Part shown: piece after piece, positions 1 to 28,347 of the stretch
How the letters are laid out: each line of letters begins with the position of its first letter
How positions within the stretch are numbered: the stretch's first letter is position 1
Virus record (IMG/VR): IMGVR_UViG_3300041407_000052
Span: 1 to 28,347 of that record
Origin: a virus
Lineage: Duplodnaviria; Heunggongvirae; Uroviricota; Caudoviricetes
Reading direction: 5' to 3' (one strand)
Length of the DNA stretch: 28,347 bases
Made by a program: the position numbers and the translations under genes
Notes under the pieces: generated by a model
The model's input: only the letters and a program-made list of their open reading frames with translations
The model's database searches: none
Told to the model about the DNA's origin: nothing

Positions 1-1
1 T

Positions 2-487
2 CAGGAGTTTTATTCTCTTGGTGAGGATGGTATTTATTTAAAGAAATGGAGACGAGGTTTTCCAAGAAGTGCCGTAGGGAATCGTGTAGGTAACACGCAC
101 CATTCTGGTTACAAGTATGTAAAGATAGGCGGTAAATTATATGGTGAGCATCAACTTGTTTGGCTTATGACTCATGGTGTTCTTCCCATCGGGGAACTTG
201 ATCACGAGGACACTGATAAGACAAATAACAATATAAGCAATTTGAGGTTGTCAACTCGACGACAAAACACAACCAATAGAAAAGGTTGGTCTAAATCTGG
301 TTTCAAAGGTGTTTACCCTAATAAACGTGGGTTACCGTGGAATGCAAGTATACGAATAAACGGTAGTAACAATAATCTTGGTAATTTTATACTTGTTGAA
401 GATGCAGCAAAAGCGTATGATATAGCGGCAATAAAAGCTAACGGGCTATTTGCCAAACTTAATTTTGAAAGGGAGAGTTACACATGA
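2..487 (+). CDS. HNH homing endonuclease with C-terminal AP2-like DNA-binding domain (5' truncated by window edge)
   Basis: The frame is open from position 2 (QEFYSLGEDG...EHQLVWLMTHG). HNH motif DHEDTDKTNNNISNLR is followed by AP2-type SGFKGVY...WNASIRING...LGNF...AAKAYD. Confidence 0.85.
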   Translation, partial: QEFYSLGEDGIYLKKWRRGFPRSAVGNRVGNTHHSGYKYVKIGGKLYGEHQLVWLMTHGVLPIGELDHEDTDKTNNNISNLRLSTRRQNTTNRKGWSKSGFKGVYPNKRGLPWNASIRINGSNNNLGNFILVEDAAKAYDIAAIKANGLFAKLNFERESYT

Positions 488-2289
488 ATCTTTTCGCAGC
501 ATTTCTGGCTGATGGATACAAGGGTGCGCACGGGATGATGTACGCTACTGGTACAGAAGTTGTTTCGTCAAACCTTACTCCACGCTCTGATCGGATCTAT
601 AAACGCACAGCTACCAAATATTACGACGGAAAACTCGTAGTAGTTGGTCACCAAGGTGCAGTCATGGAAATCGTTGAAAACTGGGATAGTTTCTTCAAGA
701 TGGACAAGGGTATTGCACTTGCGCGATTTAAACTTCTGTGCGATAGCTACTTCGGTTATGACCTGATTCAAGTAGATCATTTGTCGAGGTTGCATGACCT
801 TGGTTATCTACCTCTTGAGATTCGTGCTCTGGATGAAGGCACTAAGGTAAACATGGGAATTCCAGTCCTGACTATTCGTAACACTGTGAAACACGCTTTC
901 TGGCTGGTTAACTTCCTTGAGACTGTAATCAGCAACCTTACTTGGAAGCCAAGCACGGCTGCAACTATTGCTGCTGAATACCGTGCAATGTTGACCGACT
1001 ATGCAATCCGTACAGGTACTGCTCTTGAAGTAGTTAATATTCAAGCACACAGCTTTGCTGACCGTGGTATGTCTGGTCCTGAAGATGCAGCACGTTCTGG
1101 TTTCGGTCACGTTGGTAGTTTCTTGGGTAGTGATTCGCTGGGTACTGTGTTGTACGCACAACAGTATTACAAGGCTGGTAACTTTGTAGCTTGTTCTGTA
1201 CCTGCAACTGAGCACGCTGTAAGCACAAGTAACATTCTGCGAATTGAACAAGAGTTATATGACGGTACTTACAAATTCAAGAATGGAGAACAGATTGTAA
1301 TTCATGGCAAGATGTCGATGAATTGCGAAGACGAACGACTGATTGCTGAAATCATGTTCATGTACGAACTGATGCTCAAGTTCCCTGTTGGCATTCTGTC
1401 GTATGTAGCTGACAGCTTTGACTTCTACGGTTTGATTTCTCGTGGTCTTCCTTATCTGAAAGAAGTTATCCTTCGTCGTCAATCGAATGGTGTTACTCCC
1501 GGTCGATTGGTTATTCGTCCAGATTCTGGTGATCCTGTTGAAGTGATTTGTGGTGTAAAAGTTGTTAGTGTTCCACATACAACTGTTGAGATTCTTGAAG
1601 ACGCAGATGATGCTGTTGATTCAGTAAGTGACGTCGGTTATGAATTCACTAGAGATGATGATGGTGGTTCTGAATTTGAGTTCTTTGTACGATCAACTGA
1701 TGATGATATCATTCGGATTTCTGGTGAAACTTGTGGTAGTCGTAGTTATGGTGGTGCTTATATTAGCGGGTATAGTTCGGAAGTAGTTGATCTGACGGTT
1801 GAGCAGAAAGGTGCTGTTGAAGTGCTGATGGATATCTTTGGTTATACCGAGACTTCCACTGGTCACCACTTGATGAATGACCATATTGGTTTGATCTATG
1901 GTGACTCGATTACTACAAATCGTTGCAATACAATCCTTGAGCGCCTGTTTGACAAGGGTTATGCTTCAGGTAATGCAATGTTCGGTGTTGGTTCTTACAC
2001 TTACCAATGTGTAACACGTGATACGTTCGGTTTTGCAGTTAAGGCAACTTACACCGAAGTTAATGGTAAGGCGATTCCAATCTTCAAAGATCCTAAGACG
2101 GATAGTAAGAAGAAGAGTGCTAAAGGTCTGTTACACGTTGGTTTGGTTGATGGTGAGTATGTATTGACCGATAATGTCACTCGTGAGGTTGAACAGAGTG
2201 AATCCAACATGCTGAAGATTCGATTCTTGGATGGTAGTTTCTACAACCAAACATCCCTTGATGAGATTCGTGCAAAACTGATGGTGTAA
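484..2289 (+). CDS. nadV: Nicotinamide phosphoribosyltransferase (NAMPT/NadV) with extra insertions
   Basis: NAMPT motifs ADGYKGAH, HSFADRG, SVPATEHAV, VADSFD, IRPDSGDP, IYGDSIT, FGVGSYTY, RDTFGFAVKAT, KDPKTD..KKSAKG. Confidence 0.95.
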   Translation: MNLFAAFLADGYKGAHGMMYATGTEVVSSNLTPRSDRIYKRTATKYYDGKLVVVGHQGAVMEIVENWDSFFKMDKGIALARFKLLCDSYFGYDLIQVDHLSRLHDLGYLPLEIRALDEGTKVNMGIPVLTIRNTVKHAFWLVNFLETVISNLTWKPSTAATIAAEYRAMLTDYAIRTGTALEVVNIQAHSFADRGMSGPEDAARSGFGHVGSFLGSDSLGTVLYAQQYYKAGNFVACSVPATEHAVSTSNILRIEQELYDGTYKFKNGEQIVIHGKMSMNCEDERLIAEIMFMYELMLKFPVGILSYVADSFDFYGLISRGLPYLKEVILRRQSNGVTPGRLVIRPDSGDPVEVICGVKVVSVPHTTVEILEDADDAVDSVSDVGYEFTRDDDGGSEFEFFVRSTDDDIIRISGETCGSRSYGGAYISGYSSEVVDLTVEQKGAVEVLMDIFGYTETSTGHHLMNDHIGLIYGDSITTNRCNTILERLFDKGYASGNAMFGVGSYTYQCVTRDTFGFAVKATYTEVNGKAIPIFKDPKTDSKKKSAKGLLHVGLVDGEYVLTDNVTREVEQSESNMLKIRFLDGSFYNQTSLDEIRAKLMV

Positions 2290-2296
2290 CTGGATG

Positions 2297-2316
2297 GCCC
2301 GCTTCGGCGGGTTTTT
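2297..2316 (+). terminator. Rho-independent terminator after nadV
   Basis: Hairpin CCCGC-TTCG-GCGGG followed by TTTTT, starting 8 nt after the stop codon. Confidence 0.9.
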
Positions 2317-2345
2317 CTACGTCTGTAAATAAGTACGTTTGGTGG

Positions 2346-2373
2346 TTGACAGGCTTAAAAATTCTGGTAGAAT
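2346..2373 (+). promoter_or_regulatory. sigma70-type promoter, TTGACA-N16-TAGAAT
   Basis: TTGACA 2346-2351 and TAGAAT 2368-2373; RBS AGGAGA before ATG 2398. Confidence 0.85.
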
Positions 2374-2397
2374 AGTCGGACAAACAAGGAGATAAGT

Positions 2398-2868
2398 ATG
2401 AAAAACCAAATGACACTAGCTGTTGAACTCGCAATCGAGAAACACGAAGGACAGATGTATGGTAATCTTCCATACATGGCACACTTGATTGAAGTTGACA
2501 ACCTTGTGACCAAAGTCTACAAGAAAGTTAAATCTCCCGGTGAACCGTATTCAAAAGAACCGGGAGACGAGATGGATTGTCTTCGTGCTATCGCATTCTT
2601 GCATGATATCCTTGAAGACACAGACACCACAACATATGAACTTCTTGACGCCGGTATCTGTCAACAGGTGGTCGATGCTGTTGAAAAGATGTCGAAGGTG
2701 AAAGGTGAAAGTTACTCAGATTATATTGTTGAAGTTAAATCGAATGAACTTGCACGTAAAGTGAAACTGTGCGATACTGCTGCCAACTTGAGGAATAGCA
2801 TCAAAGAAGGCAACATCAAACGTATTAACAAATATAGTAAGCAGCTTCAACTTCTAGGTGGTTTCTAA
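2398..2868 (+). CDS. HD-domain phosphohydrolase, SpoT/Mesh1 (p)ppGpp hydrolase-like
   Basis: AIEKHEGQ.YG..PY..H...V, LHDILEDT and VKLCD..ANL match stand-alone RelA/SpoT HD hydrolases. Confidence 0.82.
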   Translation: MKNQMTLAVELAIEKHEGQMYGNLPYMAHLIEVDNLVTKVYKKVKSPGEPYSKEPGDEMDCLRAIAFLHDILEDTDTTTYELLDAGICQQVVDAVEKMSKVKGESYSDYIVEVKSNELARKVKLCDTAANLRNSIKEGNIKRINKYSKQLQLLGGF

Positions 2869-3030
2869 ATGAAGGTAACAAAAGATACAATTGGTGGGTG
2901 GATGTGGTATAATACAAATGTCAAAGAAGCTGTAGGACGAACACTTAGCGAGAAAGAAGTTAAAGATGTGATGAAGAAATACATTTCAGGCCAATCATGG
3001 CAAACAACAGTAATGGAGATGACTAAATGA
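2869..3030 (+). CDS. Hypothetical protein (53 aa, MKVTKDTIGG...)
   Basis: Translated by hand; fills the gap, abutting the upstream stop and overlapping the next ATG (ATGA). Confidence 0.7.
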   Translation: MKVTKDTIGGWMWYNTNVKEAVGRTLSEKEVKDVMKKYISGQSWQTTVMEMTK

Positions 3031-3197
3031 TTACCCAAAAAGAGATTCGTGAAATTGCACTGGCTGACCTGCTGCAAAGTCTGAAGTCTGCTCGTGTATC
3101 TGCTAAGCTCGCTGGGTTCACCAGTTGGGAAGTTGATGATGCGATTGGTGAACTGATTGACATTGCTGAGTTCCAATACGATCAAGAGCGTGACTGA
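3027..3197 (+). CDS. Hypothetical protein (56 aa, MITQKEIREIAL...)
   Basis: Translated by hand; ATGA overlap with the upstream gene and GGAG upstream. Confidence 0.7.
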   Translation: MITQKEIREIALADLLQSLKSARVSAKLAGFTSWEVDDAIGELIDIAEFQYDQERD

Positions 3198-3198
3198 T

Positions 3199-3468
3199 AT
3201 GAGTGAGATGGAGTACAACAAGGGTATATTGATTCCTACTCATATCGACACTGAACATTTTGGACAGGATGAGTACGAAACATACAGTGAAAACGGCTAC
3301 GTGGTTCTTGATGGTGAAATCTACACTGTTAAGTGGGAAGTTCAACGTGGTGAAATTGATCAGATAAACAACGTTCGTGTTTGTGATGAGACTGGTTACA
3401 TTTTCTTCGAGACTTATCACTACAACGGTGGTGCTCATTGGACTGAAGTTGTTGAGAGTAAATTATAA
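3199..3468 (+). CDS. Hypothetical acidic protein (MSEMEYNKG...)
   Basis: ORF track 3157..3468; ATG 3199 preferred because it follows the stop of the previous gene. Confidence 0.72.
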   Translation: MSEMEYNKGILIPTHIDTEHFGQDEYETYSENGYVVLDGEIYTVKWEVQRGEIDQINNVRVCDETGYIFFETYHYNGGAHWTEVVESKL

Positions 3469-3677
3469 TGTCAGGTGCTATCGTAAGTTGGCAGTCTAAG
3501 CTAGACGCCACAGTTGGAATACAACCTGTTGCACGCAGTCATATTGGTGGTGTACACTATGAAGATTACGAACTGCACGATGGGTATTGGCGTTACACGT
3601 GGACCAACTTCACGTTAGATGATCATCCTGAGTTCATTGAAGTGAATAAGATGGAGGTTGAAGATGTCGCTGCATAA
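3468..3677 (+). CDS. Hypothetical protein
   Basis: ORF track; TAATG coupling to the upstream gene. Confidence 0.62.
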   Translation: MSGAIVSWQSKLDATVGIQPVARSHIGGVHYEDYELHDGYWRYTWTNFTLDDHPEFIEVNKMEVEDVAA

Positions 3678-3879
3678 CGAAATCATGAATATTCCAGTGC
3701 AATACTCACGCGGTGAGTTCGGTAAAGAAGTTCATTACCTTCATTACTCTGAAGGTCACCGTGACGCTCGTCATTCTGCTGCTGAATTGAGCTTGAAGTA
3801 TGATCGTTTGATTGAAGAGCTTGGCGACCGCTTTGGTAAAGGTACTGTTGATTTATTTAAAAGGAAGTGTGGATTATGA
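3664..3879 (+). CDS. Hypothetical protein, paralogue of the next gene
   Basis: ORF track 3658..3879; ATG 3664 has a GGAGG RBS; similar to 3876..4079. Confidence 0.68.
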   Translation: MSLHNEIMNIPVQYSRGEFGKEVHYLHYSEGHRDARHSAAELSLKYDRLIEELGDRFGKGTVDLFKRKCGL

Positions 3880-4079
3880 AATTTTCGGAACGGATTGATA
3901 ACATTCCAGCCAATTGCTTTACATATGGTGATTACCATGAAGGGTTCTATCAGTGTCGTGACGAAGCAGCAAGTATTGCTGACAAGGCTGATGAACTAAT
4001 TGTTAAGTTGTTTGATGCACTTTGTAATCGTCACGCTGACGATCTTGTTGATGAATTGAAAGAGGAGTATGGTCTGTGA
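3876..4079 (+). CDS. Hypothetical protein, paralogue of the previous gene
   Basis: ATGA overlap; shares I.NIP, Y.EG, R..AA, K.D.LI and VD..K...GL with 3664..3879. Confidence 0.68.
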   Translation: MKFSERIDNIPANCFTYGDYHEGFYQCRDEAASIADKADELIVKLFDALCNRHADDLVDELKEEYGL

Positions 4080-4402
4080 GTGTTATCCCAAATGCAGAAG
4101 CACGCAGTAATGTAATTTATATTGCCGGTCCAATGACTGGGTTGGAAGAGTTCAATTTCCCAGCGTTTAACTCTGCTGCTGACAAGTTTAAATCCGATGG
4201 TTGGGAAGTTAAGAACCCAGCGGAACATGGTGTTGTTGAAGGTGCGACTTGGGAAGATTACATGGCATTCGATCTAACTCAACTAGGTCAATGTGGTGCT
4301 GTCTACATGTTGAAAGGTTGGGAGATGTCACGCGGTGCATGTTTGGAGCAACTGATTGCAATGCGGTTGGGTATGAAGATTATTTATGAGGACCGTGTAT
4401 GA
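4076..4402 (+). CDS. DUF4406 family, nucleoside 2-deoxyribosyltransferase-like protein
   Basis: IYIAGPMTG...FN.PAF...A...G..V.NPAE...W..YM..DL..L..C..VYML.GWE.S.GA.LE pattern. Confidence 0.85.
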   Translation: MSVIPNAEARSNVIYIAGPMTGLEEFNFPAFNSAADKFKSDGWEVKNPAEHGVVEGATWEDYMAFDLTQLGQCGAVYMLKGWEMSRGACLEQLIAMRLGMKIIYEDRV

Positions 4403-4563
4403 CACTTGACCAAGCAGTAGAATATGTAATTGATGCAGCAAAAGCACTTGGTTACAGTCATCATGAATTGCAATTGTTGGCCCCTGATATACGTGAAATG
4501 ATTTATTCGCTTCCTTCTACAGAGAAATCCGACATTGACAACCTGATTGAAGAGAAGTTGTAA
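4399..4563 (+). CDS. Hypothetical protein (54 aa, MTLDQAVEYVID...)
   Basis: Translated by hand; ATGA overlap and GAGG RBS. Confidence 0.7.
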   Translation: MTLDQAVEYVIDAAKALGYSHHELQLLAPDIREMIYSLPSTEKSDIDNLIEEKL

Positions 4564-4564
4564 T

Positions 4565-4855
4565 ATGGCTGAAAAGAAAGTAAAACCGTTGGTAACCGTC
4601 ATCGTTGAATATAAAGAGTTCACTGATTACGAGTTCATTCCACCGGGTAGTTTTTACATTCGACCAGCAAGCGGTGATTACATTTTCTTGAAGACATCTG
4701 ATCGAATGGCTGCCCAATCACATATCGACAAAGAATACGGGAAAGGTAAATACACAGTAGTTCCAGCAAAGATTCAGAAGACAGTTAGTCGATTAGAATC
4801 TGGTGGACTTAGTTGTACTGGAACTGCAACTCGTAAAGGACAACAAAAACGATGA
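4565..4855 (+). CDS. Hypothetical basic protein (MAEKKVKP...)
   Basis: ORF track 4547..4855; ATG 4565 lies just after the upstream stop. Confidence 0.75.
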   Translation: MAEKKVKPLVTVIVEYKEFTDYEFIPPGSFYIRPASGDYIFLKTSDRMAAQSHIDKEYGKGKYTVVPAKIQKTVSRLESGGLSCTGTATRKGQQKR

Positions 4856-5049
4856 TTAGCACGATAAAAAGAATCCAATATGGTGATACTGGATCTGGTG
4901 ATTATGCTGAAGTCACAATTGATTCGATTGAGAATCATGCTATTCTTTTGGGCAATGATAGTATCTCAAGTCGTAAAAAGGTTATATACGCAAGTGAAGT
5001 AGATTCACTTATTGAAGCATTGCAACACCTGAAATATAATTATCTTTGA
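4852..5049 (+). CDS. Hypothetical protein
   Basis: ORF track; ATGA overlap. Confidence 0.65.
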   Translation: MISTIKRIQYGDTGSGDYAEVTIDSIENHAILLGNDSISSRKKVIYASEVDSLIEALQHLKYNYL

Positions 5050-5060
5050 GGAGAAAACAA

Positions 5061-5516
5061 ATGAGCATTAATTTGGAAAACATCAAACCTGAATCAGACT
5101 TCGGGCCAGTGGACACTTCCGAAATTCAAGAAGTATCTCTGGTCAACTTCATGGCGGCCATCGGGTACGAGCCAACTTACAAACCAACCGTTGGTGGTGA
5201 GCGCCTTACTGGTTTCTTCCAACCAAAGTTCTTTCGTATCGGTCAGGCTCGTTTGAGCGTTAACACTGCAATCCGACTTCACAACGAATACGCTGAAGAG
5301 TCTTTTGCAGAACTTATTTCGTTTACTCCGAATCAGGAGTTCCGTGACTTCGTTTCTGACTACGATAATATCGATAAGATCACATCGTTGTTTGCAGGAA
5401 CTTGCAAAATTGTTAACTTCGTCAGTGCAACTTACTCTAAGAAGAAAGGTTTTGTTGTTCACAACCACAATGTAAAGTTTATGACTAAACGTGATCAACG
5501 TCGTTACGGTTTCTGA
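5061..5516 (+). CDS. Hypothetical protein (MSINLENIK...)
   Basis: ORF track 5046..5516; strong RBS GAGGAG before ATG 5061. Confidence 0.78.
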   Translation: MSINLENIKPESDFGPVDTSEIQEVSLVNFMAAIGYEPTYKPTVGGERLTGFFQPKFFRIGQARLSVNTAIRLHNEYAEESFAELISFTPNQEFRDFVSDYDNIDKITSLFAGTCKIVNFVSATYSKKKGFVVHNHNVKFMTKRDQRRYGF

Positions 5517-5518
5517 CC

Positions 5519-5608
5519 ATGGTTGAATTCCTATTCGCAGTTACGGCACTTTCATTTTGTGTATTGATGTTGGCGATTTCATATGGAATCATTAGGGAAT
5601 CACGCTAA
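5519..5608 (+). CDS. Small membrane peptide (29 aa, MVEFLFAVTALSFCVLMLAISYGIIRESR)
   Basis: Translated by hand; single hydrophobic helix; TAATG coupling to the dCMP deaminase gene. Confidence 0.5.
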   Translation: MVEFLFAVTALSFCVLMLAISYGIIRESR

Positions 5609-6027
5609 TGTTACAACACAAGATGATCAAACCTTACATGGAAACAGCTCGGGCATTTTCTCAGCTGTCTCATGCCAAACGTAAAAGGGTTGGTGCAATT
5701 GCTGTAACGCCACAAGATGTTGTAATCTATTCATGGAACGGAAGACCTTCAGGTGATGATAATTGTTGTGAGTTAACACCTGAACTAACGCACCCTGAAG
5801 TTTTACATGCTGAAGCAAATATTGTATCCAAGGCCGCTCGTGAAGGTATCTCATTGAAAGATGCAGATATCTATGTGACGCTCAGTCCTTGTCTACCTTG
5901 CTCTTTACAGTTGTTCCAAGCCGGTGTAAAGACAGTGACATACGATGAGGAGTACAGATTAACAGATGGTATTGATTTCCTAAAGCGTAAGCAGGTTTCA
6001 GTAATCAAGTATGAGGAGAGTGTATGA
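5608..6027 (+). CDS. dCMP deaminase (cytidine deaminase superfamily)
   Basis: Zinc motifs HAEAN and SPCLPCS; N-terminal S.AKRKRVGA and WNG.PSG. Confidence 0.92.
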   Translation: MLQHKMIKPYMETARAFSQLSHAKRKRVGAIAVTPQDVVIYSWNGRPSGDDNCCELTPELTHPEVLHAEANIVSKAAREGISLKDADIYVTLSPCLPCSLQLFQAGVKTVTYDEEYRLTDGIDFLKRKQVSVIKYEESV

Positions 6028-6221
6028 GGATTTTAGTTGATAAGTTGTATGGTGATGCGACAGTCTCTATCTACAATAAGAATGGTGAACTGATTCACAC
6101 TGAAGGGTTTTTCGGTAAGTGTGGCTCTGCATATATCCGACAAATTCCAGTTGTAGAAGTTGAATACGGACATTGCCAAGCTGTGTTCTCTGGTGAGTTT
6201 GAATACAAGGTGGTTGCATGA
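6024..6221 (+). CDS. Hypothetical protein
   Basis: ORF track; ATGA overlap and GAGGAG RBS. Confidence 0.7.
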   Translation: MRILVDKLYGDATVSIYNKNGELIHTEGFFGKCGSAYIRQIPVVEVEYGHCQAVFSGEFEYKVVA

Positions 6222-6406
6222 GTTGTAACTATCGGATTGTCAGAGAAGAATTCAAAAATGGTCGCGTAACTTTCAAGATTGAAAAGAAAGTCGAACATGT
6301 TGAGCGTTGGGTTCATCTAACCAACCGTGACACAATTGGAGATGCTAGATCGGTGATTGCAACTTTGATTGGTGAGGAACTAGTTAGTAGTGAGGTGGTT
6401 GAATGA
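6218..6406 (+). CDS. Hypothetical protein
   Basis: ORF track; ATGA overlap. Confidence 0.68.
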   Translation: MSCNYRIVREEFKNGRVTFKIEKKVEHVERWVHLTNRDTIGDARSVIATLIGEELVSSEVVE

Positions 6407-6651
6407 TCGTTAAGCAAGAAGATATCAATGCAATGTTTGAAGCTGCTTCTCAACAAGAGAATGATGTTGAGAAGCGTGAACAACTTCGCAATCAGGCTAT
6501 GAAGTTTCTGTACGACAACCAAGAGTGTTATGTCGCCCAATGGATTCTGCAAAACCCATATGCAAACATTGGTCATTATGCTCTGAAGTTTGTTTACAAT
6601 GATGCTTCCCTTTTGGGTTACACAGTTACAATGGAGAAGATTGATGTTTGA
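6403..6651 (+). CDS. Hypothetical protein
   Basis: ORF track; ATGA overlap and GAGG RBS. Confidence 0.7.
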   Translation: MIVKQEDINAMFEAASQQENDVEKREQLRNQAMKFLYDNQECYVAQWILQNPYANIGHYALKFVYNDASLLGYTVTMEKIDV

Positions 6652-7900
6652 GAAGAATCTGTTCGGTTTGGAAAAGAATGGTGATGTAAAGGTTTGGTTG
6701 ATCAGAATTGAGGACGTGTTCTGTGATCACCCTGAAGTTATGTTGGTCATCACCCATGGTAAAGAAGGTGGTAAACTCACAGTTAAGAATGAGAGCGTGA
6801 CTCAAGGTAAGCAAGGTCGTACTGTTTACGAACAAGCTGTTTTGCAAGCTGAAGCTCGTATCAAGAAACAATTAGCTAAGAACTATCGTGAGAACCGTGA
6901 CGACCTGTTCGAAGAACTACCCATTATTGCCATGCTTGCTAAAGATGCATCTATGGAGAAACTGGAAAAGGTTAAGTTCAAGTACAAAGAAGGCATACTG
7001 GTTTCTGACAAGCTTGACGGTTTCCGCTGCCTTGCTAAATGCTTTATGTCTCCACACTTCGGTATTAAAACAGTTACGATTGAGTCTCGCACAGGTGAGA
7101 TTTACAAAGTTCCACACATCGAAGAAGAACTTCTTGGGTTCATGGAGCCGGGCGATATCCTCGACGGTGAGCTTTACGTACATGGTCCTGTACTAGAAGA
7201 AATCTCCAGTGCTGTAAAGCGGACAGATCCACAAGAAAAGATCAACGAGACATACCTTAAAGTTGCAAAGCAACTGAATAAACATGGTCCTGATAGTCCT
7301 GAATACGCAAAAGCAAAAACAGAGTATGCTCAAGCAAATGAAATTGCTAAGATTCGTGGCCAGCTTGAGTTCCGTGTATTCGACTTCGTTACTCTGTATG
7401 ATCCATTTGTGGTTCGTCTCGACAAACTGAATAAGTATGCGGATGAGCGATTCATTGACGGTGGTAAAGTATTCAAAGTTGCGTACATTACTGTCTTCTC
7501 GAAAGAGGAACTTCGTGCTGCCCACAAAGATGCTGTAGAACGTGGTTTCGAAGGTGTAATGGTTCGTACACTTGAGGGTGAATACGAGAGCGGTAAGCGT
7601 TCAGGCGGACTGTGGAAGTACAAAGAGTTCATGGATGCAGAATTCCAAATCTTGGATATTGTACCTGACAAACAAGGTCATGCTGTGTTCGTGCTTCGTA
7701 ACAACAAGAATGGTAATGTCTTTCAGTGTGTTATGGGTGATATGGAACAACGTGCTTACTACCTTGCAAACAAGCATCTTTTTATCGGTAAGTGGTTGAT
7801 GGTTAAGTTCCAGTCTCTATACAAAAAGACATTGATTCCGCAATTTCCGACTGGTATCATGTTCCGTGAATGCGATGAACAAGGGAATCCTGTTGAATGA
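6644..7900 (+). CDS. lig: ATP-dependent DNA ligase with WGR-like N-terminal domain
   Basis: Motif I DKLDGFR, III LDGELY, IIIa FRVFD, IV EGVMVR, V WKYK, OB-fold VKFQ...PQFP. ATG 6644 has a GGAG RBS (the track start 6590 is an over-extension). Confidence 0.95.
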   Translation: MFEKNLFGLEKNGDVKVWLIRIEDVFCDHPEVMLVITHGKEGGKLTVKNESVTQGKQGRTVYEQAVLQAEARIKKQLAKNYRENRDDLFEELPIIAMLAKDASMEKLEKVKFKYKEGILVSDKLDGFRCLAKCFMSPHFGIKTVTIESRTGEIYKVPHIEEELLGFMEPGDILDGELYVHGPVLEEISSAVKRTDPQEKINETYLKVAKQLNKHGPDSPEYAKAKTEYAQANEIAKIRGQLEFRVFDFVTLYDPFVVRLDKLNKYADERFIDGGKVFKVAYITVFSKEELRAAHKDAVERGFEGVMVRTLEGEYESGKRSGGLWKYKEFMDAEFQILDIVPDKQGHAVFVLRNNKNGNVFQCVMGDMEQRAYYLANKHLFIGKWLMVKFQSLYKKTLIPQFPTGIMFRECDEQGNPVE

Positions 7901-8427
7901 TTAATCTACTTGAGCATACAAGTTCGTCATACGGACCACGCACTTGGCACAATGCAGCTCAAGGTGTAACTCTTGCTATTGCCGTGGACTTTTCCACGGC
8001 TGGTGAGAAGCTTACAACTAAAGCAGCACAGAAGAATGGTATTGTCCATCTCGATGCTCGCGTGTTTGCAACCGATTGGATACCAGCAAGTCGTGAGTTG
8101 TATAAACTGCTGAGAGACAGTGATTGTCGAATAGTAAACGTTGCAGGCAACGGGATTTACACGTATAGTAAGCATGGTTTCGACCAACAAGGTGTTAACC
8201 ACATGGTTCAACAAGTACTCAAGCAAGTACACGAGCATTGGAAGCTTGACCATGTGGTAAGTGGTGGTCAGACAGGTGCAGACCTTGCGGGGTTGATTGC
8301 AGCAGCTAAGCTTGACATTGACTGCACAGGTATGTGGCCTAAAGGCTACAAGATGAGATTCGAAAATGGTGTTGACAAGGACCACACACCTAGTCAGATT
8401 ATGGATATAATCAATAAATACGCATGA
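7897..8427 (+). CDS. SLOG superfamily (YpsA/'MoCo carrier'-like) nucleotide-binding protein
   Basis: Contains SGGQTGAD.AGL.AA, Y..RT..N, G..LT and VNVAGN. The SGGQTG block is C-terminal rather than N-terminal. Confidence 0.72.
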   Translation: MINLLEHTSSSYGPRTWHNAAQGVTLAIAVDFSTAGEKLTTKAAQKNGIVHLDARVFATDWIPASRELYKLLRDSDCRIVNVAGNGIYTYSKHGFDQQGVNHMVQQVLKQVHEHWKLDHVVSGGQTGADLAGLIAAAKLDIDCTGMWPKGYKMRFENGVDKDHTPSQIMDIINKYA

Positions 8428-8432
8428 GGTAA

Positions 8433-9053
8433 ATGATGTTCATTTTTGGTAATGTAACAGCACATGGGGTTGTCTATTTGTATCCAGACGTACCACCAAG
8501 TAACCTAGTATGGACAGACCCAAAAGGTCATACAAACTACTGGTGTTCTGTGCAAGGTGATACCTCTGGTTCAAGTAGCAGTCCGCGTACAGAGAGTCGT
8601 CAGACACTTCCTGAATCTGGGGTACCTTACAACTGGCGAGTTGGTGAGTCACTACATGCGATGTTGGGTACGGTAAGAGTTGAATTGGCACCGAGTAGTG
8701 GTAAAGTAATCGTCGGTCAAATCCACGCACACAAAGCACCAAACCCATTTGTGATGGTTACATGGTGGAATGGAGTTGCAAGGATCGACCTGAGACTTAC
8801 ACCAACCAGCTCAGCAAGTAAAGTATTGTCTGTTCCATGTGCACTTGGTGAATCATTTGAATACAGTTTGGTATTGAGTCCAGACGGTATTCTACAGGTT
8901 GCGATCAATGAATCATATTACGTGCTTGACGTAAACCCTCTTTGGGATGAATATCCGTTCTACTTCAAAGCAGGTGCTTACGTGATTGACAATGATGGAC
9001 CTGAAACCGAAGGTGGTTGGGTTGTATACGAAAAGTTTGGTGTGATTAGTTAA
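8433..9053 (+). CDS. Polysaccharide lyase family 7 (alginate lyase), no signal peptide
   Basis: All three PL7 conserved regions are present: SPRTESRQ (R.ELR-like), IVGQIHA (QIH) and FYFKAGAY. Confidence 0.88.
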   Translation: MMFIFGNVTAHGVVYLYPDVPPSNLVWTDPKGHTNYWCSVQGDTSGSSSSPRTESRQTLPESGVPYNWRVGESLHAMLGTVRVELAPSSGKVIVGQIHAHKAPNPFVMVTWWNGVARIDLRLTPTSSASKVLSVPCALGESFEYSLVLSPDGILQVAINESYYVLDVNPLWDEYPFYFKAGAYVIDNDGPETEGGWVVYEKFGVIS

Positions 9054-9063
9054 AGGAGATAAC

Positions 9064-9792
9064 ATGCGTAAAATTATAGGATCGTGCGGACACATCGCAC
9101 AGTATGATCTGCGAGATTTCAAAGGTCGTGTACTCGCTGTGAGTGATTTGCACGGTCACTATGACTTGTTGCATGAATCTCTCAATGAAGTTGCGTTCAA
9201 CGCACAAACAGACTTGTTGTTCGTCATTGGTGATTGGTGTGACCGAGGACCAGACAGTAAACATGTTCTAGATTATGTCAATGAGCCATGGATTCACAGT
9301 CTATGCGGTAACCATGATCAGATGTTTATTGACGGGTTCGATGCTCATTGGCATCCGAACAACAGAAGTGTACTTTGTTTGAAAGCACATGGTGGTGATT
9401 GGATCTGGTCACTGACTGATCTTGAGAAGATACTGATTCATGAAGCATTCAGTGCAATGCCACTTGGTATTGAATTGCTGTTGCCACATGGTCGCAAAGT
9501 TGGACTTGTTCATGCTGAAGTCCCATACCATGACTGGGATAAATGGGTTGACATCGTTGAGACAGAACGCGATCATACACAGGCTGTTGCACAGTGGTCC
9601 AGACGTTGGTATGACTCGCAATTCAAGGGTCAAGTGAAAGGTGTTGATTTTGTTATTGCTGGTCACACACCAACCGACAGCGGTAATATTGAACGTCTTG
9701 GTAACATGCTGTTTATAGACGGTGGTAGTTTCTTTAACGATAAAGTCAACTTGGTTGAGATTGATGACAAACTGTTTAGGAGTATGAAATGA
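9064..9792 (+). CDS. Calcineurin-like Ser/Thr protein phosphatase (lambda NinI/PphA type)
   Basis: Metallophosphoesterase motifs DLHG, GDWCDRG, GNHD, HAEVP, GHTP and IDGG. Confidence 0.92.
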   Translation: MRKIIGSCGHIAQYDLRDFKGRVLAVSDLHGHYDLLHESLNEVAFNAQTDLLFVIGDWCDRGPDSKHVLDYVNEPWIHSLCGNHDQMFIDGFDAHWHPNNRSVLCLKAHGGDWIWSLTDLEKILIHEAFSAMPLGIELLLPHGRKVGLVHAEVPYHDWDKWVDIVETERDHTQAVAQWSRRWYDSQFKGQVKGVDFVIAGHTPTDSGNIERLGNMLFIDGGSFFNDKVNLVEIDDKLFRSMK

Positions 9793-9971
9793 GTTTGGTA
9801 GGAGAAGTACAAAGTCCAGCGGTTAAGAGTCAGATGTTTAAAAGTCTGGAGGCTGCATTGGACTACTGCCTATTTGTCAAACCTGATGAACTTGCGATTA
9901 AGCGAGTGTTCAACGGTGTTGAAGCCATTGGTTGGCAATTACACTTTACAGGTAGCGAGGGACAACGATGA
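9789..9971 (+). CDS. Hypothetical protein
   Basis: ORF track; ATGA overlap and AGGAG RBS. Confidence 0.65.
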   Translation: MSLVGEVQSPAVKSQMFKSLEAALDYCLFVKPDELAIKRVFNGVEAIGWQLHFTGSEGQR

Positions 9972-10126
9972 AACTAGTACAACCTGATGGTCAGGATAAG
10001 AATGTGTTCAACAACTTCAAACGAACACTTCGTGATATCGACAAATTGACGAATGAACAACTTGCACTTATCAATTTTGAAGTATTTCACACTGCACGCA
10101 AACGTGGAGCGGTTGAACCAGAATGA
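9968..10126 (+). CDS. Hypothetical protein (52 aa, MKLVQPDGQDK...)
   Basis: Translated by hand; ATGA overlaps at both ends and GAGG RBS. Confidence 0.7.
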   Translation: MKLVQPDGQDKNVFNNFKRTLRDIDKLTNEQLALINFEVFHTARKRGAVEPE

Positions 10127-10506
10127 ACATTGAATACACTAACGACTTAACGGTTCGTAAGTGTCGCGAGTTCCCCAGCCACGTATTCGTCTTCGGTGAT
10201 AACCTCGCTGGATACGGTACAGCTGGGCAAGCGTGTATCCGAAAAGAACCCAATGCATTTGGAATACCAACCAAACGTTATCCATCAATGAAAGCTGGTT
10301 CATTCTTCACAGATAGTCCTTGTGAGTTTGAACATGTGAAAGAGGCTTTGAGACGGTTATTCGTTTTAGCAAAGCGACATACGATTGTGTTCCCACATAA
10401 TGGGATTGGAACTGGTATGGCTAAGATGCGTGAAACGAGTCCGAAGTTGTTTGCCGAGATGAATGACATTCTACTAAAGCATTTTGGAGTGAGGAATGGA
10501 CAGTGA
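10123..10506 (+). CDS. Conserved phage protein of the FVFG(D/S)N...G.AGQA family
   Basis: FVFGDNL.G.GTAGQA.IR.EPNAFGIPTK and FP.NGIGTG.A are recognisable from widespread phage proteins; the function is not established. Confidence 0.75.
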   Translation: MNIEYTNDLTVRKCREFPSHVFVFGDNLAGYGTAGQACIRKEPNAFGIPTKRYPSMKAGSFFTDSPCEFEHVKEALRRLFVLAKRHTIVFPHNGIGTGMAKMRETSPKLFAEMNDILLKHFGVRNGQ

Positions 10507-11027
10507 ACCTTATCAAACATCTACTGACACGGCATTATGATCCAAGTCGGTATGTAAATCAGGTATTGGACGTTGACAACAACGTCCTCACCGTGTATCT
10601 TACCAATCTTGCTGGTCAATTCGCTGGATTTCAACAGTACCGACCTGAAGTTGAATTTAAGAGGTTAAATTTACCAAATGAAGCAAGATATTTTACATAC
10701 AGTCAACGTGGTGTATCGGCCTGTTGGGGACTGGAAACGCTTGACACGAATAAAAAAGACCTATACCTTGTTGAAGGGATCTTCAAAGCGTCTGCATTAC
10801 ATATGCTTGGACATAATGCTTTAGCGTTGTTGACAGCTAACCCTAAACCAATGAAGAGTTGGTTGCACACGTTACCATACAATCTGATTGGAGTGGGTGA
10901 CGGTGATAAAGCTGGTAGTTGGATGCCAAAAATAGCAGGACAAGGTTTCCAGTCTGATTTGGACTTGGATGAATACACGCTAGAAGAACTTAGCGAATTA
11001 CTGGAGAGTAAACCATGGAAAAGATGA
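10503..11027 (+). CDS. Small TOPRIM-domain protein (primase-like)
   Basis: YLVEGIFKA (TOPRIM glutamate) and GDGD.AG (DxD); no zinc-binding domain visible. GTG start overlaps the upstream stop; GAGG RBS. Confidence 0.68.
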   Translation: MNLIKHLLTRHYDPSRYVNQVLDVDNNVLTVYLTNLAGQFAGFQQYRPEVEFKRLNLPNEARYFTYSQRGVSACWGLETLDTNKKDLYLVEGIFKASALHMLGHNALALLTANPKPMKSWLHTLPYNLIGVGDGDKAGSWMPKIAGQGFQSDLDLDEYTLEELSELLESKPWKR

Positions 11028-11245
11028 AGAACCTATTCAACAAACTGTCCTCAAATCAGATTGCACACCTTAAAACAATCAGTTGGATCGCTGGGGTGAT
11101 CTTTACTATCTGGTTGGTGGGGTTCATGCTTGTCAACTTTACAGACCTAACGATTATCACAATTATATTGGCTGTATTTGGTTTCTTTGTATACAATACT
11201 TACATTGCTGTATACACTCTTGTCAAACATAAGAGCAGCAAGTGA
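11024..11245 (+). CDS. Membrane protein with 2 predicted TM helices
   Basis: Two hydrophobic stretches, WIAGVIFTIWLVGFMLV and LTIITIILAVFGFFVY. Confidence 0.7.
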   Translation: MKNLFNKLSSNQIAHLKTISWIAGVIFTIWLVGFMLVNFTDLTIITIILAVFGFFVYNTYIAVYTLVKHKSSK

Positions 11246-11421
11246 TATGTCCTGAATGTTATAACAATGAAATCAAATATTGGCGTGATCAACCGATGAA
11301 TGAAGAGATTCGAAAGGAACTAACGTTCCAACGACACGCCAATATTTACTATTACACTCTGGATGAGGCAATGACCATCTGGGGAACACAAATTGAAGAG
11401 GAATATTATGTACAAGATTAA
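11242..11421 (+). CDS. Hypothetical protein (59 aa, starts M/V-I-CPEC)
   Basis: Translated by hand; GTGA overlap with the upstream gene. Confidence 0.6.
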   Translation: MICPECYNNEIKYWRDQPMNEEIRKELTFQRHANIYYYTLDEAMTIWGTQIEEEYYVQD

Positions 11422-11608
11422 ATTGGATGACACCTGTACGGTCTTTAGTCTGTATCAGGATGACGTATTCATGGGCACTCAGACTTGGATTGGTCAGCAC
11501 TTGCTCAACATTGGTAAACACCACGGTATCGACTTGAGCAAGTGTGAGAGTGAAAGTCACATGCTTTCAATTCTTGAATGTTATATTGACATTGAGATTG
11601 TTGACTAA
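11408..11608 (+). CDS. Hypothetical protein (MYKIKLDD...)
   Basis: ORF track 11393..11608; ATG 11408 has a GAGG RBS. Confidence 0.68.
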   Translation: MYKIKLDDTCTVFSLYQDDVFMGTQTWIGQHLLNIGKHHGIDLSKCESESHMLSILECYIDIEIVD

Positions 11609-11796
11609 TGGACACTGTAGATAAATATATCAGTCGTAAGTTTTGGCTTGCTGTTGTGTTCCAAACAGTATTCACGATCATGTTGTGCTACGGTAAACTT
11701 CCGGTTTCTGCATTTGAGAACCTGACGTACATGTTGCTTGGTGGTTACTTTATTAGTAATGTCACTCAGAAGATATTCGTTAAGGAAATTGTCTAA
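11608..11796 (+). CDS. Small 2-TM membrane protein, possibly holin-like
   Basis: SRKFW followed by two hydrophobic helices and a charged C-terminus; no endolysin nearby. Confidence 0.6.
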   Translation: MDTVDKYISRKFWLAVVFQTVFTIMLCYGKLPVSAFENLTYMLLGGYFISNVTQKIFVKEIV

Positions 11797-12257
11797 TGGT
11801 ATTCTGGAAGACTAAGAAGATCAATCTTGGTGATCAGTCGGTTACCGAACTTACTATTCTCGAATGGAAGCGATTCTTCAGCATTAAGTTGTTCCATTTC
11901 CATAAAACAGATGGTGATCAAGATCGATTCCACACTCACGCCTTCAACGCCGTGAGCATTCTGCTTTCTGGTGATTACATGGAAGAGATTGTTGACCAAG
12001 GTCAGATTGTTCCACTGAAACGCAGTCGTAAACGCTTCCTGTTCATTCCGAAAGATAGTTTTCATCGTATTACCAAGAGTACAGGTTGTCGTACATTGCT
12101 GATCACTGGTCCATGGGGTAAAGAGTTCAAAGAACTTCGCAAGATAAGCGGAACACTTGAACATCCACAAGGAGCAGGTGATTGGCAAGTAGTTGTTTGT
12201 GGTGCACAACGAGTGGACCAACGTTCCGAAGGTATAATTAGACTGGAGAGTATTTAA
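11796..12257 (+). CDS. Cupin-fold protein
   Basis: Cupin metal motif FHTHAF.....LSG.Y.EE ... FHRI ... TLLITGP. Confidence 0.7.
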   Translation: MVFWKTKKINLGDQSVTELTILEWKRFFSIKLFHFHKTDGDQDRFHTHAFNAVSILLSGDYMEEIVDQGQIVPLKRSRKRFLFIPKDSFHRITKSTGCRTLLITGPWGKEFKELRKISGTLEHPQGAGDWQVVVCGAQRVDQRSEGIIRLESI

Positions 12258-12532
12258 TGACGAAAGATGAGTTTGTAAAAACGTTCCTTGAAGGTGCGCA
12301 ACACTCACCAGAAGGTGCCACAATCAGTAACCTTCTGGGTATTGTATACGACTTACGTAAAACAGTTCATTCGAAGAACGATCAAATTGGATTTATGGAT
12401 GATACTGCTCGTGATTGTGGTTGGACACTGAACTGTCGATCATGTGGTGAAAGTTATCAGCCAGATTGTGAACTAAGTGAGATGTATGGTAGTGAAAACT
12501 ATTGCGGGCGTAATGAGTTCTGCACACCATGA
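12257..12532 (+). CDS. Hypothetical protein with CxxC
   Basis: ORF track; TAATG coupling; CRSCG and a second Cys cluster. Confidence 0.7.
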   Translation: MTKDEFVKTFLEGAQHSPEGATISNLLGIVYDLRKTVHSKNDQIGFMDDTARDCGWTLNCRSCGESYQPDCELSEMYGSENYCGRNEFCTP

Positions 12533-12819
12533 AAATCATTGGAATGTTCTACAATAACAAACATGACATGATCGAAGCCTTTCGTAAACATTCTCAAAAT
12601 GTCCAAAGCTTGGCACGTTGTTATAGTGTGGTAACTGTAAACCCTTCAGAAATGAAAATCATAGTAGATGACTGTAAATGGTTGTATTACACATTTGAGG
12701 ATGACCGTCGAATTAATGACATTTCTGGAATTCAGTTTGATGCAATCTTTTCAGAGGTAATTGACCCAAAGGCTAAATGGTACATTATGTCTAGATTCCG
12801 ACCGGGACTGAACAAATGA
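12529..12819 (+). CDS. Hypothetical protein
   Basis: ORF track; ATGA overlap. Confidence 0.7.
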   Translation: MKIIGMFYNNKHDMIEAFRKHSQNVQSLARCYSVVTVNPSEMKIIVDDCKWLYYTFEDDRRINDISGIQFDAIFSEVIDPKAKWYIMSRFRPGLNK

Positions 12820-13295
12820 CAATTACACACGACAGTCTCTGTCTTCAGGCTGAGAAGTTCCTAAAGTCAAATGGTTTCGGTGTTGTATTCCATGATAAGT
12901 TTCGAGCAGTAACCAACAGTGGTGAAATGCCTGATTGCCTTGGTTTCAGAAGTGGTGTATCATGTCTGATCGAATGCAAGACCAGTCGAGCTGACTTCTT
13001 AGCTGATAGGAAGAAGAAGTTCCGTGTAAATCCATCAATTGGTATGGGTGATTGGCGTTTTATGCTCACACCAAAGGGATTAATCAAGGTTGATGAACTT
13101 CCAACAGGTTGGGGCTTGCTTGAGACAACTGGTAAGCGTATAATGAAAGTTCATGGCTTCCCACCAAACACAGCATGGAATGATAAACCATTCCATGCTA
13201 ACAAGCAGGCTGAGAGTGACTATATGTATTCTGCACTACGTCGAATGGTTATCCGTGGTCACTTCAATGAAATATATGAGGGTATTCCAGCATGA
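12816..13295 (+). CDS. PD-(D/E)XK nuclease-like protein (MmcB-like)
   Basis: PDCLGF...LIECKTSRADFLAD.KK resembles the E.K.S..DF..D.K motif of the MmcB family. Confidence 0.62.
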   Translation: MTITHDSLCLQAEKFLKSNGFGVVFHDKFRAVTNSGEMPDCLGFRSGVSCLIECKTSRADFLADRKKKFRVNPSIGMGDWRFMLTPKGLIKVDELPTGWGLLETTGKRIMKVHGFPPNTAWNDKPFHANKQAESDYMYSALRRMVIRGHFNEIYEGIPA

Positions 13296-13510
13296 AACAA
13301 TACAAGATTGTTAAACATTACACCGCACCAGACGATTACATCTATCGTATTTACAAACGTGAGTTTCTGTTCTTCTGGTCGTGGGAAACATCGTATTCAA
13401 CGCTTGAAAGATGTGAAAGTGTTATCGCTGGTTGGAAACAGGATGAGATTGACAAACGTGAATATGTAAAAGCGACCCCTAAACCAACTACTGTTGGTTA
13501 TTATGGTTAA
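13292..13510 (+). CDS. Hypothetical protein
   Basis: ORF track; ATGA overlap and GAGGG RBS. Confidence 0.68.
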   Translation: MKQYKIVKHYTAPDDYIYRIYKREFLFFWSWETSYSTLERCESVIAGWKQDEIDKREYVKATPKPTTVGYYG

Positions 13511-13784
13511 GCGAGTACAGTTGGTGAACAAACACGATGTTGGAATTCATTACGCTCTGTTCACTTGGCGTAAATGTGAATTCTGCAAACAAGACTTCAA
13601 GAAAGAGAGGGGTTATAAATGGCCTGTCTTCCGTTATGGCTATCAGTACTCGTGTGGTGATTGTTCTGCATCTGTGAGTCATTGCAACGATCAAATTGAT
13701 CATCGTCGTGCTTCTGAAGCTGCTCGAATAACAGGCAATCCTCCACCTGCTCCACCAATGCGTACATATGGAGTTAGACGATGA
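13503..13784 (+). CDS. Hypothetical zinc-binding protein
   Basis: CEFC and CGDC pairs; ORF track 13494..13784. Confidence 0.68.
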   Translation: MVKRVQLVNKHDVGIHYALFTWRKCEFCKQDFKKERGYKWPVFRYGYQYSCGDCSASVSHCNDQIDHRRASEAARITGNPPPAPPMRTYGVRR

Positions 13785-14587
13785 ACATCAGAACAATAAA
13801 TATAGATGGTCAGGTTATTCGGGTAGCAATTCGAGAAGGTTCGTCTGTACCGGTGCTATTCTTTAATGGGATTGGTGCAAGTTTGGAACTAGTACTTCCG
13901 TTCATCGACAGTCTACCACCAGAGTTGTCAGTGATTGCATTTGATGTACCGGGAATTGGTGGGAGTAGTTTACCAACTACAGGTGCGTACACAATGCAGG
14001 GTCTTGCACAGACTGTTAGTAAGATGCTGGACGTACTTCGTGTTCAATATGTGGATGCACTCGGTTTAAGTTGGGGTGGATTCCTTGCTCAGCAATTTGC
14101 ATACTCGTTCCCAACACGCTGTCGTAAGTTGATTCTTGCAGCTACATCACATGGTGTACTCTCTGTTCCACCTAGTTTCAAAGTGCTTGGTTTGATGTCT
14201 AGTCCTAAACGCTACACTGATTTGGAGTTTGCAGCACGCATTACACCAGACATTTATGGTGGTAGCTTCAGACATGACAAACAGTTAGGACTGTCTCACG
14301 CACGTAAGATGATTGCAGATAAGACACCTACATTTGAGCAAGGTTACAAGTATCAAATGGGTGCGTTGTTCGGTTGGAGCAGTTTAACTTGGTTGCATAC
14401 GATTAGACAACCAACATTGGTACTGTGTGGTAATGATGACCCAATCATTCCGCTGGTTAACATGCATGTGTTGTCCAACTTGATTCCTAACAGTGTACAA
14501 CATGTATTTAATGACGGTCATCTGTTTCTACTGACTGACATCGAACGCTGTACACCCATTATCCACTCTTTCTTGGAGTCTGTATGA
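13781..14587 (+). CDS. phaZ: Intracellular mcl-poly(3-hydroxyalkanoate) depolymerase, PhaZ type (alpha/beta hydrolase)
   Basis: Collinear with Pseudomonas PhaZ as recalled: FNGIGASLELV.PF, VIAFDVPGIGGS, lipase box GLSWGG, AQQFA...P.RC.KLILAAT, SP.RY, IYGG.FR, WLH.I.QPTLVL.G.DDP.IPL.NM, DGHLFL. Confidence 0.92.
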   Translation: MNIRTINIDGQVIRVAIREGSSVPVLFFNGIGASLELVLPFIDSLPPELSVIAFDVPGIGGSSLPTTGAYTMQGLAQTVSKMLDVLRVQYVDALGLSWGGFLAQQFAYSFPTRCRKLILAATSHGVLSVPPSFKVLGLMSSPKRYTDLEFAARITPDIYGGSFRHDKQLGLSHARKMIADKTPTFEQGYKYQMGALFGWSSLTWLHTIRQPTLVLCGNDDPIIPLVNMHVLSNLIPNSVQHVFNDGHLFLLTDIERCTPIIHSFLESV

Positions 14588-14751
14588 ATATCCGTGACCT
14601 GATTGATAATCTTGAAGACATGGTTGTACAATGTGGTGAAAACCAAGTAGTAGAAATCTGGTGTCCAGAAGGTGAAGACTGGTTTCCTATCACTGGGTTT
14701 ACATACGGTGGTGGTGAGAACATTGTTCGTATTTACAATGATGAGGCTTGA
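14584..14751 (+). CDS. Hypothetical protein (55 aa, MNIRDLIDNL...)
   Basis: Translated by hand; ATGA overlap and GGAG RBS. Confidence 0.7.
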   Translation: MNIRDLIDNLEDMVVQCGENQVVEIWCPEGEDWFPITGFTYGGGENIVRIYNDEA

Positions 14752-14769
14752 TGAATGAACAATGTAAGA

Positions 14770-14919
14770 ATGGAAACGATCACTCTTCCCACTTGGTACA
14801 CTCAAGAACAATTGGACCAAGCAGTTGTTAACGCTAAGCTGAAAGCATATGAACTTGGCTACGATTCTGGATTCGAAGAAGGGTATACAGAGGGTAATCA
14901 AAATTGTCAACACCGATAA
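14770..14919 (+). CDS. Hypothetical protein (49 aa, METITLPTWY...GYDSGFEEGYTEG)
   Basis: Translated by hand; contains G-x-x-x-G repeats common in small phage helical proteins. Confidence 0.58.
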   Translation: METITLPTWYTQEQLDQAVVNAKLKAYELGYDSGFEEGYTEGNQNCQHR

Positions 14920-15019
14920 TATCAGTCGAAGCGCTAACACTTGCTTTGTCTCATGTGCGTAACTATCAGGACAGAATGTTTCTACAATTCTTGATTGCTG
15001 TTGAAAGGAGAAAACAATA

Positions 15020-15193
15020 ATGGGTGACCGTGAACCATGGGAACACGAACTGACAAGGGTTATTCATATTGCACGACTAGCTGAGTTACCCGAAGTAGTA
15101 TCTGCAATCCAGAATTCAATCTTTCAAATACATCTGTTGAAAGGTAAAGCAAATGACCTTGCTCAAATTAAACAATTGCTGGGGAAGAGATAA
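15020..15193 (+). CDS. Hypothetical protein (57 aa, MGDREPWEHE...)
   Basis: Translated by hand; strong AGGAG RBS. Confidence 0.72.
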   Translation: MGDREPWEHELTRVIHIARLAELPEVVSAIQNSIFQIHLLKGKANDLAQIKQLLGKR

Positions 15194-15345
15194 TGAACAA
15201 ATTATACCAAGTCGTAGGCGAAAGCGATGATGGTTTCTCACTAGATGGTCAGACATTTGATAACTTCACAGATGCTGACATGGAAGCTCATTTGTTGGGT
15301 CTTGAATTCCCAAACAACGAATACTGGGTTGAGAGAATCAAATGA
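15193..15345 (+). CDS. Hypothetical protein (50 aa, MNKLYQVVGE...)
   Basis: Translated by hand; TAATG and ATGA couplings. Confidence 0.7.
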   Translation: MNKLYQVVGESDDGFSLDGQTFDNFTDADMEAHLLGLEFPNNEYWVERIK

Positions 15346-15590
15346 GCGACAAACAATGTCCTTGCTGTCGTCGTAAACATGTAGGTCCAATCAAGACATG
15401 GAGACGCAACACACAGTACATAGACGATGTTCTAAACTGTATGACAACTTGCGTGCACTGCATTGCAGAAGACGATATCAACTACGCATATCAGTGGGCA
15501 GAATATTACAACGGGACCGGTGCTGGTGGTTACTCACACTACACCGACTTCCTCATCAACAGACGTTGGCCTTGGAGAGAATTACGATGA
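15342..15590 (+). CDS. Hypothetical zinc-binding protein
   Basis: CPCC and CVHC pairs; ORF track. Confidence 0.68.
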   Translation: MSDKQCPCCRRKHVGPIKTWRRNTQYIDDVLNCMTTCVHCIAEDDINYAYQWAEYYNGTGAGGYSHYTDFLINRRWPWRELR

Positions 15591-15751
15591 CAATCGATGA
15601 GTTGAAAGAACAAGCCCGCCTACTCAGACAAATTGTAGTCGTGACGGTTAACAACTATGCTCACACTCGCTTCACCATCGAAAGTCGTGAAGCTTATCTG
15701 AATGCAAGTTGGAAGCTGATCAAGGCATGGGAAAGGAAGAATGGATTATGA
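15587..15751 (+). CDS. Hypothetical protein (MTIDELKEQ...)
   Basis: 3' part of track ORF 15398..15751; ATGA overlap and GGAG RBS. Confidence 0.62.
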   Translation: MTIDELKEQARLLRQIVVVTVNNYAHTRFTIESREAYLNASWKLIKAWERKNGL

Positions 15752-16008
15752 CATGGATTGCTGTTGAAGACAGACTACCACCGATAGACAGTTGGGCGTT
15801 AGTTGTTCAAGATTACAACGTCGGAGATTGGTTTGACCGTCAACGTCGTCCACTAAGGCAAGTCTTTGCAGCAAAGTTGACTGGTATTGATGAACTAGGT
15901 TGGTCAGAATGGGCAAAGACTGGAAACAGATATGATGCATTGTATTTGGTAACCCACTGGCAACCATATCCAACAGTAGAGCAACCAGAGGAGAACAATG
16001 ATGAGTGA
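15748..16008 (+). CDS. DUF551-like protein
   Basis: WIAVEDRLP at the N-terminus and VTHWQPYP at the C-terminus are the DUF551 hallmark. Confidence 0.78.
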   Translation: MTWIAVEDRLPPIDSWALVVQDYNVGDWFDRQRRPLRQVFAAKLTGIDELGWSEWAKTGNRYDALYLVTHWQPYPTVEQPEENNDE

Positions 16009-16093
16009 ACCATGTGATTGTGACTGGTGTGGTAAATGTCGCGACCAACAAAGTAGACAGCGTGAGCTAGAAGAAAGGAGTGATTACGAATGA
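15998..16093 (+). CDS. Small Cys-rich protein (31 aa, MMSEPCDCDWCGKCRDQ...)
   Basis: Translated by hand; GAGGAG RBS; ATGA overlap with the next gene. Confidence 0.6.
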   Translation: MMSEPCDCDWCGKCRDQQSRQRELEERSDYE

Positions 16094-16293
16094 ACATTGA
16101 TCTAGGTTGGTTGGGTAAGGTTGTAATGTGTCAATGGGAAGAGGAAGAACACTTCGTTCCTAATGGTGAGGGTTTCATCATTGTCTCTGACGGATATACA
16201 GACTCAGGTATTCGCGTACATGGTGTACTAGATAATCGACCACATATAACTTACCCTTATTGCTGGCAGAATGCCATTTTGATTAAACTGTAA
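16090..16293 (+). CDS. Hypothetical protein
   Basis: ORF track; AGGAG RBS. Confidence 0.68.
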   Translation: MNIDLGWLGKVVMCQWEEEEHFVPNGEGFIIVSDGYTDSGIRVHGVLDNRPHITYPYCWQNAILIKL

Positions 16294-16317
16294 ATTAGAT
16301 ACAATTAGGAGGTGGTA

Positions 16318-16806
16318 ATGCAATGGCATGACCCAAGGTATTGGTATTTCATTACCGAGAAAGATATGGGTGAAACAATGACTCTACATCCTCGTCAACC
16401 TTGGGGAATGTCAGACGATGAACCGAAAACTAAAAGAATATGCGTAGCACCAACAGCTGCACATTGCATGTCAGCAATTGACGTAGGTTCCGATTGTAGG
16501 TCAGGTGAAACAGGTAAGGTGTATGTCTATCGCACACGTAGACAAGTAAAGGCACGTGTTCCATATAGTGTATATGACTCACATATCACAAAAGAACATT
16601 GGTTGATGTCAAGTACTCGCTTTACATTGGTTGATGTTCTTGAACTAAAAACAAATTTGACATGGGCAAGATTTAAATGGGATGAAGATGCACAACGTAG
16701 AGATTTAAAAGCAATCAAGGCATGGTGTACACGTAGGCGACCACAATTAGCGGTTAAAGAACATGCTAATCAACTATGGAAAGCAGATAAAAGGAAAGCA
16801 GCATGA
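16318..16806 (+). CDS. Hypothetical protein
   Basis: ORF track 16312..16806; AGGAGG RBS. Confidence 0.78.
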   Translation: MQWHDPRYWYFITEKDMGETMTLHPRQPWGMSDDEPKTKRICVAPTAAHCMSAIDVGSDCRSGETGKVYVYRTRRQVKARVPYSVYDSHITKEHWLMSSTRFTLVDVLELKTNLTWARFKWDEDAQRRDLKAIKAWCTRRRPQLAVKEHANQLWKADKRKAA

Positions 16807-17036
16807 TGAATAAATATACGATCAAATACACATATGATAACTATGTGGAAAGTTGTGAATGCTGTTCATACAGTGAACAAGAGCTAACTGTATATGATAA
16901 GGAAGGTAATGTACTGATCGACGGGATCAACGCTGGTATGTGGCCAGAGAATGAAAGTGAACTACGTGTATACATTGATGAAACGTATCCTGAGTATAAT
17001 GACTTTGTAGTTCATGATGACACACGGTGGTTTTGA
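16803..17036 (+). CDS. Hypothetical acidic protein
   Basis: ORF track; ATGA overlap. Confidence 0.7.
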   Translation: MMNKYTIKYTYDNYVESCECCSYSEQELTVYDKEGNVLIDGINAGMWPENESELRVYIDETYPEYNDFVVHDDTRWF

Positions 17037-17239
17037 TGACTGATGTACAACGATTTGCACAATCATCATACAGCAATGAACTGTATCCAGCATCAGGCAG
17101 TGACGCACATTACATGTTCTACAAAGATCATACTGTCATTGTCAGCCTGTTACGTGAGCAACTAGCTTGGATGGAAAGACAGTTGACGTTAAGTAACACA
17201 CTTCTCACACAAGCATTGACAACCAATCAGCCTCGCTAA
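17036..17239 (+). CDS. Hypothetical protein; last gene of the + strand block
   Basis: ORF track 17027..17239; TGATG coupling; ends at the terminator. Confidence 0.68.
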   Translation: MTDVQRFAQSSYSNELYPASGSDAHYMFYKDHTVIVSLLREQLAWMERQLTLSNTLLTQALTTNQPR

Positions 17240-17255
17240 CGCGGGGTTTTCTTTT
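17230..17255 (+). terminator. Rho-independent terminator closing the + strand block
   Basis: Hairpin CCTCGC-TAAC-GCGGGG followed by TTTTCTTTT. Confidence 0.85.
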
Positions 17256-17330
17256 ACCCTGAATTTCATTTTCCCCTATTTTGACTTCCCTGATTTACAC
17301 TTTTCCCTGTAAATCCAGTTCCTGAAATCC
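17256..17330. repeat. Five degenerate pyrimidine-rich units (consensus about TYCCTGAWWT), 15-17 bp period
   Basis: Units start at about 17256, 17272, 17287, 17304 and 17319. Confidence 0.55.
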
Positions 17331-17454
17331 CGTCTTGTTAGTTATTCAACTGTCGGTAAATCCCTATTCGTTTAACGGAAGTAGCTCTAATGGGTTTAAC
17401 GCCCCGGACTTCAGGCAGCTACCGCCCGTCGGTATAATTCTAAAATCCCTAGAG

Positions 17455-17471
17455 TTGGCATAAACCTTGCT
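17455..17471 (+). promoter_or_regulatory. sigma54-like -24/-12 motif TTGGCATAAACCTTGCT
   Basis: GG-N10-GC spacing with TGGCA and TTGC boxes. Confidence 0.5.
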
Positions 17472-17494
17472 AAGTGATTCGGTTGATCACCATA

Positions 17495-17513
17495 TGTGAA
17501 TGATTATCATTCA
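17495..17513. promoter_or_regulatory. Fur-box-like palindrome
   Basis: TGAATGAT-T-ATCATTCA perfect 8-bp arms; 13/19 to GATAATGATAATCATTATC. Confidence 0.5.
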
Positions 17514-17727
17514 ATGTCATTTAACATAATACCTATTACACGCACAGCTGCATCCCCTCCCTTGGTATGCACCGGGAAGGTATTGTCTATCGATGGGTTG
17601 GGTATGAGTGGTTGTCTCTATCTGGCTGCATTGCACAGCCTTACCACAATGTTTCACTATACGCCCATGTGGGCAGAATGTACACCTTTTATTCATTTAT
17701 TTGTGCAGAATGCACGTATTGTTGAAT

Positions 17728-17746
17728 GATAATGATTATTATTTAC
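17728..17746. promoter_or_regulatory. Fur-box-like site
   Basis: GATAATGATTATTATTTAC, 15/19 to the Fur consensus. Confidence 0.55.
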
Positions 17747-18005
17747 CTTGATAAATCAAGGGTATTTTATACTCTATCCCATATAATGGGATGATAGTGA
17801 GTGTGGGATGCTTAGATCATTGTCCCAATGTTCAGCATACCCAAGAATAGTAATATTCAGTGAATAGTCAATATTATGTCGTTATTACGACATGTACTGT
17901 CAATGTTATGGCTTGTAAGCCATGATCTATAAGGCTTTGAGAGAAGCGGTATATGATGTGCTATGCACATGGTAGGGGTGCTGCACTGCTATGCAGTGAG
18001 TGGTA

Positions 18006-18021
18006 CTGTAGGAGGTTACAG
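18006..18021. promoter_or_regulatory. LexA (SOS)-box-like CTGT-N8-ACAG
   Basis: TACTGTAGGAGGTTACAG; the spacer is less AT-rich than ideal. Confidence 0.3.
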
Positions 18022-18355
18022 AGGGTATACTACCGTATACTAAGGAAGAGAACAGGGGTTACTACCCTGTTTCTATATCTGATATGTACGCCTGTTATGT
18101 ATACATAACAATAGGTAATTCTATAACGTTATACGTTATAATAGTATTCTTTAATACATACTCTTTGTTCTTGTGGGGTTTATCCCCACTCTTTCCTGTC
18201 TCTCTAATACCTATTCACCCGTTACTACGGGTGGACATAGGGCATTATAATAAGAAAATGCTGTTTATGTCAATACAGTATGGTTAAAGTACGTTTAAAT
18301 AGGTTGATTCTGCTAACAATCTGTGATAATCGGGTACATCATGCTAACAACTGAT

Positions 18356-18374
18356 GATAATGAGAATAATTATT
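18356..18374. promoter_or_regulatory. Fur-box-like site
   Basis: GATAATGAGAATAATTATT, 16/19 to the Fur consensus. Confidence 0.62.
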
Positions 18375-18383
18375 GCTTGCATG

Positions 18384-18404
18384 AGAAAGCCCCTTTCGGG
18401 GCTT
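18384..18404 (-). terminator. Rho-independent terminator closing the - strand block
   Basis: On the - strand AAGCCCC-GAAA-GGGGCTT followed by TCTC; directly downstream of the last - strand gene. Confidence 0.78.
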
Positions 18405-18405
18405 G

Positions 18406-18421
18406 TGTTTCACGTGGAACA
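18406..18421. other. parS: parS site (chromosomal ParB-binding consensus)
   Basis: TGTTTCACGTGGAACA (TGTTCCACGTGAAACA on -), an exact match to TGTTNCACGTGAAACA; between a stop codon and a terminator. Confidence 0.85.
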
Positions 18422-18422
18422 A

Positions 18423-18632
18423 TTAGAAAGGGTTTCCCCACTCTGCAATAACATCAGCATTGGCACGTTCGAAGCATTCAGGCGTGAAACCTTTACCACC
18501 CAACTGCTTAGCCCAATAGTCAAGGCGTTTGCTACGGAATGCAGCCACTTTCATTCCTGTACTAATCGAACCATAGCCTTTCGGTGGATTGCTTTGACTT
18601 GCACAGTGTGACATCAGATTGGAAGATTTCAT
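18423..18632 (-). CDS. Hypothetical early protein
   Basis: ORF track; AGGAG RBS; has its own promoter. Confidence 0.72.
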   Translation of the reverse strand: MKSSNLMSHCASQSNPPKGYGSISTGMKVAAFRSKRLDYWAKQLGGKGFTPECFERANADVIAEWGNPF

Positions 18633-18672
18633 TTAGAGAACTCCTGTTGTGGTACTTTGGTTTAGATAAGTC

Positions 18673-18701
18673 ATTGTAAGCACTTATCCAACAAGGTGCA
18701 A
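18673..18701 (-). promoter_or_regulatory. sigma70-type promoter TTGCAC-N17-TACAAT, overlapped by inverted repeat GATAAGT-N10-ACTTATC
   Basis: -35 at 18696-18701 and -10 at 18673-18678; IR arms at 18665-18671 and 18682-18688. Confidence 0.68.
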
Positions 18702-18705
18702 TCTT

Positions 18706-18954
18706 TTATTCACTAATTATCTCGGTTGTTTGAATGGTTACAGCCTTGAATGTAACACCTTGAGCCAATTGACCATCAAAACCTATACAACGACTAGTCG
18801 CCTTTAACGCAGCCATTTTTGCATCTTCAAGGTTGTCAAACTTCATTGCATTGTTAATCGATCCCATACATGCGGTTCCCCACTCCTTATCCCATGCATA
18901 AAGGTAGTCAGAATTGGATTTACCGTAGAAGCGTTTGACTACAAAAGTGTTCAT
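18706..18954 (-). CDS. Hypothetical early protein
   Basis: ORF track; ATGA overlap with the upstream gene. Confidence 0.75.
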   Translation of the reverse strand: MNTFVVKRFYGKSNSDYLYAWDKEWGTACMGSINNAMKFDNLEDAKMAALKATSRCIGFDGQLAQGVTFKAVTIQTTEIISE

Positions 18955-19085
18955 GCTTTCACCTTGTTAGGAATGAGTTTAGTTCCGCAATGCCCACACC
19001 ATGCAAAGCCTTCTGCTACGATTGGTCTGTGCTTGCTTAGCTTACCGTGCAAAGCACCACACTTAGAGCATGGTTTGTATTTCAT
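18951..19085 (-). CDS. Small zinc-ribbon protein (44 aa, CSKC...CGHC)
   Basis: Translated by hand: MKYKPCSKCGALHGKLSKHRPIVAEGFAWCGHCGTKLIPNKVKA. Confidence 0.68.
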   Translation of the reverse strand: MKYKPCSKCGALHGKLSKHRPIVAEGFAWCGHCGTKLIPNKVKA

Positions 19086-19087
19086 GA

Positions 19088-19633
19088 TTAAACCCCAGCT
19101 TTGTTGTAAGTGGTCCAAGCTTCTACAAACTCGGGTGATTTAACAAGATCATCCATTAGTGAGTTGATATTGTCTTGATTGACTAGGATCATGTCAACAC
19201 ACCGTTGGGCGGTTGCTTCTGGTGTACCAGTTGCCAACATTTGCTGTTTAACGAATGCTTTAGCAATGTTTAAAGCATTCTGAAATGCATCAGCACGCGC
19301 TTGGAACTTCGCGTTGCTTGCTGCTTCACGGTCTGCATTGCGTTGGTTGGATTCAACCTGAGCCACTTGTTTAGCTTCGAACTGTTCCGAAGTCAGGCGA
19401 TTGAATGTGATTTCGACCTTACCCGAAGTTGCAAGATGTTTTTCAACCCGGACAACACCTGTTGCATCACAGATGTAAAACAAGGTGTAAGAGTTGCGGT
19501 ATACAGCACCACCAGTGACGAATGTATTTTCTTCTTGACATTGTGCCAGAAGAAACTTTGCCTGCGCTTCGGATTTGAAAAAGCCATTGTTAGACTTGAC
19601 AAGCGAAGCGAAAGAAACGGCAATGTTCGACAT
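19088..19633 (-). CDS. Hypothetical early protein with C-terminal helical region
   Basis: ORF track; GGAG RBS; directly downstream of a promoter. Confidence 0.85.
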   Translation of the reverse strand: MSNIAVSFASLVKSNNGFFKSEAQAKFLLAQCQEENTFVTGGAVYRNSYTLFYICDATGVVRVEKHLATSGKVEITFNRLTSEQFEAKQVAQVESNQRNADREAASNAKFQARADAFQNALNIAKAFVKQQMLATGTPEATAQRCVDMILVNQDNINSLMDDLVKSPEFVEAWTTYNKAGV

Positions 19634-19681
19634 GGTGAATCTCCAGAAACTTAGGAGGCTTTTGCCTCCCTTCTGTTAATC

Positions 19682-19709
19682 ATTTTACAGCTTTTAGAGA
19701 AGGGTGCAA
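19682..19709 (-). promoter_or_regulatory. sigma70-type promoter TTGCAC-N16-TAAAAT
   Basis: Member of the repeated promoter family; AT-rich UP-like element upstream. Confidence 0.78.
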
Positions 19710-19723
19710 CAATTATTTTCAAT

Positions 19724-19856
19724 GCTCTATAAGCTCATATAACGCGTTTTGAGCAACGATAATTTGAGGCTTGATGTTGCTATGTCTTTGGGTTTAAAAC
19801 GTCGTACCAATATGTATGCCAACATTGGAAGACAGTGTGGGAAAATTACGTGCCAA
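19724..19856. repeat. Non-coding repeat, copy 1
   Basis: Shares GCGTTTTGAGC, ATGTCTTT and TTAAAACGTCGTACCAA (17 bp identical) plus two TGCCAA motifs with 21031-21166. Confidence 0.85.
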
Positions 19857-19909
19857 TGTTAAATAGCAGGCTCCTCTGGTGATTGCCTCTGACCCTCACC
19901 AGTAACTGT

Positions 19910-19939
19910 ATTGTACAACAATTTTTAGAACCATGTCTA
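19910..19939 (-). promoter_or_regulatory. Possible sigma70 promoter TAGACA-N18-TACAAT reading into repeat copy 1
   Basis: Contains the family spacer motif TTCTAAA; the spacer is 2 bp longer than in the other copies. Confidence 0.5.
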
Positions 19940-19953
19940 TAATTATTTTAGGC

Positions 19954-19980
19954 AAAGAAAAACCCCGACAAAGCGGGGTT
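19954..19980 (-). terminator. Rho-independent terminator
   Basis: On - AACCCCG-CTTTGT-CGGGGTT followed by TTTCTTT. Confidence 0.88.
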
Positions 19981-19996
19981 ATATGTTCAAACGGGT

Positions 19997-20203
19997 TTAT
20001 CCACCATATTTCTGGTTAAGTAGCTCACCGATATGCAATCGATATTCATCGGGCATTGATTCATAGTCTTGAATGGTGAAACGTGAAGACATGGCAAGCG
20101 CAAGACATTCGGCTTTCTCTGCTCGCTCTTCCATCTTCTTAAGTGCTGCCTTCAACTGGTTAACATAAACCCGTGTTAGTTGGACATTGCTAAGCGCTTT
20201 CAT
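19997..20203 (-). CDS. Hypothetical early protein (MKALSNVQ...)
   Basis: Track 19997..20230; ATG 20203 has an AAGGA RBS (the longer start runs through parS). Confidence 0.72.
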   Translation of the reverse strand: MKALSNVQLTRVYVNQLKAALKKMEERAEKAECLALAMSSRFTIQDYESMPDEYRLHIGELLNQKYGG

Positions 20204-20213
20204 GTTAGTCCTT

Positions 20214-20229
20214 TGTTTCACGTGAAACA
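20214..20229. other. parS: parS site (perfect palindrome)
   Basis: TGTTTCACGTGAAACA, intergenic, between a stop codon and the next RBS. Confidence 0.88.
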
Positions 20230-20232
20230 ACT

Positions 20233-20430
20233 TTAAAAGATTATTTCTTGACGAATGATAATGATGTCAGCTACTTCAATCTGTTCTCTTGACCACAACT
20301 CACCATACCACAACTTAGATGTTGCCTCATCATGTGAATCAGTGTGCAACAAATCTAACATGTTGCATTCAAACTGTTCACGTTCGCCTGTACTCTTGTT
20401 ATAGGCTGTGAAAGTTATTTTGGTAATCAT
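20233..20430 (-). CDS. Hypothetical early protein
   Basis: ORF track. Confidence 0.7.
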   Translation of the reverse strand: MITKITFTAYNKSTGEREQFECNMLDLLHTDSHDEATSKLWYGELWSREQIEVADIIIIRQEIIF

Positions 20431-20452
20431 GTACGTACCCCCAGTACCTCAA

Positions 20453-20665
20453 TTATTGACCTTTGCACATTTTACCAGCATACATGATGTAACTGGCTTT
20501 ACCTTCTGCGCAAGCTTTAACAGCATTTTCATGTTGCTGAGCTTTGAATACAACAGCATTTGCAGCAACTTCTTTTGCACGGTAATGATCACCAACAACA
20601 GGGGCCACTTGCGAGATTGCCATGATCAGACCAAAGAACAGTGCAATACCGGAAAAGAAGTTCAT
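20453..20665 (-). CDS. Small membrane-anchored or exported protein
   Basis: N-terminal hydrophobic helix FFSGIALFFGLIMAI; AAGGA RBS; promoter upstream. Confidence 0.75.
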   Translation of the reverse strand: MNFFSGIALFFGLIMAISQVAPVVGDHYRAKEVAANAVVFKAQQHENAVKACAEGKASYIMYAGKMCKGQ

Positions 20666-20715
20666 GTGCGTATTCCTTTAGTAGTGGGAGGCTGTTTCGC
20701 CTCCCTATGTGTTGT

Positions 20716-20743
20716 ATTCTACAGCTTTTAGAGAAGGTTACAA
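20716..20743 (-). promoter_or_regulatory. sigma70-type promoter TTGTAA-N16-TAGAAT
   Basis: Repeated promoter family. Confidence 0.75.
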
Positions 20744-20746
20744 GCT

Positions 20747-20917
20747 TTATTTGTAGTTGTTCAAAGCCTTTTGCATGGCTTTATAACCATTGGCTTGCTC
20801 TGTGAGGTTGGAGTATGTGACAACTTTAGTAGCGTCAGCGTGCATCACGGAACCGAAAGGACCATAAACAACGAAACCGTTAGTGCCTTTGATTACTTGA
20901 ATTTGATTAGCGTTCAT
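20747..20917 (-). CDS. Hypothetical early protein (56 aa, MNANQIQVIKG...)
   Basis: Translated by hand; GGTGA RBS; has its own promoter. Confidence 0.75.
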   Translation of the reverse strand: MNANQIQVIKGTNGFVVYGPFGSVMHADATKVVTYSNLTEQANGYKAMQKALNNYK

Positions 20918-20967
20918 ACTATCACCTTGAGCTGTTTGAGTGGCTGTCTTGCCTCTCTATGTGTCCA

Positions 20968-20995
20968 ATTCTACAGTGTTTAGAAAACCATGCAA
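20968..20995 (-). promoter_or_regulatory. sigma70-type promoter TTGCAT-N16-TAGAAT
   Basis: Repeated promoter family; AT-rich upstream. Confidence 0.78.
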
Positions 20996-21030
20996 GTATT
21001 ATTTTCAATCTTTTAGAAAAGAATTCATAG

Positions 21031-21166
21031 GCTCTGTAACGCTCTATAATGCGTTTTGAGCGACGTTATAACCTACCCTTCACACTGCCATGTCTTTTGG
21101 ATTAAAACGTCGTACCAAGAAGCGTGCCAAGTCTGCTCTCTATATTGTATGCTATTATCATGCCAA
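21031..21166. repeat. Non-coding repeat, copy 2
   Basis: See copy 1; also contains the inverted repeat CGACGTTATAA...TTAAAACGTCG. Confidence 0.85.
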
Positions 21167-21224
21167 CTAGGAACGTCACCCACTCTCCCTGTTTGTCTCG
21201 TGCTAAATTCCACACCATGACAAT

Positions 21225-21252
21225 ATTCTATCAGTATGTGACTGGAATGCAA
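21225..21252 (-). promoter_or_regulatory. sigma70-type promoter TTGCAT-N16-TAGAAT reading into repeat copy 2
   Basis: -10 at 21225-21230 and -35 at 21247-21252; follows a terminator. Confidence 0.72.
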
Positions 21253-21271
21253 GGAATATTAACACATAGGT

Positions 21272-21294
21272 AAAAGCCCCAATCAAGGGGCTTT
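21272..21294 (-). terminator. Rho-independent terminator (possibly bidirectional)
   Basis: AAAGCCCC-AATCAA-GGGGCTTT, with an A-run and a T-run on the two sides. Confidence 0.85.
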
Positions 21295-21296
21295 CT

Positions 21297-21434
21297 TCAA
21301 GGTAGACGGTTTGGATTGAAGGTTAATCGATGGGCTAACAATTGTTTGTACAACTGTACTCTATCCGGTGATACCCGTGCATCAATCCAATTACGCATGA
21401 TGTACTTGCGTTTGAGCATTTGAATAGCGTTCAT
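21297..21434 (-). CDS. Hypothetical basic protein (45 aa, MNAIQMLKRKY...)
   Basis: Translated by hand; ATGA overlap; ends at the terminator. Confidence 0.68.
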   Translation of the reverse strand: MNAIQMLKRKYIMRNWIDARVSPDRVQLYKQLLAHRLTFNPNRLP

Positions 21435-21754
21435 CGTAAACCCTTTTCTATGTAGTCAGTATGCCAGTCAATAATGTCCTTCAATGCCTTCTCAGTCCTG
21501 AAACTGTAATCAGTCAGTACCTGATTCCCGTCAAGGTCAAAGGCATAAAACATACTGTTCCACACACCTTTGACAATTTCAATTCGCTTATAGAGTGCTG
21601 TACTCCTTACAAGCTCATACGCTTGAGAAGCGGCATATGTACTGGCTTCTTCTTCGGAATCAAAACAGGTAGACACAAGTAACCCTTTATCTTTACCTGT
21701 AAGCATTCGCAATGACCAGTGTGTGCGGTACTTTTCAATCTTTACTAACAACAT
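21431..21754 (-). CDS. Hypothetical early protein
   Basis: ORF track. Confidence 0.78.
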   Translation of the reverse strand: MLLVKIEKYRTHWSLRMLTGKDKGLLVSTCFDSEEEASTYAASQAYELVRSTALYKRIEIVKGVWNSMFYAFDLDGNQVLTDYSFRTEKALKDIIDWHTDYIEKGLR

Positions 21755-21755
21755 G

Positions 21756-22163
21756 TTAGTTACTCACCTTCTGAAGCGTCAAACCAACAATACCACCAGC
21801 GTTATAAATCACACGTTCAATAGTTGTCATTGGAACGTTGCAACACACAGTACCATCAAAATATTGCTCTAGCTCTTTAGGGAATTCACCAGAACAATGC
21901 AGTAGTTCGAACGATTCGTATAACGAATATTGTTGATTGGTTCGTGGCGTGCAGTAATGAAAATCGCTCGCCTGAATGCTAACCCTGTCACCGTTGGCGA
22001 GTTGCAAAGGTGGAACAACACGGACAGAACGAAGCACCCCACTTTTAGTTTGCAGGCTTTCCTGCATCCATGTAGTGAAGTGCTTTTGACTTCCATCCGT
22101 GTATTGAGAAACTACAGCTGGATAGGATTCGTCTTTAGCAATGTACACTTGTTGACCGTTCAT
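21756..22163 (-). CDS. Conserved hypothetical phage protein (SIQAS.FHYC.PR motif)
   Basis: ORF track; AAGGA RBS; promoter upstream. Confidence 0.8.
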   Translation of the reverse strand: MNGQQVYIAKDESYPAVVSQYTDGSQKHFTTWMQESLQTKSGVLRSVRVVPPLQLANGDRVSIQASDFHYCTPRTNQQYSLYESFELLHCSGEFPKELEQYFDGTVCCNVPMTTIERVIYNAGGIVGLTLQKVSN

Positions 22164-22190
22164 ATTCGTATTCCTTGGTTAGTGACACCT

Positions 22191-22218
22191 ATTTTACAGG
22201 CTTTAGAAAAGGTTGCAA
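22191..22218 (-). promoter_or_regulatory. sigma70-type promoter TTGCAA-N16-TAAAAT
   Basis: Repeated promoter family. Confidence 0.78.
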
Positions 22219-22259
22219 GCTTTATTTTCAGACGTTTTGAAAGAAAATGTAGACGAAGG

Positions 22260-22283
22260 AAAGCCCCGACAAAGCGAGGCTTT
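22260..22283 (-). terminator. Rho-independent terminator
   Basis: On - AAAGCCTCG-CTTTGT-CGGGGCTTT followed by CCTTC; same loop as 19961 and 26958. Confidence 0.82.
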
Positions 22284-22284
22284 G

Positions 22285-22300
22285 TGTTTCACGTGGAACA
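22285..22300. other. parS: parS site
   Basis: TGTTTCACGTGGAACA, identical to 18406-18421; again between a stop codon and a terminator. Confidence 0.85.
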
Positions 22301-22510
22301 TCACACGGTTATGGTGATTCGTGTTCCTTTGACTTCAAAGTCTAGTAAGAAAAGTTGTAGAAGTTCCTCACGGCTGAAAACTTTTGACGTATAGATGTCA
22401 TGTCGGTTAATGCCAAGATCGGCAACCAACTGTAAAGCCGAAGGACAAGGTTCACGACCTAAGACAATATAGACAGACCATTCAAACTGTGAAACGTCAG
22501 GGTTTGACAT
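22301..22510 (-). CDS. Hypothetical early protein
   Basis: ORF track; GAGG RBS. Confidence 0.72.
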   Translation of the reverse strand: MSNPDVSQFEWSVYIVLGREPCPSALQLVADLGINRHDIYTSKVFSREELLQLFLLDFEVKGTRITITV

Positions 22511-22511
22511 G

Positions 22512-22829
22512 TTACACCTCAGTGGTTAGAGCCAGTGCAATTGCCTTATCAAAGGCTGCTAGCACTTCGTCATGCGTGTGACTGTCGTTGTATGGTGCAA
22601 AGGTGCAGTCTTTTGGTATTTCACCTTCCACAACACGCGCTAGAAGCTTAGCAGGCATACCATTAAGAACATCACCATACCAGTCAACACCAACCACTTC
22701 ACCAATGGCACCCAATGAACAATAACAAGTAGGCTCATTCTCAGCCTCTTTTATATAGTCGCCTTGCATCCAATGCAAAGGGTTTTCGATCAAAGCACGA
22801 GCGCTTACCAGAATTTCAGAAGTTTTCAT
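22512..22829 (-). CDS. Conserved hypothetical phage protein (resembles DUF6197: CSLGAI...ND...EVLAAFDKAI)
   Basis: Track 22512..22898; ATG 22829 has a GAGGA RBS. Confidence 0.75.
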   Translation of the reverse strand: MKTSEILVSARALIENPLHWMQGDYIKEAENEPTCYCSLGAIGEVVGVDWYGDVLNGMPAKLLARVVEGEIPKDCTFAPYNDSHTHDEVLAAFDKAIALALTTEV

Positions 22830-22836
22830 ACGTTCC

Positions 22837-23148
22837 TCATTTACTACGAAGTTGATTGATCTTTTGAGTAATAACCTTTGCACTCTCTTTACCACCATGT
22901 TTATCAGGGTGTACGAGTTGCAACAGGCTCTTTAGTTCGTTGTCTGTGAACTGACTACCGGAATGACACGCTAGAAACTGTTGACCACCTTTGGCGTTAA
23001 CATCTCTAACCAGTTCATTCCATCGCTCAAGCAAGCCTTTATATTTAATGTCAAGGTATTCATGCTCACGCTTAAGTTCCCAATATGCATTGGCATTAAT
23101 CTTGCGCTGACGTTCTGACTTGTCGTAAGTTGATTGCCTTACAAACAT
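22837..23148 (-). CDS. Protein with C-terminal J-domain-like HPD motif
   Basis: LKSLLQLVHPDKHGG...A...TQKINQL follows an N-terminal coiled coil. Confidence 0.68.
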   Translation of the reverse strand: MFVRQSTYDKSERQRKINANAYWELKREHEYLDIKYKGLLERWNELVRDVNAKGGQQFLACHSGSQFTDNELKSLLQLVHPDKHGGKESAKVITQKINQLRSK

Positions 23149-23306
23149 TGGTGCTCAACCTGACGAGTTGAAACAATAGGCAACGCCCATTCATTAATCG
23201 CCAGCTTACCAGCTTCGTTTGCATTACGAGCAGGATATACAACAGCAAATGTAAACTTGTTACCTTGTACACTATCAGTCATTGCAACACGATACATATT
23301 GGACAC
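23139..23306 (-). CDS. Hypothetical protein (55 aa, GTG start, SNMYRVAMTD...)
   Basis: Translated by hand; AAGGAG RBS. Confidence 0.68.
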   Translation of the reverse strand: MSNMYRVAMTDSVQGNKFTFAVVYPARNANEAGKLAINEWALPIVSTRQVEHQCL

Positions 23307-23316
23307 TTTTATCTCC

Positions 23317-23478
23317 TTAGACTTGTACGATATAACCGAGGGTTTTTAATAGAACAACCGTATTCAAGGTTGTTGCACAGATTAGACCAAACTTAATCAA
23401 ATAGTTTAACCAACTACTTGTAGACCACACAAGAGCAAGAAAAGCAATAATAACTAAGTTCATTATCATAATATACAT
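23317..23478 (-). CDS. Small 2-TM membrane protein (53 aa)
   Basis: Translated by hand: MYIMIMNLVIIAFLALVWSTSSWLNYLIKFGLICATTLNTVVLLKTLGYIVQV. Confidence 0.62.
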   Translation of the reverse strand: MYIMIMNLVIIAFLALVWSTSSWLNYLIKFGLICATTLNTVVLLKTLGYIVQV

Positions 23479-23494
23479 AACCATTACCTTCTAG

Positions 23495-23543
23495 TACATT
23501 GCTCGAAAGTTCTCATTAGTTCTTAGAACTTTCTGACAATGTA
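23495..23543. other. Long intergenic inverted repeat (possible RNase III site or operator)
   Basis: TACATTG-ctc-GAAAGTTCT-N11-AGAACTTTC-tga-CAATGTA, 7+9 bp perfect arms. Confidence 0.6.
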
Positions 23544-23544
23544 A

Positions 23545-23739
23545 TTAAACAATACGTTGCACCAACTTCAATGCATTAAGCGCACAACTAACACCGTCGT
23601 CTTTACATATCCAAACAGTATTGTCATGTGCAACTACCATAACAAGATCGTCGGACATAGCTGCATAATCTAGGCTGTTTTCCAGAAGATGCAAGGCTTT
23701 TGCAATATTGAAAACATTAAGAAAGTTATGGGCTTTCAT
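23545..23739 (-). CDS. Hypothetical protein (MKAHNFLN...)
   Basis: Track 23545..23769; ATG 23739 directly follows the upstream stop. Confidence 0.65.
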   Translation of the reverse strand: MKAHNFLNVFNIAKALHLLENSLDYAAMSDDLVMVVAHDNTVWICKDDGVSCALNALKLVQRIV

Positions 23740-23740
23740 A

Positions 23741-23839
23741 TTAAACCGCCGTCGCCAAGATGGAACCATAGTTAATCATAGCAAACAGAGCTACAGTAAT
23801 CAGTACACCAACAGGAAGTGCAACCATATATTTGTTCAT
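23741..23839 (-). CDS. Small membrane peptide (32 aa, MNKYMVALPVGVLITVALFAMINYGSILATAV)
   Basis: Translated by hand; first ORF after promoter 23892; single TM. Confidence 0.58.
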   Translation of the reverse strand: MNKYMVALPVGVLITVALFAMINYGSILATAV

Positions 23840-23891
23840 GATAATGTTTCTCATCTTGAGGAGAAAACCATTTCTCTCCTTCTTGTCCTCA

Positions 23892-23919
23892 ATTCTACAC
23901 CAGTTAGAGAAGGTGTCAA
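23892..23919 (-). promoter_or_regulatory. sigma70 promoter TTGACA-N16-TAGAAT
   Basis: Repeated promoter family. Confidence 0.85.
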
Positions 23920-24107
23920 CCTTTATTTTGCATTCTTTTCATCTGGTGTCGTCTGTCTATTGCCGAAAAGGTATTAGCATTTAACCGCCGTTTGTCAACC
24001 CTTTCAGTAGTCCAATACCCATCAAGGTACATGAGAATACCAACCGCAACAGCTGAACCAATGATGATAATGATTATCAGTTGTGCAAACTGTTCCCAAG
24101 GCATCAT
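23916..24107 (-). CDS. Small membrane protein
   Basis: ORF track; TM helix LIIIIIIGSAVAVGILMYL. Confidence 0.7.
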   Translation of the reverse strand: MMPWEQFAQLIIIIIIGSAVAVGILMYLDGYWTTERVDKRRLNANTFSAIDRRHQMKRMQNKG

Positions 24108-24355
24108 GGTGCATCATCCTCTACAATCTCTTTCGTTTCCATTTCAAGCGAGACGATTTCGAAAACAGTCTCACCAATCTTAAACTCTGTGAGCCAATCG
24201 GTCAACAACTTTTCATCGCCCCACGAGGCTAGAAAACGATCATCTTGTGCATGGGTGTTAGTGTTCGCATCTTGCACGTTCTGTGCTGTATCTATCACAT
24301 AGTCATTACAAGCTGACATTGTACAAACTACAGCAATGGTTGCCCATATTGACAT
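24104..24355 (-). CDS. Hypothetical exported protein (N-terminal hydrophobic segment with two Cys)
   Basis: ORF track; IWATIAVVCTMSAC; AGGTG RBS. Confidence 0.72.
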   Translation of the reverse strand: MSIWATIAVVCTMSACNDYVIDTAQNVQDANTNTHAQDDRFLASWGDEKLLTDWLTEFKIGETVFEIVSLEMETKEIVEDDAP

Positions 24356-24413
24356 CTTGTCACCTATTGTTAGTTGGTTATTCCTACTGACTTAGCCCAA
24401 TTAAGGGCTTTTA

Positions 24414-24647
24414 TCACTTGTGTGATTCTACAGGAACAAAACCCATGTCGCAAAGTAAACAGTATGTTTCCTGCATCAGTTGAGATTGTTCATCCTTACC
24501 AAATGCCAACCAAAACTCACGACCTACGCAATCAGCAAAGGACTCATCACCAGCGGTCCCATCGATCAACCGATATCGATATGCAGCCGCTTCCATGATG
24601 TCAGCAAGCTTTGCAAGCTTTGTATCTTTTTCATCAAGTGGTAACAT
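24414..24647 (-). CDS. Hypothetical acidic early protein
   Basis: ORF track; AGGAGA RBS; promoter upstream. Confidence 0.78.
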   Translation of the reverse strand: MLPLDEKDTKLAKLADIMEAAAYRYRLIDGTAGDESFADCVGREFWLAFGKDEQSQLMQETYCLLCDMGFVPVESHK

Positions 24648-24692
24648 GTTCGTATCTCCTTTGGGAGAACAATTTCTCCCTTCTTGACGCCC

Positions 24693-24720
24693 ATTCTACA
24701 GGCTTTAGAAAAGGTGTCAA
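24693..24720 (-). promoter_or_regulatory. sigma70 promoter TTGACA-N16-TAGAAT
   Basis: Repeated promoter family; GC-rich discriminator GGGCGT. Confidence 0.87.
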
Positions 24721-24724
24721 GCGT

Positions 24725-24895
24725 TTATTTTGTTTCTTTTTCTGGTGGTTTTGATGGGTTGGTATCACCACAACCAGTACAGCAATATCCACGTTTCACA
24801 GCGGAACCACATTTCTTACACTGTGTGATAATCAGATACTTATGAGCTAGGTTAATCACTGAGCGTGTCCACTCTTTAGAGCCGTGTTCGATCAT
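24725..24895 (-). CDS. Small zinc-ribbon protein (CKKC...CCTGC)
   Basis: Track 24725..24907; ATG 24895 has a GAGGTG RBS. Confidence 0.72.
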   Translation of the reverse strand: MIEHGSKEWTRSVINLAHKYLIITQCKKCGSAVKRGYCCTGCGDTNPSKPPEKETK

Positions 24896-24906
24896 GTTAC
24901 ACCTCA

Positions 24907-25152
24907 TTAGTCTGGTTTAAATTTACAAAGAATGTGAGACGGTGCAATAAACTGAAGCGCATAACACTGTGCATCTTGCAAGGTTTTGAATGGTTTAAAC
25001 TCCCAATCAACACCAACGCCACCAGAGTGTGTACTAACTTCAAAACAGCAACCTCTAAACACTGGTGTTTCACTTTCGTATATACGTGCTATACGATCAA
25101 CAGGAAGGTTGTACACATGGCTATTGCTTGAGTATGTGCAAAGCTTTTTCAT
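24907..25152 (-). CDS. Hypothetical protein (MKKLCTYS...)
   Basis: Track 24907..25215; ATG 25152 overlaps the upstream stop; GAGG RBS. Confidence 0.68.
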   Translation of the reverse strand: MKKLCTYSSNSHVYNLPVDRIARIYESETPVFRGCCFEVSTHSGGVGVDWEFKPFKTLQDAQCYALQFIAPSHILCKFKPD

Positions 25153-25418
25153 GGCTGTGCTACCTCTACACTCTCTTCTGTGTTCTCTACAACAGTTGAC
25201 AGGTTGTTGAACCATGTTGCATAAGCGCGTTTACCCATCTTGCGTTCAAGTGCGTCATTCATGGCGTCAAACAGCACAGAAGGCCATTGTGGGTTAATCC
25301 AGTCAGCTTTAATACTCTCTTGTAGACCATCAACGCTCATGCTCATAGCGCTGTTACGCAAAGCTACACGGTGTTTCTTGTATTCACGAATATCCATTTG
25401 GCAAACCTCATTCATCAA
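25149..25418 (-). CDS. Hypothetical protein
   Basis: ORF track; the start may be the internal MDIREY. Confidence 0.72.
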   Translation of the reverse strand: MMNEVCQMDIREYKKHRVALRNSAMSMSVDGLQESIKADWINPQWPSVLFDAMNDALERKMGKRAYATWFNNLSTVVENTEESVEVAQP

Positions 25419-25484
25419 TTAAGTATATAAAAGAGTCATCCGGCAGCTACTGCGAACTTTCATGCTGTCTTGTACGGTGTTAGA

Positions 25485-25817
25485 TTAGCACGTTTGGGAC
25501 TGTTGTACACTACCATTCGTCGGTGTTTTAAGGAACACTGACATCAGTTGTGGGCAGGTACGACGACGATACAGACGAGGAGGACGACCAACGCCGCAAC
25601 CATCCTCTAAACTACCTTGTGTGCTTATCAGCTTACCAATGTACTCAAGCCTTACCAGTTCATTGCTGACAGCCTTGGACACATCAACGCCGTCTAAGCT
25701 CGTGTGCTTCTCTTTAAGGTCGTATATCACATCTGCTACAGACCATTGCGTCTGTACTGTTCCGGCAAGCCACAGAGCCACACAGGACCGTACAAACGGT
25801 GTATGTTCGTTTGCCAT
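25485..25817 (-). CDS. Putative winged-helix DNA-binding protein
   Basis: Helical SVADV...VSNEL..LE..GKL followed by the wing motif GRPPRLY. Confidence 0.6.
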   Translation of the reverse strand: MANEHTPFVRSCVALWLAGTVQTQWSVADVIYDLKEKHTSLDGVDVSKAVSNELVRLEYIGKLISTQGSLEDGCGVGRPPRLYRRRTCPQLMSVFLKTPTNGSVQQSQTC

Positions 25818-25820
25818 GGT

Positions 25821-25922
25821 TCAATCTTCCTTTACATGACAGTAACGGCAAAACATACCGGGGTAGTTACTAAACATGGCACCACAACCCATGCACTTCT
25901 TTTTACGCTTTAGAATCGCCAT
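25821..25922 (-). CDS. Small basic zinc-finger peptide (33 aa, MAILKRKKKCMGCGAMFSNYPGMFCRYCHVKED)
   Basis: Translated by hand; two CxxC motifs; fills the gap between two genes. Confidence 0.58.
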   Translation of the reverse strand: MAILKRKKKCMGCGAMFSNYPGMFCRYCHVKED

Positions 25923-26094
25923 TTAGTTTATCCATCACTTTAAACAAGTTTTTATCTTTTGTGATAGTAACACCACAAACGTCACTTTCCATCATTGCGT
26001 ATATAAGACTTCGCAAGTCTACCGACTCAAGGTCACCAATTTTCAATTGGCTTGATTCACCATTATATCTATCTAGTGTGATTATTACACGCAT
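25903..26094 (-). CDS. Hypothetical protein
   Basis: ORF track; GAGGTA RBS. Confidence 0.7.
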   Translation of the reverse strand: MRVIITLDRYNGESSQLKIGDLESVDLRSLIYAMMESDVCGVTITKDKNLFKVMDKLNGDSKA

Positions 26095-26124
26095 TTGTAG
26101 TACCTCTGATTAATTGGCTTACTA

Positions 26125-26451
26125 TTACAAATCTCTTTTACGGTTGACATCGATAACTTTGTTGTGAATATTCAAGTTTTCACGCTCACTCCAATTAGGT
26201 GTGTTGTAGCTCCCGTTTGAGTTGCGAGTGATGTTCAACCAACCATCGGCACTCAAAGCCGCCCAAGCGCGTTGCATGTAATAATCACCATACCCGTATT
26301 CCATAGGTAGTAATATTTCAAAAACACCAGCATCTGTAAAGATTTCGATTTCAACAGTATTGTAAGTATTACCATAAGACTTCTGGAACCAACGACGACC
26401 TACAATGCTGATGGAGTTGAACGGCTGGTTGGTACGGAATTCAGTAGTCAT
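26125..26451 (-). CDS. Hypothetical early protein
   Basis: ORF track; AGGA RBS; promoter upstream. Confidence 0.8.
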   Translation of the reverse strand: MTTEFRTNQPFNSISIVGRRWFQKSYGNTYNTVEIEIFTDAGVFEILLPMEYGYGDYYMQRAWAALSADGWLNITRNSNGSYNTPNWSERENLNIHNKVIDVNRKRDL

Positions 26452-26484
26452 GTTGGTAGTTCCTAATTGCTTGAATGTGTGATT

Positions 26485-26512
26485 AGTCTAACAGGTTTAG
26501 AGAAGTGGTCAA
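26485..26512 (-). promoter_or_regulatory. sigma70-type promoter TTGACC-N16-TAGACT
   Basis: Repeated promoter family. Confidence 0.75.
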
Positions 26513-26838
26513 GCTTTATTTTCACGTCGAATGTATTTGTGAAGCGCAGCACCGCACGCTTGCCAGTATTTGTCAAGCAATGTCTGTTGTGCTTTCTCAG
26601 ATTTGACTGTGATTCCGTATTCTTTAAGGATCTCTAGGATTTCATTGTTATAGAATGGAACTGTGCACATCGATGGTAACCCTTGCAAGTAGTCTTTGCA
26701 GGATGTATCAGTCAAACCTTTATAACCATATTCAGCTTGGTACACTTCACCGACAGTATTCTTACCACAGTCCTTGACATAATCAAGATCAATGTTTTCT
26801 TTTACAATCTTTTCAGCTACTTGTCCAATGGTAGTCAT
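26509..26838 (-). CDS. Hypothetical early protein
   Basis: ORF track; promoter upstream. Confidence 0.8.
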   Translation of the reverse strand: MTTIGQVAEKIVKENIDLDYVKDCGKNTVGEVYQAEYGYKGLTDTSCKDYLQGLPSMCTVPFYNNEILEILKEYGITVKSEKAQQTLLDKYWQACGAALHKYIRRENKA

Positions 26839-26888
26839 GTTCGTATTCTCTTTAGTGGTGAAAGAGGTTTTCCCCTTTCTTGACGCTC

Positions 26889-26916
26889 ATTCTACACCGT
26901 TTAGAAAATGAGTCAA
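26889..26916 (-). promoter_or_regulatory. sigma70 promoter TTGACT-N16-TAGAAT
   Basis: Repeated promoter family; AT-rich UP-like element upstream. Confidence 0.85.
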
Positions 26917-26953
26917 CAACTATTTTCAAAGATTTGCATTTATTTCAGGCAAT

Positions 26954-26977
26954 GAAAAGCCCCGACAAAGAGGGGCT
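26954..26977 (-). terminator. Rho-independent terminator
   Basis: On - AGCCCC-TCTTTGTC-GGGGCT followed by TTTC. Confidence 0.82.
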
Positions 26978-26996
26978 CATTACATAATCTGTTCTG

Positions 26997-27365
26997 TTAG
27001 TCGTACCAGTGACCGAAATATGACTCACTCAGCTCGACAGGGTTTCGATCAAGCCATTTGGAATAAACACCAGCATGGGCATTTGCCGCTTTCTTGCTAC
27101 GGAACAGGCTGCATTTACGGTCATCGTATGCAAAACCCGGAACACCTAAATCACCCGGAAAAATGTAGTCTTCACGACCAACGCAAAACGAGTAACATTT
27201 GTCAGAGTCAGTACACAAGACTTTGACCTTTTCAATCCCGCCGTTAATTTCAACCGGCGAAAGAACAGTTAGCGTTTTACCGCCGAAGAACTCACAAGTG
27301 AACAGTTGGTCACCAACGTTAAACTTGAAAGGCTTGCTTGACACTACAATACTTTTGATAGTCAT
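26997..27365 (-). CDS. Hypothetical early protein
   Basis: ORF track. Confidence 0.78.
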   Translation of the reverse strand: MTIKSIVVSSKPFKFNVGDQLFTCEFFGGKTLTVLSPVEINGGIEKVKVLCTDSDKCYSFCVGREDYIFPGDLGVPGFAYDDRKCSLFRSKKAANAHAGVYSKWLDRNPVELSESYFGHWYD

Positions 27366-27368
27366 GTG

Positions 27369-27497
27369 TTATACTACCTTATTGATCAGGAAGCCCCAGC
27401 GACGACCTACAGGCGCGTCCGTACCATGATCAACCACCTTACCGTTGGTGCCAGTGAATTGGCGGGCAAGTGTGCGGCTCTTGAAGAACAAAGTCAT
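27369..27497 (-). CDS. Small basic early protein (42 aa, MTLFFKSRTLARQFTGTNGKVVDHGTDAPVGRRWGFLINKVV)
   Basis: Translated by hand; AAGGA RBS; first ORF after promoter 27543. Confidence 0.75.
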   Translation of the reverse strand: MTLFFKSRTLARQFTGTNGKVVDHGTDAPVGRRWGFLINKVV

Positions 27498-27542
27498 TAC
27501 GATGAATCCTTAACAAATGATTAGTGGTTTGGTACGTGGTTG

Positions 27543-27570
27543 ATTCTACAGCAATGCATCAGAGTGTCAA
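27543..27570 (-). promoter_or_regulatory. sigma70 promoter TTGACA-N16-TAGAAT
   Basis: Repeated promoter family; AT-rich upstream. Confidence 0.85.
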
Positions 27571-27573
27571 CAA

Positions 27574-27957
27574 TTATTTTAGCTGTGTTGTCATCTTTTC
27601 AATACTGGCGAACATTCTTACAGCATCTTTAACCGTCAAGAAAGTGCTAGGATCTTCAAACACACTTTTGATATTGTTTGCAGCATGGCAAACGGAAATA
27701 ACATTTCCCTTGACATACCCACGACTGTTGTCAACACGTTCGATTGACAAGTCAGTATTAGATTGGTTGCCTTGTGTGTGTAACGTCAGTGGAATACCGG
27801 TATACGCGCAATTCTTACGCATAAGCAACTGTCGGAACTCATTCAACGACAGTTTAAATTCAATGTTGCGAGTCTTTGAACTTGTTACCTTGTCGCGATA
27901 CTTGCGAGCAACTAAGCATTCAAAATCAACTAACGGCATACCTTTGACTTGTTGCAT
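27574..27957 (-). CDS. srd: T4 Srd-like protein (anti-sigma decoy / RNase E stimulator family)
   Basis: S...R.IEF.L......LL....CAYTG.P......SIERVDNS.GYVKGNVI.V....N..KS closely parallels the T4 Srd N-terminal domain as recalled (SAKRRSKDFNL...CAYSGE...SLERFDNNVGYIKGNVIAV). Confidence 0.75.
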   Translation of the reverse strand: MQQVKGMPLVDFECLVARKYRDKVTSSKTRNIEFKLSLNEFRQLLMRKNCAYTGIPLTLHTQGNQSNTDLSIERVDNSRGYVKGNVISVCHAANNIKSVFEDPSTFLTVKDAVRMFASIEKMTTQLK

Positions 27958-27992
27958 TGTCTTACTCTTTCTGTCTAATTGTTAATGGGGTT

Positions 27993-28304
27993 TTACAAAC
28001 CTTGTTCTTTCAGCTCTGCAATCATATCGCGCCAGAATGCAACACGCATGTTGTAACACGCTTTAGACTCATGTGACCAACGAGTGTAATAACCACGGTA
28101 CTTCGTGTTTGTAAACTTCAAGTAACTGCAGAGTACGGTTGTGTCTTCTTGATTCAACAACGTTTCAATCTTATTGATCAAGAAAAGTCGAGCATTATCA
28201 CAATAACGCAGTGAGTCAGCAACTTCGGAAATACAGTGGCACATATAATTGTAACGATCGTATTTTGTTTCGAGTGCCAACGTCAACAGTTCAGAAGCTT
28301 TCAT
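27993..28304 (-). CDS. Hypothetical early protein (MKASELL...)
   Basis: Track 27993..28340; ATG 28304 has an AGGA RBS. A TAGAAT -10 box at 28339-28344 makes the longer start unlikely. Confidence 0.75.
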   Translation of the reverse strand: MKASELLTLALETKYDRYNYMCHCISEVADSLRYCDNARLFLINKIETLLNQEDTTVLCSYLKFTNTKYRGYYTRWSHESKACYNMRVAFWRDMIAELKEQGL

Positions 28305-28347
28305 GTTCGTATTCCTGTTTGCTTGGTTGGTGTTGACCATTCTACAG

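Follow-up and report, generated by a model that had tools for sequence, protein, structure and literature searches.

The gene examined here lies on the plus strand between a gene for a cpYpsA-type SLOG protein and a gene for a NinI-like Ser/Thr metallophosphatase (Table 1), in a window of 28,347 nucleotides that makes up the first 28 kb of a 104,392-bp IMG/VR virus record, complete by CheckV and with a GC content of 42%. Both flanking genes had been named in an earlier reading made from the sequence without database searches (below, the sequence-only reading), and both have been identified by Pfam and PHROG matches. The same reading assigned to the gene a GAGG ribosome-binding site of its own, which is present and overlaps the stop codon of the SLOG gene. 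The open reading frame comprises 206 aa from its first ATG, or 205 aa if translation starts at position 8436. In a metagenomic relative (L030), ATA replaces the first ATG and the second ATG alone is retained; the conserved start is therefore probably 8436 rather than 8433, with a 6-nt spacer after GAGG, a motif that is invariant in L030 and in another relative, L029.

The spacers around the lyase gene are only 5 nt and 10 nt long, and no promoter-like site or terminator was seen inside them. The nearest good sigma-70-like match upstream of the gene is a candidate start of the transcription unit that would include the lyase, while a terminator-like hairpin closes the plus-strand gene block. Such promoter assignments are weak because the sigma-70 scan returned fewer sites than its shuffled controls (32 versus 44).

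Table 1. Features of the locus and of the remaining genome (positions in the virus record; the window spans 1 to 28,347)
Feature	Position	Strand	Basis or remark
HNH homing-endonuclease-like ORF	2-487	+	directly upstream of the NAMPT gene; cut by the record start
Sigma-70-like promoter match, 10/12	5012..5040	+	consensus match only; nearest good one upstream of the lyase
ATP-dependent DNA ligase	6590-7900	+	
Upstream neighbour, cpYpsA-type SLOG protein	7897..8427	+	PF12694 E=5e-13, phrog_10774 E=3e-68
Ribosome-binding site GAGG	8426..8429	+	read from the sequence; 6 nt before ATG 8436
CDS of predicted PL7 (PA1167-like) polysaccharide lyase	8433..9053	+	PF08787, 1vav match, AlphaFold2 model, start-codon comparison
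Downstream neighbour, NinI-like Ser/Thr metallophosphatase	9064..9792	+	PF00149 E=1e-13, phrog_246 E=9e-61
Primase-like ORF, 174 aa	10503-11027	+	C-terminal half of phrog_849 only
Alpha/beta hydrolase, 268 aa	13781-14587	+	PF00561 E=9e-26; PHROG "esterase/lipase"
Terminator-like hairpin, 8 pairs then T run	17229..17248	+	closes the plus-strand gene block; consensus match only
Full primase-helicase	55256-57166		
Phage_lysozyme endolysin	70914-71285	minus	beside the tail fibre gene
Tail fibre, 943 aa	72061-74892	minus	no Pfam depolymerase domain

Genomic setting and insertion of the lyase gene

The record describes a siphovirus whose tail tip is lambda-like. The tape measure, the M/L/K-I/J-like proteins, and the 943-aa fibre are encoded at 72-86 kb, and the head genes (major head protein, protease, portal, and TerL) at 89-96 kb, all on the minus strand. 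Pfam detects no depolymerase domain in the tail fibre. GH19 and Amidase_2 searches found nothing; the proposal that the lyase replaces an endolysin in the lysis cassette was rejected, as a Phage_lysozyme endolysin is encoded far from the lyase. No integrase was found in the 104-kb genome, which is taken to be of a virulent type, and a tRNA scan of the window gave no tRNA gene. The phage is uncultured and represented by metagenomic sequence only. Among public sequencing runs, the only one with the full sequence is a rhizosphere metagenome, which is possibly its source, and no RNA run containing it is listed there.

The lyase gene is separated from the tail and endolysin genes by about 62 kb and lies on the opposite strand, inside a tightly packed plus-strand block of accessory nucleotide and DNA-metabolism genes. 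This block encodes NAMPT, an HD hydrolase, dCMP deaminase, an ATP-dependent ligase, SLOG, the phosphatase, DUF7831, a primase-like fragment, and an alpha/beta hydrolase. The initial description of the gene as placed "among replication genes" is loose, since the polymerase and the primase-helicase are encoded at 52-57 kb of the genome.

Several other genes of the block have features of their own. The alpha/beta hydrolase, taken for PhaZ in the sequence-only reading, is encoded about 5 kb downstream of the lyase and could be a PHA depolymerase or, for instance, a polysaccharide-deacetylating esterase able to assist the lyase on O-acetylated alginate. The 174-aa ORF matches only profile positions 148-338 of the DNA primase family phrog_849 and, given the full primase-helicase elsewhere in the genome, might represent a primase domain that has been split off or persists as a relic; L029 and L030 both conserve it, with dN/dS of about 0.13-0.15. 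The ligase is just 47-49% identical to its counterparts in L029 and L030, while the adjoining SLOG protein is 82-99% identical between the window and these relatives, which suggests that recombination beside the site of the lyase insertion has exchanged the ligase gene.

The nearest cultured relatives are the Pseudomonas phages vB_PpS_SYP and phiPMW (Plaisancevirus). NAMPT of the window is 59% identical to both, and its SLOG protein is 70.5% identical to that of SYP and 55.6% to that of phiPMW. Megablast of positions 6000-12000 against the phage collection gave no match, so a close cultured relative is absent at the DNA level. A Pseudomonas host for the 104-kb phage is supported by these nearest cultured relatives, together with the restriction of the lyase family to Pseudomonas phages and prophages (see below).

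The SLOG and phosphatase genes of both SYP and phiPMW overlap by 8 nt, with no lyase gene between the two; the lyase gene is thus an accessory gene that was inserted. The order SLOG-lyase-phosphatase is common to the window and three metagenomic relatives (L009/L029 and L030), whose lyases are, respectively, 88% and 79% identical to that of the window at the amino acid level. The abutting flanks in the cultured phages and the order shared by the relatives indicate a clean insertion into the lineage followed by inheritance. At 0.17 versus L029 and 0.14 versus L030, the dN/dS of the lyase gene is comparable to that of the flanking genes (range 0.02-0.29), which means that it evolves under purifying selection.

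Fold, active site, and N-terminus of the predicted lyase

The encoded protein (22.6 kDa, pI about 5.0) matches the Pfam family PF08787 (Alginate_lyase2) with E=6e-29 and 101.9 bits, well above the cut-off of 29.7. The match consists of one domain (residues 28-201) that starts at profile position 37, in line with the single-domain PL7 lyase originally proposed; PHROGs has no family for this protein. The proposed PL7 motifs (R.E.R, QIH, and YFKAG.Y) are also in place, as RTESR at residue 52, QIH at residue 96, and YFKAGAY at residue 177, and the two short motifs occurred together by chance in only 9 of 200,000 composition-preserving shuffles. The best solved relative by sequence is PA1167 from P. 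aeruginosa (PDB 1vav, E=4e-24), followed by A1-II' of Sphingomonas (E about 1e-14), with the glucuronan lyase 7nde from Trichoderma far behind (E=4e-4).

An AlphaFold2 model built with 27 homologues is all-beta and has a mean pLDDT of 93.3 and pTM of 0.90. PA1167 is again the top match in Foldseek (1vav, TMq 0.85), with 222 aligned columns covering the whole protein; A1-II' follows, and the list also contains 2z42 (TMq 0.82), more than 40 other PL7 structures at probability 1.00, and the glucuronan lyase 7nde (TMq 0.79). Taken together, the model and the Foldseek matches place the protein in the PL7 fold (beta-jelly-roll / beta-sandwich). In a viral structure library, close matches were found only among giant-virus PL7 proteins.

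The residues that form the PL7 active site (R..E..R, Q-I-H, and Y-F-K-A-G-x-Y, with the His as a base and the second Tyr as an acid) are all present. When the protein is aligned to 2cws by HMMER, with one constant offset of 79, H98 and Y183 fall on H191 and Y284 of A1-II', the two positions that carry the mutations of PDB entries 2zaa and 2zac; by that offset, Q96, R52, and R56 fall on positions 189, 146, and 150. R52, R56, Q96, H98, K179, and Y183 are invariant in the alignment of 27 homologues, which extends down to 41% identity. H98 is thus predicted to be the base and Y183 the acid, and R52, R56, Q96, and K179 would bind the carboxylate. The third motif runs on to YVIDN rather than to Y.Q, and PA1167 reads YLQDN at this position. 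With the family, fold, and catalytic residues considered together, the gene very probably encodes an active PL7 lyase.

No signal peptide or lipobox was recognized by simple rules, as a basic n-region and a hydrophobic core are absent: the first 10 residues contain no K/R, and the maximum Kyte-Doolittle value over a 15-residue window is 1.38. A conserved FGNITAHG sequence begins 1-4 residues past Met in all 117 homologues, and therefore none of them carries a leader. The PA1167-like sequence of P. mangrovi (L026) is leaderless too. By these rules, the protein does not fall among the exported (Sec/Tat or lipoprotein) PL7 enzymes, and the missing signal peptide noted in the sequence-only reading is borne out by hydropathy, N-terminal charge, and the 117 homologues alike.

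Foldseek aligns the whole lyase to PA1167, and a virion anchor domain is therefore absent, in agreement with the initial reading, the single domain spanning the entire protein; in the AlphaFold2 model, the N-terminus is part of the jelly roll and not an anchor. Fusions were looked for by a profile search of 1.84 billion representatives, which returned 1,456 PL7 relatives. The strongest matches with the clade-specific N-terminus, aligned from profile position 1-2 (P0081, P0105, and P0109), are 210-229 aa long. The long high-scoring matches examined aligned only from profile position 23-33 onward and proved to be double-PL7 or carrier-domain proteins that fit the Pfam model from its first position, unlike members of the phage clade. 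No clade member fused to a virion protein was found in this search, and the lyase stands alone in every homologue found, just as the gene of the window had been described as not fused to a tail protein. A 206-aa jelly roll without a beta-helix lacks the architecture of a tail-spike depolymerase, which combines an N-terminal particle-binding domain with a trimeric beta-helix catalytic domain. The lack of an anchor or adaptor domain and the location of the gene outside the structural module are characteristic of soluble depolymerases. A conserved disulfide as a hint of extracellular action was considered and rejected, there being no obligatory Cys pair: C38 hardly varies, but C136 is missing from the prophage clade.

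Spread of the gene among Pseudomonas phages

A search of 5.8 billion protein clusters yielded the 117 homologues, nearly all of 202-217 aa and most on unnamed contigs of phage size. The named ones are Pseudomonas proteins annotated as "polysaccharide lyase family 7 protein", with 55-60% identity. Three homologues belong to cultured phages: that of phiK7A1 is 73% identical, annotated as PL7, and encoded between primase/helicase and exonuclease; that of Arace01 (Zuri/N4-like) is 53% identical and annotated as hypothetical, with the UniRef label "Alginate lyase 2 domain-containing protein"; and that of Ep020 (Otagovirus) is 52% identical. The cultured carriers of the gene infect P. syringae or Pseudomonas sp.

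Gene tables and clustering of flanking genes for 44 loci place the PL7 gene in at least eight genome contexts of Pseudomonas phages, both lytic and temperate. These are the 104-kb type of the window, phiK7A1-like phages, a ~162-kb type with a T4 Y00F-family gene, a ~207-kb jumbo type (L013/L014), a 116-165-kb type, N4-like phages, Ep020, and temperate phages. In most lineages, the gene is found among early or DNA-metabolism genes, and no partner export gene next to it is conserved across the eight contexts. In the jumbo type (L013/L014, contigs of ~52 kb and ~207 kb), the PL7 gene (6001-6624) lies directly after three tail-fibre-like (Phage_tail_beta) genes on the same strand, with a gap of 27 nt; no other context gives a hint of late expression or of association with the virion.

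In the temperate phages, the gene occupies an accessory region just upstream of excisionase/integrase and is co-oriented with ERF, SSB, xis, and int. Within this integrase-proximal region of L015 (1354-8978) and L017 (5240-11181), it is found beside the defence-like genes HEPN_AbiU2, PIN_12, and TIR_2. Prophage status is shown directly only for L015 and L017 and for loci that have the flanks of these two or come from IMG/VR viral contigs; tblastn of the L015/L017 integrase, excisionase, ERF, and holin against the bacterial loci L018-L026 gave a weak integrase match in L021 only, and Pfam matches of the neighbouring genes in L019/L020 added nothing to this. A host survey of one-genome-per-species bacterial contigs produced nine matches, eight of them in Pseudomonas and the ninth binned to Flavihumibacter. 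The latter contig (L018, JAKFDZ010000088.1, 8.6 kb, 40% GC) carries a PL7 gene that is 72% identical, together with many small same-strand ORFs, and is more reminiscent of phage DNA placed in the wrong bin than of a Bacteroidota sequence.

According to a maximum-likelihood tree, the lytic-phage copies enclose a single clade (100/100) of high-GC bacterial and prophage copies; the type represented by the window forms another clade (99/96), and the PA1167-like outgroup (L026) is on a very long branch outside the phage clade. Judging from this tree, the gene is part of a PL7 lineage that phages carry and that is passed among those of Pseudomonas, rather than a host PA1167 gene acquired recently.

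Possible functions and known counterparts

The interpretation favoured here, with some reserve, is that the gene encodes a soluble PL7 alginate lyase that accumulates in the infected cell, is freed at lysis, and thins the alginate matrix for the progeny. As an accessory gene between SLOG and the phosphatase of a phiPMW/SYP-like siphophage of rhizosphere Pseudomonas, it would be co-transcribed with early or middle metabolic genes. Its product would be a catalytically competent endolytic uronan lyase of about 22.6 kDa that cleaves its substrate by beta-elimination, in all likelihood an alginate lyase of the kind represented by PA1167 / A1-II'. Owing to the absence of a leader, the lyase would stay in the cytoplasm until holin-endolysin lysis sets it free; outside the cell, it would depolymerize the alginate matrix around neighbouring cells and debris, so that progeny could diffuse and adsorb more readily. 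We infer the alginate substrate, the timing of expression, the absence from the virion, the release at lysis, and the fitness benefit. The reading of the gene as encoding a non-virion soluble PL7 lyase, as first put forward, is supported in that it agrees with everything computable.

Depolymerases that are soluble and set free at lysis form an established class (PMC5380687). The alginate of Pseudomonas is a polymer of M/MG type that carries acetyl groups (PMC8829089, PMC7287115), and PA1167 is described as degrading polyMG in vitro (PMC8829089, citing Yamasaki 2004). Certain observations count against the release of an alginate lyase at lysis. O-acetylation of bacterial alginate hinders some PL7 enzymes, A1-II preferring non-acetylated alginate (PMC7287115), and no settled function is assigned to PA1167 and PA1784, the host homologues that lack a leader (PMC8829089). 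Placement among early or middle genes would be an odd design for an enzyme that acts at lysis only, and the acidic pI, the inclusion of glucuronan lyases such as 7nde in PL7, and the adjacency to tail-fibre genes in L013, which leaves room for virion association in some lineages, are to be counted on the same side.

It has to be considered whether the lyase might instead be a virion-associated accessory enzyme, docked non-covalently on the tail or a fibre and acting at adsorption. The position of the L013/L014 gene just downstream of fibre genes is in keeping with this, as are the historical alginate lyases of 30-37 kDa obtained from preparations of Azotobacter and Pseudomonas phages (PMC5380687). 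Such a location is unlikely, however, in view of the distance and opposite orientation of the lyase and tail genes in the present genome, the lack of an adaptor or anchor domain in a protein whose N-terminus is inside the jelly roll, and the early or DNA-metabolism surroundings of the gene in most lineages.

The last-mentioned feature would suit an enzyme that acts inside the infected cell or its envelope, for example, by clearing or blocking nascent host alginate so that lysis and release proceed unhindered. Early or middle operons in several lineages and the co-orientation with recombination and integration genes in the temperate relatives speak for such an activity, and the leaderless PA1167 and PA1784 have been suggested to serve as a fail-safe backup of periplasmic AlgL (PMC8829089). 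This explanation is not a likely one either, since no route is known by which a protein without a leader could reach the periplasm, where the alginate polymer exists, and a conserved adjacent export partner is absent across the eight contexts. Polymerization of alginate is coupled to its export by Alg8/Alg44. A broader proposal, that the whole phage PL7 clade represents early-expressed leaderless enzymes with an intracellular or envelope role beyond matrix clearing at lysis, for instance dismantling the alginate output of the infected cell or acting on a novel cytoplasmic uronate substrate, seems doubtful. If true, it would account for the repeated occurrence of the gene in early or recombination operons of Pseudomonas phages that are unrelated, lytic as well as temperate, and it would also throw light on the leaderless host paralogues PA1167 and PA1784.

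An active PL7 lyase might also be directed at a polyuronide other than alginate, e.g., beta-1,4-glucuronan or an unknown acidic EPS or capsule. The family does include glucuronan lyases, and the N-terminal ~30 residues of the phage clade are divergent, with the Pfam match beginning inside the profile and YVIDN in place of Y.Q. At the same time, the alginate lyases PA1167 and A1-II' are by far the nearest among the characterized relatives, PA1167 itself reads YLQDN at the end of the third motif, and the hosts are Pseudomonas, whose uronan EPS is alginate; a different substrate is accordingly rather improbable. Finally, although the closest cultured relatives do without the gene, a selectively neutral passenger with no role for the phage is very improbable given dN/dS of 0.14-0.17, catalytic residues invariant over a deep radiation, and the persistence of the gene in phage genomes of at least eight types.

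As a concept, the soluble phage depolymerase has been known for long, and the PL7 gene family has already been annotated (phiK7A1, GenBank), so that a stand-alone phage PL7 gene is less unusual than the sequence-only reading held: the family is widespread. No paper characterizing any member of the clade was found in the literature searched. What is new here is the clean insertion relative to SYP/phiPMW, the corrected start codon, and the family-wide picture of at least eight contexts, stand-alone and leaderless homologues, and prophage copies nested in the phage radiation. The phage lyase opens no new mechanism. Its interest lies rather in the fact that phage alginate lyases are represented in the searchable literature by uncloned activities only (PT-6 and the Azotobacter phage), while a 2026 review refers to phage-derived alginate lyases as an unexplored source (PMC13709232). 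The clade offers concrete and compact single-domain candidates of about 205 aa. Since Pseudomonas hosts have shaped their evolution, these enzymes may be tolerant of bacterial alginate that is O-acetylated and rich in M/MG, a property that matters for anti-biofilm use. Repeated insertion into at least eight genome architectures would make free, non-virion matrix degradation, as predicted here, a common strategy of soil and rhizosphere Pseudomonas phages.

Among known proteins, PA1167 (1VAV), which prefers polyMG, is the closest counterpart. It shares with the phage lyase the jelly roll, size, single-domain organization, absence of a leader, and all catalytic motifs, including the Y.(Q/I)DN ending. 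The identity is only about 29-39%, however, and PA1167 is encoded at a chromosomal locus, whereas the lyase is phage-borne and its clade has an N-terminus of its own (FGNITAHG..Y..P..PP) that is unmatched by the Pfam model. In A1-II' of Sphingomonas sp. A1 (2CWS, 2ZAA, 2ZAC), the residues H191, Y284, Q189, R146, R150, and K280 correspond to H98, Y183, Q96, R52, R56, and K179 of the lyase, but the identity is about 25-27% and the enzyme comes from a bacterial alginate-assimilation system. phiK7A1_116 (QNR53904.1, "polysaccharide lyase family 7 protein") is of equal length, similarly stand-alone, and encoded among DNA-replication genes; it differs in belonging to a ~99-kb phage related to Otagovirus-like phages and in occupying another insertion site.

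The alginate lyases of the Pseudomonas phage PT-6 and of an Azotobacter vinelandii phage are comparable in the proposed mode of action and substrate (PMC5380687), but they are larger (30-37 kDa versus 22.6 kDa) and have no assigned gene sequence. Tail-spike depolymerases, such as the beta-helix pectate-lyase-like proteins of the Pseudomonas phages phi15 and AF, likewise degrade a host exopolysaccharide. Being large trimers in the virion that are anchored by their N-terminus, they differ from the lyase described here, a small anchorless jelly roll encoded outside the structural module.

Follow-up and report, generated by a model that had tools for sequence, protein, structure and literature searches.

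Fluorescent pseudomonads store carbon and energy mainly as PHA, which accumulates in these bacteria under nutrient-limited growth. Pseudomonas putida, a producer of mcl-PHA (PMC12504323, PMC7174725), runs the synthesis and the degradation of PHA, by PhaC and PhaZ, concurrently (PMC2959000). PhaZKT, the enzyme of P. putida KT2440/KT2442, has the catalytic triad Ser102/Asp221/His248, and P. putida PhaZ was reported to be highly substrate-specific (PMC12504323). Its lid (residues 133–192), the FNGIG loop and the hydrophobic hinge (YYWQLF) were found to be indispensable, and activity was lost upon deletion of the FNGIG loop or mutation of Asn35 (PMC12504323). The canonical gene lies between two class II PhaC genes (phaC1/phaC2), as confirmed in three Pseudomonas genomes. 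A single protein matching TIGR02240, the NCBIfam PhaZ equivalog model, was encoded by each of 63 of the 151 Pseudomonadaceae genomes sampled (541–621 bits), and 5 of 400 Gammaproteobacteria sampled had any match at E ≤ 1e-40.

The use of a victim's reserve is known from Bdellovibrio bacteriovorus, which gains fitness by depolymerizing the mcl-PHA of its prey (PMC7174725). The gene described below would follow the same logic, that of a parasite or predator degrading the PHA store of its victim; PhaZBd, however, comes from a cellular predator, is of the extracellular type, is not homologous in architecture and is not viral. No account of a PHA depolymerase encoded by a phage was found in a literature search. 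The auxiliary metabolic genes (AMGs) listed in a paper on the virome of a PHA reactor were phaC, fadJ and other synthesis genes, phaZ being absent, and a paper on AMGs of P. syringae phages made no mention of phaZ. The gene analyzed here belongs to an enzyme family already known, yet it represents a viral lineage that is separate from, and sister to, the host enzymes and whose biological role had not been described.

The phaZ Gene and Its Product

The window, that is, the whole stretch of 28,347 nucleotides that was analyzed, encodes a 268-residue alpha/beta-hydrolase that is a member of the PhaZ family, the intracellular mcl-PHA depolymerases. The protein passed TIGR02240 with 314.9 bits (cut-off, 250.6; E = 4.4e-94), the match spanning model positions 4–264 of 276, and all other NCBIfam models scored far under their own cut-offs; the Pfam match was to the generic alpha/beta-hydrolase fold only. 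Scores on TIGR02240 differed widely, with 315 bits for the phage protein as opposed to 541–621 for the host enzymes, 401 for a siphophage copy (L015), 291 for the homologue of Ralstonia phage RP12 and 248–306 for distant representatives. Among 1.84 billion representatives clustered at 50% identity, the best match was P0122 (56% identity), which scores 564 bits on TIGR02240, within the range of the host enzymes, and which represents the phage protein and canonical PhaZ in one and the same cluster. The protein was collinear throughout with PhaZKT, P. oleovorans PhaZ (P26495) and P. aeruginosa PhaZ at 51–56% identity, the alignment with the P. aeruginosa enzyme covering residues 4–265 (56% identity, E = 4e-105). 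As in these enzymes, a Ser-Asp-His triad in GxSWG, DDP and DGH, an FNGIG loop and a helical lid were present, and there was no signal peptide.

An AlphaFold2 model built from 94 homologues (pLDDT 93.8, pTM 0.92) displayed a hydrolase core with a helical cap at residues 133–196, and its confidence fell only at approximately residues 181–190 (pLDDT 63), where a four-residue insertion is located. The top structural match in Swiss-Prot was PhaZ of P. oleovorans P26495 (TM 0.93, rmsd 1.9 Å, E = 4e-38), and other families among the reviewed AlphaFold models followed at about E = 1e-19 with 17–25% identity. A search of the PDB gave no mcl PhaZ structure, the best matches being generic esterases with 28–29% identity. 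The original prediction, made from the letters of the window, had identified the product as PhaZ, and this was confirmed by TIGR02240, by the best reviewed structural match and by the closest homologues, which, checked against the alternative of generic esterases, are PhaZ proteins. The 268-residue reading frame was likewise recovered at the predicted position, with all the reported elements in place (Table 1).

Table 1. Positions of phaZ, of its functional elements and of its flanking sequences in the window.
Feature	Position	Strand	Remarks
96-aa Cys-rich ORF 5' of phaZ	13494..13784	+	Stop overlaps phaZ start (ATGA)
GGAG ribosome-binding motif	13770..13773	+	Read from sequence; 7 nt between its end and phaZ ATG
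Phage PhaZ-like alpha/beta-hydrolase CDS, 268 aa (P0001)	13781..14587	+	ATG to TGA
FNGIG loop, residues 28–32	13862..13876	+	Equivalent to loop 34–38 of P. putida PhaZ
Codon of nucleophile Ser97, G-L-S-W-G (residues 95–99)	14069..14071	+	Invariant in phage and canonical copies
Helical lid/cap, residues ~128–196	14162..14368	+	4-residue insertion at ~181–184
Codon of catalytic Asp220, GNDDP (217–221)	14438..14440	+	Aligned with canonical Asp221
Codon of catalytic His247, DGHLF (245–249)	14519..14521	+	Aligned with His248
55-aa ORF 3' of phaZ	14584..14751	+	Start overlaps phaZ stop (ATGA)

Both ends of phaZ are joined to neighboring frames by the ATGA couplings that had been predicted, as read directly from the sequence; the TGA of the upstream ORF (13782–13784) overlaps the phaZ start codon, and the TGA of phaZ (14585–14587) overlaps the ATG at 14584 of the next ORF. 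The upstream 96-residue product gave a weak, sub-threshold match to Lar (E = 0.006), and a family search of the downstream 55-residue product gave no match. A sigma-70 scan around phaZ returned 25 sites against 27 expected from shuffled sequence, and hence no excess. No RNA sequencing run containing the region or phaZ was listed in a search for such runs.

The GLSWG, GNDDP and DGHLF motifs named in the prediction are all present. Because the phage protein is collinear with P. aeruginosa PhaZ, its triad could be mapped onto the canonical one, Ser97, Asp220 and His247 aligning with Ser102, Asp221 and His248, and the three residues were invariant in 77 aligned copies. Residues N29, G30 and G32 of the FNGIG loop were also invariant (77/77). 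The hinge of the phage protein reads YKYQMG, in which Y189 and Q192 are invariant across phage and host copies. The phage protein is almost certainly an active PhaZ-type serine esterase.

Differences from the Pseudomonas enzymes were concentrated in the lid, which showed 43% identity to the canonical consensus as against 62% for the core, and which carries the four-residue insertion; across the phage copies, lid insertions vary in length. The PhaZ lid is critical for activity and is thought to shape substrate specificity. Only three alignment columns separated the phage clade consistently from the canonical enzymes, namely A101F (Ala to Phe, four residues past the nucleophile), N34S (Asn to Ser, two residues past the FNGIG loop) and G131P (Gly to Pro, where the lid begins), the first two being near the active site. 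Unlike PhaZKT, the phage protein lacks the disordered C-terminal tail of approximately 17 residues. The description of the protein as full-length was therefore correct as regards collinearity with PhaZ, but not strictly so at its ends and in the lid, since this tail and about five N-terminal residues are absent and four residues are inserted.

Carrier Phage

The window corresponds to the first 28 kb of a record of 104,392 bp with 100% CheckV completeness. The record encodes a terminase, a portal, a prohead protease, a DNA polymerase, a primase-helicase, a helicase, two RNA ligases and eight tRNAs, and no integrase was found in its 104 kb. The large terminase shared 77.7% identity with its counterpart in P. 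putida phage phiPMW and 65–69% with those of two other Pseudomonas phages, and the ligase also pointed to relatedness with phiPMW. The phage setting supposed in the original prediction was thereby substantiated, through the terminase, portal, DNA polymerase, tRNAs, lack of an integrase and phiPMW-like TerL. The carrier is a phiPMW-like, and probably virulent, Pseudomonas phage, and its nearest isolates infect P. putida and relatives. A rhizosphere metagenome that contains an almost complete copy of the phage DNA may be its source.

The ligase, a gp86 homologue and a NinI phosphatase are syntenic with phiPMW. phiPMW itself lacks phaZ, and the 19-kb syntenic phiPMW stretch compared contained nothing that corresponds to the segment from 11.4 to 17.5 kb of the window, in which phaZ lies; phaZ was thus assigned to a variable accessory block of small genes, nucleotide-metabolism genes among them. 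The genes of this block on the same strand encode NAMPT, an HD phosphohydrolase, a dCMP deaminase, the ligase and a PL7 alginate lyase. The alginate lyase of the carrier was counted in favor of the role proposed below. Neither phaC nor a phasin gene was found in the phage genome. The arrangement is that of an AMG, in that a gene homologous to one of host metabolism lies in a viral genome with viral genes on both of its flanks.

The same gene was present at the same place in an independent contig of 103.8 kb. A megablast search with positions 12000–16500 against 50,697 isolated-phage records gave no match.

Occurrence and Evolution

In protein searches, a copy with 98% identity came first, followed by copies on phage-sized contigs (60–73%) and then by named Pseudomonas PhaZ (55–57%). 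The copies collected from IMG/VR and Logan (L002–L046) were 53–71% identical to the protein of the window, except L007/P0002 (98–99%). Like the gene of the window, these copies belong to one clade, are under purifying selection, lack a phaC neighbor (a PhaC-sized neighbor was found at 0 of 45 related phage-context loci) and have a GC content adapted to the phage. In genome context and insertion site they are unrelated to it, and at least five unrelated contexts were recognized. One copy was located on a 91-kb contig with NAPRTase and UvrD helicase and little else in common with the window; another on a 106-kb contig with a terminase, PhoH, KilA-N and an MvaT DNA-binding domain. On jumbo contigs of 222–284 kb, phaZ adjoins arrays of Kelch-repeat genes. 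In approximately 19 siphophage contigs (GC 52%) it lies between the tail and head modules, and in a group with 59% GC its neighbors are typical of P. fluorescens/P. syringae siphophages. Four records of 48–49 kb, bounded by direct terminal repeats and with 100% CheckV completeness, represent complete genomes, one of them with an integrase. For most of the carrier phages, the nearest isolated relatives are Pseudomonas phages. Automatic pipelines already label some of the phage copies 'poly(3-hydroxyalkanoate) depolymerase'.

Among the 50,697 isolated-phage records, full-length tblastn matches were restricted to the Ralstonia jumbo phages RP12/RP31, the other matches being unrelated hydrolases or resistance cassettes with 25–31% identity. 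ORF269 of RP12/RP31, annotated as hypothetical or as esterase/lipase, resembles the protein of the window in being phage-encoded, in passing TIGR02240 (291 bits) and in its 44.6% identity over the full length. Ralstonia, the host of RP12, stores PHB and not mcl-PHA.

A scan of bacterial species genomes for exact peptide patterns led to three loci only. Second bacterial paralogues were present in P. fluorescens PS833, P. lini and a P. serbica megaplasmid, none of them in pha loci, and in two of the three the GC content of the gene was 8–9 points under that of its surroundings. Phage phaZ is also found without the canonical phaC1-phaC2 location, which is a property of the host locus and not of the enzyme.

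The relationship of these copies to host PhaZ was analyzed with two careful, outgroup-rooted maximum-likelihood trees, which gave the same topology. The 26 sampled canonical PhaZ of Pseudomonadaceae formed one clade (support 99/94), and 22 phage copies together with the three bacterial paralogues formed its sister (100/97); the two clades jointly stood apart (100/99) from the outgroups, which were the 40–50% representatives, two distant bacterial sequences and RP12. In a quick first tree, the two distant bacterial sequences had fallen, on a long branch, within the canonical clade, and this placement did not recur in the outgroup-rooted trees. The homologues are PhaZ, as the original prediction had supposed, with the phage copies in a sister clade. 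The protein of the window lies in the latter, outside the clade of the characterized Pseudomonas enzymes; given this placement, a substrate specificity equal to the canonical one is something that we infer.

Because the phage copies are sister to all sampled canonical PhaZ, phage phaZ is, judging from the trees, an old and diversified phage-associated lineage rather than a recent capture of a host pha gene. The RP12 gene, which branches outside the Pseudomonas-plus-phage clade, is on the same grounds a separate acquisition. The simplest reading of the three nested bacterial paralogues would be transfer from phage to bacterium. A prophage origin of these paralogues was considered; the neighborhood of one of them, L047 (aldehyde dehydrogenase, SDR, FAD-oxidase and MFS genes), is metabolic and not that of a phage.

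Phage phaZ is under purifying selection, with a dN/dS of 0.04 between the gene of the window and a 96%-identical relative (L007) and of 0.07–0.11 within other phage lineages. The GC content of the gene tracks that of the phage genome carrying it and ranges from 43% for the gene of the window to 63% in a high-GC group, as compared with 62–66% for host phaZ. The reading frame of a related copy, L032, is interrupted by a stop codon.

Proposed Role and Alternatives

The function that we favor for the phage enzyme, with moderate confidence and on the evidence of homology and context, is the mobilization of host mcl-PHA during infection. Expressed by the phage and predicted to be cytoplasmic, PhaZ would attack the mcl-PHA granules of the host and release (R)-3-hydroxyalkanoic acids; these could be taken through the acyl-CoA synthetase and beta-oxidation of the host to acetyl-CoA, reducing power and ATP, which would in turn feed phage replication. 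Since synthesis and degradation of PHA are concurrent in P. putida (PMC2959000), an extra depolymerase would be expected to tip the balance to release. The effect would be greatest in carbon-rich, nutrient-limited cells, such as those of the rhizosphere. This scheme presumes mcl-PHA as the substrate, as well as when the gene is expressed and that the phage gains in fitness. The AMG role, the use to starved cells and the freed cytoplasmic space of the original prediction are likewise presumed.

A different role, in which the phage clade would have kept its fold and chemistry but shifted to another ester, was judged possible but rather unlikely. Candidate substrates include 3-hydroxyalkanoate oligomers or dimers (HAA/rhamnolipid precursors), acyl-homoserine lactones, lipids and short-chain PHA. 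Such a shift is a serious rival because of the sister-clade position, the divergence of the lid, the substitutions, the lost tail and the RP12 homologue. It would agree with a phage clade that is sister to the canonical enzymes and not nested within them, with a diverged lid bearing insertions of variable length, with substitutions shared by the whole clade in the vicinity of the nucleophile and of the FNGIG loop, with the RefSeq annotation of the RP12 homologue as esterase/lipase only and with the location of the bacterial paralogue L047 among metabolic rather than pha genes. On the other hand, PhaZ came first by a wide margin in every comparison of sequence and structure, only three columns consistently separate the clades, the P. 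putida enzyme was reported to be highly substrate-specific (PMC12504323) and the closest isolated relatives of most carriers are Pseudomonas phages. In the overall weighing, the sister-clade position, diverged lid, three clade-wide substitutions and missing tail were counted against mcl-PHA mobilization, as were the RP12 homologue that passes TIGR02240, the nested bacterial paralogues outside pha loci, the lack of phasin and phaC in the phage and the restriction of full-length homologues among the 50,697 isolated-phage records to RP12/RP31.

It is improbable that the protein is a true PHA depolymerase whose benefit is other than carbon or energy, such as the clearance of granules for space or lysis, the freeing of granule-bound proteins or, in temperate carriers, a change in carbon storage by a lysogenic-conversion moron. 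The moron position between tail and head modules in the approximately 19 siphophage contigs and the integrase of one carrier genome are in line with such a benefit, and with PhaC and PhaZ concurrently at work in P. putida an extra PhaZ could shift the steady state (PMC2959000). The phage of the window, however, has no integrase, and its phaZ stands among other early metabolic genes (NAMPT, deaminase, ligase); nothing in the sequence separates benefits of this kind from energy supply. Host DNA misassembled or misbinned as part of a viral contig, or a passenger gene in decay, is highly improbable, for although host fragments can occur in IMG/VR contigs and L032 has its internal stop codon, both were effectively refuted by the ATGA couplings of both phaZ ends to phage ORFs, the GC content of 43% against 62–66% for host phaZ, the gene at the same place in the independent 103.8-kb contig (dN/dS 0.04), the lack of phaC in the phage genome and the related copies in complete genomes bounded by terminal repeats.

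Mobilization of host mcl-PHA by an active PhaZ remains our preferred reading. Its wider form was considered an even call, namely that a virus-specific PhaZ lineage has long circulated among Pseudomonas phages of at least five unrelated types (including ~100-kb myophages, jumbo phages and temperate and non-temperate siphophages), has occasionally been returned to bacterial chromosomes and a megaplasmid, and serves to liquidate the PHA of the host.

Significance

A direct test could draw on P. putida KT2440, which is non-pathogenic and for which phaZ and phaC mutants are available. The enzyme is a current target of engineering for the recycling of bioplastics (PMC12504323), and the phage clade provides dozens of naturally occurring variants of its lid.

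If the proposed role is true, this would be, as far as was found, the first described phage gene family that mobilizes a carbon-storage polymer of bacteria, and it would tie phage productivity in soil and the rhizosphere to the carbon storage of the host. The nutrient-limited state, in which the reserve accumulates, is also one in which energy for phage replication is expected to be scarce. Storage-polymer mobilization would then constitute a new class of AMG, which could help to account for the replication of phages in rhizosphere hosts that grow slowly.

Gene Context in the Window

Upstream of phaZ and on the same strand, genes of nucleotide and NAD metabolism were found in series between positions 484 and 6027. 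The primase-like ORF further along the window covers positions 148–338 of the 435 in the PHROG DNA-primase profile, corresponding to the middle and C-terminal part only, and a full primase-helicase is encoded elsewhere in the same phage genome, at about 55.3–57.2 kb. The PL7 alginate lyase, flanked by a SLOG/cpYpsA-like gene and a NinI phosphatase gene, had no PHROG match and was found to be a stand-alone protein, with no fusion to a tail protein; its presence is consistent with an alginate-producing (Pseudomonas-type) host. The Cys-rich ORF coupled to the start of phaZ gave only a sub-threshold match (E 0.006) to the restriction-alleviation protein Lar.

Coordinates of genes in the window and in L002, a 106-kb PhaZ-carrying contig
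Feature	Position	Strand	Match or motif
NAMPT	window 484-2289	+	
HD phosphohydrolase	window 2398-2868	+	
DUF4406	window 4076-4402	+	
DUF7390	window 5046-5516	+	
dCMP/cytidine deaminase	window 5608-6027	+	
PL7 alginate lyase, 206 aa	window 8433-9053	+	Pfam PF08787, E 6e-29
Primase-like ORF, 174 aa	window 10503-11027	+	partial DNA-primase PHROG match
Cys-rich ORF, 96 aa	window 13494-13784	+	CxxC ... CxxC
MvaT-domain protein	L002:11498-11881		
GDSL lipase/esterase	L002:13802-15157		

PhaZ Genes in Other Phages and in Bacteria

The PhaZ gene of the jumbo-phage contigs L006 (8888-16804), L009 and L011 directly adjoins tandem Kelch/beta-propeller arrays on the opposite strand, each comprising at least six paralogous genes. 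L002 encodes, adjoining the terminase, a protein with the DNA-binding domain of MvaT (Pseudomonas H-NS-like) and a GDSL lipase/esterase of 451 aa.

The bacterial copies from P. fluorescens PS833 (L047), P. lini (L048) and a P. serbica megaplasmid (L049) are second PhaZ-like paralogues, located outside the pha cluster, and all three branch within the phage PhaZ clade. The gene GC of the P. fluorescens and P. lini copies is 8–9 points lower than that of the surrounding DNA. The former is accompanied by aldehyde dehydrogenase, MBL, SDR, DUF3597, FAD-oxidase and MFS genes; its contig also carries, at a distance of about 17 kb, a PhaC-like gene that is divergent and scores under the cut-off, at 539 bits.

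Visible decay was confined to one of the 40 IMG/VR loci, the PhaZ copy of the siphophage fragment L032 (2118-2900), which is interrupted by an internal stop codon; a further locus, L046, is truncated by the end of its contig. IMG sample 3300015262 is the source of L032, of L007 (103.8 kb), which is nearly a twin of the phage in the window, and of the jumbo phage L009 (228.6 kb). The recovery of three different PhaZ-carrying phages from one metagenome suggests that PhaZ carriage is common in this community.

Follow-up and report, generated by a model that had tools for sequence, protein, structure and literature searches.

Host-type parS sites and Fur-type boxes around a conserved non-coding region in a virulent phiPMW-like Pseudomonas phage

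Layout of the locus and its relatives

The window analysed here, a stretch of 28,347 nucleotides, forms the first 28 kb of the genome (104,392 bases in all) of a phiPMW-like, lytic-type Pseudomonas phage. A non-coding gap of 1.2 kb and the early gene cassettes beside it carry the following features, with strand given where one applies.

17456 to 17471, plus strand: sigma-54-type -24/-12 element, TGGCAT-N5-TTGCT, the sole exact TGGCAY-N5-TTGCW match in the region
17496 to 17514: Fur-type box A, 14/19 with 8-bp arms, directly preceding the invariant block at 17520-17530
17520 to 17720, plus strand (strand not settled): candidate ncRNA-1, a conserved structured segment with an invariant 11-mer and compensated hairpins
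17722 to 17746: Fur-type box B, overlapping 19-mers (17722-17740 and 17728-17746), best 16/19
18006 to 18021: CTGT-N8-ACAG (LexA-like), a chance match
18051 to 18273, minus strand: candidate ncRNA-2, with a perfect TTGACA-N18-TATAAT promoter (18273-18244), hairpins and a terminator (18071-18051)
18356 to 18374: Fur-type box C, 16/19
18386 to 18404: bidirectional terminator hairpin adjoining parS-1, as read from the sequence
18406 to 18421: parS-1, 1 nt past the stop codon of the gene at 18423-18632 (minus strand)
19724 to 19862, plus strand: duplicated element (second copy 21031-21170), holding four 'sigma-54-like' motifs (19806, 19840, 21114, 21150)
20214 to 20229: parS-2, 3 nt past the stop codon of the gene at 20233-20430 (minus strand) and 10 nt ahead of the start of the gene at 19997-20203 (minus strand)
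22191 to 22218, minus strand: early sigma-70 promoter, of a family also found at 18673-18701, 19682-19709, 20716-20743 and 20968-20995
22285 to 22300: parS-3, abutting the stop codon of the gene at 22301-22510 (minus strand) and followed by a terminator (22256-22281)

The 104-kb genome yielded no integrase and no match to the ParB_N domain (PF02195), to which control genomes responded; nor was a Sigma54_activat domain found in the phage. For many of its small early proteins no function has been assigned, and a Pfam scan of ten neighbouring small proteins returned no family and no DNA-binding domain. Scanning the window for tRNA and Rfam families likewise found none.

Six parS-bearing genomes were compared—this phage, G001, G003, phiPMW, SYP and Ep020—along with a parS-free set of ten, comprising G002, which is closely related, and nine genomes at a greater distance. 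SYP is a lytic relative that forms clear plaques and has a latent period of 20 min (PMC10580904). Megablast of 15-24 kb against phage records gave no match, and blastn with the gap as query returned phiPto-bp6g as its sole match. Five relatives retrieved via a 181-aa early protein (all 74-97 kb) lacked parS and were essentially devoid of Fur-type boxes. The 127-nt end repeats of IMG/VR relatives were rejected as termini and read as assembly overlaps, since their length equals an assembler word length; the SYP record has a 351-nt end duplication that lies within the gap.

The invariant 11-mer of candidate ncRNA-1 was found in six genomes. In the hairpins of this segment, at 17624-17640 and elsewhere, base changes that compensate one another are seen among this phage, G001, G002 and G003. 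By eye, the promoter and hairpins of candidate ncRNA-2 are discernible in SYP.

Three exact parS sites occupy a recurrent slot

A preliminary description of this DNA had listed three parS sites, and all three proved to be exact: perfect TGTTNCACGTGNAACA sites occur at these positions and nowhere else in the genome, as compared to 0.02 in whole-genome shuffles. Even with up to two mismatches allowed, shuffled sequence gave 0.39 parS-like sites per window. Half-sites were not clearly enriched genome-wide (23 versus 16.2). Perfect parS occurs in at least 119 IMG/VR stretches, which is near the chance expectation for a collection of that size and therefore little informative.

The arms of the phage sites read GTTCCAC and GTTTCAC. 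No heptamers are more enriched under P. aeruginosa ParB ChIP peaks than these two (PMC5961200), and parS-2 carries the second-best arm twice. T at position 5 marks the variant most common in the phages—parS-2 shows it in both arms—and is absent from the five host sites examined. P. fluorescens-group genomes hold four to five parS sites, clustered. Ectopic parS is bound at any location and repositioned by ParA, and a P. aeruginosa site with two mismatches is not bound (PMC5098823).

Each of the three sites follows the same order: a stop codon, parS, and then a terminator or the ribosome site of the next gene. This slot recurs at eleven sites in five genomes, with 0-3 nt between stop codon and parS (23 nt at one G001 site), and the genes preceding parS are mostly unrelated across these eleven; the three that precede the sites of this phage were considered as paralogues and found not to be. 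Where parS is asymmetric, the variant has one orientation relative to transcription (9/9). The clusters lie beside the same gap in G001, G003, phiPMW, SYP and Ep020, with two to six sites within 4-8 kb. Cassettes between parS sites are bounded by the early sigma-70 promoter family (D1-D3) and have been exchanged among related strains with their boundaries unchanged. A DGQHR-type protein beside one parS in SYP has no counterpart in this genome. Because G002 and the nine more distant relatives have no parS, and phiPMW has CACATG variants only, whatever function the sites serve is dispensable.

Fur-type boxes in the gap and at the terminase promoter

Under a published rule, a 19-mer counts as a Fur box if 14 or more of its positions agree with GATAATGATAATCATTATC (quoted in PMC6922518). 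The sites at 17496 (14/19), 17728 (16/19) and 18356 (16/19), and those at genome positions 29088 and 95704 (15/19 each), all score at or above this level. With up to three mismatches, Fur-like 19-mers numbered three in the genome and two in the 1.2-kb gap, against 0.00 in shuffled sequence in both cases; with up to four, six stood against 0.47. The three Fur-box-like sites proposed earlier exceed all shuffles, and they are kept in relatives. The site at 24060 also scores 16/19, but codes for a poly-Ile stretch.

In alignments, box A recurs at the equivalent position in G001, G003 and SYP and is absent from phiPMW and G002; it would span about +13 to +31 relative to the predicted sigma-54 start. 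A GATAATGATA-type version of box B occupies the same place in G001 and G003. Two close relatives differ at 18355 and 18357 in the region of box C, and a box resembling it abuts the -35 element of the ncRNA-2 promoter in SYP. Only weak promoter matches overlap boxes B and C.

Outside the window, the two hexamers of the terminase promoter (TTGACA/TAGAAT, genome 95701-95729), which precedes the large terminase gene, are separated by 17 nt that a Fur-type box occupies completely. G001 and G003 carry this box unchanged; in phiPMW and G002 the same promoter lacks it. None of the early cassette promoters carries such a box. Non-coding Fur-type boxes are present in five of the six parS-bearing genomes; among the ten parS-free relatives two have a match, one each, which is chance level.

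The 16/19 phage boxes equal the best Fur box in two 7-Mb P. fluorescens-group genomes, which there precedes a FecI/FecR-type operon. The consensus of the box family deviates from that of Fur at two symmetric positions, and the exact 15-mer palindrome of the phage box had no match at up to one mismatch in two Pseudomonas genomes.

A single conserved sigma-54-type element

Among five sigma-54-like motifs noted previously, the element at 17456-17471 stands apart: it alone combines correct GG/GC spacing with conservation in relatives. Exact versions lie 65-135 nt past a conserved anchor in phiPMW, G002, G003 and Ep020, and G001 has one with a weaker -12 part, while the spacer varies (GGGAC, ACTCT, ACAAC and AGGTC in the first four, AAACC here). 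No upstream activator site could be assigned to it; a possible CbrB-like sequence at about 17338-17363 is not counted as one. A second sigma-54 site, located elsewhere, is common to G002 and G003.

The other four motifs are at chance level. With up to two mismatches to TGGCAC-N5-TTGCW, the window holds 15 sites versus 17.9 expected and the 17455-22300 region seven versus 3.6, a count reached by 11 of 200 shuffles. Motifs in the duplicated element mostly lack the -12 GC because their -12 parts read TTGG or TTCC, which disqualifies those at 19806, 19840 and 21114 as sigma-54 promoters; the motifs at 21150 and 18461, the latter located within a gene, keep the GC and were set aside with two mismatches each.

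A possible LexA site was also dropped. CTGT-N8-ACAG occurs once in the window versus 0.67 expected, its spacer is G-rich (centre AGGAGGTT) where an SOS box has an AT-rich centre, and its left arm is not conserved, reading TTGT at the same place in G001. Of the motif cluster originally described between 17455 and 22300, what stands is the parS sites, the Fur-type boxes and one sigma-54 element, all kept in relatives; the first two exceed shuffled background, and the sigma-54 set and the LexA match, taken as counts, do not.

A candidate host-dependent control region

The motifs are present, the parS and Fur-type sites exceed chance, and both hold their positions and occur together across relatives. 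We infer from this arrangement which proteins would bind and every effect downstream. On our preferred reading, a virulent phiPMW-like phage has its control region and the first of its early cassettes in 17455-22300, with the parS sites as candidate loading sites for host chromosomal ParB, the Fur-type boxes as candidate operators of the host iron regulator, and one putative sigma-54 promoter. Taken jointly, we judge this to have about an even chance of being correct.

Each phage genome in an infected cell would then nucleate a ParB-CTP complex beside the gap, and the complex is expected to be the host's because the phage has no ParB. As shown for phi29, the genome would probably ride the host partition machinery, being positioned and inherited when lytic growth stalls, that is, in a carrier state in slow-growing cells. 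The Fur-type operators would place the non-coding RNAs of the gap and the terminase/late operon under the host iron regulator, and the promoter at 17456 would drive the structured non-coding RNA; with no Sigma54_activat domain in the phage, this promoter would depend on an activator from the host. Repression of the late promoter by holo-Fur in iron-replete conditions has no obvious logic.

The cluster had initially been interpreted as either a sensor of host state or a sponge for host proteins. If amplified sites titrated ParB and Fur, host segregation and division would be disturbed and iron uptake de-repressed, possibly along with the phage's own Fur-boxed late promoter. The sites are near consensus, matching the best host Fur box, and the gap boxes outnumber any obvious regulated genes; moreover, with a burst of 178 (PMC10580904) and five parS per genome in a cultured relative, several hundred sites per cell are plausible. 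Yet a single genome carries just three parS and about five boxes, the sites are grouped in one 5-kb stretch rather than multiplied, and parS half-sites show no clear genome-wide enrichment. Titration requires no fixed slot, orientation or promoter overlap, and all three are observed. Because the sites are few, in fixed functional slots and tied to transcription units, the sponge half of the idea lacks specific support and we consider it unlikely. The sensor half fits box A, just downstream of the sigma-54 element, and the box in the terminase promoter. The sites look like working cis-elements around a conserved non-coding RNA region, and not like a sponge.

Host proteins might also be irrelevant, with the Fur-like palindrome being the operator of a phage regulator and parS a linker for cassette recombination. 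Consistent with this, related strains have swapped cassettes with breakpoints at parS, terminators and promoters, the asymmetric parS variant keeps its orientation, the box consensus departs from Fur with no exact counterpart in the two Pseudomonas genomes, and the many unassigned early proteins leave room for a regulator. However, without ParB one would hardly expect six phages whose hosts bear ParABS to match universal parS at 16/16, and inside a cell a site of this kind should always be occupied (PMC5098823). Promoters and terminators would serve equally well as linkers without parS, and the ten neighbouring proteins scanned offer no DNA-binding domain; this account, too, strikes us as improbable. 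A silencing or insulating role, in which ParB clamps loaded at the 3' end of a cassette spread over the next promoter and help early shut-off, appears very doubtful. From each parS it is indeed no more than about 100 bp downstream to the next promoter or gene start, and a slight ParB excess represses promoters beside parS3 and parS4 in P. aeruginosa; against this, silencing by chromosomal ParB is weak and limited (PMC5521831), most early phage promoters (23.9-26.9 kb) have no parS, and the same promoter family is kept in relatives without parS. Compared with these alternatives, the phage most probably reads host state and borrows the host DNA-sorting protein, by analogy to phi29.

Relation to known systems and implications

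That principle is already known: phi29 combines five host parS with Spo0A boxes located at its early as well as its late promoters (PMC2731898). Like the present phage, the virulent Bacillus phages phi29 and Nf carry several copies of host chromosomal parS and no ParB of their own, and the sites for a host global regulator at their promoters, together with parS, allow an alternative, non-lytic fate (summarised in PMC2731898). In contrast, the host here is Gram-negative and non-spore-forming, the genome is 104 kb rather than 19 kb, parS sits in a fixed stop-codon/terminator slot, a Fur-type motif and one sigma-54 element replace Spo0A, and the arrangement is known from sequence alone. The phi29 pay-off is not directly transferable to Pseudomonas, which does not sporulate. 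A 'wait and ride' strategy, in which iron sensing by Fur gates the terminase/late operon, a sigma-54 signal drives a structured RNA and ParABS partitions the genome to both daughters while lytic growth is paused, is offered tentatively, as a rather unlikely possibility; it would explain pseudolysogeny, or the carrier state, of virulent Pseudomonas phages at the molecular level.

Pseudomonas chromosomal parS1-4 (PMC5098823, PMC5961200) share the 16-bp palindrome, arms bound in vivo, and the clustering of few sites. Unlike them, the phage sites lie away from oriC without parAB in cis; their favoured variant is T/A at positions 5/12, and the variation among the host sites examined falls on the outermost positions. 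In the partition cassettes of P1, N15 and RK2 KorB, too, a mobile replicon carries centromere-like repeats onto which a ParB-family clamp is loaded, but these elements encode their own ParB, usually ParA, and private centromeres; an autonomous module of the P1/N15 type was rejected here, the phage having no PF02195 match and using host sequence. Fur-repressed Pseudomonas promoters share the 19-bp consensus (14-16/19 in the phage) and the placement of one box between -35 and -10 of a sigma-70 promoter, and at prrF a Fur box lies beside a non-coding RNA gene, as for other phage boxes; the difference is that the candidate boxes here are on a lytic phage, one apparently at the terminase/late operon. 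In the literature on lytic Pseudomonas phages we found no host parS or Fur boxes, and the phiPMW paper mentions neither.

If the preferred reading holds, DNA motifs alone would link the fate of a virulent phage to the physiology of its host, with no need for repressor, integrase or partition genes, extending the phi29 paradigm past spore formers. The little-understood carrier state, or pseudolysogeny, of lytic phages among soil and rhizosphere Pseudomonas would gain a mechanism that can be put to the test. With a Fur-type operator on the terminase promoter, virion production would become iron-dependent, with consequences for phage ecology and phage-therapy dosing. The cultured relatives phiPMW and SYP make the idea directly testable.

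Gene layout and relatives

The window covers bases 1–28,347 of an IMG/VR virus record 104,392 bases long. Plus-strand genes, encoding NAMPT, DNA ligase, a phosphatase, a primase fragment and an esterase, extend to ~17.24 kb and are separated by a 1.17-kb gene-free gap from small minus-strand genes, which begin at 18.42 kb. Judged by NAMPT, the closest isolates (55–59% identical) are phiPMW (P. putida), vB_PpS_SYP (P. plecoglossicida; hereafter SYP) and Ep020, all of them Pseudomonas phages, and we infer the host species from such relatives only. Synteny with phiPMW includes the convergent gap. SYP is lytic, with a burst of 178 and a latent period of 20 min (PMC10580904). Neither an integrase nor a ParB_N domain nor a sigma-54 activator domain was found in the 104,392-base genome.

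The minus-strand region is a series of cassettes, each opening with a member of a conserved early sigma-70 promoter family (upstream part rich in A, -35 resembling TTGCAA, 16–17 nt, -10 resembling TAAAAT) and several closed by a terminator.

Features of the gap and the minus-strand region
17456-17471: sigma-54 element
17496-17514: Fur-type box A
17520-17720: candidate ncRNA-1
17722-17746: Fur-type box B
18051-18273, minus strand: candidate ncRNA-2
18356-18374: Fur-type box C
18406-18421: parS-1
19724-19862 and 21031-21170, plus strand: duplicated unit that opens with a TATAAT-like sequence and contains a short reading frame, between divergent early promoters
20214-20229: parS-2
22285-22300: parS-3

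The first nine codons of the reading frame in the duplicated unit are conserved (MS[L/F]GLKRRT), and the unit may be a small RNA or peptide gene. Short repeats (TTCCC.., AAATCC-like) at 17250-17400, between the plus-strand terminator and a conserved anchor, also occur in phiPMW; they could be origin iterons or activator sites.

Host-type parS sites persist amid cassette turnover

The three parS sites proposed in the preliminary description were borne out: the genome (104,392 bases) contains perfect sites at 18406, 20214 and 22285 and nowhere else, compared with 0.02 in whole-genome shuffles. Every site lies 0–3 nt past a stop codon on the transcribed strand, with a terminator directly after parS-1 and parS-3 and the following gene's ribosome site directly after parS-2. 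P. aeruginosa ParB binds the consensus TGTTCCACGTGGAACM at any placement, upon which ParA repositions that DNA, and a two-mismatch site is left unbound (PMC5098823). The arms of the phage sites, GTTCCAC and GTTTCAC, are exactly the two most enriched in P. aeruginosa ParB ChIP-seq (PMC5961200). Chromosomes of the P. fluorescens group carry four to five parS, likewise clustered.

parS sites per genome, allowing at most one mismatch
This phage: 3
G001 (IMG/VR relative): 3
G003 (IMG/VR relative): 2
phiPMW: 3, all CACATG variants
SYP: 5, plus one end duplicate
Ep020: 5
G002, phiPto-bp6g, Kremar, PAK_P1, HHBS18_1, B55 and G004–G008: 0

In the parS-bearing relatives, the sites fall inside the gap or within 4–8 kb on its early side. 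Eleven parS in five genomes use the stop-codon slot, ten at 0–3 nt and one, in G001, at 23 nt; the genes preceding them are almost all unrelated, and the asymmetric parS variant faces the same way in nine of nine cases. Metagenome contigs of related strains revealed cassettes between parS sites to be replaced by unrelated DNA (18396-20232, 18394-20684 and 20439-22190), with joints at parS, terminators and promoters; in one example, 18396 is joined to 20232 with 429 foreign bases between. The sites are thus retained as their surroundings turn over.

One relative carries a decayed parS, TGTTTCAACTGGAACA, at the place of parS-2. One parS of SYP is adjoined by a 484-aa DGQHR protein (DndB-like, ParB-fold; 7671-9125 of locus L023), whose Ep020 version is 80% identical; no counterpart was found in this genome, in G001–G003 or in the portion of phiPMW examined.

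Fur-type boxes in the gap and the terminase promoter

The suggested Fur boxes, too, withstood comparison with shuffled sequence: three sites in the genome, two of them in the gap, lie within three mismatches of the 19-mer consensus (0.00 in shuffles), and six lie within four (0.47 in shuffles). A further box resides outside the window.

Terminase-promoter box
Genome 95701-95729 (~2202-2230 of locus L169): strong sigma-70 promoter (TTGACA/TAGAAT) whose whole 17-nt spacer is a Fur-type box

This promoter directly precedes the large terminase gene. G001 and G003 carry an identical box at this promoter; the corresponding promoter of phiPMW and G002 lacks one. Two 7-Mb P. fluorescens-group genomes hold only one or two sites within three mismatches of the Fur consensus, so that the phage boxes equal the best host box in consensus match. 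The host site common to both precedes, in the genome examined, an ECF-sigma/FecR operon, a classical Fur target. Across 16 genomes, non-coding Fur-type boxes occurred in five of the six with parS and in two of the ten without, the latter each with one chance-level hit (one-sided Fisher ~0.02, kinship ignored).

Beyond the gap, the top-scoring Fur-like match (24060-24084, 16/19) codes for a membrane segment of poly-isoleucine, LIIIIIIG, and was rejected as a coding by-product, a cautionary case for AT-rich motif scans. A tandem 31-nt duplication (18302-18361) lies in the interval from the ncRNA-2 promoter to box C; its copies each end in TGATAAT, which extends the run of Fur-type hexamers beyond the 19-mer.

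A conserved sigma-54 element precedes a candidate structured RNA

Homologous across six genomes, the gap shares a 20-nt anchor and an invariant 11-mer (17520-17530). Its sigma-54 element retains the -24/-12 bases among relatives, with spacers that all differ. In this phage, G001, G003 and SYP, box A separates this element from the 11-mer; phiPMW and G002 lack box A, and there the element lies nearer the 11-mer. Hairpins within 17520-17720 show compensatory substitutions across four genomes, and on the minus strand a perfect sigma-70 promoter (TTGACA-N18-TATAAT) is followed by further hairpins, also seen in SYP. The conserved hairpins and promoter argue for at least one candidate structured ncRNA; probably the gap holds two (17520-17720 and 18051-18273), neither of which matched an Rfam family.

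Downstream of a conserved G-rich block, two relatives share a second exact sigma-54-type element at homologous positions; Ep020 instead has Fur-type boxes after that block.

Second sigma-54-type element (rotated coordinates, anchor set at 20001)
G002: 32880
G003: 33064

Of the proposed sigma-54 cluster, the single gap site survives: overall, the window holds 15 motifs against 17.9 expected, with only a marginal excess in the region singled out earlier. Some TTGCA strings taken as sigma-54-like belong to sigma-70 family promoters or to the duplicated unit (19724-19862/21031-21170). The supposed LexA site, a lone CTGT-N8-ACAG, is expected by chance and is not conserved in G001. By these counts, parS and the Fur-type boxes are real as classes, the sigma-54 motif is real at one site only, and the LexA-like motif is noise.

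Host regulators and the phi29 precedent

Virulent phi29 carries five host parS, its early and late promoters have Spo0A boxes, and Spo0J assists its silenced genome into the spore (PMC2731898); the principle of combining host parS with host-regulator boxes is thus already established. For sites whose existence, excess, position and conservation are observed here, our best reading, to which we give roughly even odds, is likewise phi29-like: the parS cluster would load host ParB onto each phage genome, and the Fur-type boxes and sigma-54 promoter would bring the RNAs of the gap under the control of host regulators, as well as, in this lineage, the late operon.

The preliminary description had cast the sites as a sponge or sensor array. 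Its appeal to host regulators is kept, but a decoy that titrates host proteins seems improbable: the sites keep to fixed slots and a set orientation and overlap promoters, which disfavours it. We consider equally doubtful a phage-encoded binder of the boxes with parS serving as recombination linkers: joints at parS would suit linkers, but perfect parS matches in phages of ParABS-bearing hosts would be unlikely without ParB. Still less probable is host ParB acting as a silencer, a role consistent with the repression, by excess ParB, of promoters beside parS3 and parS4 of P. aeruginosa (PMC5521831).

New here are the co-occurrence of parS with Fur-type boxes, the Fur-type box within a terminase promoter and the conserved sigma-54 element ahead of a candidate structured RNA; our literature search returned no mention of any of these for Pseudomonas phages. 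With host-ParB loading and host-regulated promoters, the combined elements would resemble the alternative strategy of phi29, and the outcome might be a carrier state when host cells grow slowly.

Follow-up and report, generated by a model that had tools for sequence, protein, structure and literature searches.

The question raised by this locus is why a phage genome carries the parS sequence of bacterial chromosomes, and which protein reads it there. The stretch analysed (the window, 28,347 nucleotides) belongs to the 104,392 bp genome of an uncultured phage, assembled from a rhizosphere metagenome and assigned to its host indirectly. Sequence matching confirmed the three parS 16-mers that an earlier note had placed at 18406, 20214 and 22285. 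Sites 1 and 3 are TGTTTCACGTGGAACA, and site 2 is the perfect palindrome TGTTTCACGTGAAACA. All three are exact 16 bp inverted repeats that fit the chromosomal consensus TGTTNCACGTGNAACA, as the note had recognized. The whole-genome scan that it had proposed returned just these three in 104,392 bp, with no further consensus match even at ≤2 mismatches. From the base composition (GC 42.4%), about 0.0005 exact matches to TGTTNCACGTGNAACA are expected per genome against 3 observed (Poisson P near 1e-11), and the observed count was reached in 0 of 100 shuffles, so the claim that the sites are not there by chance stands. No half-site enrichment worth reporting was found.

The genes around the sites lie on the minus strand. 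The features of the region are as follows; G001, an IMG/VR genome, is the closest relative.

17240 to 18386, no strand: gap of about 1.2 kb without a convincing ORF, where the NAMPT/ligase block and the small-gene block converge; weak homology to the left end of the phage SYP record
18244 to 18273, minus strand: sigma-70-like promoter with the perfect consensus TTGACA-18-TATAAT, 133 nt past site 1 and directed into the non-coding gap
18356 to 18374, plus strand: Fur-box-like site (16/19), 31 nt from site 1; ortholog kept in G001
18387 to 18404, minus strand: GC-rich terminator-type hairpin directly after site 1, with a 7 bp stem and a GAAA loop (-16.1 kcal/mol for a 56-nt stretch, z -2.8)
18406 to 18421, no strand: parS site 1, TGTTTCACGTGGAACA, read as TGTTCCACGTGAAACA in the minus-strand transcript; ortholog kept in G001
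18423 to 18632, minus strand: 69 aa ORF, function unknown, with which the leftward small-gene block ends; its stop codon abuts site 1, which lies 1 nt past it
19997 to 20203, minus strand: 68 aa ORF whose RBS (AAGGAC) and ATG (20203) directly follow site 2
20214 to 20229, no strand: parS site 2, TGTTTCACGTGAAACA, flanked by the stop codon at 20233 and by that RBS/ATG
20233 to 20430, minus strand: 65 aa ORF whose end is 3 nt from site 2
22191 to 22218, minus strand: sigma-70-like promoter of the following unit, 67 nt past site 3, in repeat family D1
22260 to 22283, minus strand: GC-rich terminator-type hairpin with a 9 bp stem, directly after site 3
22285 to 22300, no strand: parS site 3, TGTTTCACGTGGAACA; ortholog kept in G001
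22301 to 22510, minus strand: 69 aa ORF with its stop codon directly against site 3 (0 nt); absent in G001
22512 to 22898, minus strand: DUF6197-family early gene, used in finding the closest relative

These ORF and hairpin coordinates agree with the contexts first described, in which all three sites are intergenic, two between a stop codon and a hairpin and one between a stop codon and an RBS.

The phage does not appear to bring its own partition proteins. Profile models PF02195, PF17762, TIGR00180, PF08535, PF14072 and PF13614, which comprise five ParB-type models (ParB_N, HTH_ParB, TIGR00180, KorB and DndB) and a ParA-type model, had zero matches in the whole genome; the lack of parA and parB noted in the window thus extends to all 104 kb. 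A complete ParABS partition locus has cognate parA and parB on the same replicon, and this replicon has neither. A KorB/OB-type network has a self-encoded ParB-family repressor, which is likewise missing here, and DndB-like genes are found only in some relatives. What is present is the phi29-type arrangement: several host-consensus parS sites on a phage without parB and lysogeny genes. We infer that the region is early and the phage lytic because the small genes have sigma-70-like promoters, an integrase model had no match in the genome and the relatives are virulent. Among the sequencing runs listed, no RNA run contains the genome, and the only one that contains it in full is a rhizosphere metagenome, possibly its source. 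The host is probably a Pseudomonas, a genus that has ParABS, because the phage encodes a PhaZ equivalog and a PL7 alginate lyase and because of the hosts of its relatives.

Chromosomal parS sites in Pseudomonas are parS1-4 in P. aeruginosa and three sites in P. putida. The phage resembles these chromosomes in using the same 16 bp palindrome family and in having several sites within a few kb; it differs from them in lacking parAB in cis and in having no demonstrable origin adjoining its sites. The sites coincide with a convergent junction and with the maximum of the cumulative GC skew, whose minimum is near 100 kb. Skew in phages mostly tracks transcription; a replication origin beside the sites finds no support in GC skew.

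Conservation in relatives had been set beforehand as a test, and the sites passed it. Among the relatives compared, which are phages of soil or plant Pseudomonas, 10/11 carry one to six sites each at ≤1 mismatch (9/10 GenBank relatives and G001), and a reversed control pattern had 0 matches in all 12 genomes of the lineage panel. Many of the relatives' sites match the Pseudomonas palindrome TGTTCCACGTGGAACA exactly (PMC4368675; PMC7022226, Table 1). Throughout the family the sites map to one place, the final ~6 kb of the small-gene block by the convergent junction, and this junction is the physical genome end in related phages. In phiPsa300, phiPsa374 and REC, one site is located within each exact 523-548 bp terminal repeat. 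The DNA flanking the sites has turned over and is not conserved: megablast of the region against GenBank phages gave no match, and a distant blastn search gave three tiny matches and nothing more.

A sign of selection comes from phiPMW, whose genome contains 0 CACGTG as against 17-37 in three other genomes counted. Its three sites keep 15/16 positions, and the sole change is one transition that destroys CACGTG. Purging of CACGTG while the sites are otherwise kept is a signature of selection. Genuine parS sites should be commoner than chance and kept by selection, and the excess over the ~0.0005 expected, the 10/11 relatives and the 15/16 positions in phiPMW agree with both. The sites could otherwise be chance matches or functionless leftovers of captured host DNA. 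This is extremely improbable and in effect refuted by statistics and conservation: nothing beyond the general mosaicism of the region speaks for it, whereas the count far exceeds expectation, the reversed control is empty, ten sister genomes have 0 real sites, and the sites outlast the turnover of their flanks and carry the phiPMW signature.

Comparison with G001 shows how this turnover is arranged. Homology stops exactly at the gene-side edge of each shared parS, whereas parS and terminator are kept. In G001 the DUF6197 gene ends 4 nt ahead of the parS orthologous to site 3, and unrelated DNA takes the place of the 2.5 kb segment that holds site 2. The 16-mers may be linkers that promote short-homology exchange of early-gene cassettes between co-infecting phages, as in T4-type cassettes. 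Both sites shared with G001 are at homology breaks, with one gene inserted and another replaced right there, and repeated promoter and stem-loop cassettes (family D1) are present in the region. However, this reading rests on two junctions, and several other breakpoints in the region have no site. It also leaves unexplained the host-centromere identity, the retention in phiPMW after loss of CACGTG and the placement in terminal repeats, and breakpoints at the sites could be a side effect of their conservation, not its purpose. We consider an exchange function very unlikely.

The order stop codon, parS, strong hairpin is found at eight independent sites of the family, and in asymmetric cases the GTTTCAC half points towards the hairpin in 5/5. 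A symmetric DNA-binding dimer explains neither this tight coupling nor the constant orientation of the asymmetric variant. One explanation would be that the sites work mainly in RNA or transcription, terminating in both directions or directing processing where operons end, with parS identity being secondary; the observed orientation would give a T-rich tail on the opposite strand. The 16-mer as transcribed forms no RNA hairpin (0 kcal/mol, as against -3.4 in the reverse orientation), and perfect palindromes form one of -3.9 to -6.3 kcal/mol. Yet no hairpin adjoins site 2, the terminal-repeat copies or the 24 sites of an actinophage-like contig, and other terminators of the region, such as that at 19961-19980, are without the motif. 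Exact identity across unrelated phages is not accounted for by RNA structure, and a symmetric orientation test on 119 IMG/VR loci found no general bias (10 versus 12 loci). Avoidance of RNA hairpins, which holds locally, was rejected as a general rule on the same counts. An Rfam search at a permissive threshold found no RNA family match. We therefore regard a primary role in RNA as distinctly unlikely. A tRNA scan found no tRNA.

A regulator encoded by the phage is another candidate reader. The palindromes would then be operators that share the parS sequence, bound by a DndB-like ParB-fold protein or by an unrecognised helix-turn-helix protein. DndB is a ParB-fold transcriptional repressor (PMC12704722). 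In Roomu-2, SYP and Ep020 a site lies immediately next to a DndB-family gene of 485 aa, and in KoPa-4 the site flanks match those of Roomu-2, so the DndB-family protein could be a phage-encoded reader in these four phages. The gene is absent, however, from the present genome and from phiPMW, and ParB_N had no match in any panel genome searched. A phyletic screen gave no ORF whose distribution follows that of the sites; nothing but metabolic enzymes and two small proteins of unknown function fits the pattern, and the best candidate, phrog_24419, the early one of the two, was rejected as reader because it is in 5/12 site-bearing genomes. Moreover, the identical host consensus is used by unrelated phages in other host phyla. 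A phage-encoded reader is thus unlikely.

The most parsimonious reader is host ParB, and we think it rather likely that the three 16-mers are loading sites for host chromosomal ParB. The earlier note knew of no such case in a virulent phage, but a precedent exists: Bacillus phage phi29 has five host-type parS sites that are read by host Spo0J, as given in PMC2731898, which cites Meijer et al. 2005, EMBO J 24:3647. By analogy, the present phage most likely borrows host ParB, as phi29 is already known from that account to do. As summarised there, phi29 and Nf resemble this phage in being virulent, in lacking parB and in having several copies of the host chromosomal parS; in phi29 the reader is the host ParB (Spo0J). 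phi29 also has Spo0A boxes for a second host regulator; in the present phage, the parS region also contains Fur-box-like sites. There are differences as well. phi29 is a 19 kb protein-primed podovirus, while this phage has a genome of ~100 kb, is of myovirus type and is known from sequence alone. The sites here are at early-operon ends and, in relatives, within direct terminal repeats. The benefit described for phi29 is spore entrapment, which is excluded here by a presumed host that is a non-sporulating Gram-negative.

Other known systems are further removed. The KorB-OB system of plasmid RK2 likewise has intergenic palindromes scattered close to promoters and to the borders of operons, from which a sliding clamp may silence genes at long range, but it encodes its own ParB-family reader and has its own site sequence, whereas this phage has no reader of its own and uses the host's sequence. 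The phage-plasmids P1, P7 and N15 and the cluster A mycobacteriophages carry centromere sites on the phage genome for extrachromosomal inheritance. They are temperate and have their own ParA and ParB and non-chromosomal sites; no integrase, ParA or ParB was found here.

ParB is a CTP-dependent sliding clamp. Host ParB probably loads at the three sites, which would make them working centromere-type parS, and selection maintains them across a lineage of virulent phages of soil and plant Pseudomonas with genomes of ~100 kb. They are located where the small-gene (early-type) block has its distal end, by the junction that is the physical end in relatives. Our first choice, which is speculative, is that loaded ParB tethers the phage DNA to the ParABS machinery of the host. 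The tethered genome might then be parked and inherited when infection is delayed or non-productive, as in starved cells or a carrier state. Such parking would be the non-sporulating counterpart of the Spo0J-dependent spore entrapment described in the phi29 account. A second choice, also speculative and compatible with the first, is that ParB at operon ends insulates or silences nearby early promoters. Shielding of the DNA, titration of ParB and recruitment of SMC, the consequences suggested in the earlier note, are speculative too, and nothing in the analysis supports the SMC idea. Spreading of P. aeruginosa ParB from parS silences neighbouring promoters (PMC7022226, PMC4368675). P. aeruginosa ParB occupies both GTTTCAC and GTTCCAC half-sites (PMC7022226). 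The phage sites use the GTTTCAC half, which is absent from the chromosomal parS half-sites of P. aeruginosa, where C is found in all 20 at the position at which the phage has T (PMC4368675). Because of this invariant C, the affinity of host ParB for the phage sites could be lower.

A ParB-bearing host alone is insufficient to select for such sites, as sister phages of P. aeruginosa (n=4) and Acinetobacter (n=1) have 0 sites. Enterobacterales hosts have no chromosomal ParABS, and their Felix-O1-like phages have, as predicted, 0 sites in 5/5; since the P. aeruginosa and Acinetobacter phages are also without sites, the Enterobacterales phages were discarded as a non-discriminating control. Beyond the family, the unrelated actinophage-like contig has 24 parS sites and no ParB_N, and phi29-like contigs have two parS sites in each inverted terminal repeat. 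The host-parS device thus recurs independently outside the Pseudomonas phages. A broader and more doubtful idea is that hijacking of the host centromere reader is a general strategy of virulent phages that extends far past phi29, in which ParB-CTP clamps load onto the incoming phage DNA and park, silence and partition it in non-growing cells. It would have originated independently in Pseudomonas myoviruses, actinophages and phi29-like podoviruses, with orphan parS at genome termini and early-operon ends; we hold this extension to be possible, though not probable.

If host ParB loads on the phage genome, persistence of virulent phages in starved or slow-growing non-sporulating hosts, a phenomenon that has long been vague, becomes directly testable. 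Tractable systems exist: sites are present in cultured relatives (Roomu-2, KoPa-4, phiPMW, SYP and the phiPsa374 group), and both P. putida and P. aeruginosa can live without parB. Such loading would also show that the phi29 strategy recurs across host phyla and does not depend on sporulation. If the general strategy were real, pseudolysogeny or the carrier state in non-sporulators such as Pseudomonas would gain a defined molecular basis. Orphan parS could be a cheap host-prediction marker for metagenomic phages, because the host must have ParABS of the matching type, and could also help to locate genome termini. As a minor observation, Fur-box-like sites were rejected as a trait of the whole family, being sporadic in relatives (4/11); the present genome has 3 at ≤3 mismatches, as against 0.0 in Markov-simulated genomes.

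Three copies of the 16-bp bacterial centromere palindrome parS, which is bound by ParB, are present in the window. Those at 18406 and 22285 read TGTTTCACGTGGAACA, and the one at 20214 is the perfect palindrome TGTTTCACGTGAAACA. Elsewhere in the 104,392-bp genome the consensus has no match, even with 2 mismatches allowed. The minus strand is the coding strand for the genes around the sites, which are placed as follows.

18406, parS site 1: 1 nt after the stop of ORF 18423-18632 (minus), followed by a hairpin at 18387-18404
20214, parS site 2: 3 nt after the stop of ORF 20233-20430 (minus), with the RBS and ATG of ORF 19997-20203 directly next
22285, parS site 3: 0 nt after the stop of ORF 22301-22510 (minus), followed by a hairpin at 22260-22283

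These ORF, stop and hairpin coordinates agree with the positions and the stop, terminator and RBS contexts described in the earlier note. All three sites fall in a leftward block of small genes, within its final 4 kb. The block has sigma-70-like promoters (form TTGACA-16-TAGAAT), and predicted promoters lie 67 nt past site 3 and 133 nt past site 1. The block terminates at a gap of about 1.2 kb without a convincing ORF, where a rightward NAMPT/ligase block converges. From the base composition (GC 42.4%), about 0.0005 exact matches to TGTTNCACGTGNAACA are expected per genome, and the observed count was reached in 0 of 100 shuffles. A chance origin, which the earlier note had already rejected, is excluded.

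The window is the opening 28 kb of one virus record, which has no near match among GenBank phages and is contained in full in a rhizosphere metagenome run that may be its source. The nearest cultured relative is the Pseudomonas putida phage phiPMW (the large terminases are 78% identical, and proteins such as NAMPT and ligase 50-65%). Also related, but at a greater distance, are Roomu-2 and KoPa-4, which infect P. putida, SYP, which infects P. plecoglossicida, and the Otagovirus group, which infects P. syringae. The phage encodes a PhaZ equivalog (mcl-PHA depolymerase), which scores 315 bits where the cut-off is 251, as well as a stand-alone PL7 alginate lyase; both are auxiliary genes that fit a Pseudomonas host.

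13781-14587: PhaZ equivalog
8433-9053: PL7 alginate lyase

No tyrosine integrase was matched in the genome. The terms 'early', 'lytic' and 'Pseudomonas host' are well-founded inferences rather than demonstrated facts.

Conservation of the sites was examined by a consensus scan, with 1 mismatch allowed, of eleven related genomes, ten from GenBank and one, G001 (103,827 bp), the closest in IMG/VR. Sites were found in 10 of the 11 genomes (SYP, 6; Ep020, 5; phiPMW, Roomu-2, KoPa-4 and REC, 3 each; phiPsa300, phiPsa374 and G001, 2 each; psageK4, 1; phiK7A1, 0), and a reversed control pattern gave 0 matches in every genome of the panel. Many of them have the sequence TGTTCCACGTGGAACA, which is identical to the parS on the chromosomes of P. 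aeruginosa and P. putida (PMC4368675; PMC7022226, Table 1). The DNA around the sites is not conserved at the nucleotide level; in every assembled full genome the sites are clustered beside the convergent junction, in the final ~6 kb of the small-gene block. In phiPsa300, phiPsa374 and REC this junction is the record end, and one parS lies inside each exact direct terminal repeat of 523-548 bp.

phiPsa300: parS at 385 and 99134
phiPsa374: parS at 389 and 98150
REC: parS at 409 and 98293

The phiPsa374 repeat additionally contains three copies of CTATATAGTGCAACGGTAAT. The non-coding gap of the window and the left end of SYP's record are weakly homologous.

In phiPMW the sites bear a signature of selection. 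CACGTG occurs 0 times in this 103-kb genome, against 17-37 times in the window's genome, phiK7A1 and Ep020, and GTGCAC and CAGCTG are likewise absent from it. Genome-wide absence of such palindromes is the usual mark of restriction avoidance, and the missing palindromes are a strong sign of it in phiPMW. (Ep020 also lacks GTGCAC, and phiK7A1 lacks CAGCTG.) The three phiPMW sites retain 15 of 16 positions, and their sole change is a single transition that turns CACGTG into CACATG. Two opposing pressures appear to have met at the smallest possible change, which is hard to explain unless the remainder of the palindrome matters.

In G001, sites 1 and 3 are retained, and so are their terminators and the sequence downstream (about 94% identity). 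Immediately upstream of each shared site the gene is different or missing, so homology ends exactly at the gene-side edge of parS. Site 2 lies within a 2.5-kb segment that is replaced by unrelated DNA in G001. The two shared breakpoints agree with a role of the sites as recombination linkers, but such a role accounts for neither the host identity of the sequence nor the phiPMW signature.

The earlier note saw no parA or parB gene in the window, and this now holds genome-wide: six-frame HMM searches for ParB_N, HTH_ParB, TIGR00180, KorB, DndB and ParA-type ATPases (E-value limits 1 to 10) gave no match, and the same HMMs gave matches in most control genomes. That another phage-encoded protein reads the sites is a less likely alternative. 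A DndB-family (ParB-fold) gene of ~485 aa, confirmed by HMM, is directly flanked by parS in three relatives.

Roomu-2 60004-61467: DndB-family gene, parS adjoining
SYP 7671-9125: DndB-family gene, parS adjoining
Ep020 about 68186-69640: DndB-family gene, parS adjoining

The site flanks in KoPa-4 match those of Roomu-2. DndB might be the reader in these phages, which counts against a reading by host ParB there, but neither the window's genome nor phiPMW has a gene of this family. A phyletic screen for a candidate reader returned only enzymes and one small early protein, the latter in 5 of the 12 genomes with sites. The idea of a phage-encoded reader is weakened, since no protein is distributed like the sites. 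The small early protein is phrog_24419 (81 aa, window 24907-25152, minus), common to G001, phiPMW, Ep020 and REC; it does not track parS overall, and in Ep020 its gene sits between two parS sites. In REC, a long ORF (about 92000-93122) terminates right at a parS.

Across the family, eight independent sites share one architecture, in which a stop codon is followed within 0-7 nt by parS and then by a strong GC hairpin. Four sites follow a stop codon with the hairpin absent, and the others are located in terminal repeats or in long stretches of non-coding DNA. In three cases (window site 2 on the plus strand, SYP 294 and Roomu-2 59442) parS ends 18-19 nt ahead of a TTGAC(A/G) hexamer. Where hairpin-adjacent sites are asymmetric, the GTTTCAC half faces the hairpin in 5 of 5. 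Transcribed in this orientation, the site alone among the variants forms no RNA hairpin (0 kcal/mol; the other variants reach -3.4 to -6.3). An RNA- or terminator-level constraint on top of a DNA-level function could be the source of this arrangement. A symmetric orientation test on 119 unrelated IMG/VR loci revealed no general bias, and the orientation is therefore treated as a local, unexplained feature.

The same device is found in unrelated phages. An exact-match scan of IMG/VR recovered more than 119 contigs with the asymmetric 16-mer. IMGVR_UViG_3300037518_000322 (116,662 bp, 65% GC), whose weak relatives are actinobacteriophages, carries 24 parS sites in two clusters (91700-95691 and 105761-112396 of G002, the contig as retrieved; a 13.9-kb stretch of it is L054). 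There, 23 of the 24 sites share one asymmetric variant and one orientation, all 12 with flanks read lie between a stop codon and the RBS of the next small gene, and ParB_N gave no match. A purely RNA or terminator role, suited to sites beside hairpins, fails for this array, for site 2 and for the terminal-repeat copies. Other contigs, of ~11.8 kb, are phi29-like podoviruses with a protein-primed PolB polymerase, Gp16 ATPase, connector and Phi29-type capsid protein. Their inverted terminal repeats are 344 bp long (1-344 and 11440-11783 in contig L036; similar in L057, L068, L007 and L044), with a pair of parS 42 nt apart in each repeat.

The most economical reading of these sequences is that host ParB nucleates at the phage parS sites. 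ParB of Pseudomonas is found on GTTCCAC as well as GTTTCAC half-sites, and it spreads from parS to silence neighbouring promoters (PMC7022226, PMC4368675). The earlier note had proposed recruitment of host ParB as undescribed for a virulent phage. That interpretation is partly supported: the sites are not chance, are conserved and come without a ParB of the phage's own. The claimed lack of precedent is wrong. As related in PMC2731898, citing Meijer et al. 2005, phi29 has five host-type parS sites, transfer of its genome to the prespore involves host Spo0J, and its lytic programme is suppressed via host Spo0A boxes. In the literature searched, no such sites are reported for phages of Pseudomonas or for other virulent phages of Gram-negatives, and the phiPMW genome paper does not mention them. 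Like phi29, the present phage is probably virulent and carries orphan host-type parS; unlike phi29, its lineage infects Gram-negatives. Since spore entrapment is impossible in the inferred host, an analogous role in non-productive infection is favoured, in which host ParB would nucleate on the sites and the phage genome would be tethered to host ParABS and passed on until conditions permit lysis. Insulation or silencing at early-operon ends may be a second, possibly concurrent role. Several points count against host ParB: the T-type half-site of the window's sites is never used in P. aeruginosa chromosomal sites (PMC4368675), parS sites are missing from sister genera that have P. aeruginosa and Acinetobacter as hosts, and the reading does not explain why the sites are coupled to stop codons and terminators. 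The phi29-type orphan host parS is thereby extended to a lineage of virulent Gram-negative phages with conserved site position, terminal-repeat copies and a clear selection signature, a moderately to highly interesting case because cultured relatives allow direct testing.

Fur-box-like sites cluster with the parS sites in the small-gene region.

17496-17514, 17722-17746, 18356-18374, 23834-23858 and 24060-24084 of the window: Fur-box-like sites
29088 of the genome: Fur-box-like site

With up to 3 mismatches there are three, where Markov-simulated genomes give 0.0; with up to 4 there are six, where the simulations give 0.5. The distance from parS site 1 to one of them is 31 nt, and in SYP a Fur-box-like site and a parS are about 30 nt apart; among relatives such boxes are sporadic (4 of 11). 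They may parallel the Spo0A boxes of phi29. The same region holds four 68-nt copies of a repeat family, D1 (19651-19718, 20685-20752, 20937-21004 and 22160-22227), each a sigma-70-like promoter on the minus strand and three with a GC stem-loop next, resembling the promoter and stem-loop cassettes of T4-type phages. A duplication of ~100 bp is also present (19724-19822 and 21031-21130).

Follow-up and report, generated by a model that had tools for sequence, protein, structure and literature searches.

The window, that is, the whole 28,347-nucleotide stretch of DNA analysed here (IMG/VR record IMGVR_UViG_3300041407_000052), comes from an uncultured Pseudomonas-type phage of a rhizosphere clade. 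Its early small-gene block contains two copies of an element of about 190 bases. An earlier note on this DNA had described ordered blocks shared between two copies of about 130 bp. When copy 1 was compared with the 104-kb genome by BLAST, copy 2 was the sole match, and the two proved homologous (E = 4.8e-14, 77% identity). The shared blocks were found where they had been placed, GCGTTTTGAGC at 19744 and 21051, ATGTCTTT at 19782 and 21090, and the 17-mer TTAAAACGTCGTACCAA at 19794 and 21102; two matches to the 17-mer were seen against 0.12 expected from shuffles. A family profile (nhmmer) agreed, detecting copy 1 (E = 2e-43), copy 2 (E = 3e-51), and no other match in four genomes. The duplication is real, whereas the size first given was too small: because the homology extends upstream to the transcription start, the full copies span approximately 19720-19903 and 21027-21218.

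Copy 1, which represents subtype A, lies on the minus strand between its predicted transcription start and the final TTAYAGAGC repeat (19720-19903, as indicated by the profile and alignments). On this strand it is preceded by an intrinsic terminator (19958-19980; 7-bp stem and T run) and by a predicted promoter, TAGACA-18-TACAAT (19910-19939; 10 of 12 matches), of a class also found in G001 and L070. The element opens with a 5'-terminal hairpin in the minimum free energy (MFE) fold, CUGGUGA/UCACCAG (19876-19902), in which a U-A pair is changed to C-G in G001 and L070. The hairpin is followed by box II (19840-19856), TTGGCACG-N4-TTTCC (TGGCACG-TAAT-TTTCC), which is -24-like with the -12 GC lost and whose TTTCC variant recurs in L112; by block I (19794-19822), TTGGCATA-N4-TTGGTACGACGTTTTAA, containing boxes Ia and Ib and the invariant 17-mer; by a conserved 3' domain (19743-19793), AAAGACAT ... 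CGTTGCTCAAAACGCG, outside any same-strand open frame; and by a tandem pair of TTAYAGAGC with a period of 10-11 (19724-19742), all on the minus strand. The end of the pair is 14 nt from the -35 of the following minus-strand promoter, TTGCAC-16-TAAAAT (19682-19709), a member of repeat family D1. Beyond this promoter lie a 5' hairpin (19654-19669) and a gene for 181 aa (19088-19633).

Copy 2, which represents subtype B, occupies the minus strand at 21027-21218, an extent supported by the profile, alignments, and an orthologue in G003 that is 95% identical. The same strand carries an upstream intrinsic terminator (21272-21293, read from the sequence) and a predicted promoter, TTGCAT-16-TAGAAT (21225-21252), whose position is held by a different promoter, TTGACG-17-TAGAAT, in G002, L056, and the truncated unit of G001. 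Within copy 2, block III (21190-21207, minus strand), TTTAGCACGAGACAAACA, is the GAGACAAACA box common to the cultured phages phiPMW, KoPa-4, and PAK_P3/KPP10. Box II (21150-21166), TTGGCATG-ATAA-TAGCA (TGGCATG-ATAA-TAGCA), block I (21102-21130), TTGGCACG-CTTC-TTGGTACGACGTTTTAA, the 3' domain assigned from alignments (21050-21101), and the tandem TTAYAGAGC pair (21031-21049) follow on the minus strand. A 21-bp insert of family D2 (21010-21030, minus strand), characteristic of subtype B except L056, then leads from the repeats to the next promoter; it is a partial duplicate of the promoter spacer, and its length equals two helical turns. The downstream promoter, TTGCAT-16-TAGAAT (20968-20995, minus strand), again belongs to repeat family D1 and is followed by a gene for 56 aa (20747-20917). 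The minus-strand order of terminator, promoter, element, and promoter that had been proposed was correct for both copies.

The family comprises nine full copies in eight related phage genomes of about 100 kb. Subtypes A and B occur together only in the genome of the window. Four loci, L006 and L076/L078/L079, were rejected as members because their partial matches were due to chance or pattern selection, and blastn found no homologue of either copy in GenBank phages. Conservation is arranged as linear blocks at fixed spacing, and although the sequences diverge by 20-28%, neither the subtype B copies nor the three of subtype A differ from one another by any indel. Rather than diverging freely in relatives, the element was conserved above the neighbouring genes: between G000 and G002 it is 79% identical, against only 44% for the 107-aa protein encoded next to it. 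When this flanking protein was used as bait, only G003 matched.

The promoter-early stem-loop (PeSL) cassettes of T4-type phages are repeated units of a promoter and a hairpin at the junctions of shuffled small early genes, and the D1 promoter family of the window behaves alike. The element could be a passively carried recombination module of this hyperplastic promoter-stem-loop kind, kept by the shuffling of flanking early genes and having no function beyond its promoters. The flanking genes indeed differ in each genome, with homology breaking no more than 15 nt from the start of the next gene, and both the truncated unit in G001 and the partial promoter duplication in subtype B would suit such a module. 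However, the element is an extra conserved block of about 190 nt between two such promoters and not a promoter-hairpin unit; it is conserved much more strongly than the genes beside it, its blocks are invariant across two old subtypes, and it lacks indels. We consider this explanation unlikely.

The sigma70-type promoter upstream of the element was kept in nine of nine family copies, 7-8 nt before the conserved 5' AYGGUG. These upstream promoters fall into three unrelated sequence classes, and a terminator always insulates them. The element is very probably transcribed, as one of the proposals in the earlier note had it and as the retention of this promoter in every copy indicates. Among the sequencing runs matching the window none was an RNA run, and the only strong match was the metagenome that is its probable source. 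A promoter on the plus strand was rejected, since the -10 candidates (TATAAC, TATAAT, TATAAA, TGTAAT, TACAAT, and TATAAG) have no conserved -35. No terminator-like site was found inside copy 1 or copy 2. As neither a terminator nor a defined 3' end occurs in the window copies, the transcript must continue into the next gene.

In PAK_P3, phiKZ, and other phages, ncRNA candidates derived from 5'UTRs have been described, their defining feature being a short RNA produced by premature termination (PMC10914365). The element resembles them in that a promoter is followed by a conserved untranslated stretch before a gene, kept within a phage group, whereas the window copies have neither an internal terminator nor a predicted stable structure. 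A premature-termination ncRNA or attenuator of this type was accordingly rejected for both copies, which contain no intrinsic terminator. In the homologous unit of PAK_P3, a GC hairpin followed by CUUUUC was seen.

The coding potential of the element was also considered. The minus strand has open frames of 38 aa (subtype B) and about 20 aa (subtype A), both ending in ...GTTF, and the plus strand has one of 26 aa beginning with MS(F/L)GLKRRT. Both frames are open throughout all copies, indels are absent, the plus-strand ATG is invariant, and an ATG lies at the predicted transcription start in copy 2, G003, G002, and L056, as might be expected if the element encoded one or two very small proteins through leaderless or otherwise non-canonical translation. 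However, pN/pS was about 1 in both frames, codon periodicity was absent, and the variable sites were spread over the codon positions as 12/13/14 with no third-position excess. The element contains no Shine-Dalgarno sequence, whereas all the neighbouring genes have one, and no conserved start codon; the minus-strand ATG is lost in L053a and replaced by TGA in subtype A, and the roughly 75 nt past the minus-strand stop show a conservation equal to that of the frame. Judged by these sequence signatures, the element is non-coding, and the small-protein explanation is highly improbable. A type I toxin-antitoxin system was also rejected, as neither frame has a hydrophobic stretch of transmembrane length.

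A structured RNA or antiterminator leader had also been proposed for the element. The MFE z-scores relative to shuffles were -1.04 and -1.05 on the minus strand and -0.14 and -0.18 on the plus strand, and the consensus fold by RNAalifold was weak (-4.4 kcal/mol, 9/8 sequences). No Rfam family matched over the window at the gathering score, and none matched the element in either copy or at the homologous loci at E up to 5. The complementarity of GCTC...GAGC and CGACG.../...CGTCG pointed out earlier is present, but the helices were unsupported and broken in some copies, and across the family no pair in these two stems was changed on both sides. On these folding predictions the element is not a stably folded RNA, and the proposal of a structured RNA or antiterminator leader was not supported; as for antitermination, the element has no internal terminator on which to act.

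The lambda nut and HK022 put sites are likewise promoter-proximal cis elements that can occur twice per phage genome. However, put needs two conserved stem-loops, which were not found in the element, and the window lacks an element-specific terminator-readthrough arrangement. A boxA/nut assignment was rejected: unlike in lambda nut, the GCTCTRTAA pair of the window is boxA-like only on the strand without a credible promoter. An sRNA titrating CsrA/RsmA in the manner of RsmY/RsmZ was also rejected, with one GGA in copy 1 and two in copy 2 against 2.2 and 4.5 expected; GGA enrichment was likewise absent from the modules of relatives. The only match to the Rsm clan was rsmX at E = 0.16, elsewhere in phiPMW.

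The 5' module of the element was traced beyond the clade. A sequence-only model (R1) detected it in phiPMW and KoPa-4 (E from 2e-6 to 1e-4), and a pattern scan found it in KPP10/PAK_P3 and other contigs. In the cultured phages it is unannotated: it lies at 8469-8567 (minus strand) and 18259-18327 (plus strand) in phiPMW (KU862660), at 55967-56028 (minus strand) in vB_PpuM-KoPa-4 (PP496414), and in the gap between gp80 and gp81 in PAK_P3/KPP10. In these four phages the homology covers the 5' third of the element, consisting of the GAGACAAACA box, about 25 nt, and GTTGGCAYG-N4-T(T/A)GC, and the module likewise lies 60-90 nt past a sigma70-type promoter and directly upstream of the next promoter. 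Their units differ from the window copies in being about 90 nt long with one or two boxes, in having a canonical TTGCW and often an inverted CRTGCCAA partner, and in lacking block I, the 17-mer, the 3' domain, and the TTAYAGAGC pair.

In PAK_P3, KoPa-4, and phiPMW, the module sits in a gene-free gap that continues into clear iteron-like repeats, and a comparable gap occurs 1.3-2.7 kb from the window copies. Together with the presence of a promoter ahead of non-coding DNA that contains direct repeats, this would fit a DNA site activated by transcription, whether a replication origin or some other site, on the model of T4 oriF/oriG or the T7 primary origin. The transcript of the upstream promoter would then open or prime the DNA, with the repeated boxes acting as iterons. 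However, the iteron-like repeats of the window are in a separate gap outside the element, two copies occur in this one genome against one per relative, and the nearby GC-skew extremum (about 18.4 kb) merely marks a switch in gene orientation. The origin had been among the suggestions of the earlier note; the direct repeats that it calls for are present, but an AT-rich unwinding region is absent, the GC content of the copies being 39.1% and 44.2% against 42.4% for the genome. We consider an origin very unlikely.

The element contains three or four direct repeats of TTGGCAYG and two copies of TTAYAGAGC one helical turn apart. Such direct repeats are concentrated within the element rather than scattered over the genome. 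A CRISPR-repeat mimic or ToxI-like tandem repeats were rejected, as the segments between boxes are mutually dissimilar. A candidate DnaA box, TTTCCCACA, was confined to subtype A, and the IHF consensus was likewise not conserved. Among the ten neighbouring proteins, Pfam and PHROG scans revealed no DNA- or RNA-binding candidate.

The boxes resemble sigma54-type -24/-12 elements. In each window copy, two boxes are followed by N4 and a three-out-of-four match to TTGC (TAGC, TTTC, or TTGG). The GG-N10-GC spacing of -24/-12 is present in copy 2 box II and absent from copy 1 box II and from box Ia of either copy (TTGG). The full consensus TGGCAC(G)-N4-TTGCW is not reached by any box of the element in the window, and in copy 1 none of the boxes has the -12 GC; the full TTGCW consensus is found in phiPMW, KoPa-4, and PAK_P3/KPP10. 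In relatives outside the clade, the N4 spacer is variable, yet GC follows GG at exactly 10 nt in 11 of 13 lineages, and PAK_P3 and KPP10 show four differences inside the box, all at non-consensus positions, the preceding 80 nt being identical. The strict sigma54 pattern is not a genome-wide feature: G000 has just two such sites, at 17456 and 35547, and neither lies in the element.

Taken together, the element looks regulatory rather than like a folded RNA or a gene. Our best reading, which we put forward tentatively and at somewhat less than even probability, is a transcribed regulatory cassette whose core is a candidate protein-binding array of sigma54-type boxes. A terminator would insulate the cassette, and its dedicated sigma70-type promoter would produce an untranslated, weakly structured transcript of about 190 nt, with the next early promoter directly after it. 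The founding box may be a sigma54 (RpoN) type -24/-12 element inherited from a module of GAGACAAACA, about 25 nt, and GTTGGCAYG-N4-TTGCW, which is found behind sigma70 promoters in several Pseudomonas myophage genera. The cassette would then serve mainly as a DNA platform for RpoN holoenzyme, or for a factor with the same specificity, so that the early genes downstream would also be transcribed in response to a second signal that depends on conditions. Copy 2 would contain a plausible sigma54 promoter (GG-N10-GC), and copy 1 near-consensus boxes only. The multi-protein DNA site or enhancer of the earlier note fits well with the direct repeats, the fixed spacing, the lack of indels, and the sigma54-type boxes.

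A comparable case is the Pseudomonas phage YuA, whose sigma54-like promoter P015 is described, in a passage of PMC10914365 citing Ceyssens et al. 2008, as supported by promoter trap and ONT-cappable-seq with a mapped transcription start. YuA shares the -24/-12 architecture beside sigma70 promoters; it differs in this experimental support, whereas the box of the window is predicted from sequence, deviates at -12, and is reiterated in a transcribed non-coding cassette. The enhancer-binding ATPase (PF00158) was absent from the 104-kb phage genome, with control genomes positive, and no upstream activator site for the boxes was found. PAK_P3 cDNA contigs, which span the homologous gap at the KPP10 locus, showed no rise in depth downstream of the homologous box, a weak observation, as contigs cannot give strand, level, or starts. 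Furthermore, the sigma54 model does not account for the blocks best conserved between the copies, none of which is a sigma54 box: the 17-mer, AAAGACAT, CGTYGCTCAAAACGC, and the TTAYAGAGC pair.

Two observations favour a role for the transcript itself: the dedicated promoter kept in all copies and the single compensatory change in the 5' hairpin. Close behind the sigma54-box cassette, and nearly as likely, stands a non-coding RNA or long leader with conserved single-stranded blocks and no stable fold. Here blocks such as the 17-mer UUGGUACGACGUUUUAA and AAAGACAU would either base-pair with a different RNA or be recognised by an RNA-binding protein, and the sigma54-like look of the boxes would be inherited or incidental. 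Such an RNA would account for a terminator-insulated promoter of three unrelated classes with a start at a fixed distance from AYGGUG, and for the U-A to C-G change in the subtype A hairpin. On the minus strand alone, the one-sided changes in CGACG/CGUYG read as G-C to G-U, and in the leader of the wider family a small hairpin upstream of GAGACAAACA shows compensatory changes in three of six pairs. In a PAK_P3-like infection, one ONT cDNA contig has a poly-T loose end at L116:802, a weak hint from a single contig that the sense-strand RNA of the unit ends directly past the GAGACAAACA hairpin, and Pseudomonas phages commonly have ncRNA candidates derived from 5'UTRs (PMC10914365). However, a conserved fold, significant folding energy, an Rfam match, and, in the window copies, a terminator or defined 3' end are all lacking. 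The 17-mer has no conserved exact complement; an exact search of 185,579 prokaryote genomes gave 16 scattered matches, which is chance level, and yielded no host target. Moreover, a bipartite box with a variable spacer and repeats at helical turns are more typical of DNA sites.

Returning to the cassette of sigma54-type boxes, a bolder version, which we regard as rather doubtful, is that lytic Pseudomonas myophages of Plaisancevirus, Nankokuvirus, the KoPa-4-like group, and the uncultured clade share a conserved module recruiting the sigma54 holoenzyme of the host. In the window it would be expanded to an array of reiterated -24 boxes with off-consensus -12. Such an array could function as RpoN promoters that need no activator, or it could be a sink through which early phage transcription, or replication close by, depends on the RpoN state of the host.

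The cis-regulatory DNA and RNA of early host-takeover regions in non-model phages are almost wholly uncharted. The element, conserved beyond its surrounding genes and equipped with its own promoter, connects a rhizosphere clade known only from uncultured members with cultured phages open to genetic work, namely phiPMW and KoPa-4 (host P. putida KT2440) and PAK_P3 (host P. aeruginosa); the module is common to these cultured phages and therefore directly testable. If the element acts as RNA, it would represent a new family of unstructured phage ncRNA, distinguished by the unusual length of its invariant sequence. Should the boxes bind RpoN, strictly lytic phages would read the sigma54 state of the host, which has so far been documented mainly for YuA.

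An earlier note had described ordered sequence blocks shared by two copies of an untranslated element; these were found where it placed them, in the same order and with nearly equal spacing in both copies. One 17-mer occurs twice, against 0.12 occurrences expected. When copy 1 was used as the query against the whole phage genome (G000), copy 2 was the sole match (E 4.8e-14), and a family profile over four genomes recovered only the two copies, with E values of 2e-43 and 3e-51. The described - strand context also held: an intrinsic terminator and a sigma70-type promoter precede each copy, and a promoter of the repeat family D1 directly follows it. The length of approximately 130 bp had been underestimated; because the homology extends to the predicted transcription start, the copies measure approximately 184 nt (copy 1, 19720-19903) and 192 nt (copy 2, 21027-21218).

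The window covers the first 28 kb of G000, an IMG/VR phage genome of 104,392 bp. The DNA ligase of the phage shares 46-54% identity with the ligases of myophages that infect Pseudomonas putida and P. syringae (KoPa-4, phiPMW, and Otagovirus), and no DNA-level match to the region was found among GenBank phages. From approximately 18.4 kb on, the window genes are small, of unknown function, and on the - strand, and are interspersed with the D1 unit, a promoter plus 5' hairpin (19651-19718, 20685-20752, and 20937-21004) in which AAATAAT, TTGCA, TTCTCTAAAAGCTGTA, and TAGAAT are followed by a GC hairpin. D1 is found where shuffled small genes meet, in the manner of a mobile regulatory cassette.

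Through pattern scans of IMG/VR and JGI metagenomes and then nhmmer, seven more full copies were found, one per relative's genome or locus (G001, G002, G003, L053, L056, L070, and L134). Subtype A comprises copy 1, G001, and L070, and subtype B comprises copy 2, G003, L053, G002, L056, and L134; only G000 holds both. The element is surrounded by a mosaic of unrelated small genes, with a different downstream gene in each genome. Between G000 and G003, homology stops no more than 15 nt from the start of the next gene, and between G000 and G002 the element is 79% identical, compared with only 44% for the neighbouring 107-aa protein. An inert recombination module is an unlikely reading of the element, whose conservation takes the form of linear blocks at fixed distances.

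In RNA-sense order, these blocks are a 5' AYGGUG; block III, TTTGGCACGAGACAAACA, in subtype B; box II, GTTGGCAYG plus 9 nt; a variable stretch of 21-23 nt; the nearly invariant block I of approximately 43 nt, TTGGCACG-N4-TTGGTACGACGTTTTAA and then AAAGACAT; a 3' domain with CGTYGCTCAAAACGC; and two TTAYAGAGC repeats, 10-11 nt apart, directly upstream of the next promoter. Most subtype B copies have a 21-bp insert, equal to two helical turns, between this pair and the promoter. TTGGCAYG occurs three or four times per element in direct orientation, with start-to-start distances of 40, 36, and 12 nt in subtype B and 34 and 12 nt in subtype A, and is not dispersed across the genomes. The sole substitution of L053 in the 17-mer changes TTGGTACG to TTGGCACG, the repeat consensus. 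That the 5' module can stand apart from block I and the 3' domain is shown by a truncated unit in G001 (75541-75600, or 15541-15600 of locus L017), in which a terminator, a TTGACG-17-TAGAAT promoter, and block III only precede the next promoter and gene. Three unrelated viral contigs (L078 4643-4723, L076 122-202, and L079 340-420) have in common an 80-nt stretch of three tandem TnnAGAGCC units, loosely like the 3' domain; this similarity (E 3e-5, in a small and pattern-selected search space) was judged to be chance.

Two antiparallel frames are open in all copies, and small peptides might be encoded: the - strand frame ends in GTTF (38 aa in subtype B, approximately 20 aa in subtype A), and the + strand frame of 26 aa begins MS(F/L)GLKRRT. 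Neither is preceded by a Shine-Dalgarno sequence, which every neighbouring gene has. The L053 copy (L053a) has lost the - strand ATG that lies at the transcription start, and subtype A has TGA in its place. Variable sites are distributed 12/13/14 over the codon positions, pN is approximately equal to pS in both frames for all pairs, and approximately 75 nt past the - strand stop are conserved to the same degree as the frame. We conclude that the element is non-coding and that the absence of indels reflects spacing constraints rather than a reading frame; small peptides are the least probable of the explanations weighed.

A structured RNA had also been proposed, with the stems GCUC/GAGC and CGACGUUUUAA/UUAUAACGUCG. 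Rfam gave no match on the element, the minimum free energy of the - strand lay within approximately 1 SD of shuffles (z -1.04 and -1.05), and that of the + strand could not be told from shuffles. The RNAalifold consensus of eight copies reached -4.4 kcal/mol. Among nine copies, no pair of either stem was changed on both sides, and the stems are broken in some (GCUG in G001, L070, and L134; CGCUG in L070 and L134). With no Rfam match, folding-energy signal, or compensated stem pairs, that proposal is not supported. On the - strand, the one-sided changes turn G-C into G-U; this fits the - strand being the RNA, but only as weak evidence. A compensatory change was seen only in the 5'-terminal hairpin of subtype A (CUGGUGA/UCACCAG versus CGGUGA/UCACCG).

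All nine copies carry a good sigma70-type promoter, whose predicted start, 7-8 nt past the -10, is the A of AYGGUG. By sequence these promoters fall into three unrelated classes: in subtype A, TAGACA/TGTACA-18-TAYAAT; in copy 2, G003, and L053, TTGCRT-16-TAGAAT; and in G002 and L056, TTGACG-17-TAGAAT, which overlaps the terminator. L134 has a TATAAT -10 preceded by TG and no clear -35. Transcription, as predicted from these promoters, is a conserved feature of the element. No terminator was found inside it, and transcripts must therefore run on past the next promoter and into the gene that follows. That the element acts as RNA is nearly as likely as that it acts as DNA: this explains the 5' hairpins and a promoter that is dedicated, insulated, and repeatedly replaced, and would account for the long invariant single-stranded blocks, but leaves the RNA without a defined 3' end, fold, or target. 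Enrichment of GGA motifs was not seen, and a role as an Rsm sponge therefore fails.

When the family was searched with a sequence-only covariance model (R1), the 5' third of the element was recovered from two cultured phages, at three sites in phiPMW and, in KoPa-4, at one clear site (E 2e-6) plus one marginal match (E 0.6). A pattern scan with GAGACAAACA-N20-32-TTGGCAYG added KPP10/PAK_P3 and several IMG/VR contigs. This shared module lies 60-90 nt downstream of a sigma70 promoter, with the next promoter directly after. The leader before GAGACAAACA (phiPMW, KoPa-4, PAK_P3/KPP10, and loci L118 and L133) forms a small hairpin with compensatory changes in three of six pairs. Four RNA libraries (two Illumina, two Nanopore cDNA) were aligned, as Logan contigs, to the KPP10 locus (L116), and these contigs span the gene-free gap. 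A poly-T loose end at L116:802 on a single Nanopore contig hints at a 3' end of a sense-strand RNA, directly past the GAGACAAACA hairpin and ahead of the box. Loose ends of Nanopore cDNA contigs at the same locus mark two transcript ends: a strand-switch adaptor at L116:1024 (+) gives the start of transcription for the gp81-like gene, and a poly-A tail at L116:598 (+) gives the 3' end of a + strand RNA past the gp80-like gene. Two annotated ORFs of phiPMW, gp49 and gp50 (L109 436-775), are probably not genes; they overlap with a terminator, a promoter, and a degenerate module copy.

The sigma54 -24/-12 consensus is TGGCAC(G)-N4-TTGCW. Judged by its sequence, the putative box of the relatives is this consensus: TGGCATG-ACTT-TTGCA in phiPMW, TGGCACG-GAAA-TTGCC and TGGCACG-CGAC-TTGCT in KoPa-4, TGGCACA-GCTA-TTGCA in PAK_P3, and TGGCATG-GAGA-TTGCA in KPP10. 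The GC lies exactly 10 nt after the GG in 11 of 13 lineages, with a variable spacer. Between PAK_P3 and KPP10, the 80 nt leading up to the box are identical, but the box itself differs at four positions, all non-consensus. In the element itself, box II of copy 2 keeps GG-N10-GC (TAGCA), that of copy 1 has TTTCC, as does locus L112, and boxes Ia have TTGG, each one step off TTGC. Strict consensus sites also occur at 17456-17471 (+) of the window (TGGCATAAACCTTGCT, conserved in G003) and, beyond it, at 35547 of G000 (TGGCATGATGGTTGCT, conserved at 102510 of G003). A sigma54 activator domain is absent from the phage genome. Experimental support exists for a sigma54-like promoter in Pseudomonas phage YuA (PMC10914365). 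That the element acts as DNA is the reading we tentatively place first: it accounts for the bipartite box with its variable spacer, the helically spaced direct repeats, the constant spacing of the blocks, and the absence of a fold, but it leaves the longest invariant blocks unexplained and is weakened by the off-consensus -12 parts.

In the gene-free gaps of the relatives, iteron-like direct repeats follow downstream of the sigma54-type box: three of AAAATCTGTCGAGTACCTT in PAK_P3 (KC862299, L135; 1095-1215), three of CTGTCCAGTTC on the - strand in KoPa-4 (L111, approximately 560-680), and TTTTCCC-type repeats on the - strand in phiPMW (L110, approximately 440-640). Such gaps are candidates for origins or regulatory hubs. 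The window has a similar gene-free gap at a convergent junction (17256-18386), with many short palindromes, approximately six GGGATTT/CAGGGAA iteron-like repeats at approximately 17270-17460, and a - strand TTGACA-17-TATAAT promoter near 18270. It resembles the iteron-bearing gaps that house the homologous module in PAK_P3, KoPa-4, and phiPMW. That the element itself is an origin, as the earlier note had considered, is very improbable.

The DNA and RNA readings survive and are compatible with each other; small peptides, an origin, and an inert recombination module are less likely than either. No description of the element or the shared module was found in the literature searched: the phiPMW paper gives only sigma70 promoters and a weak motif (PMC5587285), and the gp80/gp81 gap is not taken up in the PAK_P3 papers. 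The element fits best with phage sigma54-type promoter elements and promoter-proximal non-coding elements, and its cultured relatives make it directly testable.
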